A stretch of DNA of 63,890 nt, filler included, from Xylographa opegraphella (GCA_022813865.1; 3 parts of 3 records of this genome joined end to end with filler, not necessarily neighbours in it); one strand, 5' to 3'. Shown: positions 1 through 63,890, counted from the first letter of the whole stretch. Notes: generated by a model not told the origin, from the letters alone. Made by a program: numbers and translations.

Positions 1-59
1 ACGCGCTTTAGTCCCGTTCCGTCTATCACTTGTTAAGGTGCCATGTAACACGCCGTTAC
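1..59. mobile_element. End of a family A LTR, cut by the window edge
   Basis: Near-identical to the last 59 nt of 12558-12787 and ends in ...gccgttaca. Confidence 0.9.
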
Positions 60-594
60 AAATACGTATTGTTTTACTCTGGGTTAAATCGACGCGTTTT
101 TAATAAATATTTTATTTTTTATATATTTAATTTTATTAATATTCCTCGAACGATCGACGATATTAAATTTAATAAAAAAATGCTTTTTTCGAGTTGTAAT
201 CAAAATATTTATAAAAAATAAAAAATATAATAATTTTTCGCCTTAATTTAAAATTATTCTTAACTATTTAAAATAAGTTTATAATATATTAAAAAAATGT
301 ATAACGTAACAAAATTTAGATTTAAATTTTTAAATTTTTTAAAAAATTTATTAATCGTAGCAATTGATTTTTTAATATATTATCACGTCGACGGCGTTTT
401 AATTCGCGGCGTATTATTTAATTTTTGTTTAATTTATTTTTCCAATAAAAAATACGACGCTACCGTTTTTATTTAATTTAAAAATATAATTTATAATACG
501 TATTACGACGTTAATTAATTTTATTTTGTTAATAAATAAAAAAATAACGTATCGATAAAAATAAAATACGTTATAATAAAATAATTAACGATAA

Positions 595-762
595 TATGGA
601 GTGAGCGCCTGACTACAAAATCTGTAATCATGTAATAATATGAAAAAACTGAATTGTAATTATGAAAAAGGTTCATTTATATAATGACTCGCTAAAATGT
701 GCAAATAAAGTAAAAAAAGAAGTATAAATCAAATTAAAATTCAAAACCCAGAACTCGTGACA
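595..762. mobile_element. RIP-degraded LTR, family G
   Basis: Aligns by eye along its whole length with 62953-63128 (tatggagtgagcg...ctcgtgaca). No TSD is visible for this copy. Confidence 0.65.
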
Positions 763-920
763 TTTTATTATTTAATGAATTCAAAATATATATATTTAAA
801 CTCAATTTCGCGTAATATTAAAATTTTATCGTTAAATTACGACCTTTAATTTAATTAAAAAATAAAAGCGTTATTTTATTTTTTATTTTTTACTTTTTAT
901 TTCATTAAAATTATAAATTA

Positions 921-1120
921 AGTTGAAATGAATGGGTGGAATCAGTATGGTGGAACCAGTGCTTCATTGAACTACCTGTCAAGATGCATAAGAAGGCTGC
1001 TTTCTTCTTAAGGAAGAAAGCTCCCTNNNNNNNNNNTACGCTAGTCTAGAAGCAGGTTAGCGTCTATATTGCCTGCAGGCAACATAGAGGGCATTCTGCC
1101 AGGCAACGCTATTTTCAACA
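921..1120 (-). mobile_element. Solo LTR of the Copia family (D), largely unmutated
   Basis: AATTA TSD at 916-920 and 1121-1125. Homologous to the LTRs at 3456, 4208/17043 and 23291 that flank Copia coding remnants. Confidence 0.85.
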
Positions 1121-1550
1121 AATTATATAATTAAAAAAATTCGAATCAAAATAGCAAAAAAAATTAATATTACGGGAAATTAAATTTAAACATAATTGCT
1201 CTTGGTTTATTAATAAGTAAAGCATTAACCCGCAGGGGTTTAGCGCCTCACACGTTTGAGGTACTCAGGCAACTCAGATGTGTTTGCTCCTAACTTGTTA
1301 TTCAGCAGAGTATGAGTACTAACCCAGAGTGGCTTAGTGCACCCCGTCTGAGGCACCGAGGCAATTAAGATTTAGTGGAATCAAGATCTTAGCGAAACGC
1401 ACTTAAAGCTCGACCAAATTGAAACGTTCAATTTTGGTAACAGCTACTTCGGAGTCACGCTTTACTCCCACGACTGTATCGTGAGTAAAGGTTTATCGGC
1501 AGATGCTGCGCTTTTCTGGGACTGATCATATTATCTAGTCTCCCACAATC

Positions 1551-2196
1551 ATGGTCAAGAAACGCGCCTCCAAGTATGCTCACGAGTTTCACGACGATAA
1601 CATACTCACATCTAACATTTTTCCAGTGGACGCAACAAGAAGGGTCGTGGTCATGTTAAGCCGATCCGATGCTCTAACTGCTCGCGATGTACCCCCAAAG
1701 ACAAGGCGATAAAGAGATTTACGATTCGCAATATGGTCGAATCAGCTGCCATACGTAAGTGTAACCCAACTTACTCTCATACATTTCAGCAGATATATCA
1801 TAAAAGGGAGCCATGATGGCTTGCAAAGCAGATTGGGGGAGAATGCTTGCCGCTAATGCATGAATTTGAACACAGGGGATATTTCAGATGCATCCGTCTT
1901 TCCCGAATACGCCGTTCCTAAGATGTACCTCAAGCTCCAATACTGTGTCTCCTGTGCTATTCATGGCAAGATTGTTCGGTAAGCCACGGCACATTTACTA
2001 TGCTCAAATTTGAAAATTGAAGGCAACTTTATAAATTTACACCACTTGTGTCCACGACTGTCCTGACTGTGGCCTCTACAGTGTTCGCTCCCGGGAAGGT
2101 CGCCGCAACCGAGCTCCTCCTCCAAGGGTCCGCTTCAACAAAGACGGAAAGAAGATTAACCCCCAGCAAGCGGCGGCCAAGACCACACAGGCATAA
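1551..2196 (+). CDS. RPS26: 40S ribosomal protein S26 (eS26), 4 exons: 1551-1573, 1627-1754, 1876-1978, 2082-2196
   Basis: Splicing at GT-AG introns gives [103 protein letters not shown]..., the eS26 signature. Confidence 0.97.
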
Positions 2197-3056
2197 AGGG
2201 CGATAAAGGGTCTGGAGTCCGTTGATTCTGTGCGCTGGATGCTATCGTAATATAGTTAACAAAGCACAGCCTTGCCAGTTAAGCAATTTATGCTGTAAAC
2301 AAAAACCGATCGACAACCATGCAGATGAAATCACTAGAATATGAATCAATACTGTGAATAGTTTCAATGTTCCTTAACCACTATTTACATTGATTTATTA
2401 AAGACGATTCACTTTCAAGCAAATAAATCAAAATAATTGTATAAATATATATATTCGTGACTGCACACGATTCAATATTATAAATCCTTTTTGTAATTAT
2501 AATTGCAGATTTCGAACTTGTCTGTGAAAATTCTGCCTGACAAAATTTAATAAATTTTTTCTTCAATCAAAAGAAAATATAAATAAAATTTTCAGCTTTG
2601 CAAATGATTGCTTATGATTATTTTACAATTGAAATTATTATAAACAAAATTGTTTAATAAAAATCAAAAATTTCATTATGAAAACTCGAATTTTTTTATT
2701 ATAAAAATCGAATTTATTAAACAATTGTCAAGCTTTGCTAAACGAAACGTATAAATTAATATTTTATATTATACGTAAGAGAAATATTAATAAGTTATAA
2801 ATAATTTATATGTGAATGAAGATTATTACATTATATTATATTATGAAAAATTATTTGAATTAATTTTGAAAAAAATAAACGAGATTATAATTTCGTATAA
2901 ATAAAATTTCAGTAAAAAAATCACGCACGAATGATGAATTATATAATTGAAAATAACGTTTCGCGAATAATACTCGTTAATATATATTATATTTATGATT
3001 TAATTTACGTATATTTTTTATTTATAATTATATTCGTTTACGTTTACGTTTAGTTA

Positions 3057-3135
3057 ATATTATATATACGATATTATATATACGATATTATATATACGAT
3101 ATTATATATACGATATTATATATACGATATTATAA
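3057..3135. repeat. Tandem repeat, 14-bp unit ATATTATATATACG, about 5 copies
   Basis: Read directly. Confidence 0.85.
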
Positions 3136-3455
3136 TTTTTATATTTAAATCGCCGTATTTTCCATATTATTATAATTTATTAAAATAATTTAATATTCAT
3201 TCAATTCAATTGTTTATGACAAGAAAATTCAACGTGAAAAATTTTCTCGTTAAATTTATAACGCTGTGAAATGTTAAAACTTTCTGAAATTAATTTTGAA
3301 TAAGGAATAAAATATTGATCAAAACGAAATAATTTGCGTTATTAACGATCGAATTTCGATTCAAAATTTTATTGAAAAAATCACGATATAATAAAATTTT
3401 ATAACGATATTAATTCGAATTTTTTATAATTCAATTTTGATAAAATATTATTAAA

Positions 3456-4207
3456 AGTTGAAATGAATGAGTGAAATCAATATAATGAAATCAATATTTT
3501 ATTAAATTATTTATTAAAATGCGTAAAGAAATTCCTGTTTTGGATAAAATTTCGTTATATACGATTACGTTAATTTAGAAACAAATTAACGTTTATATTA
3601 TTTTTAAATAATATAAAAAGTATTTTGTTAAATAACGTTATTTTTAAAATTTTTGTTTAATGCTTATTAAATCGCCTAATTTCATTATTTTTAAAATTTA
3701 ATAAAATAATGAGTTTAATTAATCGTTTGATTAATTCGTCTGTGATTATATTTTACGTAAATTTATTTTAATTTTAATTTTAATTTTTTTTAATAAAATA
3801 ATAAATAATATATTTCGATTTTTCGTGAATATAAATATTTTCAATTAATGTTGTTTATATTTAATTTCTTTTAATTATATCGACGAATTTTTTAATATTA
3901 ATTGTTTTTTATAATATTAATTGTTTTTCATAATATTAATTGTTTTTTATAATACTAATAGTATTTAAATCAATATTTAAATATGTGCTGTAGTCGAGAT
4001 TTTTAAATAATTAAATAATTTTAAGGTTTTCTTTCGCGTAGCTCGACAGAGTTATATATTTAATTTTAATAATTAAAATAAATATCGATTTTTGTTTTTA
4101 ACTTATTCAGGCAATTAATTTTTTATTCAATATACATACGTTTTAAAGAATAAATCTTTGATTTTATTTATTTATTATATAATTAAAATTGAAATAATTA
4201 ATAAAAT
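3456..4207 (-). mobile_element. Ty1/Copia 3' fragment: 3' LTR (~3456-3649) plus RNase H remnant, interrupted at 4207
   Basis: Minus strand carries degraded EYMALSSCAKE, H-x2-SKHI and ADGLTK-like motifs. Colinear with 23291-24040. Confidence 0.8.
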
Positions 4208-4962
4208 TGTTGGAAATAACGTCGCTGTAAAACGCAGGGTTCGAAATGGCGTTCGATCTGTTTATATCCCTGCCTGCTTGTCGATTAATATTTTAAACGT
4301 GGTTTCCGGCTGCTCGTGTTCTGGGCGTGGCTTCCTGTTTAAAAAGTTTAATATATATATAATTAAAATCTGCGATCCTGAACGTTTTTTTTAATTTTAA
4401 TTCAATAAATTAAATACGTATTGCACCTTACGTTTAAACTTTATATTTTATATATTCAAACTTTTCGTAATAATCGCTCGGTCAAGCAAGCGTATTTTTA
4501 TTTCTTTTTTCGCTTTATTTTTAACGTTTACGCTTAATTCGTACAATACTATCGTCGATACGTATTTAAATTGCTGTTATTTTTTAAGCAAATATAAATA
4601 AAATAATTATATTCGATTTTATAGTCGATAACGAGGTAAATATACTACGAAACGACTTTTTTAGTCGAGAGAATTATATTAAAAAATTCGCTCCCAATAT
4701 TACGATTATATTTAAAAAAAAGTTTAAATTTAAACCCAATCGACGTTTGTAAATTTAACAGTAATAGCGATAAATTAAATACTTTTAAAAAAGTTTAAAA
4801 TAATTATTTATTCGAATTACGCGTGTAAATACTATTAATATTATTTAATAAATTTAATTGAATACGTATATATATACGATTGTTATATATAGACGAGTTT
4901 ATATTATCGAACCCCGATAAATATTTATTCGTATTAAAATATATTTAAGAATTCGCGTTTGG

Positions 4963-5104
4963 CGAAATTAATTTAAATCGAAATTAATTTAAATCGAAAT
5001 TAATTTAAATCGAAATTAATTTAAATCGAAATTAATTTAAATCGAAATTAATTTAAATCGAAATTAATTTAAATCGAAATTAATTTAAATCGAAATTAAT
5101 TTAA
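4963..5104. repeat. Tandem repeat, 16-bp unit CGAAATTAATTTAAAT, about 9 copies, inside element E
   Basis: Read directly. Confidence 0.9.
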
Positions 5105-8100
5105 AGTATAATTTACTATATAATCGAGAAAGTCTAAAAGTATTTTAGTAAATAACGAAACTTAATTATATAACATATATATATTTTTTATATATTTTAT
5201 AAATATCTCCGCGACAGCCTTTTATTTTTTTAATAAATTTTAAATATCGAAGCATTAATTACTCAAGTATTATTATATTAAAATAAAAAATTATTAAAAA
5301 TTTCGTTTAATTTTATTGTTATTTTATTAATATAAACTTTTGAATCAGTACTGTCGTATAGCGGGTCAAAAAATTAGGACGTTTTTAAAATTTTATTCAA
5401 ATAATTTTTAATCTATAATAAAATTCAAGACTTAAAATTTTAATCAATAAATATAAAAAATAATTTCGAACGAAATTTACAAACGTTTTAATAAAATAAA
5501 GCTCGAATATTATACGCGTATAAAAGTTTAAAAATAGATAAATTAAAAAATATTAATAATAGTTTATTAAAATAATAGGATTTTATTTCACGAATATGTT
5601 ATAATATTATTTTAAATTTTAGATAGAAAAATACTACAGAAATTTTAATATAAATATAAATATAATAACGAAAGTTTAATATTATAATTTAGTTACAGCT
5701 CGAACCAATTAATTCGAGAGTTTATTAATTTTTTTAATTTTTTTTAAATAATATAATATAAAAAGACCAGGTCGTTTATATTACTTTTAAATTAAAATTA
5801 TCGAGTAAAATAGTAATTATACTATAGTTAGCTACTTTTGTTTAAATTATTTGTAAAATACGCTATTTTTGAGCAAATCGTACTTTGAATAAAAATAAAT
5901 TTAATATTAATAAATAATACGTTCGACAAAAAGCAGATAATACGTAAACGCGAAAAAATAAAAAAATAATTTCAATATTAATATTATTTAGTTAAGGGAA
6001 TAGTTTTTTTTACAATATAAACGTTTAATAAATAACGAACGCGATTATCGATGAAAAAATAATTTATATAATATATATAAATTTATTCAATATTTCGTTA
6101 ATAATTATAATATAAAGCCAAATAATTTTTCTGCGAGAAACGCTTCGCCGCGAAAGTAAAAACACCGTAAAAATACTTTTTTAATTTTAAATAATTTATA
6201 TTTAATAATTTTAATTAATTTATATTTAATAATTTTAATTAATTTATATTTAATAATTTTAATTAATTTATATTATTTTACTATTGAAATCTATACGTAA
6301 AGAATTATTTTAAAATGTTTAATTCATTGCGACGCAACGGCAAATTTTATTTTATATATATAAATTAATATATAAATTTTAAAGCTAATAAACCTAATAG
6401 CTCCCGCAGTTTAAAATTAAAAATTATAAATAATTATCATTTTATAATTATAAACCTTAAGGTAATTAAATACGAATAATTTTTTCGAGTATTAATTTTC
6501 TTAAAATACAATATCATTTTCGAGCTGTTATAAATTTATAGAAAAATAATTCGAAAATCGATTAAAAATCTCGAAATATTTTATTATAAAAAATCTTTTT
6601 ATTAATATTATTTATAAAAGTGAATATCGTACTACGTATTTTAAAATTTAACAATATAATAATAATAATATAAATCGGCGAACTCGATATCAAACCGTTT
6701 ATATTTTTTAAAAAATATATAAATTTCGTAAATATTTTCAGCGAATTTAAAATAGCTATATTATTTAAATATCGTTTTAAAATCGGTTATAAATTCTAAT
6801 ATTTATCAAATAATGTTTTTTGGTTTTTTATACAATTTCTTTAAATTAAAATTTTAAATATTGAAAGCTTATATCGATACGAATTTTGTAATAAAATATA
6901 TTAAAAAATTTATAAATTTAATAAACGCATTAATTCTTTTCGTACAAAAAAATAAAATTTTAAATTTATATATTAATTACCGCGGTTTAAATATAATTAT
7001 GATAAAGAATAAATACTTTTTGATTTTTAAATTAATCAATCGATTGTCGAAAGCTTGAAGTTTTATGCGTTTAAATTTAATCACGATATTTAATTTAATT
7101 CGAATTTAACGTAATGAAAAATGAATAACGGCGTTTTGAACGCGATATAAAAATTTCGAATATCATATTATATTTTTTTATTTTTATAATATTTTAGAAA
7201 TATTTTAATTATATATCGATATTATTTTACGATCGATAATTAATAAAACGACAATTGCGTATTTTAACAATATTTTAATATTTTTAAACGATTTTAAAAA
7301 TTACGTAAGAAACGTAAAAAGATATTCAATTTATTATATGAAAATGATTTTTATATAAAACTTTTAAAGTATTTATTTAATATTACATTTATTAATTTCT
7401 TAAAATTTGTAATTTTTACGTTTAATATATATATAAATCTTTTTCGAATTACTACGATATCGAATTAGCCCGTATCAGTATATTTAAAAAAATTTAATTT
7501 TTTTTAAATTTTACGAATTTTTTATTATAATAAAATCGCCAAAATTATAATCGATTTAATCAAAGAAATATTTTTTGTTATAATTATAGCAGCGCTGCTC
7601 GTATTTAAAAAAATTAAAAACGATATTTTGAGAAGTATTCTTTATTTTAATATTGTTTTTTTAAAAAAAATAACGTTTTATATATTGCGACGCAAGCTAT
7701 TTCGCGATTATAATTTTTTTAAAAGTAAAAAAATTAATATCGATATTTTATTCTATTTTATTTAAAAAAAAATTAATTGTTTTTAAGCTAAATTATATTA
7801 TAAAAAATAACGAACTTTTAAATATTATAGCAGTTTTTAAGGCCTGGAAACATTATTTTAAAAGCGTAAAAAAGTAAATTATAATATATAACGATTATAA
7901 TAATTTACGTACGTTTAATGTTATAATAAATTTATCGCGGCGATAAACGCGATAAATAAAATAATTTCGTTAATTTTAATTTCGTAATGTTATATATATT
8001 TAGTAAATTAAATTTAGCTAACGCACCCTTACGACGCGCGAATTATATAATTAATTTTATATTCAAAAAAGTTTATATTGTAACTTATTGTTACGATTCT

Positions 8101-8504
8101 GCTTCTCACTAGTATAGTTCGAATCGGGATCTGAGTTGGATTCGTCAATGAATGAATAGGAAGGCACAGTAACAGTTTAATTCTCCAAAAGTAATAATTT
8201 TCGTATAAAAGGTTTGTATTGAAGCCTATTATCCTAAGATTATAATATAAGTTGAACACGTCTTTTACAATAAAGGAAATCCTTCGCTTTATATAGAAGT
8301 CATGTTCTAAGATGACTCCCATGCCTTTCAAGGAGGCCACTGAGGCTAAGGGGTTACTCCTTCTATGCCTTTTACGGAGGCAGAGGAGGCAGCCGAAATA
8401 AGGTTCCTCCGACCCTTGTTCTACACAATATTGGTTAAAACCTTATCACTAGCTCCCCCCGCCAGATTCTTGCTCCGAGAGGATTCCAGCAGCTTTTCTG
8501 CATC

Positions 8505-9016
8505 ATGCCAAAGCACAAATTAACCAGCGTTCATCGCCGAAAAGTTCAGTCGCGAAGCATTTACGACAAAGGAAAATTCACGATGCATTCTTACGATTGC
8601 TGTATTAAGGAGTGTTCTTTTTGCGCCGTTTCTTTAAAGTCAGAGTTTTGCGCGAACTGTATCGAAGCTAAGGCCGATATTTTTTGATTGTTACCGAAGC
8701 CGATCGTCGTGATTTAAAAAAATAAAAGTATAAAGTAAAGCGTCGAGTGATTAAGTTAATAGAGGCTCTAGGCCGAGAGAAACGTCGGCTCCTTGATATC
8801 AAGGACAAGGAACGGGAGATGTTTCAACGCGAAATATTTAATATCGCGGCCCTGGAAGATGATGAGCGCCGAGAGGCAGAAGCCTCTACCAGCGGTTTCT
8901 GTGGGGTCCTTTCTCCTTCTCTTCTTTCTCCTGGGACTTTGGAAGCTCCTTCTTCTGAGATTCTTGCCCTGCTTGGTGATACTGTTGAAGAATTTCCCGG
9001 CAGTTCCCAAGGCTAG
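8505..9016 (+). pseudogene. Antisense extra ORF of the chromovirus: Zn2Cys6-like cluster plus charged helical region
   Basis: ORFs 8505-8687 and 8747-9016 join through a 1-nt frameshift near 8673 and one RIP-type TAA. Cysteine spacing is discussed in the findings. Confidence 0.6.
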
Positions 9017-9125
9017 TAAGTGGTTCCCAAGTGTTGTCCGATTCTGGGTATCCTTTCTATTTAACTAAATAGTTCTGACCTTGCTTATTCAGAATTATTT
9101 CTACCTTAGATTCCTGTTCTTCTTC
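8975..9125 (-). pseudogene. Chromodomain at the integrase C-terminus of element C
   Basis: Minus strand reads EEQESKVEIILNKQGQNYLVK*KGYPESDNTWEPLTSLGNCREIL, with TGG changed to TAG. This is the YLVKWKGY...NTWEP chromodomain motif. Confidence 0.9.
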
Positions 9126-12100
9126 CTTATTATATTGAAAAATTGTTTATACCGGGGTACTGGCGTCCGCAGATTCCAACAAGGATATATAGAACACTGG
9201 GTGTACTCTCGCATCTTTTGGCAGGTCGAGGAGGTAGTTGATTAATCCTTTGATTTATTTGATTAAGAATGGTCCGACCTTGACATAATCGAGTTTCTTG
9301 CTTCGATTTTTGCTAATTGTTAGATTTTTTGTAAAAAGGTATACTTTATCCCCCTCCTTTAGCTAAAATTTATTCTTGGTACTTTTATATCTTTTCGCAG
9401 CAACATTTTTGTTGCTTTGATCAATTTTCCTTAATAACGCCTCATGCGTTGTTTTCAAGTCTTTGGCTAATATTATTACTCTGTTTGTATTAGGTCCTGG
9501 CCTTCTGTTTTTAAACATTTATAAATGGTGTCCTTTGTTTACGAAAAAAGGCGACATCCCTGTTGTTACAGACTGCTTGTCGTTTAGTGCCAGTTGTTTT
9601 AAAAGCAATAATAACACTCAATTATTTTGTTTCGAATTTTAAAAGTGTTTTAGGTACACTTTCAAGCTTTGATTCATTCTTTTAATTAATTTATTTATTT
9701 ATGGATGATAAATTATTGACATTTTTAGTTTAACTTCTAGTTTAAACATTAAGGTTTTTTAGAAATTAAATATAAATAATTTGTTTCTATCGAAAGTTAT
9801 TCCAGCTGGGAAACTATGATCTTTTACAAATTTGTTTAATAAAAGGAAAGCCAACTGTTTTATTATAAATATTTCTTTAAAGGGTATAATAATGGAGTAC
9901 TTTGTAAGTTTATCTATAAGTACCATTATTGAGTTATACTTTAATCCTGTAGTTGGATTCTCTGACTTTGGCAATTTCGTAATAAAGTCGATCAAAATCT
10001 GTTCCCATGGTTTATTTAGTATTTCTAAAAATTAAATGTTTCCATATACTGCGTGTCTTGTTGATTTGTTTTTCTAACACAGTATGCATTTCTTAATATA
10101 TTCCTCCACATGTTTTCTTATGTATAGAAATTCATAGTTTCTTTTTATAAGTTCCATCGTTTTGATAACTCCTGGATGGCCGTTGACCGGTCCATCGTAA
10201 TAATGTTTGATTATTTCTTCTGCTAACGACCCCGTTAAATCTTTTATAATCGTTTTTATCTCGAAAGCTGCGATCTGCCTCGTAGAAATAAAAGCTCCAC
10301 TGCTATCTTTTTTAAACAGGGCCCCATTCATTGATTCTTTATTTATAAGGTCTCTTCTTCTGCTGAATACATTTACTCTTCCATTGTCTTTGCCTGGTGT
10401 ATATATAATCTTGAATTTATACTATTTTAATAGTTCTGCCCATCGTACTTGTTTTTTAGAGTATTTTTGTCGTAATAAAGCTTAACAGATTTTTGTAGTC
10501 TATATAAATAGTAAGATTAAAACAGTTTTTTACAGACACTTTTCAGTTTTGAATAAATATTATTATAGCAAGTAGTTTTTTATCGTAAATATCATAGTTT
10601 TGTTCTGCTTGTAATATCTTTTTTTTAAATAATATGCAATTAAATGCCATTTCCCATCTTGCATTTACAATAGGCATGCCTTTATGGCTAGGTTTAATAC
10701 GTTTGTTTCTATTCTGACAGGTTCTTTTACTTGGAATGTCATTAAAATTGGTAGTTTTGCACAATTTTTTTTCAGAATATTAAGGGCTCGTTGTTGATCC
10801 GAATCCCATTTGAAGCTCACAATTTTATATATTAAATTCGTTAAGAGTATCGCCTTTTTGGAATAATCTTTGATAAAAGTTCTATTAAAGTTTGCAAATC
10901 CTAGAAATTTTAGAACCTCCTTTGTTATTATTGATTAAGGCCATTCAAGTATGGCTTTTATTTTCTTTAAATTTATCTTGATTCCATTTTTGCTGATTAT
11001 AAATTCTAAGAAAATTACCTCGTCTTTGCTAAATTCATATTTTTCTAGTTTAAGAAGTAACTCTGTTTTTCCCAAGCATGTAAGTACTTCCTGTACATAT
11101 TTTATATATTCTTTTACTAATTCCGAGTAAATAAGTATGTCGTTTAAATAGATTATTACTGTTAAATCCAAGTATACCTTTAATACGTTGTTGATCAGAG
11201 TTTAATAAATAACAGATGTATTAATTAACCCAAAAGGCATAATTTAGTACTTATAGTATTTATATCTGCTTCAAAATACAGTTTTTCATTGCTTTTCTTC
11301 TTTTATTTTAATTAGGTTGTATGCGCCCCTAAGAATAAACTTGGTAAAAACCTTGGCTTTGTCAAGTTTATCTTGCATGTTATTGATTTTCGGTAGCGAA
11401 TATGGATTTTTAATGGTAATATCGTTCAAATTTCGATAATCGATGCAAGGTTTCAAACTTCCGTCTTTCTTAGGTACAAACATTATAGAATATTCTGCTA
11501 AGGATTTTGATTCGTGTATAAATTCTTTCTTCAGGCTTTCGTCAATATATTTACAAAACTCCTGAAGTTCTCTTTTTAATATATTATATATAGATTTAAA
11601 TATTGACTCCTTTCCTGGTTCGAGATTAATCTTACAGTCCCAAGATTGATATTTAAATAAAGTATTGAGTTCTTACTTTTCCCAAAAAAGCCATATTCAT
11701 GCTTTATATTTTTTAGGAATGTCAAAAGATGCGTTGCTTTTTTTAAACTTTAATTTAATTCGCTCTGCTAACCCTTACTAGTGCGTATCGAGTCGAACTC
11801 TCGAGTAAAATCGTTTTTATTTAAAAATAAAATTTCCATAATCTCGATCGATTTTTAATTTTTTTTTATTTATTATCGTTCTCTGCCGATGTATAGAATA
11901 TATATCAATAACGCGATTAATATATTTCTTGGTAAATACTCCTTTATTCTAATCTAGGAATATATTGTGCTTGATCCACCAAGATAAATTTAGAATAATA
12001 TAGTACCTGGCCATAATAATTATATCAAAGACTATCTCTTTATAATGTTAATGAATAGCGACAGAAAACGGCCTTGTATATCGTTTCCCCCCCTTTTTTA

Positions 12101-12557
12101 ATGACCCGTCGGCCATTGTTATTTGAATCTGATTTAAAATTGATAATTCGAAGCTACAGCTTTTCGCGAAAGTGCTGAACATATAATTTAAATTGACTTT
12201 AATGTTTAATAATGCGATTGTTCGATGCCCGTTTATTATAATCGAAATCTTTTAAAAATTTATATAATTTAGTTCTTTCCAGCGTATCTTGAGGTATATT
12301 ATAATAATCTTTATATATTTCCCTTTAATATATAGGATTATTTTTTCCCTATTCGAGGTAGCCGTGAATTTCTTTAATTTCTATATATATTATATATTTC
12401 CTCTAGAAATATTATTATTATAACGAATTCCCGTAGTCGCTTCTTTCTGAACGAGTTTCGTATATAATTAAATTATGGCAGAATTCTTGCGTATATCCTG
12501 GAAAGTTTAAATATTTTCGTTTTTCTTTTAAATATCAAGGGCATTTATCTTTAAGAT

Positions 12558-12787
12558 TGTTACGGCTCGCTATCTCACCCGAAAAGCAGGCCTAGAACCA
12601 CAGCTATAGGTGAGCGATTTCAACCTAGAATAATACAAGGAAGCAAGTTTAGTAATACACGTAGAAGTTAAAATAAACAGTGCTAACGCCAGGCTCCTAA
12701 CCGCTTTCGAACTAGCCTGAGTCCCGGACGCGCTTTAGTCCCGTTCCGTCTATCACTTATTAAGGTGCCATGTAACACGCCGTTACA
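12558..12787. mobile_element. Solo LTR, family A, nested in element C
   Basis: TG...CA ends and AAGAT TSD (12553-12557, 12788-12792). Confidence 0.93.
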
Positions 12788-14679
12788 AAGATATTTATTC
12801 CAAATTTAAATTCCATAGCAGGCTTTACCTGTGTGGCCATTATACTTATAATCTTTTTAGTAAATCTTGTAGTAAACGTTTGTACAAGCGCTATAATGCA
12901 TTATATAATAACGTGGGTATTCTGGGTTTACTTGATAATTCTAATTCCCTTTATTTAATATATTTCGGCATTTTTGGCTCGACAGTTTTTTTGTAGATTT
13001 AATTATTGGGATTATTTGGCTCGATTTTTTATTCCTTGGGGTCTTTCTCGATTCGCAGGCTATTAATGTTTAAATCGCTTTTTCCGTTGTTAATAATTTT
13101 TATTTAAAGACTATTTTTTAATGCTAAATGTTATTCTTGCTAATACTGACCTAATTATTTAAAATTAAGGTAAGTTTCGTATTTTTCTCCTTATATAAAA
13201 ACAGCTGTTTGTCTTCCTTTTTAAACTTCGATTTTATCGGAAATTTTAAATATATATTTATCTATGGTTTAGGCACCTTGTTCTTTGACCGACAGTTTTT
13301 CGCAATATAATCGATCTTTTTACATACGTAATAAATAATCCCTGTTTTCTTACCCCGTAAATGCTGTTTCCCAAACCCCTACTTTTGCTTTTGAAACACA
13401 TCGATCTCTATTGGTATTGGTCCATAAGGGTTTGGCGTTTTATATAATCTTTCCTTTGTTTTAAAGTCGTTTTCTTAATAATCAGTTCTTGTCGTACCTC
13501 CGGTTTCGTGTCTGCGTTCCATGGCCTTTTTATATAATTTATTATCAATTTTAAGCATACTTCGATCATTTAATTCATAGTTTTAATTGCGGTACCAGTT
13601 CTTATTAACTCATTTTTTACTAAGTCTTTAAGTCCCTTTCGGTACATTACAATTAAAGCATCGTCGTTCCATTCAGTCTGTATCGCAAACTGTTAAAATC
13701 GAGTCGAGTGTTTTATACAAAATCCTTTTTATTTAAGATTTTATATGATTCGTATTGTCGTATTCTTTTCGTTTAATAGTTCGAAAACTCTTCGAATTTC
13801 GACCTTAAAGGTTGCAAAGCTTCTTAACTAATTGGAGTCCGTATCGTCAGGGTTCTCGAGATGTTTCTTAAGATAAAGGGTAATCCATTTCCAAGCTTGT
13901 CCTCGTATGTACGTAATAGCGAAGAGTGACTTTTTCAGCTCTGGGATGCTGTTCCCCTGGATCCCAAAGAACAGGTCCATCTATATAAGCCAGTCCTCTA
14001 GGTGGTCCCTATCTCTTTTATATTTATTAGATCTCTCTACCTTAACGCGATTATTTTCTCCTGTAATATCTCTTCTGTTGCCTTCTGCAATACTTGGGGG
14101 TAAATTTGGTTGTGCTCCTGATACACTTATCTTGAAAATGTTCAAAGTGTTACGATCCTGCTTCTTATAAATATAATTCGAATCGGGATCTAGGTTGGAT
14201 TCGTCAATAAATAAATAAAAAGATACAGTAACAGTTTAATAATTCTTTAAGAATAATAGTTTTCGTACAAAAAGTTTATATTGAAGCCTATTATTCTAAG
14301 ATTATAACATGAGTTGAATACGCCTTTTATAATAAAGAAAATCCTTCATTTTATATAGAAGTCATGTTTTGAAATGCCTCCCATGCCTCCCAAGGAGGCC
14401 ACTAAGGTTAAGGGGTTACTCCTTCTATGCCTTCTACGAAGGCAGAGAAGGCAGCCGAAATAAGGTTTCTTCGACCCTTGTTCCACACAACATTGATTAA
14501 AACCTTATCACTTATTTACGTAAAGATTTTTATAAAAATTTTAATTTTTTTTAACTATATATCAATAATAATATAAAACGTTAAGGAGTATTTAATCGCG
14601 ATATTTAATAATATATAAATTAATTTGTCGTTTTAAATTAAATAGTTATTATTAAAAAAAATAAAATTCGTTTCGTAAT

Positions 14680-14862
14680 TGTCACGGCTCATCAACTCAC
14701 CACGCAAGCACGCCTAGAACGTAAGCTTTAGGTGGACGATTTCAACCTAGATTAAGATGGAGAAGCGGTGAGGCTGCTCCATGGGCGAGANTATATACTA
14801 AAGGTGCTAGTCCTGATCCAGCCCGACCCCTATTACCTGTGACTGATGTCATAGCCGTCACA
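14680..14862. mobile_element. Solo LTR, family B, nested in element E
   Basis: TG...CA ends and GTAAT TSD. Confidence 0.93.
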
Positions 14863-15598
14863 GTAATTATAATATCGACGATATATTTAAATCTTATTAT
14901 TCGCGATGGCATACTATTTTTTAAAAATAATAAAAATAATATTTTATTTGCGCTATGAAATTACATTTTGAAAAAATATTATAATACTTTAATAGCGAAA
15001 TATTTCGAAATAACGAGAATATTTTATTTTATTAATATATATCATTACTAACTCAAATTAAAGATTTTATTCGAAATTTTATAAAAATGTGTAATATATA
15101 TTAAAGAATAAAGATGCCTCGGGTAATATCGAACAGATAATTGTAATTGTTATTTATGTTTGGGCCAGTATTTTAATTAACATAATTATAAAATTTGTAC
15201 GTTTTATATTCTCGGCCGATAAAAACTATAATTTAAAATATAATTCGATAATAATCGTAGTTGATAAATTAAATAAAATTATTTATTTTATTTTATATTA
15301 CATTAAAATAAACGCGGCTTAATTCGAATATTTAATAATTAAAGAAATTTTTAAGTATTATATAATTTTGAAATCATATGTAAGCGATAAAGGCGTTTTA
15401 TTTATATTAAAATTTGAAAAAATATTATTCGAAATACTAAAAATTAAATCCAAACTGTTAATAATTTATTATTTTTAATTCGATAAATAAATTAAAAGAT
15501 ATAATTAAATAGTAAAACAATATTTACGGGTTTTTATAAATTAAAATTCAAACGATTAAGCGGATTATTTATCGCTGGCTAAATATATATATAATAAT

Positions 15599-15830
15599 TG
15601 TAACGGCGTGTTACATGGCACTTTAACAAGTGATAGACGGAACGGGACTAAAGCGCGTCCGGGACTCAGGCTAGTTCGAAAGCGGTTANNNNNNNNNNNN
15701 NNNNNNNNNNNNNNNNNNNNNNNNNNNNNNNNNNNNNNNNNNNNNNNNNNNNNNNTATTCTAGGTTGAAATCGCTCACCTATAGCTGTGGTTCTAGGCCT
15801 GCTTTTCGGGTGAGATAGCGAGCCTTAACA
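15599..15830. mobile_element. Solo LTR, family A, opposite orientation to the 12558 copy
   Basis: Reverse complement of 12558-12787 with an internal N gap, and ATAAT TSD. Confidence 0.9.
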
Positions 15831-18800
15831 ATAATAGTATTAATATATTTATAAAAATATTACTTTGTTCGGAAAAAAAGGATAATATTAACGACTATAG
15901 ATAATAATAAATATTGAAATTAACGAAATGTTAAGAAACGCTATAATTTACGCGAAAAATATTAAAAAATATTACTAAAAATTAAAATATATAATAAAAA
16001 CCGTACAGAAAATTTAAGCAAAATATTATAATAAATATTATTTTTTAGTAAAATTTAAAGAAAACGACTTAAAATTTTTTTTAAAAAATTAGAATATTCG
16101 AACAACACGTTTATCAAAAAATTTAACGATCGATATTTCGAACTATTTCGAATTATTAAACGTATTGAAAAATAAATTTATAGATTAAACCTTTTGAATA
16201 TATATAAAATTTATAATATTTTTACCCAAAACTGTTTAAACTGCGGGAAATAAATACGCGATCGTTAATTATTTTATTTTTTATTAAAATAATAAATAAA
16301 AACGAATTATATTAAAAGTTTATTATCGAAGAAATAATATAATTAAAATCTATTAAACGTAGATTTAAATATATTAAACGTAGATTTAAATATATTTATA
16401 AATAATAAAATTATAAAAATACTACCATCGAGTTAGTAAAAATTATCGAGGAAAACGCGTCGTTATTAATAAAAAACATTTATAAATTTTTTTTTGCCCC
16501 AGGCCTTTTGCTTAATAAATAATTATTCAAATTTTTATAAATAATTTATTGATTTATATTTCGTTTGTATTTATATTCTATTAATAAATATACGTTACGT
16601 TCGTATTATATTTATTATTTTATATTTTATTTATATTCGTAAATTTTTATATTACGTTTGTATTCGCGAAGTTTTATTTTATGTTTATAATAGCTATTTT
16701 TATATTTCGTTTATATTTATATTATATATTACGATTATAAGTATTTCACGTTATATTTATATAAAATTTTAAATCTTTTTGAGGCCAAAAAGCATAGAAA
16801 AGGGGAAAATATTATAAGGCGTAAAATTCGAAATGGCGTTCGATCTGCCTGTTTATTTATTTATTTATCGATTTGTATTTTAAGCATAATTTTGGACTGC
16901 TTGCATCCTGGGCGTAACTTCTCGTTTAAAAAGCTTAATATATATATAATTAAAACTTGCGATTTTAAACGGTTCCCTCCTTAATTTTAACTTAATAAAT
17001 TAAATACGTATTGTATTTTGAGTTCAAACCTTGCATTTTATAGTCGCCTGGCAGAATACTCTTTATATTGTTCAAAAATAATATAAACGTTAATTTATTA
17101 TTAAATTAACGTAGTCGTTAAATTAAAGTAGCCGTTAAGTTAACATAATAATATATAAAGAAATATTTTTTTACGTATTTTAATAAATAATTTAACAAAG
17201 TATTAATTTTATTATATTCATTTTATTTCTTTATTTCAATTGATTATAAACTCGAGTTTGCGCAACGATTGAAATAAATAATTTTAGAAAATAATTTAAT
17301 ACTTGAAAACTTATTATAAATATTTATTACGCATTTTTTATAATAAAAATAAATAAATAAATATATATTAAACGGCTTTTATTACGTGTTTTAAATAAAT
17401 AAATAAATTTTATGATTATTCATTACGCGATTTCTTTAACAAAAATAAATAAATCTTTCGTAATTCAAAAGTTTACGATATTCGCGGTAGTTCATTAAGC
17501 GGAATTAATATATATATATTTTTATTAATATTCAATACGATAATAAATATTCTTTTAATAATATTTTTTTATCGCGAGTAAAATTATATATTATTTAAAA
17601 CAATTCCATTTTAACTTGTTCGTAAACAGATTAAAATTTAATAAATAATGTTATATATTATAATTATATGTTATGATTATATATTATAATTTTACTTATT
17701 TATTTTCTACGAAAGATTTGTCGTTATAAATTTTATTAAATTTCATAGTTTTAAGCATTTTTTATGCTAATAAAAATAAATTATTTTTAATAATTTGTTT
17801 TCGTTAAAAGTTGTTTTATATTTGAATACATATTTTGTATAATCGAGTAAATAATTAATGTTTACGCTATAATTATTTTTATATTTGAAAATATTATTTT
17901 AATTAATAACTTAATTACTTTGGTATTTAAAATCTTTAAAAAATAATTTAAATTTTTATAATTATATTTAATAACGATAAATGGGCTAAACAAATCAAAA
18001 ATAACGTAAAGGCGTATTATTAAATAATTATTTATATCGATGATATCGATTAAAAACGCGTATAAAAGTTTATAACGATTAAAATAAATAAAATTTATTA
18101 AAGCGTAAATATACGTATTTTTTATTAATTATTAAAAATTCAATTTAATTACGATTAAAGAAGCCCGAATATATTTATAAAAAAATTAAAAAATTAATTG
18201 TAACATAAACTTTTTATTCACGGTTATTTTCGATAATATTAAAAAAACTAACTATTTTTGAATTCGTTTTTGGAAAAATATAAAATAGTTAAAAATAATC
18301 TTGATTTACGAAAAATTTATAATAATGAACTTTTTTATTAAATTATTAAACAAAATTTATTCTAAAGTTTTAAATAATGTCGCGTTTTAAAGCAATATCC
18401 CGTTTTAAAGCAAATAAAATAACCGCGAAAAAAAGAATAAAAATAGTAAATTTTTATTATTAAAAAAATTATTTAACCTCGAACAATCGAAATTTTATTA
18501 TAATAAATTGAATAAATACATTTTTATTAAAAAAACTATCGCTTAATAAATTATAATTAAATTTTTTTCGTTAAAAAGTTAAATAATTCAAAATAATTAT
18601 ATAACTTTTTGAATGTAAATTATTAATAAAAATGAAAAATTATAAAAAAGATCGAAGTAAAAATCTTCGCGAATATAACGCTAAAAACTAATTAAATAAT
18701 AATAAATTAACGAATTTTAAACTTAATTTTAAAAATAAAGCGATCGAAACTGTCGTTTTTCTTTAAATTTTTATTAGTAAATTTTTTAAATTCGATTAAA

Positions 18801-18957
18801 CAATCTATTTTAACGCTTTTTTATATAATTATTTAATAAAAATTTTATAATAAATTTTTAATCAAAATAAAAAAACGTCCAATAAAAATTAAAAAACAAA
18901 TAAATATCAATTACGTTAATACGATTATTATATAAAATTAAAATAATTTTAATTTAA

Positions 18958-19110
18958 TTTCAATTTTATATTCAATTTTATATTCATTTTTATATTCGTT
19001 TTTATATTCATTTTAATATTCGTTTTTATATTCATTTTTATATTCATTTTTATATTTATTTTATATTCATTTTTATATTCATATTTATATTCATTTTTAT
19101 ATCATTTTTT
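18958..19110. repeat. Degenerate 12-bp tandem repeat (TTTATATTCATT-like) inside the Copia element
   Basis: Read directly. Confidence 0.7.
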
Positions 19111-21425
19111 ATTTAACCTTTTATATAGTCTTCTATATAATGTTTTATATAATGATTTATATTCTTAATTTGTTATATTTTTGATTTTAATATTAATTTT
19201 CTTTAATAAATAAAGATACCAAAAAAGCTTACCTAGTAATTTATAAAACAAATTACATATATATAATTAAAATAGTAATTAATTAATTATTATTCGTAAG
19301 AAAGCAGCGTATATATTATTAAAAGAATATTTTCATTATTTTTATTTCTATTTGCAGCAAAGCTGAGGGTGAATTATTTATTAAAAACATAAAAATAATT
19401 TATTTTTTGAGCTAATCAACGTTTTTATATTTAATTAAAAAATCTTTTTAATTATTCATTAATAATGTAAATTTTATATTTAATAAAAAGATTTACGTCG
19501 TTCAAAGACAATATAATTAAAATAGTAATTTTTTAATACTTTCGATTCGCGTATTTAAAATACGCTAAAATTAAAACTTTATATAAAAAAAGTAAAAATT
19601 CAAAATTAATTATCGTATGAAAAAGTATTAACAATATTTACGAAATTTACATTTTTTTTAAAATTTCGAAATTAAAAATTTTACGTTGTAAATAAACGTA
19701 TATTTAAATTTTTCGTTTTAATTTTAATGAAAATACACAAAGTTTTATTAATATTTTATGATTTGTTTTTTGTTTTTTCTTATCGTAAATTTTTATTTTA
19801 AACTTTAAAATATTTCGTTAAAATAAAGATTAAACGCGATCGTCGAGCTGAATAAATAAAAAATAATTTTAATTTTAATTTTTAATATTTAAAATTACTT
19901 TTTTATTATAATTTATGATAATAACGTTTTTAAATTTTAATTTACTTTAAATGATTAAAAAAAATTAACATTGAAATTGTTTTATAATGTATAATATTTT
20001 ATAAATTAATATAAAATAGCGTTATTAAACGATTATCATAAATCTCGAAGAATTTAATACGCGTTATAATTAAAAATATAAAGAAATTTATCAAATTTTA
20101 CTAAAAATCGAAGTAATTAATATTTATTTAAAAAATTTAATCCATACTGGGCTTATAAATAACGGCACGTCAATATTATTCAAAAAAAACCTGAATAAAT
20201 ACTATTTTTAACGTCAAATATATCAAGGTTTAAAAATATAAATATTATTTTTACGTTATTTCGAATCAAAAAAAATCAAAAAAATCAAAAAAAATCAAAA
20301 GAAAAAATCAAAAGAATTATATCGCGCGGTCCTACAGGGGTATTAATAAACTACGTTAACGAAATTAATAAATGTAATATTTATAAACATCGAATGTTTA
20401 ATGCGTTATTAAAAACAACGCGGTAAAATTAAAAAAAATTAAAAAATTAAAAAATTAAAAAAATCAATTGATTTTAAATTTTTAAAATAAATTGCGAACT
20501 TTTATTTTATTAAAAATTTAAGATTAATCAATTTTTTGTATATTATTTATAAATAATATAAACGTCGTACCGATCAAAAAAATTCGTTAATTTTTTTTAA
20601 AAAAGAATTTTAAGATTTATAAAAAATTTAAGGAATCGATTATATTTGAAAGTTTATTAAACAATTTTTTTATTGATAATTAAACTTTTTAATATATAAC
20701 GACTTTTAAGCGAATCGATTTAATCTATTAAAGTATTTAAAACGCGTTATCGTTCGTCAAAATTCCTTTTATTTAATCATTTAAAAAGAAATTAAATAAG
20801 GTTAATTTCGATAATAATTAAACAATATAAATTTCTGTTATTTTGATTTTAGTAAAGTTTATCGGTAAATAATTATCTTTTGATTTGAAAAAACCCGACG
20901 AAATAAATTCTATTGATTATAATTTAAAGATAATAAATTTATTTTAAAAATTTATTATTTAAAGTTAAAAAAGAATTTAATAATATAATATAATCAGCGT
21001 TTTTAGCGCAAAATAATAAAAATAACGAATTAATTACGAAAATAAATATCATCTTTATTTCGTTAATGTATAAAAAAATAATTAACGATTTAAAATAATT
21101 TTCTTAAATTATAAATTTAACATTGTCGTATTCGTATTTAATTATAAATTTTAAAAAAGTAATTTTATTAAAAAACGTTAATATCGTTATAAATAAATAA
21201 ATATTTAAATCGAAATTTTATATTAATAATTTATTAAATACATTTATAACTCGTATTGTAACAATTCTTTTTGAAAATACGACGTAAATTACGAAAATAT
21301 TTTTATTTTAATAATAAAATATAATATGTTTCGTTTTTTTCCATTAATTATTATAAATAATTCAAAATGCGATTAAATAAACGTTAATAATACTTTTGTT
21401 AAACTTTTTAGAAAAAATTATATAT

Positions 21426-21681
21426 TGTGGTGGATTCGGGGCGGGTCTTTTGGGCGCTTTTTGATTTGGAGCTTCCTTCCTCACGCATCTGCATATAGCG
21501 ATAGAGCAGCAGAGCCACAACGGCAGTTAATTCGTTTTTTTCTTCTTTTCACTCTCTGTCGGANNNNNNNNNACCTTATTCAGAAAAGACTTGACCTAGC
21601 TGCGACCCCGATCCAATCCTTTTGCCTACCCCTTTGCCTACTCAACTAGGCTGCTGCGGACTTCCTACGAATTCCTTTACA
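21426..21681. mobile_element. Solo LTR, family F (single copy in the window), GC-rich
   Basis: TG...CA ends. ATAT flanks both sides, and the homologous empty site near 24721-24740 fits a 4-bp TSD. Confidence 0.8.
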
Positions 21682-22247
21682 ATATCGCCTTTATTAAAAA
21701 CTAAATTTAAATCAAAAGATTATTTAAAAACATTGCAAATTTTTTATAATTTTGAATAAATAACCCGTAATTACTATAAACGTTAAATTTAATATTTTGA
21801 ACGAATTAAATTTAAATAATAGAATATTAATTTATATTAATTTATTAATTTTAAAAAAGAATTTATTTACTTTTATATATAAATGATAATAAAATCGCAG
21901 TACCGCGTTAAATTAAAATTAATTAAATTAAAATTTAATTCGTAAATTTTATTTAAAATTAAAAATTTGAAAAAATCAAGAGAATTCTCGATAATTAAAT
22001 TTCGCTCGATAAAAAAACGTTTAATTCGTTTGAATTAAATTTATTATTTAAAACAAATTCGCAGAATTATATATAAAAATCGATAAATATAAAATAATAA
22101 GAATATTAATAAACGATTATAATTCGTTTTAATTAATCGGCATTAAAAACAAAAAAAGTAATTAATGCGAATATTAATACGTAATTAAAATTTTAATATA
22201 CGTAAGTATATATACGCGTTTTAATATCGTTTTTATTTTAAAAAGGT

Positions 22248-22431
22248 TGTGACGGCTATGACATTAGTCACAGGTAATAGGGGTCGGGCTGGATCAGGAC
22301 TAGCACCTTTAGTATATAGTCTCGCCCATGGAGNNNNNNNNNNNNNNNNNNNNNNNNNNNNNNNNNNNAAATCGTCCACCTAAAGCTTACGTTCTAGGCG
22401 TGCTTGTGTGGTGAGTTGATGAGCCGTAACA
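22248..22431. mobile_element. Solo LTR, family B, opposite orientation to the 14680 copy
   Basis: Reverse complement of 14680-14862, and AAGGT TSD. Confidence 0.92.
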
Positions 22432-22670
22432 AAGGTTAAATTAATGTTTTATTAATTTTATAAAATATTATAATCGCGTACTGAAAAATTTACTTCATTG
22501 CGTTTAATTAATAATCAATTTCAAAATAATTAAAAAAAATAATAAAATTTTTTAATTGTTTTTCCTATTTTAATTTTAATTACGCGATAAATAAGCAAAA
22601 TCGAAAATTTATTTTTAAATATATTTATATATACATATATTTAGCGAAGGATTAATTATTTAAATAAATT

Positions 22671-23290
22671 TGAAAAATGCAAGATTTTGAGCTCGAGGTG
22701 CAAAGCGTGTTTTGATTTATTAAATTAAAATTAAAGAGTGACGTTTGAAATCGCAGATTCCGATTATATGCATATTAAGTTTTTTAAATAAAAAACCACG
22801 CCTAAAATGCGAGCAGGCAGAAACCACGTTTAAAATATAAATAAATAAATAGGTCGGCAGGCAAATAAATCGATAAATCAAACGTTATTTTAAACTTTAT
22901 ATTTTACAGTATTTTCCTTTTTTTATACTTTCTGGCCTTAAAAAAACCTAAAAACGTAATATAAAATATAACTATAAACGTAACGTATAAAATAAATATA
23001 AATATAAATAAAATATAAAATAACACGAATATAAATATAATATAAAAATTCGCGAATATAAATGGATTGTAAAATAATACATATAATATAAATATAACGT
23101 AAATTAATTAATCAAATGCGAATATAAATGTTATATGAAATTATAAATTTTCGCGGCGAAATGCGATTTAAATGATTATTTATTAAATAGCGGGCCTGGG
23201 GCGAAAGAGTATTTCTTATAAAATTCTTTTATTAATAACTATGCGTTTTATTTAATGATTTCTGCTGATTTAATACTTATATTTTTATAG
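22671..23290 (-). mobile_element. 3' end of a second family E Gypsy element (3' LTR 22671-22908 plus 3' internal region)
   Basis: Reverse complement of ~16400-17042, including the purine tract. Confidence 0.8.
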
Positions 23291-26200
23291 AGTTGAAATG
23301 AATGGGCGGAATCAAAATAGTGAAATCAGTGCTTTATTGAATTATCTATCAAAATGCGTAAAAAGATTGCTTTCTTCTTATGGAAAAAAGCTTTTTTATA
23401 TATAATTACGCTAGTTCAAAAGCATTTTAACGTTCATATTGCCTAAAAGCATTATAAGAAACATTTTATTAAATAACATTATTTTTAATATTTTTTTTCA
23501 ATGTTTATTGAATCGCCAGCTTTCATTACTCTTAAAATTTAATTAAATAATAAATTTTTAAAGTTGAATTTAAGCAGCGGCTTAATTAATTTATCTGCGA
23601 TTATATTTTACGTAAATGCGAAATTATTTTAAATTTAATTTTTTTCATGAAGGTTTTTTGATAAAATAACAAACAATATTAACATATTTTAATATTTTGT
23701 AAATATAAACGTTTTTGACCAGCGTTAATAATATTTTTTTTTCATTACATCGGTGAGTTTTTTTAATATTAATTACTTTTTATAATATAAATATTATTTA
23801 AATCGATATTTAAATATTTACTGCAGCCAATTTTTTTAAATAGTTATATAATTCAGAGTTTCTCCTTCGCGCAGCTCGACAGGGTTATATATTTAACTAT
23901 AATAATTAAAATAAATATTAATTTTTTTTAACTTGTTCAAATAATTAACCTTTTACTAAATATATATATATACTTAAAAATAAAATTTCGATTTTCTTTA
24001 TTTATTACGTGATCGAAATCGAAATAGTGAATAAAATTAAAGTTTTTACCATTTTTTATAAATTACTTCACGATTAATCGTCGATCGAATGTAACGAAGC
24101 AGAATTTTCAATACCTAATTATAATATTTTACAAAATTATTAAAATAATAATTTAATTTTTTTAAAACAAAAATAAAATTAAAACTCGTATATATAACCA
24201 CGTATATTAAACTTTTGATTACGTATTAATATTCGCGTTAATCGATTCTTTTATTCTCAAAGCCGCTTAACTGAAGCGAATCGTAATCGTTTATTAAAAT
24301 CTTTATTACTTTATATTTATCGATATTTATATATAACTTTACAAAAAGAAAATTTAAATAATAAAAAAAATTTAAACGAATTAAACAAATTTTTTTATCG
24401 CGCGTGATTTAAATGCCGAGGATTTTCTTAATCTCCTTAAAATTTTTAACCTTAAAATTTTTTATCGATTTAATTTTCAATTAAATAATTTCAACCCGAC
24501 GCGGTACTGCGATTTTAATATTATTTACGTATAAAAATAGCTAAATTCCTTTTTTTTTTAAAATAAATTAATAAATAAAAATCGGCGTTATATTATTTGA
24601 AATCGATTCGCTTAAAATTTTAAACACAGCGTGTATATTAATTACAGACTACTTATTTAAAGTCGTAAAGATTTGGCGGAATTTTTAAATAATATTTTAA
24701 TTTAAACTTTAATCCCCGGTAAAGGCGATAAATAATTTTTTTAAAAGAAACATAATAAAAACGTTATTAACGTTTATTTAATTATATTTTAAATTTTTTA
24801 TAACGATTAACGCGAAAAAAAAAACGAAACGTATTATATTTTATTATGAAAATAAAAGTATTTTCGTAATTAACGTCGTATTTTCCAAAAAAATCGATTA
24901 TAATATAAGTTTTAAATTTATTTAATAAATCGTTAACATAAAATTTCGATTTAAATATTTATTTATCTATAATGATTTTAGCGTTTTTTATAAAAATATT
25001 TTTTTCTAAATTTTATTAAATATAAATACGCCGATTTTCGCCTTTGCGACCTTTTTTTTTAAAAAAAATTTTGTTTTAAATTATTAATTATTTTTCTATA
25101 CGTTCAGGAAATAAAAACGATATTTAATTTCATAATTATTCTATTATTTTTATCGTTTTTCGCTAAAAATGTTATTTATATTATATTATTAAATTTTTTT
25201 CGATTTTGAATAATAAATTTTTTAAACTAACTGAAAATATTTTTATTATTTTTAAATTTTAATTAACAAAGTTTATTTTATCAACTTTTTTTAAAGTTAA
25301 AAAATAGTTTTTTAATAATAAATTTCGTTAAAATTAAAACGAAAAAGATTTATAATAATTAATTATTATGGAAATTGACCTTGCTAAAAAAATTAAAAAT
25401 TAAAAAACTAAAAAAAAAACCTTTAACGATCGATAACGCGGTTTAAATACTTTCATCGATTAAATCTTTTTACTTAACAATCGCTATATACATATATATA
25501 ATTTAATTACTAGCAAAATTCTTTTTAAATAAATAAAAAAATTTATTCGACAGGCTTTTAAACGTAATCAATTACTTAAATTCTTTATAAATTTTAAAAC
25601 TTTTTTCGAGGTTTTTTATAAATCCTTTCTTAATCGATGCGACGTTTATATTATTTACAAATGATGTACAAGGCTTTTTAACAGAGTTTTTAATAAATAA
25701 AACGTTCGCAGTTTATTTAAAAAATTTAAAATCAATCAATTCTTCGAATATGTTTTCTTTAAGTTTTCTCGCGTAGCTTTTAATAACGCGTTAAACATTC
25801 GATATTTATAAATATTGCTATTTATCAATTTTAATAACGTATTTTATAAATATTTTTATACAATCGCGCGGTATAAACTTATTTTATTTTCCTTTTTAAA
25901 ATGGTAATTTCAAATCGACGTAAAAATAATATTTATATTCCCAAATCTTAATATACTTAATATTAAAAATTGTATTTATTTAACCTTTTTTAAGCGATAT
26001 TAATTTGCCGTTAACTATAAATTTAGTATCGATTAAATTTTTTAAATAAATATTAATTAATTCAATTTTAATTTAAAACTCGACGAAAATTTTGATATTT
26101 TTAAATATAACGCATATTAAATTCTTTAAAATTTATATTAATCGTTTAATAACGCTATTTTATATTAATTTATAAAATATTCTATATTATAGAACGATTT

Positions 26201-28030
26201 TAATACTTATTTTGTAATCGATTAAAATAAATTTAAATTTAAAAACGTTATTACTACAAATTATTATAAATTTTATTTCAAATTAAAATTTCATAATTCG
26301 TTTTTATTTATTTAATTTAACCATCGCGTTTGATTTTTATTTTAACGAAATGTTTTAAATTTTGTTAATATAGTTATTTACGATAAAAAAAATTAAAAAA
26401 AAGTTCGCAAAATATTAATAAAGTTTTATATATATTAATTGAAATTAAAACGAAAATTTTAAATTTACGCTTATTTACGACGTAATTTTTGATCTTGAAA
26501 TGTTGAAAAAACGCAGACTTCGCAAATATCATTAATATTTTCTGAAACGATAATTAACTTTTAGATTTTAATTATTCTATACAAATTTTTTATTTTAATA
26601 TATTTTAAATACCCGAAACGATAATATTAAAGATTATATTTTATATTTTAAACCATATTATTATTAAACGACGTAATTTTTTTTCATATAAATATAAAAT
26701 TTATATTATTAACTAGCCATTTAGGCTACTTTGAATAAATATAAAAATATTAATTAATTTAAAAGATTTAGTCGTTTTAATATTTTAAATAAATAATATA
26801 TACTCGGCTTTGCTGCGAGTAAAAATAATAAAAACGAAATCATTATTTTTTTATTATTTTTTAAATAATATATACGCTACTTTCTTTTCGAGTAATAATT
26901 TAATTAATTATCGTTTTAATCGTATATATATACGGTTTTTTATTAAAATTACTACCTAACCTTTTCTCGTATATTCGTTTATTAAAAAATTAACATTAAA
27001 ATTAAAAATATAAAAATTAAAATTAAAAATACTGATTTCGTATAATAATCGTGTCAGCGTAATTAATATATAGTTTTCTTTACTTAACCTTTATTCGACG
27101 CTTTTAAAGTTTAATTAAAAATTTATTAAAAAATTTAAATTAATTAATTATATAAAAAACGTTAAAATTAACTATTTAATCAAATTTAAAAACTTTATTA
27201 ATAAAATTTTTAAAAAAACGGCGATTTCGATCGCTTTATTTTTTATATCGATTTTAAAGGTTCGTTAATTCATTATCGTTTAATTAGCTTTTAGCGTTAT
27301 ATTCGCGATAGCCCTTGCCTCGAGTATTTCGTAAATTTTTTTATTTTTATTAATAATTTTTGTTACGGCTCATCAACTCACCACACAAGCACGCCTAGAA
27401 CGTAAGCTTTAGGTGGACGATTTNAACCCAGATTAAGATGGAGAAGCGGTGAGGCTGCTCCATGGGCGAGACTATATACTAAAGGTGCTAGTTCTGATCC
27501 AGCCCGACCCCTATCACCTGTGACTGATGTCATAGCCGTCACAATTTTACTGTTAAATAATTTATATTTAAACAAGCTATTTAAACGTTTCGTATCGATT
27601 TACTTTTTAGCGTACAAGGTTTAATTATAATTTATCAAATAATATTTTCTTTAATAAAAAAAAGAATTATTTAATTTACCATAACGAAACTTCGATCATT
27701 CGAAATTAAATAAAATTTTTTAAGAATAAAAAATACCATTTTTATTATTTCTTTCGCGGTCGCTTTATTTAATTTAAAAAATAATATTTTTTGAAGTTTT
27801 AAAACGAGCCTTTTTTTAATAAGTTAACGAATTCTTTCTTAACGTCGTAAACTTTTTATACGTTAAAATTATTTTTAAATATTCTATATTCTTTTAAAAA
27901 CGAATAGAAAAAGAATTAAAAAATTTTAATAATATCGAAAGCAATCGCTAGTATAAAAATTATTACTATAATTTTTTTTAATTTTTTTTAATTTTTTTTA
28001 ATTTTTTTTAATTTTTTTTAATTTTTTTTA
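23291..28030 (-). mobile_element. Ty1/Copia element (3' LTR from 23291), truncated by a contig join
   Basis: Family D LTR. Minus strand gca gat aaa tta att aag ccg ctg is a RIP-type version of ADGLTKPL, and LSSCAKE lies near 23865-23890. Confidence 0.8.
27361..27543. mobile_element. Solo LTR, family B
   Basis: TG...CA ends and ATTTT TSD. Confidence 0.92.
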
Positions 28031-28032
28031 AT

Positions 28033-28132
28033 NNNNNNNNNNNNNNNNNNNNNNNNNNNNNNNNNNNNNNNNNNNNTTAATTAATTAANNNNNNNNNNNN
28101 NNNNNNNNNNNNNNNNNNNNNNNNNNNNNNNN
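28033..28132. other. Artificial contig-join spacer (N44-TTAATTAATTAA-N44)
   Basis: Exactly 100 bp with stops in all six frames. The identical structure occurs at 55758-55857. Confidence 0.95.
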
Positions 28133-28192
28133 TTGACGAATCCAACCCAGATCCCTAATCGAACTATACTAGTGAGAGGCAGGATCGTAACA
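28133..28192 (+). mobile_element. 3' end of a family C LTR at a contig edge
   Basis: Matches the end of 58176-58519 (...gagaggcaggatcgtaaca). Confidence 0.85.
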
Positions 28193-28272
28193 CCTGTGCC
28201 TAGTGATTAGTTTCAATATAAAAAATATTTTATTAAACAACGTTATTTTTAATATTTTTACTCGATGTTTAT

Positions 28273-28503
28273 TGTTACAGCTCGCTATCTCACCAGAAAA
28301 GCAGGCCTAGAAACTCAGCTATAGGTGAGCGATTTCAACCTAGAATAATATAAGGAAGCAAGTTTAGTAATACACGTAGAAGTTAAAATAAACAGTGCTA
28401 ACGCCAAGATTTTTAACCGTTTTCGAATTAGCCTGAGTCCCGGACGCGCTTTAGTCCCGTTCCGTCTATCACTTATCAAGGTGCCATGTAACACGCCGTT
28501 ACA
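28273..28503. mobile_element. Family A LTR without a matching TSD
   Basis: Homologous to 12558-12787. The flanks TTTAT and ATTTT differ. Confidence 0.88.
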
Positions 28504-29680
28504 ATTTTTATAGTATTAAACTTTTTTTAACTATATATATTTTTATTATTAATATATATATATAAAATAAAATTGTTTTTTTCGTTTTCGACAATCGTTC
28601 GATTCATTTTCGCTTTAATTTAAAATTCGTTTAAATTACATTTCAAATAATTCTTTAATTTAAAAACATTATAAAAAACTTCGATAAATTTTTTTAAAGT
28701 CATAGGAACTTGCGAATCGTATAATTAAATAAATTTGAACAGAATAAAATTAAAGATTAAAGATTAAAAAAGTAGCGAATCGATAATTTAATTATTTTGA
28801 ATAATATTTTATAATAAAAATTAATTATAAAAAATAATTAAAATAATTTAAAATTAATAATTTCTTTTTTAAACGAAGCGAACTGACGCTTACGAAAAAA
28901 AGAATTATTAAAATTATAAATATTTTATTACCAGTTATTTTAATCTAATTAAAATATAAATTATATTTTATTAATTGATCAGTTTTTAAATTTATTATAA
29001 TATTTATATACAAAATAACGAAAATATTTAATCGATAAAAATAAAAATTAATAGTTTAATTAATCGTGATTTAATTATTTTCGTAGTGATTTAATTTTTT
29101 TTAAAATTCAAAATAATTTTAAAATAACTAAAATCGTTTTAAATTAAAACCCTGGTCCGTTTCGATTGGAACGCCGCTAAAAAATAATTAATTAAATAAA
29201 ATTTTAAAATAAATTTAAGACCGGCGAAAACTAAGTTGCTAAATCTTTTTAATGAAATTTACTTATAAATATCTACCTTACGCTTGCAGCCAAGAATTTG
29301 TATGAAAGTTTGATTGGAGTTGCGACTGGGTACCTTAGTAAGACACAGATTCAGCCCTAATTGGTTGATAAACGGTGGGCGGCCCGACTCTTAGCGTTGA
29401 CACAGTATAGATGTGGAACGATTGTACAGCTGGCTAAAGCGCAAGGCATTGAACCTCACTTGAATCTACCTTACCGAGGTGCTTCACGGCGCACGGCGCT
29501 AAGGTAAGCTGCGACTTGTAACTATAACAAGTCTCAAGTACTCCCAGGTCCGACAGTGACAGCGCAGAAATAGTTCGCTCCTCAAGGGGCTTCACACTTG
29601 GCAGGGCATGAATGCCTGGAAGGAAGAAGTAGCTCACAGTAACACCTTGTTCTTACAAATTACTTCAGCACGAGAAAAGT

Positions 29681-31435
29681 ATGAATCGGCACCATGTGTA
29701 TGGAAATGGTCAGAAGGCATATCCCATGAGTGGGACCGGCTTATCGATTTCTCCACATAGGTACGAAAATCATTTCGCCAAGTAGTCTGGACACTTTTCA
29801 TATAATCAAAAGCGCACTTCATAGCTAACATTTTTATTCCGTCAGATTCCAGCCAAAGTCTCAACCAGCACTACGCCGACGGAGGAAACTGATGATGCGA
29901 ATAGCCCTAATTGGAGGCGCCTCAATTTTCATCATCCTTCTGCTCTTCCCCAGAATTCGGCCCTTCGTACTTCCCACGTTGTCACTTGGGCTCCTATCTG
30001 GTGCAGACAACATTCAACTAGAGACTGTGCGATATTATGATCTGTCCGATGTGCAAGGGTCAGCAAGGGGCTGGGAACGGGAAGAGCGGGTCTTGCTCTG
30101 TGCACCACTCAGAGATGCCGAGTCGCACCTGCCCATGTTCTTCGCACACCTGCGTAACTTTACGTATCCTCATCATCTAATTGACCTGGCATTCTTGGTC
30201 TCCGATTCGAAGGACCGTACATTACCTTTACTCTCAGAGCTACTTGACAATTTGCAAGCGGATCCTGATCAAAATCAACCCTATGGTGAAATATCAATTA
30301 TCGAAAAGGATTTTGGTCAAAAAGTTAACCAAGACGTTGAGAGCCGGCATGGATTCGCGGCTCAAGCAAGCCGTAGAAAACTCATGGCTCAGGCCAGAAA
30401 CTGGTTATTGAGCTCGGCCCTGCGTCCTACCCACAGCTGGGTCTACTGGAGAGACGTGGACGTCGAGACCGCTCCGTTCACTATTCTCGAGGATCTGATG
30501 CGACATAATAAGGATGTAATCGTGCCCAGTAAGTCGGAAAGGCGCAACTGCTCCACATCTTGTAGCTGACTTTTCTGTTCCAGACGTCTGGCGTCCTTTA
30601 CCGGACTGGCTTGGCGGAGAGCAGCCCTATGATCTCAATTCATGGCAGGAATCCGAGACTGCCTTGGCCTTGGCTGACACGCTGGACGAAGACGCCGTCA
30701 TAGTGGAAGGTTACGCGGAATATGCGACATGGCGACCGCACCTTGCATATCTAAGAGACCCGTATGGCGATCCGGATATGGAGATGGAGATCGACGGGGT
30801 TGGCGGAGTTAGTATTCTTGCGAAGGCGAAAGTGTTCAGATCTGGCGTGCATTTTCCGGCTTTCAGCTTTGAGAAGCATGCAGAGACTGAGGGTTTTGGC
30901 AAGGTTGGTTGTTCAACGTGCAATGAAGATGTTCATGAACCATGACTAAATTTTTACTCAGATGGCTAAGCGCATGAAATTCTCGGTTGTGGGCTTGCCG
31001 CATTACACTGTTTGGCATCTTTATGAGCCCAGTGTGGATGACATCCGCCATATGGAAGAAATGGCTCAAGAGCAGAGGAATCGCGAGAATGAAGAAAAGG
31101 AACGTGCGGAGCGTATTAAGAAGATCAAAGATGAATTTAAGGAGTCTAACAACCAATGGGAGAACGACAAGAATGAGCTCCAAAACATCGCGCTAAAAGA
31201 AGAGGAGCAAACCAATGTCGAGAGAATCGTGCATATAGGGGCTGAAGAAGGTCCAATAGTGCAAGGGGTCAAGGAATCGACTGAGTCGAACAACCAAGTC
31301 CCCACCTTTGCATTAACCGAAACCTATCAGCAGCCAAAAGATGCTGTTGAAGCCATCCGACCGAGTAAAGATGGAGCAGCTCTAGAGGAAGATATGGCGT
31401 CGCAAGATCCTTCAAAGGTCAAGAGCAACACTTGA
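29681..31435 (+). CDS. VAN1: Mannan polymerase subunit of the Anp1/Van1/Mnn9 (GT62) family, Van1-like; exons 29681-29760, 29846-30528, 30584-30903, 30962-31435
   Basis: N-terminal TM segment, plus ETVRYYDL, WVYWRDVDVE, NVWRPLPDWLG and FPAFSFEKHAETE motifs as in yeast Van1. Canonical introns keep the frame. Confidence 0.9.
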
Positions 31436-32247
31436 GACCAATCTGACATTAATGTACCGGATTGCTTCCCTCGTCATGGTTATTCTCTTGGGACCGGTCG
31501 TGATCTGGGAATGTGTCCTCTGCCACACGGCACAACAGAGAGGCGTGTCATTGACCTGTGTTCCAACGTTCGAAAAGTGCATGTGGTTTGGCGCAGGACC
31601 AATACTTAGGCACTGTATATACGAATGCCGGCTGGTACGTATAATGCGCGGAGTGTTTGCCGTGAAGAACGATTCGTCTTGCTCGGTTCTCGCTGGATGG
31701 TATGTCAGCTTTCAGTTCAGCTTAAATACGTTAAAGGCATTGGTCTGGTAGGATTACATTGGGACGCATATGTATGGAGTTGTCGATGTGATATACTGTC
31801 TAGCCTAACATGTATAAAAATGTAACTGGGTAAGAAACATGCCGATAGATGAGGACATCTACGAGTAAATTGGTAGGTAGTCTCTCTCTAAACCATCAAT
31901 CTATGCCAATCTGCCATATAAAATAACCTTGCACTGTTTCTTCTGCAGAGCAGTCGTTGCATACTGATTCTCCCATAAGAGTGGCCTACAGGCTACAGGT
32001 AAGCTACAACTCTAAAGTGCGGAAGTTCGATTTGGATGCTTGGCAACGGCCTTAGCTGTCAAGTCTCGAGGATACACATATTTTTCTCCAACGCAAAATC
32101 CATTCGATGGAAAATCAAGATTGGGAGACCGCGGGACGCCATGAGCTCTCATAGCATGCGAAAGCGAATTCTCGAGCCTATCTCAAGTCCTTGACCAACG
32201 TTTTCTGAGTGAGCTGGTAATTGAGGACTACACGCTTCTGGCGCAGC

Positions 32248-35200
32248 ATGACCGAGTTCCAGAATTCTAATGAACATGGTTCTCAAAACCTGGATCACAA
32301 CGTCTCAAGTGCATATCCGAAAAGTCAGGGAGGCATTCGTTTACCCGATGTGGTGCTCGAAGGGCATCCGATATTGAAGGAGCTGGGGAAGACGGATTTC
32401 GTCCCTTCATCGAGGGTAGCCATCGCCATCGATCCTGTGGCCTTGATCACGACAGAATGTATTACCGTAACCTCAGCGATGCGCAAGCATGCAAGGTGGG
32501 CACACTCTTCTGTTTCCGCGATTCTAGGGGGATCATCTATTTCATATCGAACAGGACCGTCAAGCACCTCAAATGGTAGCGCGCAACGAAGCTCAGTCAA
32601 AGTGCCCCTGACTGGAACGCAGAGGGAAATAGGAGGCTCGACCGCAAACAATGAAGGTAGCCTTACTGGGCTATGGGGCCTTCGAGGCAAGAAGGGGAAG
32701 AGTATGCAGGACAACCCTCTGATGTCGGCATTTGCACGATTGAGGGGTGAGCTCAGAGGCTGTCAAGGTTCATCGAAATCCGTCTTGCTCATCAATCCAA
32801 GCTAACATATGATAGATATTCGAAGTTTTGACATCCCATCTTTACTTCATCCGTTCCTCCAGGTCATCCGCTCGTCTTCAACTTCGGCGCCCATCACATC
32901 CTTGGCTTTAATAGCAATTACGAAGTTCTTCGCTTATAATCTTATCAGCAGAAGCTCTCCACGGTTGTCTGTTGGATTGCAACTTCTGTCGGCTGCCATT
33001 ACGCATTGCCGTTTTGAGGCTAGCGATTCAGCCGCGGATGAGATTGTACTTTTACGGATACTGAAGCTTATGGAAGTAATGCTCTCTGGTCCAGGTGGCG
33101 ACTTACTCGGGGATGAGAGCGTCTGCGAAATGATGGAGACTGGCTTGAGTATGTGTTGCCAGATACGACTTTCGGAATTACTCAGACGATCCGCCGAGGT
33201 TTCCATGATCACAATGTGCCAAATACTGTTTGAGCGTCTAAAGCATCTCGAGGACGAAGTCGGAGGTGACGGTGTAGCTCTGGATCAGACTACGCTTCAC
33301 GCTGAACGTACAGAATTAAAAATGGATGCTCCACTTACAGGTACCAATGCTGCGTCTCCACAACGTACAACAGTTACTACGCCGCATTCGTCACATATTA
33401 CATCTAGCCGCAACGTCCAGCAGGATGTCCTGGAGACACGAGGTTCAACTAGTTTCGACCTGCAAATGGATAGTAACGATGTAGGCATGAATAATGCTGT
33501 TAATGGAAACATAACAAATGTGACACAGGTTCCACCACCAGATAAGCAAGAAGTTATGGATATCAGACCATATTCTTTACCTTCTATCAGAGAGCTCTTT
33601 CGAGTCCTGGTCAATATCCTCGATCCGCACGATCGACAACATACGGACCCAATGAGGATAATGGCTTTGAGAATAATTGATGTGGCCCTGGAGGTCGCTG
33701 GCCCGTCAATTGCGAAACATGCAGGGCTTGCATCTTTAGCAAAAGATCATCTCTGCCGGAATCTTTTTCAATTAGTACGATCTGATAACATAAACCTTCT
33801 GAACGAATCGCTACGAGTCGCCGGCACGCTTTTAGCCACATGTAGAGGGATATTGAAACTCCAGCAAGAGCTGTTCCTCTCATATCTAGTTGCATGCTTA
33901 CATCCTCGAGTTGAGATACCACGTGAATCAGGTATAGACCCGTCGCTCTATGAAGGAGTACCATACATGCCGAAGCTTGTGAAGCAGCCACCCTCATCGT
34001 CGAGCAGCGGCCGATCGACACCTGTACCTGTGAAGGACCGGCAGAAATTGGGCATGGAGGGTGGCTCGCGCAAACCTGATGCGCGGGAGGCTATGGTCGA
34101 AAACGTAGGTGCGTTGACGAGAATTCCAAGCTTCTTCGCCGAACTGTTTGTAAACTACGATTGCGAAGTCGACCGTAGTGACCTCTGTGAGGACCTTGTG
34201 GGCCTGCTTTCAAGGAACGCTCTTCCAGACTCGGCAACTTGGAGTACTACGAACGTCCCACCGTTGTGTTTGGACGCCTTGCTAAGCTACATTCAATTCA
34301 TGACAGACCGTCTCGAGGACGAGGTGCTCCCTGGAGGCTGTCTTGATCCGAAGAAGCTTCGGAGACAAAGATATCGTAAAAAAATTATAATCAAGGGGGT
34401 CAACAAGTTTAACGAAAGTCCCAGGGCTGGAATTTCATACCTGGCTTCCCAAGGTATCATTGAAAATCCCGACGATCCTCAGTCTGTTGCGCAATTCCTG
34501 AAAGGCACAACGCGAATATCAAAGAAAGTATTAGGTGAATACATTTCGAAGCTCGCCAATGAGCCTCTCCTGCGAGCATTCCTTGATTTCTTCGATTTCA
34601 CGGACAAAAGGGTGGATGAAGCCCTACGAGATCTGCTTGGTGCTTTCCGCTTACCCGGAGAATCTGCTCTTATAGAACGGATCGTGACTGTATTCGCAGA
34701 GAAATATTGTGCCAACTCGACCCCGGAAGGTATTGCTGACAAGGATAGCGTCTTCGTACTGACATATGCTATCATCATGCTTAATACTGATCAACACAAT
34801 CCTAATGTGAAGACTCAAAACAGAATGGCTCTTGCTGACTTTGCGAAGAATTTGCGTGGCGTCAATGGTGGAAAAGACTTCGACTCTCAGTACTTGCAAG
34901 ATATTTATGATTCGATTAAGAATAACGAGATTATATTGCCTGATGAGCATGATAATAAAAACGCATTCGACTATGCTTGGAAAGAACTTCTGCTCAAAAC
35001 TGATACAGCTGGCGACCTTGTGATATTCGATACAAATGTTTTCGACGCGGACATGTTTGAAGCTACTTGGAAGCCTGTTGTGGCTACGTTGTCATATGTT
35101 TTCATGTCAGCTTCAGAAGACGCCGTATACCAAAGAGTGGTTGCTGGGTTTGATCAATGTGCTCAGATTGCAGCCAGATACAATGTGACGGAAGCTCTTG

Positions 35201-37498
35201 ATCACATCATTTATTGTCTGGCTACGATAACGACACTAGCATCCAATGCGTTACCAAATACAAGTCTGAACACAGAGGTCCAGGTTGGCAAGCAGAGTGT
35301 CATGGTAAGTGAGCTGGCGGTAAAGTTCGGTCGAGACTATCGAGCGCAGCTGGCTATGGTTGTGCTTTTCAGGGGTGTAATCGCTGCCAATGAGGCAAAA
35401 ATCCAGAAAGGCTGGGAGATGGTTTGTAATTAAAATATTTCGTGGTGGAACAATGCTTACATATGATAAGATCTCGCGGATATGGCTGAATTTGTTCGCG
35501 AATTCGCTTATTCCTGCTTATTTTCATCACCTACATCCTCTTCTAGAGATACCACCTATTCCAATTCAGTCTCCTCATGTTGTCAATCGAGAAGGACGCT
35601 CGATCGAGAGCGGCCTCTTTCAAAGCTTCACCTCCTATTTATCCAGCTATGCAGCAGATGATCCTCCGGAGCCATCTGATGAAGAATTGAGCGACACTTT
35701 ATGCACTGTTGACTGCCTTGCTGCCTGCCCAATGGAAGAGATCTTTACCAATATCTTGTGAGTACACACGTACCAATTCATAATGAGAAGCCATATTAAA
35801 GCCGTTAGAACGCTTCCCCCAAAGCCTCTGGCTGCTCTTACACATGCCTTGTTGAATCAAATACCTGAGGAATCTTCACCAGCGGTGATTGTGGTTAAGC
35901 CTGAACCAGGATCATCCAATCCTAAAGTGAACGGACAGAGCCAAAGCTTGATTACACCTAGCTACGATCCTTCAGTAGTCTACATTTTAGAGATCTCGAC
36001 TATGTTCGCCATTCGAGACCAGGTCTCCACAGCGACCATTGGCCAGGACGTTGCAGAAGCACTACAGAACATCGTTCGGAATGCTGCCAATAATCACTCA
36101 CTAATAGTGTCGAGAGCAGTATTCTACCTCCTTACTCTTCTGAGTGCCAGTCATGTAAGTTGATAGCCACACTGTCTTGGTTGTGCTAACAACGAATAGG
36201 ACCAACTATTTATTCGCGCTCCCGTCATATTACACACGATCTCTAGCCTGGATCAATCGATATCGGAGAATGCCGCTCTACCGTTATCAAAGGGCTTGAC
36301 TTCGTGTATACGAGGTCCACGCCCCCTTAGAAATGAGATAGCCAATACACCGGATTTCTGGTCCATCATAAGTGGTCTACATACGATACCTGTAGCGGCT
36401 GGTCCCGTTTTCGAAATACTTGTGGATATTATGGCAGATAAGCCATCAGCTATTACAGCAGATAATTACGAATTCGCTATACAAGCTCTCAATGATTTCG
36501 CCACTGCTGGAAGTGTGGGTGCAGTTGTAGAACAGACACGTGACAGAAAAGTACGTCGACCGAAAGCCATCAAGTCGATTGAGCCACGGTGAGAGATCTA
36601 TCATATTCATAGATACTTGCGCTTATAGTCGGGTAGCAATCAAGAGCTTGTCAGCCATGCCATCCGAGCGGTCACGATGATTTGGCAATTGAGTAGCAGA
36701 GTCCCTGCTCTGATCGAGCAGTCCCATTTGGAACGAAAAGAAGGTAATCTGCGCTCTGTTCAATTCTGGGTTCAGTGTTGCTCACAAAACATAAGCGTGG
36801 ACTGCGTATTGGTCGCCCATCTTCCGGGCCCTTAACACTCAATGCGTCAATCCATGCCGGGAAATCCGACAGCAAGCCTTTTCAGGCCTTCAACGTGCCT
36901 TACTTTCGCCCGAGCTTGCGTCAGCAGATCACCAGGAATGGACTGCAATCTTTGGAGAGGTCCTCTTTCCACTCATATTGCAGCTTCTGAGACCGGAGGT
37001 CTACCACTCAGATCCCCTTGGTATGAGTGAGACCCGAGTTCAAGCGGCCACACTACTTTGTAAGATTTTCCTTCATTATCTCGTCCTGCTCTCGGAATGG
37101 GATGGGATGCTGGAGCTTTGGTTAAGGATATTGGATATCATGGACCGTTTGATGAATAGCGGGCAAGGCGATAGCTTGGTATATATGCACTCCTCGATAA
37201 AAATGATACTCCACTGTCAGATCTGACCCTTAAGTAGGAAGAAGCCGTTCCCGAAAGCCTTAAGAACATTCTTCTAGTGATGGCAAACGGAGGATACCTG
37301 GCCCCACCATCAGGAAATCCTCAATATGCAAGATTATGGGAAGAAACGTGGAAGCGGCTCGCAAGGTTCTTGCCGGGCATGTTTCAAGAAATATTCCCTG
37401 ATCCTCCGGAACTTCCTCGCGTGGCTGCTGCAGAGCAGCCGCAGATAGAAGAACTCAAACTCAAGGTTGAGGAAGTCCCTGATGAGAGCGAATCGTAG
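32248..37498 (+). CDS. GEA2: Sec7-domain Arf guanine-nucleotide exchange factor, GBF1/Gea family, multi-exon
   Basis: DCB region (PFLQVIRS...HCRFEASD), HUS box (FVNYDCE), Sec7 motifs (FRLPGES..IERI, YAIIMLNTDQHN) and C-terminal EAVPESLKNILLVM. The paralog number is nominal. Confidence 0.9.
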
Positions 37499-38337
37499 GT
37501 TGGGAAGATTATACATATCACACGTTCAGTTTTGATTTTAGTGTCCTTATGCTCGGTGATGTTGTGCAGGTTTTCAACATTGTAGAGCAGGAAGCGACCC
37601 GGTTGGGAAACCCCAATACCGGGGTGATAAAATTGTTTATCCCTATATACGATTAATTCATTCACGGGTATAGTAGTCATGGTCAGAATGGGTATCGTAA
37701 AGATGTATCGGGCGCCTCTACTTATGCAAATGTCTCTTTATTGGACCAGCAGATTTGAGAGCATGAAAATGACGATAATCTACATTTGATCCACATGTGC
37801 GAGAATTATCTTCTATCTTCAGGCTATAGTTTAATATAATCTTTTTTATTATTTTTCATGAATCAAGCACTTCTAGCATGCCACCAAGCTTCGACCAGAA
37901 CGAACGACATACTAAATCTGTGACTTGCCGCAAGCAAATGCGACGTAAGTACCACAGCTTTCCGTGCTGGATATGAAACTTCTAATTCTTTCCTGTGCTT
38001 CTCTGTCTGTGGCCTTGTCCGCCCCCAGCTTTGGCCAGAATCGAGGCTATGTATCGTAGCTATCTCTAACCACGAACGTAACGCAACACGCAGAAAGTTT
38101 TATTGCATCTCCATCCATATCCAACAACCACCAACATGTCTGAAGTTTTAGTATTAGTAGCGCAGATTCCGAAGTTTGGTGCCGCTGAAATTTATCTAAT
38201 CTCAGCACTTCTTGGTGGATGGAGTCTGGTATGGTAAACCTTAGAGCATCAACTTCTCATTTTGCCGGCAATTGTTACAACCGGGGCATAATCGCAGTGC
38301 GCCTTGAAGTATTCGGGGCTTTCAATGTCCTTCCACC

Positions 38338-41002
38338 TCAATCATCGTCCAATTCGATATCAAGAGCATCTGGGTTCGCTTCAACGGCGGTATGTTTTCC
38401 CAGGTTGATATTGCCTGCTTCCAGTCCACCACTGGAAGGCACGAATCCCTGCGGTGCTCGAGCTTGACGCTCAAGCGCCGCCATTGCGTCTGCATGATCG
38501 TCAGTCTCGTCTCCTACGTGTCCTCGTCCATCTTGTCGCTGTTGGCTTCGTGCAAGTGCTTGGGATGCGATAAAGTTTACGTCAGTATTGTATTGCGCTT
38601 GGACGCTACGTTTAATACGGAGCATTTCTTTAAAAGTGTCTTCGTTACCGTGCTGTACCTCGAAAGCTTCCCATTTAGACCAGAAGACCGGTGTTGTGCG
38701 CGGGTCGCAGAATTGTGACGCATGGCCATAGATAGCTCTTGCCCGGTCAATTTCACCTAGTCTCCGTTCCATTTCCGCGAACTTGAGACACATATCTCGA
38801 GCTTCTCGATCTGGCAGAGCGGCAATAGCTCTCTCGTATATCGGTCTTGTAGAAGTCAAACCGAAGTTTAATGCCGACTTTGTGATATAGAAACTGAACA
38901 TCTCAGACCGATCCTCGTCAGACACAGCTCGGGTAGCTCGCTCATATATTCGCATTGCATGCCTCGCCAAGCCACGTTCTTCTTCGAGATTACCGTACAT
39001 GAGGTAGAGAGTCTTCGCAAACTTTGGAGGACAGCCTTCTACAGCCTGTTCGAACAAATCCCTCAGCCTCTCTATACCGGTTTTGCGATCCACGGCTTTA
39101 GTGAGGTAGAGATTCCACAATTCGAAGGCGACAGGATAGTTGAAAAGGTCAAGACCTCGTTCATAAACTTTGAACGACTCTTCAAAGTACTTGTTCTCCT
39201 CCAGCAGGTTGGCATAGTTGACGACAGTCTGCGGCGTCGCGATACGAAGCTCGAAGATTCTGTCGTAGACCTTCCTTGTCTCCTCTAGAGTGCTGACGCT
39301 TTCGACTAGATCAACATAAAAACTCCAGAGTTTCCAGCTTTTATGGACACGTTGTTGAGGAGAGAGGGTTTCATCGAAGTAGTCAATGGTCGATCGCTTA
39401 GGAGCTTGAGTAGCTTTTGCCATTATATCTACCGCGTTGTTGAAGTTTTCATTACGAAGTTCCATCTCTGCCCACTCGCACCACATTTCTGCAAGCTCAG
39501 CCACTGATTTAAAAGGTACTTTGACTGCTTTTTCCAGAATGATGCGAGCATTCCTTAAGTCGCCGCCCACTTCGTAAAATCTAGCGTAGTTGGTCCACAA
39601 CTCATGGAATCGCCCAATAGCCTTTCTTGGCTGAATCGCAGAAATAGCATCGGTGTATGTTTGAACCACTTCCTTCTTATTATTGCCCCAAAGGGCGACT
39701 CTCTTCTCCCATTCAACCACGTTATTTGGGTTTTGCCGTAAGAGAACATCGTTGACTAAAAACGGCCGCCGGTCCATGAGCTGCTCGAATCGCATCATCC
39801 TGATATCAAGGTCGAAATCGGCATTGTCGTCGATCTTCCCCTTGTCAGAACGTATGGCGGCAGCGTCCATCAATGTTGCAATGACAGACTCTTCAAATTC
39901 GGTGTATGTATCAAATATCAAAGTAAAGTCTCGGACGGTCATGACTGTAGTTATACCTTCCTCAAAGATATCCCTTGCTCGTTCGAAATTGCCTTTGATG
40001 ATCCAATAAGTCGCAAGACCGGACCAAAGCTTTCCTCGCTGGTCAGCAAATCGTTCTATTCCACTTCTTATGATTCTGTCCACGCTGATGCTAACATCAT
40101 CTCCTAGGTGTACTACCTTCGCATGCGTTACAATCAGATCGATCATCTCGCTCCATAACTGGAAATTGCTTTTTCTCTCCTTACTACGAAATTTGGGATT
40201 GTTAAGTATGTCCATATATCTCCACACAGCTTCTGTGTTCTGTCCCAGGCCAACGAGAAGCTCAATGAAGTCTTCGACATCCTCGGGATGGATTTGCATA
40301 TAGCGTTTCCAGATTACGAGAGACGTTTGGCCTGAAGCCGAGCTTGCGAAAGGTCTGAATCTAGCCCAAATCTTGTTATGTTGAGTAATTGGTAAGGCAC
40401 GAAGTGCACGATCAAAGGCTCGCCTTGTCTTCGTGATGATCGGCTGTTGCATCAAGAGTGTTAAGTACATTTCCCATATCTTGGGCATCTTGTTCAACAG
40501 AATCAGAGCGCGCTCGAACAGAGCGTTGACTTTATTGTACTCTAGTGCATGAATCGCAGGGTTCTTATTTCGCAAGTGCTTCGTCCGAAGCTCGAGGTAC
40601 TAACAATATCATTAGACGACGTTCATCGCGGAAGTGATACACTGACCATCTTCCACAGCTTGTAGGACCGGGGCAGCTGCGCGCATGCTCTTTCGAGAAC
40701 CTAAGCCAAATCAGCGCTGCGTAAACGCATTGCAGCCAGATCAATCATCCTACATATGCTTGTTCAAGTAATGTACCGTGTTGATATTTGAAATCCACGT
40801 ATGCCAACCATCGCTTTACACTTCCAGGTTCGCGTATGATGTCTTGTTCGTAAACGATATCGTCGTTCGACTATGAGTAAATTAGCGCTGAGTACCTTGA
40901 AATTGCACGTAGTGAGCACACAATCAAATACAAGCTGAGATCCATCTTTGGGTGGACAGCACTCGTAGCAATGCGCATGGAATACGAGTCATTGATAGCC
41001 AT
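38338..41002 (-). CDS. SYF1: Pre-mRNA splicing factor Syf1 (XAB2), HAT/TPR repeats; three short 5' exons, then a long exon from ~40600
   Basis: FERALILLNKMPKIW, VLLRQNPNNVVEW and HGNEDTFKEMLRIKRSVQAQY. An in-frame alternative ATG is at 40978. Confidence 0.95.
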
Positions 41003-41325
41003 GCTTCGAAGGAGCTCGCAAGGCATCGAGACTCACAACTTGTGGTCACACACGAACTTGGCTGAGGCAGAATTTCCTCTGGCCGCTACGTTCACGACCA
41101 CGCGAAGTCAGAAACGAGGGCATTCACAATACCTTAAGCTTTGCTCCGTACTCCCGTACTAATTTAGTAAGTTACTGCGTAGTGCCTTATCGGCGCTTAC
41201 TACGGTAGTCTGGATTGGCGCGCCCGTGCCCGCTACAACTATTGTTGACGTGGGTTACTTCCATCCAAAAAGGTCAAAGGACCCACAGCCAACCAAGGCT
41301 ATTCCTTGCAGTCCCTTATCCCGAG

Positions 41326-42587
41326 ATGTCTGGAGCCGGAGTTGGTCTATGTCTTGATTCATTCACAATATTTCATGCTAAGACTCGTAGGATCGGGAAG
41401 CTGTGTTTCCTACTCGGCAGTCGTTGGGGATTATGAAGAGCAAGCTCAAGGGTGCCGAGACAGGCCATAGTTTACTCAAACGCAAAAGTGAAGCACTTAC
41501 AAAGTATGCAGTGCAAAAAGTATTGATTTTTGGATACTAACAAGAGTGTAGACGTTTCCGGGGTATATTTCCATACACTTGCCAATTTGGACTATGTAGG
41601 CACTAATATATGCAGAGATTACTCGCAGAATCGACGAGGCAAAGCGAAAAATGGGCCGCGTTATGCAGATAGCCGCGTTCTCCCTCGCCGAGGTTACGTA
41701 TGCTGTCGGAGGAGACATAGGTTATCAGATCCAGGAATCCGTCAAAGGCGCACGCTTCCGAGTTCGCACGAAGCAGGAAAACGTGTCCGGAGTCTTCTTG
41801 CCCGCTTTTGAAAGTTACAAGACTGATGGCAATAATGACTTCGGTTTGACAGGGCTCGGTAAGGGAGGTCAGCAGGTCCAGAAGTGCAGAGAGACTTACG
41901 AAAGAGCCGTTGAGACACTGGTCGAGCTGGCCAGCTTGCAGGTGAGTTTCCTTGGCGAGGCTTTGCCAGTGGTCCATTGATAAGAAAACAGACTGCTTTT
42001 GTGATTCTTGATGAGGTTATTAAGGTCGTGAATAGAAGAGGTGAGTCCACTCCTGGCTATGCCATAATCGACTGATTAAAAGTGTATGCAGTCAATGCTA
42101 TGTAAGTGTTCAGAGCTCCTTGACACGAATAGTTCAACCTCCTGTTATAACTGCTAACGTTCGTTCGACCAAAAAGTGAACACGTATGCTATCAATTTTA
42201 CTCCTAATGCTTTCCTTGCACTAATTGGTACTAACAGGTCATCATTCCACGGACTGAGAATACCATAAAATGTGATTTGATAGCAGCCAAGTTGCGTCGG
42301 AATTCATTCTTGTCACTGACGACTCCAGATATAAACTCCGAGCTTGATGAGCTTGACCGTGAAGAATTTTACCGCTTGAAGAAGGTACCGGTGTATATTC
42401 ATATCTTGACCACACGTGACATGCTAACAAATATCAGGTTAAGAACAACAAGGTGCGAGATACTGAGAGATCGGACCGTGAAGCTGCTGCGAAGGCGAAA
42501 AGACGTGACAGTGATAAGGAGAACACGGATGGTCCAGGCCCAGTGGATGTTTTGGGCGAGAAGGAAGATCAGGATGTTATTTTTTAA
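41326..42587 (+). CDS. VMA8: V-ATPase V1 subunit D, 10 exons, 256 aa
   Basis: Exons 41326-41340, 41391-41503, 41552-41562, 41616-41941, 41992-42040, 42092-42101, 42177-42183, 42238-42271, 42329-42384 and 42438-42587 total 771 nt. They give REAVFPTR, GHSLLKRKSEAL, NRRVNAIEHVIIP and ELDELDREEFYRLKK. Confidence 0.95.
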
Positions 42588-42804
42588 CTGTGATCACGAT
42601 GGTATGTATAAATGCATCGTATGGCGTACATTCTTAGCATTGCCATTAAGAGTGCTGGTTGGTCTTTGTACTACGTTTCTCCAGAGTTGCACGCAGTAAT
42701 CTATGTTCTGCCCATAAAACTCAATCGAACACGCATGCAGCCCCTATTTTTGCATATTGTCGACAATCTCATATTCAACCACTGGGACATTATAGTAGGG
42801 TATC

Positions 42805-43737
42805 TTATTTTCTCTGGTAAACAACCTTGATGACCTTGCCCTCATCTCCTAGCGTCATGCCTGCCGTGCTCTCCTTTGCACTGATAGCTCCGGCCTCCGC
42901 TTCGTATTCAACAAAAGCTATTCCTTTCCGCCCCGGTACCAACCGCACTTCCCGGAATCCTTCAAATCTGCCAAATATTGATGTAAGGCTGTCGACATCA
43001 TAATCGTCCGGTAAGTTCTGGAGAAAGAGAATCTTGTTCGGCGGCAGGTACTCCTCTGGCACAACGGGACCACCTGCAGGATTGGAGGACTTCAGACCGG
43101 CACCACGCGAGGCTTTGGCAGGTCTCGCTGCTGGTTCCGCACCGTTCGCCGCCGCCGCTCGTTTCAGCTTCTTCTGCGCTTCTGCGGCTTCGCTCGCTTG
43201 CTTCCGCTCTGAAATTGCACAATTCACGTTAGGGATCAATTTGCTAGGCATGATATACTATCTTACCCTTCTCAGCGAGACGTTTTCGTTTGTGGGCTTC
43301 GAATTCTTCGACGTTGCCGTCGTTGAGAACAGTAGCGTCGCTCCTCGTCCTTGCAAAATCCAAGACCATAGGTTTATCAAATAGTTCGAAACCTTGAACT
43401 TCCTTTATAGCGCGACCTGCAGCTTCTGGGTGGTCGAAAACGACAAAGGCTTGGCCTTTTGCTTTGAGGTTCGTCTTGGCCACCAGATCAATGACAGTTC
43501 CATACTCAGAGAATATCTCCGTCAAAGCCTCTTTTAGCTGGTCAACCTTAATACGTTCCTCGAGATTCTTTATCTGTAATAGACATTAGGCACTACGAAA
43601 CAGGTGAAGGATCGTAGCGCTCACCCACATAAACACTGTAACTTGGGTCAGTACATCGCAAATTCTAAGATGTTCTTTAGTACTCACGTTGAGCTGGGCT
43701 GATTGGACATCCCACCCGGAATTGCCAGTGCAGCCAT
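42805..43737 (-). CDS. Two-RRM snRNP protein of the U1A/U2B'' family, 4 exons
   Basis: RRM1 (TVYIKNLEE...KAKGQAFVVF) and RRM2 (PPNKILFLQNLP...EVRLVPGRKGIAFVEY). U1A and U2B'' cannot be separated by eye. Confidence 0.88.
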
Positions 43738-44109
43738 GTGTATGTTTGTGTGCTGGATAAAAAGGCACGTTAGAGAGCCACCTTCAAAAGGACAAGCAGG
43801 GAATGGACTTAGGCAGTCCAGTTAGTCATTGCAGAAGAGTCCGCCAGTGCCCGCTCGGCTTTTATTAAGTGATCCTACCTACGAACCCTTAACCGGCGCC
43901 AAAGCGGCGTCCGAGGTCAACCAAGCGCGTTAAAATAAAGCCTCCTGTTCAAGTGAACGAATGCACCAACTTCCACAAGATCTCTTTTTCGGTGTTAGTC
44001 CAGAATAGGTCCTGCAGTTAAGCTTTGAATCCTCGTTTCTATTTGCTGCATTGAAAAGTGTGATCTACATAGTCATTTCCATAAACAAAATTCAGTAGTA
44101 GGGAATGGA

Positions 44110-45881
44110 ATGCTTCTTTCTACAGGATCTCCTCGACTACGTATTTTATACTGTGCACTGTTGAAAAGGCATTCTAATTTGTGTTCATATGCTACGATGA
44201 CGAGGAAAATCTCACTGACAGATCATGAAGAGACACTACGACAACTTCTTCTTGATGTCTCGAAGTATATCGAAACGGAAGGTGGCTGCATTAGGCCACA
44301 ACTCAGGTTCACTGGGGGCTGGGTACGGGACAAGCTCCTTGGAATCGAAAGCAAGGACATTGATATCGGTATTGATTCAATGACTGGCTACGAATTTGGC
44401 ACCCTGATGAAGCAATACCTGGACGATCCTGCGCGACGTGCCCAATATGGCGAGGTTGCTGTGGGTAAACTGGCTCAGATCGTGGCAAATCCCGAGAAAT
44501 CAAAGCACCTGGAGACAGTAACCACCAAGGTGCTAGGTCTGGACATAGACCTAGTTAATCTCAGGAAGGAGACTTATGATGAGGGTAGTCGCAACCCGAC
44601 AATGGAGTTTGGAACACCGGAAGAGGATGCTTTGCGGCGAGACTCCACTGTCAATGCGCTGTTTTACAACTTGGAGACATCAGAAGTAGAAGACCTTACA
44701 GAAAGAGGTCTTGAAGACATGGAGCTCAAGATGATTAGAACACCCTTGTCGCCGCATCAGACCTTCAAAGACGATCCGCTGCGAATTCTGCGGTGCATAA
44801 GATTTGCAAGTAAACTGGGCTATATTATAGAGCAGGAAGCCGAGAAGTCCATGAGTGATGAATGCATCAAGCATGCGCTGCGAGCCAAAATCAGCCGCGA
44901 GCGAGTTGGCATCGAGATCGAGAAGATGCTCAAAGGTAAAGTGTTGCTTGATTTAGATGCCCAACAATCAACTAACAAGCTCACACAGGACCTCAACCGA
45001 AGTATGCTCTATCTCTGATCGATCGCTTAGGACTTTACAATACGGTGTTCACAGACCCAGGCCAAGAGAGAACCTTGGTCGTCGATACAACGCATTGGGC
45101 AAAGGCATACAACGAGCTCTGCGCTGTCGAAGGAGCAGAGACTGGTGATTGTCTTTCTCCCCCTGCTCTTCAAACCATCAAACACTTCTTGATATCGAAT
45201 ACTCACGAGACCTATCTCTCGTGGCTGCTTTGTGCGCTTACGCCATGGGCAAAGGTGGAAAATCCGGAGAAGCAAAAGAAAGGAGCGAAGAAGAATCCAC
45301 CGATGCTTGCTGTGATTGCGCGTGAAGGTCTCAAGACTGAGAACAAGGCATTGAATGTTATCAAGGACGCGGCGATCTATTACAATGAGATTATTGCTTC
45401 TAAAGACGCTCTCTTTGAGGTAGCTTCGTCAGTCATGGTTCCTATGAAACGAAAGCAGGAAACACTTAGTCGTGAAGCTCTAGGCATGGCAATTCGTAGA
45501 TGGGGAGGCAACTGGCGGAGTGCTACGTTGCTCGCTATGTTGGTAGAAATAATGGGAACTGAAGAGAGTGTCGGTATGCGCCTCCCACTGCTTTTGGTAG
45601 AGCTTATATTTGACACAACTTCAGGGCGCCAGCAAATCGAAGAGCAATACGCGGGGTGGCTGGCGCATGTCAAGAGTCTTGACCTTATGAACGCTTATAC
45701 CTTTAAGCCCGTAGTTGATGGGGCCCAACTTATGCAGGCTTTTGACAGGCCATCCGGAAAATGGATTGTGAGCGCGCTCAACATCGTGATGGAGTGGCAG
45801 CTTCGCAACCCAGGTAAGACGGCGATCAAGGAGGCGATAGGTGAGGTGAAGATGCGTTGGAAAGAGCTTGGGCTCGATTGA
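44110..45881 (+). CDS. CCA1: CCA tRNA nucleotidyltransferase (class II), about 3 exons
   Basis: GGWVRDKLLG..SKDIDI, DLVNLRKETY, EEDALRRDSTVNAL, DDPLRILRCIRFA and KISRERVGIE. Confidence 0.93.
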
Positions 45882-46820
45882 ACGATCGTAAGAAAGCTAC
45901 CTTTCCTCAATCACCCGGACGGCTTTCACCTAAAGGCTGTAATCATCACTTGATGATCAATTCCTGGGCACAAACACACCAACTTGATGCTGATCCTAGC
46001 CGAACTTCAACGGGCTCTTGCTTGATAAGATAAGGTATCAAATACCGAGGTATCTACGAGTACATACCTTACCTACCTGACCTTACCTTAATCATCCCAA
46101 ATCGTTGTTATTCCGGAACCAGCAGCACTAGGTACCTTAGCAATACGCTCATGCAACTGATGGTAGCTTTCGGGATAAAACAGAGCACGCTGCGCTGATA
46201 CTGGGCAAAGCCCCAAGAGCCGTCGGTCGACGCTGATCGCCTGCGCCTTGCGGTTGACCAAGAGCACTCACTTGTAGTTGACAAGCGATACCAACACGAA
46301 GATGATAGGTACAAATCCACAGCACCTTCAGCTCCATTCGACCATCTCTAGAATTGGCGTCCAATCGTGATCGATATTTGAAGTTGGCCGCACAGGTACT
46401 TGTAGCTTCTCGCACAGGTGACCGACGGTCGACTGGACGTATCTACCCAAGCTAAACGTCTTCGTACCTGCCCTTAGGATATCTACCTTAGCAACCTACC
46501 TAAGAAGGTAATAATGAGATAAATCACCTGGGACCTTTGGCAACAGATCTTGACAGATCTTGTCCTAGTCCTACCATTACCTAGACTACCCACTAGGACC
46601 TACGGTACCTACGAGCCTACCTACCTTAGCTCACTTAGGTAACGTGCTGGCAGCCCCGCATGCCTTGCTTGACACCCCACTCCGCCGTTCCCCAAAATCC
46701 CACTCACCTTTGCACATCCTCTCAATCAACAAAAACAACAACTGCTTACTGCTCCATATATCATTCCAACCTGCCACAAAAACACTCATCCACTTGCCAA
46801 CCACAAATCCATCAGCGAAC

Positions 46821-47306
46821 ATGGGTTGGTTTGGTGACGGTGAGTCTCCTCGCTTCAAGGACCCTTTCGATCCGCCCTCGGTCACATTAACATACTCATA
46901 CGTCCTCGTCATGTTCAGATTCAGACCAGGCTCAAGCCAGTCAGCAAATGCAGAACGCTGGCCCCGACAACCAAGCCAGCTTCACCCACGAGCTGATTGC
47001 CGGCGCCGCATCCTACGAGGCAGCCAAGGCCTACGAAAAGCACTGCGCCGCAAACGGTCAGTCCAGCTTTTCCACTTATCTTCCCGCACACGTTCTATCC
47101 ACCTCAGAACACTGACGGACCTGTGCCCAGGCGACCCTGGCTCCCACCAAGAAGCCAAGGAGATCGCCGCGGCCTTTTCCGGCGCCTTCATCGATCGCGA
47201 GGCTGAAACGAGAGGATTGGACTTCATCGACCGTGAGAAAGCCAAGCGTATGGCGGAGGAGCAGAACAACCAGGCCATTGACCAGTCTGGCCAATTTGGG
47301 AACTGA
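46821..47306 (+). CDS. cipC: CipC-like small protein (DUF3759); exons 46821-46839, 46919-47056, 47131-47306
   Basis: Spliced product MGWFGDDSDQAQA...SFTHELIAGAASYEAAKAYEKHCAANG.P.SHQEAKEIAAAFSGAFIDREAETRGLDFIDREKAK. Confidence 0.9.
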   Translation: MGWFGDGESPRFKDPFDPPSVTLTYSYVLVMFRFRPGSSQSANAERWPRQPSQLHPRADCRRRILRGSQGLRKALRRKRSVQLFHLSSRTRSIHLRTLTDLCPGDPGSHQEAKEIAAAFSGAFIDREAETRGLDFIDREKAKRMAEEQNNQAIDQSGQFGN

Positions 47307-48918
47307 CTTCGGCCGGCCGGGGCTTCGGGCCGAAGGGGGGATGTGGCAGACGGCTAGCAGAAGCTTGGCAATACCATACCCATGTACAGTATACCTTAGG
47401 TATCTACCTTAGCTCCTTAGGGAGGTACTGAGGTACTGAGGTATATGATCGGTAGACTACCTACCTTAAGGTACCTCTAGAATAGCGCAGTAGCTCACTG
47501 CCAAGCAGCATTAGGTATGGTTCTACAGTGAATAGGGATACCTTATCCATCCACATCATCGCAGTAGCTTGGTGATACGGTATCAAGTCCAATGGCGAAG
47601 CGTAGCACTGTCGAGCGACATATGATTGCGTCCCACGGTGGTGATCGACATATCTATACATAGTACTTCCCATAGAAAGCCGTTTTGCAACCGCTTCAGT
47701 TTCCGTTTCAAGCTGGCACACCATTCCTTAGGTATCTTTGGGCAGTACCTGCTGCTACTGGGAGTCGGACCAATGATGATATGCCTTTAACGCTAGCCAG
47801 TCGCTTGCGAGTCCTCGCATCTCATCACGAATGGAAATTTGGTGATAAGAGTCACCATCGGATGCTCCTCGTGATAGATACTGCCGTGCGGGCCAGGGCC
47901 GGTCTTTTGTCGCCGCTTGCTACGAGTAACGCAACGTCGGACTCATAGCCCAGCGGAGGAATCATAGCGGTGAGGCCTTGGACATTGGGGTACATATCGA
48001 TCAAAGCATAGAAGACGAGCCGTGCTTGTCAACATTTTTTTTGGTATCTACAGGACGTCGTCCATAGCGGAGAAATGTAGACTGTGTGCAGTGCTTTCTC
48101 GAATCAGCCAGAGGTCGTGGCTTTGATCTTCGGCACAGAATGTCGTCTTTTGGGTTGCCCTAAGCGCTCGACAGTAGACCACCTACCTTACTCGAATGCA
48201 ACCCATGCACCACTTCTATGGTAACGTGCAAGGCATCCTAGCGTTGAGCTGTGATCCATTCGTTCCCAGTGGAGCCTTTTTCAGGAAGCTTTCTCAATCT
48301 CCGAGCAACCCGCCTTCTGAGAATGCACGAGTCTTGAAGGTCGACATCAACAATTGAGAACAACCTTTGGTCGCAACCTAATCAAACAACGACAACAAAT
48401 TGTGTACAGAAATTGGCTCGGTATGCTTTTAGTCCCACAGTCTGAGCAACGATTATGACTAGGGGGGAAGGGTTTTCACTGGCAAGCACTCAAAAAGCCC
48501 GGCTGGTCCACACGGGTCTTCCCTGCGGAGAACTTAACGAATGGTAGTGTGACCTGGTACTTCGGGTCCAAACTGAAGCGGAGGAGTGTCGTACTGGTAG
48601 TACTCCAAAAGTGAGTGCCAATTCGTATACGAAGCTACGCTACTTACTAGTACAGGCTGCTGGTTGCCTCAGTACCCCAGATCCTAGGTAAGTTCCGGCT
48701 GTTAGTACGTACACCGCAAGGCCTCAATGCGCCACGTCTGAGAAACTGAGGCAAGTGATTGAATGACCGCGACTTAATCCTTTGTATAACCTTGGTCATA
48801 CTCGGACAGCCATAAGATTCCACCTAATGACCGATCAACAAGCTTTAGGATCATAGGCCCGAATGCACGAGTTTCAATCTTCGTTCGTAACAAGCCAAGC
48901 TTTCCGTGCTAGGTCGAG

Positions 48919-50794
48919 ATGGATTCCTCCCAACTACGGATCCTTGCAGATAAGTTGGTTCGGAACATTGATGCTGGCGATCCGCTGCCTATCAGCTGTC
49001 TGTCCGAGGAGACAGTAAACCGACTCTCGAAGCAAACATGTCTTGTAGCAATTGTCAAAGCCATTGAAAGCACCGAGAATCTGGGTCTCCTCAAAGTCAC
49101 AATAGTCGTATAGCCATGGTGGATTGATGAAGCTGATCATTGTATCAGATACATGAAACCGTTGTTTGGGCGGAAGGCTTGCTACGAAATCCGCAAGGCA
49201 TCTTTCAGGATAACACCACAGTACATGCCGCTGTCACAATACAGCGATGGACTACCAAGGCTCTTGCACCACCTGAGACCTTTGCGCCAAAATCGCACTT
49301 TGATTCAAGTATCTCCCCCACAGGTCTCTATCTACCATTCTCTGAATCGAAACAGACACCTTTCCCATCTCAACGGCCATAGATACCTTACGATGGGTTC
49401 TCATGGCCGTCGCAGGACTACGTCTCCTATCTTATTTGCAACTTCTGGTTCCCAGGCTTAATGAACAACCGGCTCTGGATCTTGTGACCTCTCTAGCCTC
49501 CTTTACGGACCCGAGAGACCCCTGGACGAGACCCGAGGCGTTCGAGACCGCAAATGCTCTGCTCGTGGAGCTTCTGCGTCATGGTCGGACGGCGAACCCG
49601 AAGTTCTTGTCAAATCTGCTCGCAGGACTCTTGCAGGACAAAGTCAAGCCAAGTTTCGCCAAGGCTAAGAATTCGGCGATCACGGACCAAGGTCGCAAGG
49701 CGAACTATCACCTACCTAGCGCCGTGGACCTCGGCGACTCCGAAGTCCAGCTGAAGGCGTGGAAGTTTCGCGAGGTCTATATTCCAACCGTTTTCCAATG
49801 GATTCTCGGAAAACTCGATGTTTGTTCCATCTGATGTTTTCATATGGAAACTAACATATAAAAGGAGAGCACTATTCAAGAGCATTGGCCACTTGTGATT
49901 CCGCCGCTGCTGGCCATTCTCGATGACGAGGCCATCGACAACAAGATTAAGGGTTGCTCGTTGCTCGTTGCATTGTTGAAAATAACGCCGCCCTCGCTTC
50001 TCCAGAAGACAGGACTTGGAGAGGTCTTCCACGATGCTCTGTTGCCTTGGCTCTCATTTTTACCGAGCCTCACGCCAGAGGAGCAATCCATTCGATTACT
50101 CGATGCTGTCTACCCTACGTTGCTTCACCTCCTACGCATCAGATATCCCGGATCTGAACTATCGGTCCAAAAGACCGCTGTACTGGATCAGATGGTCAGG
50201 ATTGGAATATTGAACGGATTCGGCCACGCTGGCGAATATGTGAAGATTGCTACGATCTTGATGAAATGGTTATTGGAATTGGTCAACGAGATGGGGATCA
50301 TGTCTGTCAAGCACTTCAAGGTATCGATGTTTGCCAGCTTCAACATGGATTCTTGGAAGTAACACGGTTCACAGGATCTTCTACCACTAATTAGCGGTGT
50401 GCTTTCAGCCCCTTTTTGTGCAGCTCACCCCTCTCTGCTACTAGCGGCAGCGGCAGCATTGCAAGCAATCATACTGAATGGCTGGCCTCGGGTAGGTTAT
50501 TATCAAGCTGAAATACTGAAGGGACTCGCATTATGCTGGAGTACTATGAATGAGGATATCTGCCAGTCTCACGAGGTAGACAGTGTCAACATTGCAGTGC
50601 TGCGGGATATATGTTTGCTGAGAGAATCGGTGCGAACCAACATCGTTGGGCCGCGGGATATGGACCAGTTGTTCCCGGACAACCATAGATTGAGAGACTT
50701 GCTCAAGTCGGCGATCAATGTGCCCGGGCGAAAAGACTTGGGGACATTTTCAGGAGATGGGTCATCGCTGTATGCACAATTTTGTAGAGGATAG
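48919..50794 (+). CDS. TTI2: Tti2-family (TTT complex) HEAT-repeat protein, about 5 exons
   Basis: SFTDPRDPWT, HWPLVIPPLLAILDD, KTGLGEVF and LSFLPSLTPEEQS resemble fungal Tti2. The start codon and 5' exons are less certain. Confidence 0.75.
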
Positions 50795-50824
50795 TACATT
50801 CATGCTCCGCAGAAGCGCGGACCA

Positions 50825-53800
50825 TCAGGTATCGATACGCGACTGCTTGAAGAGTGATTTTCCCTTTAACCATTGCCGGTAAGCCTTGTATCGTTTCTTT
50901 GGCGTATCTGCATCGGTAACGGTGAGCGGATCGTCTCCAATGTAAATGAATTCTAGAAAATCTGCCGTGTCCTCTTCGGTGGACTGGAGGCTTCCCAGTG
51001 TATCTGCAGAAGCCCTCTGGATATAGTCGACCAAATCCAGGCTCGGCGTTGGAGGTGCATCACTCGATATCACCAGAGGTAGGTTCAAGGGATGGCTGAT
51101 ATAGCGTCCATATTCATCCTTCTCAGCCGAGGTGACGAAGGGATTCAGCGAGTTGACTACAAACTGGTTGAGAGTCCATTGAGCTATTGCAGATTTGTCA
51201 GTGGGACTCTTGGGGCTTTTTAGTCCTTGATCGGGAAATCTTGTGCTTTCCAGTTGGTCTACACCTGAGATGCCAAGCGTGTCCTGGCTTTCAGGCCTAG
51301 CCTTGTCCGACTTTAGAAGCGAAGAATCGGGCTTTGACACAGCGGACAATTTGGTCACATCTGTAGGTACGGCATGGCTGGAGGTTTGAAACTTAACATG
51401 AAGGCTCTCACCAATGACGGGGTCACTACCAGGCCGGCGTCTTTCTGAAGTTTCATGCTCGTTGCCCGATCTCACACGAAAAGGGCTAAGATCGTATCTG
51501 CTTTCTTGAGTCGATTTGAATGGGGTGTAGCGCAGGGTTGAGTTCATCCGATATGAGAAGATTTTCTGGAACGAGGAGACTGCTAGCGGTCTATAGTATT
51601 CTAGCCAGTAATCGTCAAGATACTCAAGCGAATTTTGCGCAGACAATCCCTTTTCAAGAGGCAGAGCGGGCATTCTTCGTGTCTCGAGATGGGTTGGCTT
51701 ATACCAGTCAACGTAACTTCGTCGGTTATTTATAGACCACGCCCGAGGATCTGAATGATGGAGGTAATAATCTGTGGATAGATCCCAAAGCATTGGTTGC
51801 CCTTGGGTAAATGTATAGTTACCGAGGAATAGATTGTAAGCTTCCTGCCGTTGCCCATCAAGAAATGAGTTGTTATAGTAACGTTTGAAGCTCTCAACCA
51901 TATCCCTTGAATGGCTTGTCCACTGATTTATTTTTCTATACGTTTCCATCGTGTTGACAAGGTGCGAGCCTCCATATTGGATTGCAATAGTATCTCCATG
52001 ATCATGGTACCTTAAAACGTTAGAGATTGAAAAACACCGAGCAGGTTCAAGTCGTACATGTGAGTAAAAAGGTTGACAGCATCAGTGTCATACTCGATAG
52101 ATGTGTCGCTAATAACTCCAAGTGCATGTAGTTGGTGGCCAAGAGCAAGCTTGCCAATGACAAACTGAGCTGCATTCGTCCGATCCAGACAGTCAATGCA
52201 ATTTGTCCTTGCGATGCCATTTTGCATCTTCGCATTCTCTTCATCGTTACCGTCACCGTTGTGGAAGAAACTCGTTGTTTTGAGGACTGATTCGGCGATG
52301 GACTCTAAGGTTCCTATAACATCTTGATCTCGGCTAGTAAAGTTATTAAGGTTCAATTACCCAAATCGAAATGAAAGGCAGACCTTTTTGATGCCCGACT
52401 CATATCCCATGCTTTGTATAATATCTTTTTCCCGTCTGGTAGAAACTGATTGAGATACTCGATGGCTTTCGTGTACTCCTTCAGTAAGATGGATTCCCGA
52501 GGAGTTCTTTCCCGAGCCTAAAGCTTTCTAGTAAAAATTGTCTCCTACAGTATGGAGGCAGCGATACCTTAACTAGATTTAGGACAAATACGGGTGATCC
52601 ATATCTTTCGAATAGATTGTCAAAGTGGAGAGCAGCGGCGCCATAAAATGGATCGATCAGGTTGACTATCGTATTTAGCATTTTTCAGAACGCATACTGT
52701 ATACGCTTTCCTTACGCTCAATGTCGGGCTTTGGAGTAACGCCGGTACTGTCTTGCGCCCAGAAAAGTGGAATGCTCCCTCTATGTTGTACATACGATGT
52801 GTAATTGGAATTTGCATAGAGCTTTGGACCTGGAGCATGGAATGAGGTTGTGAGCATCTCCGATACGATCTGTTCTGTCTCGACATCGTTGGCCACATAA
52901 CCCTAAATGCATTTTAGCTCGTCACTGGGTGCAGCCTCCTGGTGTGTTCGGAGATATTACCTTATCATTGGTACCCCGTTTCAGAAATCTCGCGCCGGCA
53001 AAGAAACGGGACCGCCGAGCGATAATCGTGATGTATACCGCTCGTCCATATATTGATAGTGCTGCGCAAATTGATCAATATGGTAGTCTAAAAGAGATAG
53101 AAAATAATATACTGGCTTGATCAACGAATCCATGCATAATCGGCAGGCACCAATTATATACGTTCTTCAGGGCCCGTGCTGCGGGTTCCAGCAGGTGCTG
53201 GTTCCAAACGAACATCGCGTTAAAGCTCATCGAGGCAGGCTTTGTGCGACTTTGCAGGAGTGACATTCTTTCACGGGTAATATTGTGCTGCAAGGTATGT
53301 GTAATATCATAAGAATAACTAAAATAAAAAGACCTTGACAGATCAAGGTTGCTCAAGATACCGACGAAACGGGCTTCGTCGGGGTGTCTGTCTGACTTGA
53401 AGCGAGTTACGGAAGCCGTACTGAGGGACACGAGTTCGGTTCCGTCAACCTGATAGATGTAATGCCCTCCAATCATGGCCACTTGGCTCCTTTTAGTGAT
53501 CAACAGCATGTAATAGTCACCTGTAAATCTGATGAAGCCGAGTAGACCCCAGGCGGTGCTCCTCAATTTTAAGCCGCCAGAGCTTTTGTTGCCTTCATCG
53601 AGAGCATTCAAAAGTTGGTTCATCTCTTTCTTGGTGTAAACTATATCGTCCTCCGCGAGGTTCAAGTCCTCCGACTCAGTGGTCCTATTAATTTTTAAGA
53701 TTCTGAATTTGCGATCCAATACATCGGCACCGACGAGAAAGAAACGACTGGCGGTCTCGTAGAAAGAGAATTTGTGCATTGTAGAGATACCATCATTGCC

Positions 53801-54136
53801 CACCTTGTCGTACTGAGCGCCACGGTTCCTGAGAATCACCGAGTTCGGACTGGGAGACCTCTCATAAGCTCTAGTTACCAAATCCTCCTCAGACTCCAGC
53901 TCAAGCTCCGACTGCATTGGCGGTAGCGTGTGCAGAATTGAATCTCTACTTGATATGTGCGGCATTGAAACGCGACCGAGTACCTCATCTCGACTCTCGG
54001 TCGAAATTTTTGGCCCTTTTTTAAGCTCTTCCTCAACGTCCAACTTATTAGCAATGCTGGATGAAACATCTGCCATCAAACCATGTCCAGCGAGTGAAGT
54101 GTCGGGAATGGACATTGACATTGAGGATCTGCTCAT
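50825..54136 (-). CDS. FIG4: SAC-domain polyphosphoinositide phosphatase Fig4, multi-exon
   Basis: [48 protein letters not shown] and the catalytic [15 protein letters not shown] (CX5R). Confidence 0.95.
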
Positions 54137-54722
54137 TAGGACCCTGCGGGTCCATGCAAACAGGCTAACATGACAGATATATCAAGCACCGAGACAAAGA
54201 AGCTTTGAACGGGTGGAAAACTGTCCACCGGGAATCGTGCCCACGTTGCCTGAGTATCTCAGACGGGGTACACTAAGCCCCTTCGGCCCTTCGGGTTCGA
54301 CTTTTAATCCTTTTTTTTTACTATTTTAATAGTATACTGTCGCAGGCGGAGCCGCTAACGGCTCGCCTAATCGCATTAATAAGCGACCTGCCCGATTCGG
54401 TACAAAGCATTACGAAGGTTCGGGTATCGAAAAGAAACTTTCGCCCGCTCGAACAGGTATTTTATATAATCGTAAACCTTTTTATAATATTTATAATATT
54501 ATTACGTTTTTTATACATTATATTACTTTGTATTGTAATAGTTATTAACCCGAAATCACTTTAATAAATAATCAATTTTTTAATTATTTAATTTAACATT
54601 TTATTTTAAATCAATAAAGCCTTTAATTTAATTAAAAACTATTTGAATTTTATTTAAAATTGTAGAAATTTAATAGAAATAAAAATTTTCGAAAATCTTC
54701 GACAATTAAAACGATGAATACA

Positions 54723-54840
54723 TAATAAGATTCTGACCAATGTTGTGTGGAACAAGGGTCGGGGGAACCTTATTCCGGATGCCTCCTCTGCCTCCTCAGG
54801 AGGTATGGGAGGCATGACCCCCTTTGCCTCAGTGGCCTTC
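54723..54840 (+). mobile_element. 5' part of a family C LTR, interrupted by another C element
   Basis: Starts taataagattctgacc (from tgataaggttctgacc), and a second LTR start follows at 54841. Confidence 0.8.
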
Positions 54841-55694
54841 TGATAAGGTTCTGACCAATACTGTGTGGAACAGGGATCGGGGGAACTATAACCCGATGCC
54901 TCCGTTGCCTCCACGTCCTCGTCTACGGAAGCATGGAAGGCCCAGGAGGTATTTTAAAACAGAACTTCTATATAAAGCGGAGGATTTCCTTACTGTAGAA
55001 GGCGTGTTCAACTCATGTTATGATCTTAGGATAGTAGGCTTCAATATAAACCTCTTGTACGAAGACTATTACTTTTAGAGAACTATAAGACTGTTACGAT
55101 GCCTTCCTATTTATTTATTAACGAATTCAATCTAGATCCTTAATCGAACTATACTAGTGAGAAGCAGGATCGTAATATTTTGAACATCTTTAAAATAAGT
55201 GTATCAGGAGCACGACCAAATCTACCCCCAAGTGTTGCAGGAGGCAACAGAAAAGACACCACAGGAGAAGATAATCGCGTCAAGATAGAGAGACCTAATA
55301 AGTATAAAGGAGATAGGGACCACCTAAAGGACTGGCTCATGCAGATGGACCTGTTCTTTGGGTTCCAAAAAAACAGTATCCCAGAGTTAAAGAAATTACT
55401 CTTCGCCATTACGTACATGCGAGGACAAGCTTAGAAATGGGTAATCCTTTATCTCAAAAAACATCTCGAAGACCCTAACAACGAAGACTTTAGGTAATTA
55501 AAAAGCTTTGCAACGTTCAAGGTCGAAATTCGAAGAGTTTTCGAACTATTAAACGAGAAAAATACGGCAATACGAATTATATAGCATTTTAGATAAAAGA
55601 GATTTTGTGCGAAATACTCAACTTGATTTCAACAGTTTGCAACTTAAATTGAATAGAACGATAATACTTTAATTATAATATACCGTAAGGGACT
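54841..55694 (+). mobile_element. Family C element: 5' LTR (54841-55177) plus gag fragment
   Basis: Gag-like KIERPNKYKGDRDHLKDWLMQMDLFF. Homologous to the reverse complement of ~13630-14510. Confidence 0.88.
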
Positions 55695-55918
55695 TGTTAT
55701 GGCTCATCAACTCACCACGCAAGCACGCCTAGAACGTAAGCTTTAGGTGGACGATTTNNNNNNNNNNNNNNNNNNNNNNNNNNNNNNNNNNNNNNNNNNN
55801 NTTAATTAATTAANNNNNNNNNNNNNNNNNNNNNNNNNNNNNNNNNNNNNNNNNNNNAGGTGCTAGTCCTGATCCAGCCCGACCCCTATTACTTGTGACT
55901 GATGTCATAATCGTCACA
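55695..55918. mobile_element. Two family B LTR halves on either side of an artificial spacer
   Basis: B start at 55695 and B end at 55918. The flanks GGACT and ACTGA do not match, so these are probably different copies. Confidence 0.75.
55758..55857. other. Artificial contig-join spacer (N44-TTAATTAATTAA-N44)
   Basis: Same structure as 28033-28132. Confidence 0.95.
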
Positions 55919-55920
55919 AC

Positions 55921-58900
55921 TGATAAAATTCTGATGCCTCCCTGAGGAGGTATAAAAGGCGTGACCCTTTACCTTGATGGCCTCCCTCGGGAGGCATAGA
56001 AGGCATTTTAAAACAGAATTTTTATATAAAATAAAGAATTCCCTTTATTGTAAAAAACGGTATTCAACTCATATTATGATCTTAGAATAATAAGCTTCAA
56101 TATAACTATTGATACGAAAACTTTTACTTTTAGAAAACGATTAATTTATTACTATGCCTTTTTATTTATTTATTAACGAATTTAACCCAAATTCTTAATT
56201 AAACTATATTAGTGAGAAGTAAAATCGTAACATTTTGAATATTTCAAAATAAATATATTAAAAACACGATCAAATTCAACCCTAAGCGTTGCAGAAAGCA
56301 ATAAAAGAAATATTGTAAAAGAAAACGATCGTATCAAGGTAAAAAAAACCGATAAATATAAAAAAAATAGGGATCACCTAAAGAACTGGCTTATACAAAT
56401 AAATATATTCTTCGAGTTTCAGGGGAACAGTATCTCAGAACTCAAAAGATTCCTCTTCATTATTATATATATACGAAAACAAGTTTAAACATAAATCGCC
56501 TTTTATTTTAAAAAAAACATTTTAAAAACCTTAACGACGAAAACTTCAGATGATTAAAAAACTTTGCGATATTCAAAATCGAAATTAAAAGAATTTTCGA
56601 ATCATCGAATAAAAATATATAATAATATAAATCATATAGTATTTTAAGCAAAAAGAATGTTATATATCATATTCGACTCATTTTAACAATTTGCTACTCA
56701 GACTGAATAAAACGACGACGTTTTAATAATAATATATCGTAAAGGATTTAAAAACTCGATAAAAATAAATTATTAAAAACTGGTGCCGTAATCGAAACTA
56801 TAAATTAAATAATCGAAATATATATAAAAATTAGCGATAAACTGTACGAAAGGGCTATAAAACGCAGATACGAAATCGAAGATATAATAAAAACTAATCA
56901 TTAAAAAGGCGACTTTAAAGCAAAAAAAAATTATATAAAACGCCAAACCTTTATAAATCAATATCAGTAGAAATAAATATATTTCAGAAGCAAAAGCAGG
57001 GATTTAGAAAATAACACTTACGGGGTAAAAAAACAGAAATTACCTATTACGTATATAAAAAAATCGATCACATCGTTAAAAACTGTCGATCAAAGAACAA
57101 GATGTTTAAACCATAAATAAATAAATATTTAAAATATTTAATAAAGTCGAAACTTAAAAAAAAAGACAATTAACTGTTTTTATACAAGGAAAAAAATACG
57201 AAACTCACTTTAATTCCAAGCGACCAGGTTAGTACCAACAAAAAATATAAAAAAGTTAAAATCAACACTCAGTACAGGGAAAATAGCCCTTGGGTGCAAA
57301 TCAACAATAATAAAAAACGATTTAAATATCAGTAATTTGTAAATTAAGGAAATCCCGAGAAATAAAATATCGAGCTAAACAATCTCGAAAACTGAATTTA
57401 TAAAAAAATTAACGAGCCAACAACGCCGATAAAAACCAGGAAAATAAATATGTTATGAAATTATCAAGTAAATTCGAAATATTTATATTATAATTTAATG
57501 CATAATAATGCTTGTACAAACACGCACTGCAAGATTCATTAAAAAATTATAATTATAATGGTTATGTAGGAAAGGTCTATTGTAGTATTTAAATTAAAAA
57601 TAAATACTTTAAGAATAAGTACCCTCGACACCTTCGAGAAAACCGAAAATATTTATATTTTGCAGAATATACACGAGAATTTTATAATAATTTTATTATA
57701 TATAAAGCCCGCCTAAAAAAAGCAACTGCGGAAATTCATTATGGCAATAGTATTTTTATAAATAATATATACTATAAATAAAAATTCAAGAAATCCACGG
57801 CTATCTCGAACAGGAAAAAAAATTATATATTATAAAAAATATATAAAAATTAATATAATATACTTTAAGATATACTGGAAAAAATTTAACTATATAAATT
57901 TTATAAAAATTTCGATTAAAATAAATAATCATCGAACAACCGCATTATTAAATATTAAAATCAACTCGAATTATATATTTAATATTTTCGTAAAGAGCTG
58001 CGACTTCAAGTCTTTAATTTCAAAATAGGTTCAAATAATAATAGCCGACGAATTATTAAAAAACTGTATATTAAGCCACTTTTTATAATTATTTATTAAT
58101 ATTATGAAAGAATAGTCTTTAATATAATTATCATAGCCAGGTACTATATTATTCTAAATTTATTTAATGAATCAATGTTAAGGTTCTCACCTTCACAGGG
58201 TAGGGCTAAGACACTAGGGGACTAGCGCCCGGTCGAGAGACGGCCCGACCCCATGCCCCTTTCGCCCCTCGCGCCCCTCAGGGGGCATCGGGGGCACCAG
58301 GGGGCGCCTCAGGAACAGGACTTCTATATAGAGTGGAGGATCTCCTATGTTGTAGAAGGCGTGTTCAACTCATGTTATGATCTTAGACTACTATACAATA
58401 CTGTACGAAGACTATTAGACTGGAGCATTAAGACTGCATCGTGACTTCCTATCTACTCATTGACGAATCCAACCCAGATCCCTAATCGAACTATACTAGT
58501 GAGAGGCAGGATCGTAACAATCAAGTACAACGTGTTTCTGAATTAAAAAAAATTTATCAAAAAATTATATTAATCGTGTTATTAATATACATTTTATACA
58601 TTAATAAAGAACGATAGTAAATAAAAAAGATCGAAAATCGAAAATCGATCAAGATTATAAAAATTTTATTTTTAAATAAAAACGATTTTAATCGAGGGTT
58701 CGACTCGTATCGCATTAGCAAGGGTTAACAAAACGAATTAAATCAAAGTTTAAAAAAAAGCAACGCATCTCTTGATATCCCTGAAAAATATAAAACGTAA
58801 ACATGGTTTTTTTAGAAAAAGGAAGGGCTTAATACTTTATTTAAATATTAATCTTGGGACTGTGAAATCAACATTGAACCAGGGATGAAGCCAACATTTG

Positions 58901-60061
58901 AATTTATATACAATATATCAGAAAAACAACTTCAAGAGCTTTGCAAATATATTCATAAAAATTTAAAAAAAGATTTCATACGCGAATCAAAATCCTTAGC
59001 AGAATATCCCGTAATATTTATCTTTAAAAAAGACGAAAGTTTAGAACCTTGCATTAATTATCGAAAATTAAAGGATGTTATTATTAAAGATCGATACTCT
59101 CTAACGAAAATCAGCGAAATACGGAACAGACTCGGCAAAGCAAATTTTTTTATCAAATGTAACCTTAAAGGCGCATATAATTTAATTAAAATACAAAAAG
59201 GTAAGGAATGGAAGACTGTATTTCGAAGCAGATATAAATATTATAAATATTAAATTATACCTTTTGGGTTAATTAATATACTAGCTACTTATCAGGTATT
59301 GATCAACAACGTATTAAAGGCATATTTAAATTTAACAGTAATAATTTATTTAAACGATATATTTATTTACTCGAAATCAGCAAAACAATATATAAAATAT
59401 ATACAAAAAATATTTATATATTTAGGAAAAACAGGATTACTTTTTAAATCAAAGAAATATAAATTCAGCAAAAACGAAATAGTTTTTCTAGGATTTATAA
59501 TTAGCAAAAACGAAATGAAAATAAATTTAAAGAAAATACGAGTTATACTCGAATGGCCTTAATCAATAATAGTAAAAATTTTTTTTAAATTCCTAGGATT
59601 TACAAACTTTAACAGAACTTTTATTAAAGATTACTCAAAAAAGGCGATACCTTTAACGAATTTAATATATAAAAATGTGAGCTTTAAATAGAATTCAAAT
59701 CAATAACGAGCCTTTGACATTTTAAAGAAAAATTGTACAGAGCCACCAGTTTTAATAATATTCCAGGTAAACAAAATCTGTAAAAATAAAGACAGACGCT
59801 TCAAACTTAGCCATAAAGTATTTTTATTATAAATATAAAACATGAAATGGTATTCTATTACATATTATTCAAAAAAGATATTACAAGCAAAATAGAACTA
59901 CAACATCCACGATAAAAAATTACTCGTTATAATAATATTTATTTAAAATTAAATAGTATATGCAAAAAGTTGCTCGGAACTTACTATTTATATAAACTAT
60001 AAAAATCTATTGAGTTTTACTACAATAAAGGTATTCAACAGAAGATAAATACGATAGATAA
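55921..60061 (+). mobile_element. Family C Gypsy element: 5' LTR (55921-56232), gag, protease, RT and RNase H; 3' part missing
   Basis: RT fragments at 58885-59253 and 59299-59562. Colinear with the reverse complement of ~10440-14510. Confidence 0.9.
58176..58519 (+). mobile_element. GC-rich solo LTR related to family C, with a different U3
   Basis: TG...CA ends and ATCAA TSD. The 3' half matches C LTRs. Confidence 0.92.
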
Positions 60062-60244
60062 TGTTATGGCTCATCAACTCACCACGCAAGCACGCCTAGA
60101 ACGTAAGCTTTAGGTGGACGATTTCAACCCAGATTAAGATNNNNNNNNNNNNNNNNNNCTCCATGGGCGAGACTATATACTAAAGGTGCTAGTCCTGATC
60201 CAGCCCGACCCCTATCACCTGTGACTGATGTCATAGCCGTCACA
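60062..60244. mobile_element. Family B LTR joining two different C copies, no TSD
   Basis: Flanks are GATAA and ACTAT, and there is an internal N gap. Confidence 0.85.
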
Positions 60245-61012
60245 ACTATATAATTCGTATTGCCATATTCTTTTTGTTTAATAGTTCGAAAATTCTTTTA
60301 ATTTCGATTTTAAATATCGCAAAATTTTTAAATCATTTCAAGTCTTCGTCGTCAGAATCCTTGAAATATTTTTTAAAATAAAGAATAATTTGTTTGTAAG
60401 CTTATTCTCGTATATTTATAATAACGAAAAATAATCTTTTTAATTCTGAAACACTATTCTCTCAAAACCCAAAGAATATATTTATTTATATAAATCAGTT
60501 CTTTAAATAATCCCTATTTTTTTTATATTTATCGATTTTTTTACTTTAACGCGATTATTTTCTTTTATAATATTTTTTCTATTGCTTTTTATAATATTTA
60601 AAATCAAATTTGGTCGTATTTTTAATACACTTATTTTAAAAATATTTGAAGTATTACGATTTTATTTTCTATTAATATAATTCAATTAGGAATTTAGGTT
60701 AAATTCGTTAATAAATAAATAAAAAAATACAGTAACAGATTAATCGTTTTTTAAAAGTATTAATTTTCGTATAGTATTTACATTGAAATCTATTAATTTA
60801 AAATCATAATATAAATTAAACACGTTTTTTACAATAAATAAAATCCTTTGTTTTATATAAAAGTTTTATTTTAAAATATTTTTCATATCTTCTAAAAAAG
60901 CTATTAAGGCGAAGGGGCCATGTCTTTTATACCTTCTGAGAAGGCAAAGGAGGCACCCGGAATAAAGTTCTCCCGACTCTTGTTTCACACAACATTGGTC
61001 AGAACCTTATTA
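60245..61012 (-). mobile_element. Family C 5' LTR (60652-61012) plus gag fragment
   Basis: Colinear with ~13740-14510 but more degraded. Confidence 0.85.
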
Positions 61013-62490
61013 AGTATTATTATTATTTTTTAAAAAATAAACGATTATAAATAATTATAAACGTTAAAGTCAATATTGTATCGATATTCGTTATAATATA
61101 TATTAAAAAAATATTAAAAAAATTCAAAAAAATTCAAATATATAATAAAAATCGCGCAGGAAACTCAAGCAAAATATTATAATAAATATTAATTTTCGAT
61201 AAAATATAGAAAAAAACGATTTAATTTTTCTGCGAAATATAAATATTCGAATAATACGCTTACTGAAAAATTCAATAAATAATATTTTGAATTATTTCGA
61301 ATTTTAAAACGTATTAAAAAATTAATTTATAGGCTAAATCTCCTTAATATATATAATACTTATAATATTTTTTACGTAAAATTTTTTGAATTACGAGAAA
61401 TAAATACGCAAGCTTTAACTATTTGATTTTATATTAAAATAGTAAATAAAAACGAATTATATTAAAAACTTGTAACTAAAGAAATAATATATGTTACGAT
61501 CCTGCCTCTCACTAGTATAGTTCGATTAGGGATCTGGGTTGGATTCGTCAATGAGTNNNNNNNNNNNNNNNNNNNNNNNNNNNNNNNNNNNNNNNNNNNN
61601 NNNNNGTACAGTATTGTATTGAAGCCTAGTAGTCTAAGATCATAACATGAGTTGAACACGCCTTCTACAACATAGAGAATCCTCCCCTCTATATAGAAGT
61701 CCTGTTCCGTGGTGCCTCTCTGCCTCCTGAGGGAGGCAGGGAGGCAGCCGTATTATTGTTCCTCCGCTCCGTGTTTCACACAGTATTGGTCAGAACCTTA
61801 ACAATATAATAAAAATATATAAAGCGTAAATTTAAATATATTTATAAATAGCAGAGTTATAAAGATATAACTATTAAACGAGTAGAAATTATTAAGCAAA
61901 ACGCGCCGGCGTTGATAAATTCTTTTTATAAAAAATACATTTTTTCGTCAGGTTTATTTACTGTTTAATAAATAATTATTTAATTGTATTTCGCTTTTAT
62001 AATTTTATATTTCGTTTATATTTATATTTTGTTAACAGAATTACGTTACGTTCGTGTTATATTTATTATTTTACGTTTTATTTTTATTCTTATTTTATTT
62101 AATAAATTTACGTTACGTTCGTGTTACACTTGCTGTTTCATATTTCATTTATATTCGCGGAGTTTTTATATTTTGTTTATATTGACCTTACACGATCTCG
62201 CTCGTATAAGTAATTTATATTTTTTAAGGCTAAAAAGTATAAAAAAGAGGAAATGTTATAAGGTACAGGATTCGAAATAACGTTCGATTTATTTATTTGC
62301 CTGCCTGTCGGCCTGCTTATTTATCGATTTATTTATCTGCCGGTTTTTGTTTTAAATGTGATTTTTGTTCATTTAAGAAGTTTAATATAAATATAATCAA
62401 AATCTGCGATCCTGAACTCTTCCCTCCTTAATTCCAATTTAATAAATTAAATATACTTTGCACCCCGAGCTCAAAACCTTGCATTTCACA
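61013..62490 (+). mobile_element. 3' part of a family E Gypsy element (integrase end, purine tract, 3' LTR 62257-62490)
   Basis: Colinear with ~15850-17042 and ends in ...ccttgcatttcaca. Confidence 0.82.
61492..61803 (-). mobile_element. Solo LTR, family C variant
   Basis: TG...CA ends and ATATA TSD. Confidence 0.9.
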
Positions 62491-62952
62491 GTTAAAAATT
62501 TAAAAATTATTGTTAAATTTAAAATTTAAAACTTGAGTCGTTTATATTAAAATTAAAAAAAATAACTTTAAAATTTTTGTAAAAAATAAGAAGAAATTCG
62601 AGCGTTCGAGTAAAATATATTCAAAATCAAATTTTGATTTTAATGTATAATTAATGAATTAAACTCGTTTAAAATCGATAACTTTTTTTAAAATTAAAAT
62701 AATAACAAAAATATATATATTAAAGTTATAAAAAAGCAACGTCGAAAGTAATAAAATCGGCGAATTATTATTAATAATAAATATTCTTTAAATCCTTTAA
62801 ACGAAAACGCTTAATTTCTTTTAAGAAAAAATCATAATAAAACTCGTATCAACAAAAAGGAAAATCGGAAATTCGATTAAAAACAAAATTTTTGCGTAAA
62901 AAGCACATCTGCGGAAATAATACAAAATCTTTAATTTTTACATATTTTTTAT

Positions 62953-63128
62953 TGTGAAATAAACGTTTAATTACAGAATTTGTAATCGTGTATTAATAAT
63001 ATGAAAAAACTTAATTTGTAATTATGAAGGGAAACTTTCAGTTATATAGTAACTCGTTAAAATATATAAACAAAACAAAAAAAAGAAGCACAAATCGAAT
63101 TAAAAATTAAAATTCAAAACTTGTGATA
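62953..63128. mobile_element. Degraded solo LTR, family G
   Basis: TTTAT TSD. Homologous to 595-762. Confidence 0.75.
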
Positions 63129-63423
63129 TTTATACATTTTCTGCGTATTTAATACGTTTAATACGTTTAGCAATTTTTTATTAAACTAAAAAATTGAAAA
63201 AAATCTCTCAAAATAAATTATTAAGAATAAAAAAATTAATTAAACAAAAAATACTTTTCGAAAAAAATCGTTTAAATCCCTTGAAGCAGGTTTTTTACTA
63301 TATTTATATAAATAATATAAATACGTAATTAAATCAATTTTACGTAAAAAATCCAAATTCTTAAATTTATTAAATTATATTGAACATTCGTAAAATCATA
63401 ACGTTAGCGAATATTTATAAATA

Positions 63424-63600
63424 ATATTTTAATATTTTAATATTTTAATATTTTAATATTTTAATATTTTAATATTTTAATATTTTAATATTTTAATATT
63501 TTAATATTTTAATATTTTAATATTTTAATATTTTAATATTTTAATATTTTAATATTTTAATATTTTAATATTTTAATATTTTAATATTTTAAAATTTTAA
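63424..63600. repeat. Tandem repeat, 8-bp unit ATATTTTA, about 22 copies
   Basis: Read directly. Confidence 0.92.
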
Positions 63601-63725
63601 AATTTATTTATTATAATTATATTTTGAAAAAGTATTTAAAACGTGTTTTGAACGTATTTTAAATATATTTATTAAAAATTTGAAAGTAAATCTTTTTATT
63701 AAACGTATTAAACGTGTTTAATATA

Positions 63726-63890
63726 TAATAAGGTTCTGAACAATGCTGTATGAAACAGGAGTCGGGGGAGTCGGGGGAACCTTATTCCGGATGCCTCCTC
63801 TGCCCCCCTACGAAGGTATGGGAGGCATTGTTACGGCTCATCAACTCACCACACAAGCACGCCTAGAACGTAAGCTTTAGGTGGACGATT
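63726..63890. mobile_element. Family C LTR start (63726-63828) with a family B LTR nested from 63829, cut by the window edge
   Basis: taataaggttctgaac... followed by tgttacggctcatcaactc. Confidence 0.85.

Follow-up and report, generated by a model that had tools for sequence, protein, structure and literature searches.

Does an open frame running against the sense of gag-pol in a decayed fungal retrotransposon represent a gene of that element and, if so, what kind of protein would it specify? The question is posed by a locus at 8505-9016 in a 63,890-nucleotide stretch of DNA from Xylographa opegraphella (GCA_022813865.1; three parts joined with filler), hereafter the window, with all coordinates counted from its first letter. 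An earlier note on this DNA described an ATG-initiated frame on the strand opposite gag-pol, proposed that a frameshift separates it from a second frame, and suggested that reversion of two tyrosine codons to cysteine would restore a Gal4-type zinc cluster in a protein of about 170 residues.

The frame lies within a copy of a long terminal repeat (LTR) retrotransposon on the minus strand, the parts of which are as follows:

8089-14510, minus strand: whole Ty3/gypsy chromovirus copy, dead (from the LTR pair, flanks and pol domains)
8089-8448, minus strand: 3' LTR, TG...CA in the sense of the element (ending ...TATCA), preceding the antisense gene in plus-strand order
14148-14510, minus strand: 5' LTR, forming a repeat pair with 8089-8448
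8449-8463, minus strand: putative polypurine tract, reading GGCGGGGGGAG on the minus strand and adjoining the 3' LTR (from sequence reading)
8886-12299, minus strand: pol, with RT, RNase H, integrase, SH3 and chromodomain in a single frame interrupted by 31 stops; stop codon at 8886-8888
8973-9089, minus strand: chromodomain (Pfam Chromo, E 1.9e-9, residues 1071-1109 of P0002), its last 44 nt opposite the end of the antisense gene

The five base pairs CTTAT form a target-site duplication on the two flanks (8084-8088 and 14511-14515), so 8089-14510 is one complete insertion. The TG...CA LTRs, the target duplication and the order of the pol domains together identify a Ty3/gypsy chromovirus. When read through with X at the stops, pol extends from about 12299 to 8889 with 31 stops in 1137 codons and no frameshifts, and its domains RVT_1, RT_RNaseH_2, Integrase_H2C2, SH3_Tf2-1 and Chromo follow one another in one frame. 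The purine run at 8449-8463 looks like a polypurine tract. The two LTRs (8089-8448 and 14148-14510) are 86.3% identical, their alignment containing 3 gap columns beside 48 substitutions, 45 of which are transitions (18 G>A, 13 C>T, 9 T>C and 5 A>G). The element is heavily decayed in the manner of RIP and the whole copy is dead; the transitions between the LTRs and the stops of pol, unaccompanied by frameshifts, uphold the G-to-A, RIP-like decay previously reported for this block. The closest pol relatives are 44% identical (among the best 120 of 1372 matches with E <= 1e-10), and the few that carry a name, among the matches listed, are from ascomycetes (Aureobasidium and Beauveria). The runs X2 and X3 yielded nothing but short pol-like pieces.

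On the strand opposite gag-pol, an ATG-initiated frame of 60 codons occupies 8505-8687 (plus strand). Given that the 3' LTR ends at 8448, this ATG sits 57 bp inside the boundary, exactly as first described. Together with the sequence downstream, and by comparison with an intact homologue (P0001, described below), the locus can be divided as follows:

8505-8675, plus strand: piece 1 of the antisense gene, codons 1-57, opening with the conserved MPK and including a basic stretch and Cys positions one to five of six
8592-8594, plus strand: TAC (Tyr30), facing Cys30 of the homologue
8661-8677, plus strand: frameshift interval with a 1-nt deficit, 17 nt standing in place of six codons
8678-8722, plus strand: piece 2 of the antisense gene, TAT (Tyr) facing Cys59 of the homologue, then FLIVTEADRRDLKK (aligned to P0001 59-75 and part of the tblastn HSP 8684-9007)
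8723-8725, plus strand: in-frame TAA stop within the antisense gene
8726-9016, plus strand: piece 3 of the antisense gene, with a basic coiled-coil-like part, an acidic/Ser tail and the stop codon TAG at 9014-9016

Piece 1 reads Y30(TAC 8592)-D-C32-C33-x3-C37-x2-C40-x8-C49-x2-C52; the spacing C33-x6-C40-x8-C49-x2-C52 had been given correctly, with the additional Cys32 and Cys37 left out. Between C52 (8658-8660) and the TAT at 8678 there are 17 nt, and six codons require 18, which leaves a 1-nt deficit and places the R-Y pair (8675-8680) in the frame of the 8747-9016 ORF. The single-nucleotide frameshift that the earlier note proposed therefore stands; the same note missed the TAA at 8723-8725. 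The listed start of the downstream ORF at 8747 is a GTG that was assigned mechanically by ORF calling. A different contig of the source run is 93 letters long between the positions corresponding to 8587 and 8680, where the window has 92, which fits the loss of one nucleotide from the window's copy at a place not fixed more exactly than 8587-8680. At both tyrosine codons, a change from TGY to TAY would be a G-to-A substitution in a TpG context, of the RIP type. The sequence supports reading the three pieces as one gene of about 170 codons, now pseudogenised. As it stands, the window's antisense copy is an inert pseudogene, in which two Cys codons have become Tyr, one base has been lost and one TAA has arisen.

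The end of the antisense gene and the end of pol share 131 nt (8886-9016), leaving about 380 nt of the gene (8505-8885) outside pol. The claim that this end overlaps the chromodomain antisense holds for 8973-9016, the only part opposite the Pfam Chromo match; the remaining overlap faces the low-complexity tail of pol. Decay is asymmetric between the two strands, with 31 stops in the 1137 codons of pol and one stop plus one frameshift in the approximately 170 codons of the antisense gene. Less AT-shifted than the remaining element, 8452-8890 is genic-like in composition (GC 0.45, TA/AT 0.77; 0.48 and 0.75 in the gene-rich part). Across the six frames of the 63.9-kb window, this locus is the only place where the pattern C-x6-C-x5-12-C-x2-C appears uninterrupted by stops.

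One explanation to be weighed is that there is no gene at all and that the frame opposite the decayed element is open by chance. Such a reading would account for a frame that is broken in three ways, Tyr codons included, and whose last 131 nt lie antisense to pol, where open frames can arise without selection. It is countered, however, by the homologue. When the 60-residue piece 1 was compared by HMMER with 1,835,955,588 representative proteins, P0001 was the sole match at E <= 0.001 (E 1.6e-5, 43% identity, residues 1-58 aligned to 1-58). P0001 is an uninterrupted protein of 177 residues, and its alignment to the window is as follows:

P0001 1-57 and window 8505-8675 (plus strand): 25/57 identical, BLASTP E 8e-15
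P0001 59-75 and window 8678-8722 (plus strand): aligned
P0001 86-177 and window 8738-9007 (plus strand): 38 of 97 columns identical, E 6e-14

In tblastn with P0001, 8684-9007 is joined in one HSP, and the homologue is collinear with all three window pieces, sharing both the MPK start and the ...PGSS end. Its cysteines fall at residues 30, 33, 40, 49, 52 and 59, with six residues between Cys52 and Cys59; at the same six positions the window has Tyr (TAC), Cys, Cys, Cys, Cys and Tyr (TAT). The presence of Cys in P0001 at both Tyr positions confirms the two reversions and the resulting spacing C-x2-C-x6-C-x8-C-x2-C-x6-C. At 43% identity, P0001 cannot be a spurious ORF of a near-identical element, and conservation of amino acids over the approximately 380 nt outside pol cannot derive from pol, which argues for constraint at the level of the protein. 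A chance frame would have to produce a match of E 1.6e-5 among 1.84 billion proteins, pairwise values of 8e-15 and 6e-14, a shared start, end and six Cys positions in an intact homologue, and the best conservation in the part lying outside pol; this explanation is accordingly regarded as extremely improbable. The earlier note had looked to a less-mutated copy for a continuous ORF with Cys at both Tyr positions, and P0001, a natural relative, has both. Its 177 residues, predicted helix and tail likewise bear out the proposal of a single gene for about 170 residues with a coiled-coil-like stretch and an acidic/Ser tail.

Relatives beyond P0001 were sought in several collections. P0001 forms a cluster of one member, and among 181 candidate proteins of 97-310 residues it was itself the only homologue found. 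With piece 3 alone (96 residues) as query, none of 9 candidates was confirmed. Pattern matches obtained with P0001 were confirmed as loci in 0/130 cases among metagenome contigs, 0/7 among viral contigs and 0/79 among prokaryote genome contigs; no match to degenerate DNA patterns for MF..E.FNI.ALE.DER turned up among metagenome, genome or viral contigs, and none of five window ORFs (0/5) has an identical entry in the protein collection. A language-model comparison with the whole of P0001 placed three Ascomycota clusters (122, 62 and 210 members) near it with scores of 0.94-0.95, the best score for residues 1-72 being 0.87. These look-alike clusters serve as a lead only to possible relatives of P0001.

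Whether the gene belongs to the element was addressed through its overlap with pol. In a codon test, it was asked whether the tail of P0001 can encode the end of the chromodomain (xNCxxLLxx[FY][HR]x) antisense, with the two frames set as they are in the window; the reference set comprised the 55 of 120 pol matches that have the WEP...xNC motif, the other 65 being left out. The method recovers the window's own overlap at 41/41 codons. In the homologous register, the last 12 codons of P0001 reach a mean fit of 7.5/12 over the 55 pol relatives (range 3-10), and the window's own tail scores 6.4 in the same test. The best mean at any other register of P0001 is 5.07, with 5/9020 off-register tests reaching 8, and none of 300 shuffled tails reaches 7.5 (mean 3.54, maximum 6.31). 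These codon fits suggest that the tail of P0001 also overlaps a chromodomain antisense, with kinship of the two tails a possible source of part of the signal. An unanchored scan of codon compatibility found no pol able to share the DNA of P0001 (best fraction 0.67, background 0.4-0.67), and of the best 120 pol relatives none lies on a contig as long as the 8706-bp one that encodes P0001.

The same evidence bears on the possibility that one element subfamily captured a host gene, whole or in part, through transduction, P0001 then being a cellular gene or the result of a separate capture. Coverage by contigs of the source run is uneven: at >= 80% likeness, 31-32 contigs cover the LTR end (8123-8134) and few cover 8521-8952 (summed depth 167-517, at about 150 per contig), so most relatives of the element may lack the gene or be too diverged to be seen at 80%. 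The scarcity of contigs over 8521-8952 relative to LTR and pol is what capture would lead one to expect, as is the resemblance of local GC and RIP indices to genic DNA; transduced ORFs are described as found in one or few copies (PMC7264820). Within the window, blastn found no second copy of 8452-9300, only the region itself, and tblastn found no second P0001-like locus, its 2 HSPs at E <= 10 both falling here. However, P0001 has the same size as the window gene as well as the same MPK start and PGSS end, so the window gene is not a fragment of a larger factor. The fit of the P0001 tail to the antisense chromodomain end is also closest at the homologous register and exceeds that of every one of the 300 shuffles, and the end of the window gene is woven into the last 131 nt of pol, which a recent capture could hardly achieve. 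Capture is judged very unlikely, and the locus is held with good confidence to be a real, conserved protein gene borne by the element.

Genes of this position and orientation are already known from LTR retrotransposons. Frames lying between pol and the 3' LTR in antisense orientation have been reported from maize Grande, rice RIRE2, Silene Retand, Phaseolus PvRetro13 and Boty, the last represented by brtn; the function of such products is described as open, none of them clearly resembling a known protein (PMC7264820). The window gene, antisense to pol and placed between its end and the 3' LTR, has the placement that defines the aORF-3R class. The plant examples (Grande gene23, RIRE2, Retand and PvRetro13) resemble it in position, orientation and small size, and a regulatory role has been proposed for them, the product of Grande being nuclear (PMC7264820). 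They differ in their plant hosts and in having no known homology, whereas the window gene has a six-Cys spacing followed by a long helix. Some fungal Gypsy elements are also drawn with additional ORFs of unknown function (PMC2864245).

The nearest fungal parallel is brtn, the antisense gene of Boty-like elements of Botrytis cinerea, which is cited to Zhao et al. 2011, Virology 417:248 (PMC8365987, PMC4227169, PMC5987419 and PMC7264820). Boty has been described in Botrytis and Sclerotinia (PMC7264820), BcGypsy1 carries brtn (PMC8365987), a Boty-like element next to the ABA cluster does so too (PMC4227169), and a Monilinia transcript matches BRTN at 63% (PMC5987419). Like the window gene, brtn belongs to a chromodomain Ty3/gypsy element of a fungus and lies antisense between pol and the 3' LTR, the likeness being one of place and orientation; unlike the window gene, it is described without mention of a zinc-cluster-like motif in the passages available from these sources. 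That the window gene is a diverged homologue of brtn of the Boty-like (BcGypsy1) elements of Botrytis and Sclerotinia would be compatible with the explanation preferred here, and the shared place and orientation in a fungal chromodomain Gypsy element speak for it (PMC8365987, PMC4227169 and PMC7264820). Yet, within the libraries and length ranges covered, which may not include BRTN, no named protein appears among the matches of the window ORFs or of P0001, and the word brtn is absent from the text supplements of PMC8365987; descent from a common gene with brtn is considered distinctly unlikely. A search of the open-access literature turned up no fungal LTR element described as carrying an antisense gene of zinc-cluster-like type. 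What is new here is a fungal antisense gene between pol and the 3' LTR with a readable architecture, namely six cysteines set at intervals like those of the fungal zinc-cluster family, then a basic segment and an extended helix; the class of gene itself is already known.

The architecture is most readily seen in P0001. AlphaFold, run on an alignment of 4 rows that included the window pieces, gave a mean pLDDT of 70, with a single helix at residues 65-144 (pLDDT > 90). Residues 1-62 were modelled at pLDDT 45-55, with low-confidence short helices, one at 31-36 and one at 50-54, both beginning at a C-x2-C. The two halves of the Cys module are alike in reading C-x2-C-[IM]-E, and strongly basic sequence follows the last Cys and passes into the long helix.

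Zn(II)2Cys6 proteins follow the spacing rule C-x2-C-x6-C-x5-12-C-x2-C-x6-8-C. The six cysteines of P0001 fall within this rule, and the window holds four of the six. P0001 resembles Gal4-type Zn(II)2Cys6 domains (PF00172; S. pombe Pho7, PDB 6e33) in this spacing, in its two similar halves, and in the placement of the module close to the N-terminus, ahead of a basic linker and a long helix. In canonical Gal4-type clusters (PROSITE, Gal4), DNA-contacting Lys/Arg residues follow the second Cys and a Pro stands two residues before the fourth. P0001 differs in this respect, reading C33-IEKGLV-C40 and ...SDY-C49, as does the window with C33-IKECSF-C40 and ...SEF-C49, neither having these basic residues or the Pro, and the fold of the module in P0001 is predicted at low confidence.

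Zn_clus is the sole Pfam family found for P0001 up to E 10, at 11.5 bits (E 0.33) against a gathering cut-off of 21 bits, and the alignment sets P0001 27-44 on profile positions 16-34, that is, the first half of the motif against the second half of the profile. For window piece 1, Pfam gave no Zn_clus row up to E 10. The Zn_clus search that the earlier note put forward as a check gave no match above the cut-off, and neither phmmer nor a two-sequence profile found a Zn2Cys6 protein among PDB sequences up to E 10. On account of the sub-threshold score, the misaligned halves, the lack of a Zn2Cys6 match in the PDB and the missing residues, P0001 is not filed as a member of the Zn2Cys6 family. Of the Gal4-type assignment, the spacing is retained; the family membership is not, in view of the 11.5 bits against 21, the PDB result and the low-confidence fold.

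Foldseek with the P0001 model returned a single row, the Zn2Cys6 factor Pho7 (6e33_A; E 6.4, probability 0.08), which is not significant as a fold match (VIA-align Z < 2). Matches in the PDB to Fn14 (E 0.011), the CBP ZZ domain, SH3 domains and coiled coils are read as chance likenesses of Cys-rich or coiled-coil sequence, and the Pfam match of piece 1 to stn_TNFRSF12A (E 0.13) is of the same kind. A predicted dimer of P0001 residues 25-146 (two chains with four zinc ions) scored 0.49, and one control scored 0.39.

Judged from its cysteine spacing, the six-Cys module possibly works like a binuclear zinc cluster, and a zinc-binding module of this kind is put forward tentatively. An order of Cys module, basic stretch and long helix is found in dimeric DNA binders, namely Gal4 and bZIP proteins. 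This order argues against the alternative that the element does have a real gene here whose product is something other than a DNA-binding factor, and acts in RNA binding or chaperoning, in import of the pre-integration complex or in tethering. The missing basic residues of canonical Gal4 proteins and the sub-threshold Pfam score would suit such a product, and accessory roles such as nuclear import have been proposed for the antisense ORFs of plants (PMC7264820). A function of this sort, outside DNA binding, is considered unlikely.

The explanation preferred, and held to be somewhat probable, is that the locus is a decayed accessory gene of an ascomycete Ty3/gypsy chromovirus; its product may have been a zinc-binding, dimeric nuclear regulator made from an antisense transcript. 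As seen in P0001, the intact product comprises some 170-177 residues, opening with MPK and a basic N-terminus and continuing into the six-Cys module, with its two C-x2-C-x6-C halves set eight residues apart. A very basic stretch then leads into a predicted helix of about 80 residues, followed by the acidic/Ser tail, and the last 40 or so codons of the gene overlap the end of pol. The Cys module would bind zinc, the likeliest number being two ions on the pattern of a binuclear cluster, and the long helix would pair to form a coiled coil. After entering the nucleus, the product would act as a dimeric, nucleic-acid-binding regulator of the LTR-driven transcription of the element itself. That it regulates transcription of the element is, taken on its own, possible and somewhat doubtful.

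The transcript for such a product would start in or just inside the 3' LTR, as in the layout of HTLV-1; an antisense promoter is described in the HTLV 3' LTR, and a layout of this kind has been discussed for the antisense ORFs of plants (PMC7264820). The parallel extends to the arrangement of the protein, which makes HTLV-1 a model for how the window gene may work. HTLV-1 HBZ, a bZIP factor, is likewise encoded antisense beside the 3' LTR and combines a basic region with a helix for dimerisation, as the product of the window gene would; unlike the window gene, it belongs to a human retrovirus, is unrelated in sequence and lacks a Cys module.

P0001, as an intact natural relative, can be expressed and assayed, so that what antisense genes do becomes a matter for test: whether the product contains zinc, forms dimers and binds LTR DNA. 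Should it prove to be a transcription factor encoded by the element, it would show how a fungal retrotransposon controls its own expression or that of its neighbours. A stronger version of the idea, in which a lineage of ascomycete Gypsy elements carries an antisense, Gal4-like zinc-cluster coiled-coil factor that is expressed from the 3' LTR and binds CGG-type sites in the LTR, is thought improbable. If true, it would provide a fungal counterpart of HTLV-1 HBZ, and a mobile source of a fungal-type DNA-binding domain together with its binding sites. In the 3' LTR, CGG-N15-CCG occurs at 8375-8395, and might, speculatively, be a candidate site for such a dimer.

Long terminal repeats (LTRs) of the decayed Ty3/gypsy element are heavily represented in the sequencing run behind the window, the contigs of which were compared with the window at a likeness of at least 80%. 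The LTR end (8089-8142) is covered by 31-32 contigs, far more than the internal 3' region, and LTRs of the element's family, or solo LTRs, therefore far outnumber the region of the antisense gene, the broken six-cysteine ORF between pol and the 3' LTR. Many LTR variants occur among these contigs, with 76-161 nt skipped between 8158 and 8457. Within the window, more decayed copies of the family (73-82% alike) lie at 55900-61000 and span gag to RNase H together with LTRs; all of them stop short of the part encoding the integrase, chromodomain and antisense gene.

The 3' LTR contains CGG-N15-CCG at 8375-8395, within the direct repeat GGAGGCAG/AGGAGGCAG, and its counterpart in the 5' LTR, near 14437-14457, has CGA in place of CGG. 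As pure speculation, CGG-N15-CCG at 8375-8395 might be a candidate site for a zinc-cluster dimer, the DNA-binding form proposed for the antisense gene product.

A MITE-like repeat of ~233 bp interrupts the element's gag-pol; its terminal inverted repeats are imperfect and ~12 bp long (ATTGTTACGGC...GCCGTTACAAT), and copies of it recur along the window:

Copies of the MITE-like repeat in the window
1-62, copy
12556-12788, copy inside the element's gag-pol
15598-15688 and 15756-15832, copy in two pieces
28271-28504, copy
near 14678, 22369, 27360, 55694, 60062 and 63827, older copies

Within the window, likeness is 94-98% among young copies versus 75-78% for older ones, and young copies are higher in GC than the DNA around them. 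The AT-rich block adjoining the element contains one N at 14791 and a run of Ns at 15689-15756; because this run splits a MITE-like copy, it represents an assembly gap rather than biology.

AT-rich blocks (14-24% GC) also flank both sides of a gene-rich island at 29000-55000 (44-54% GC). Long ORFs are present here and, with translations judged by eye, look like housekeeping genes for a Sec7-type exchange factor and for SYF1-like, tRNA nucleotidyltransferase-like and SAC-domain phosphatase-like proteins.
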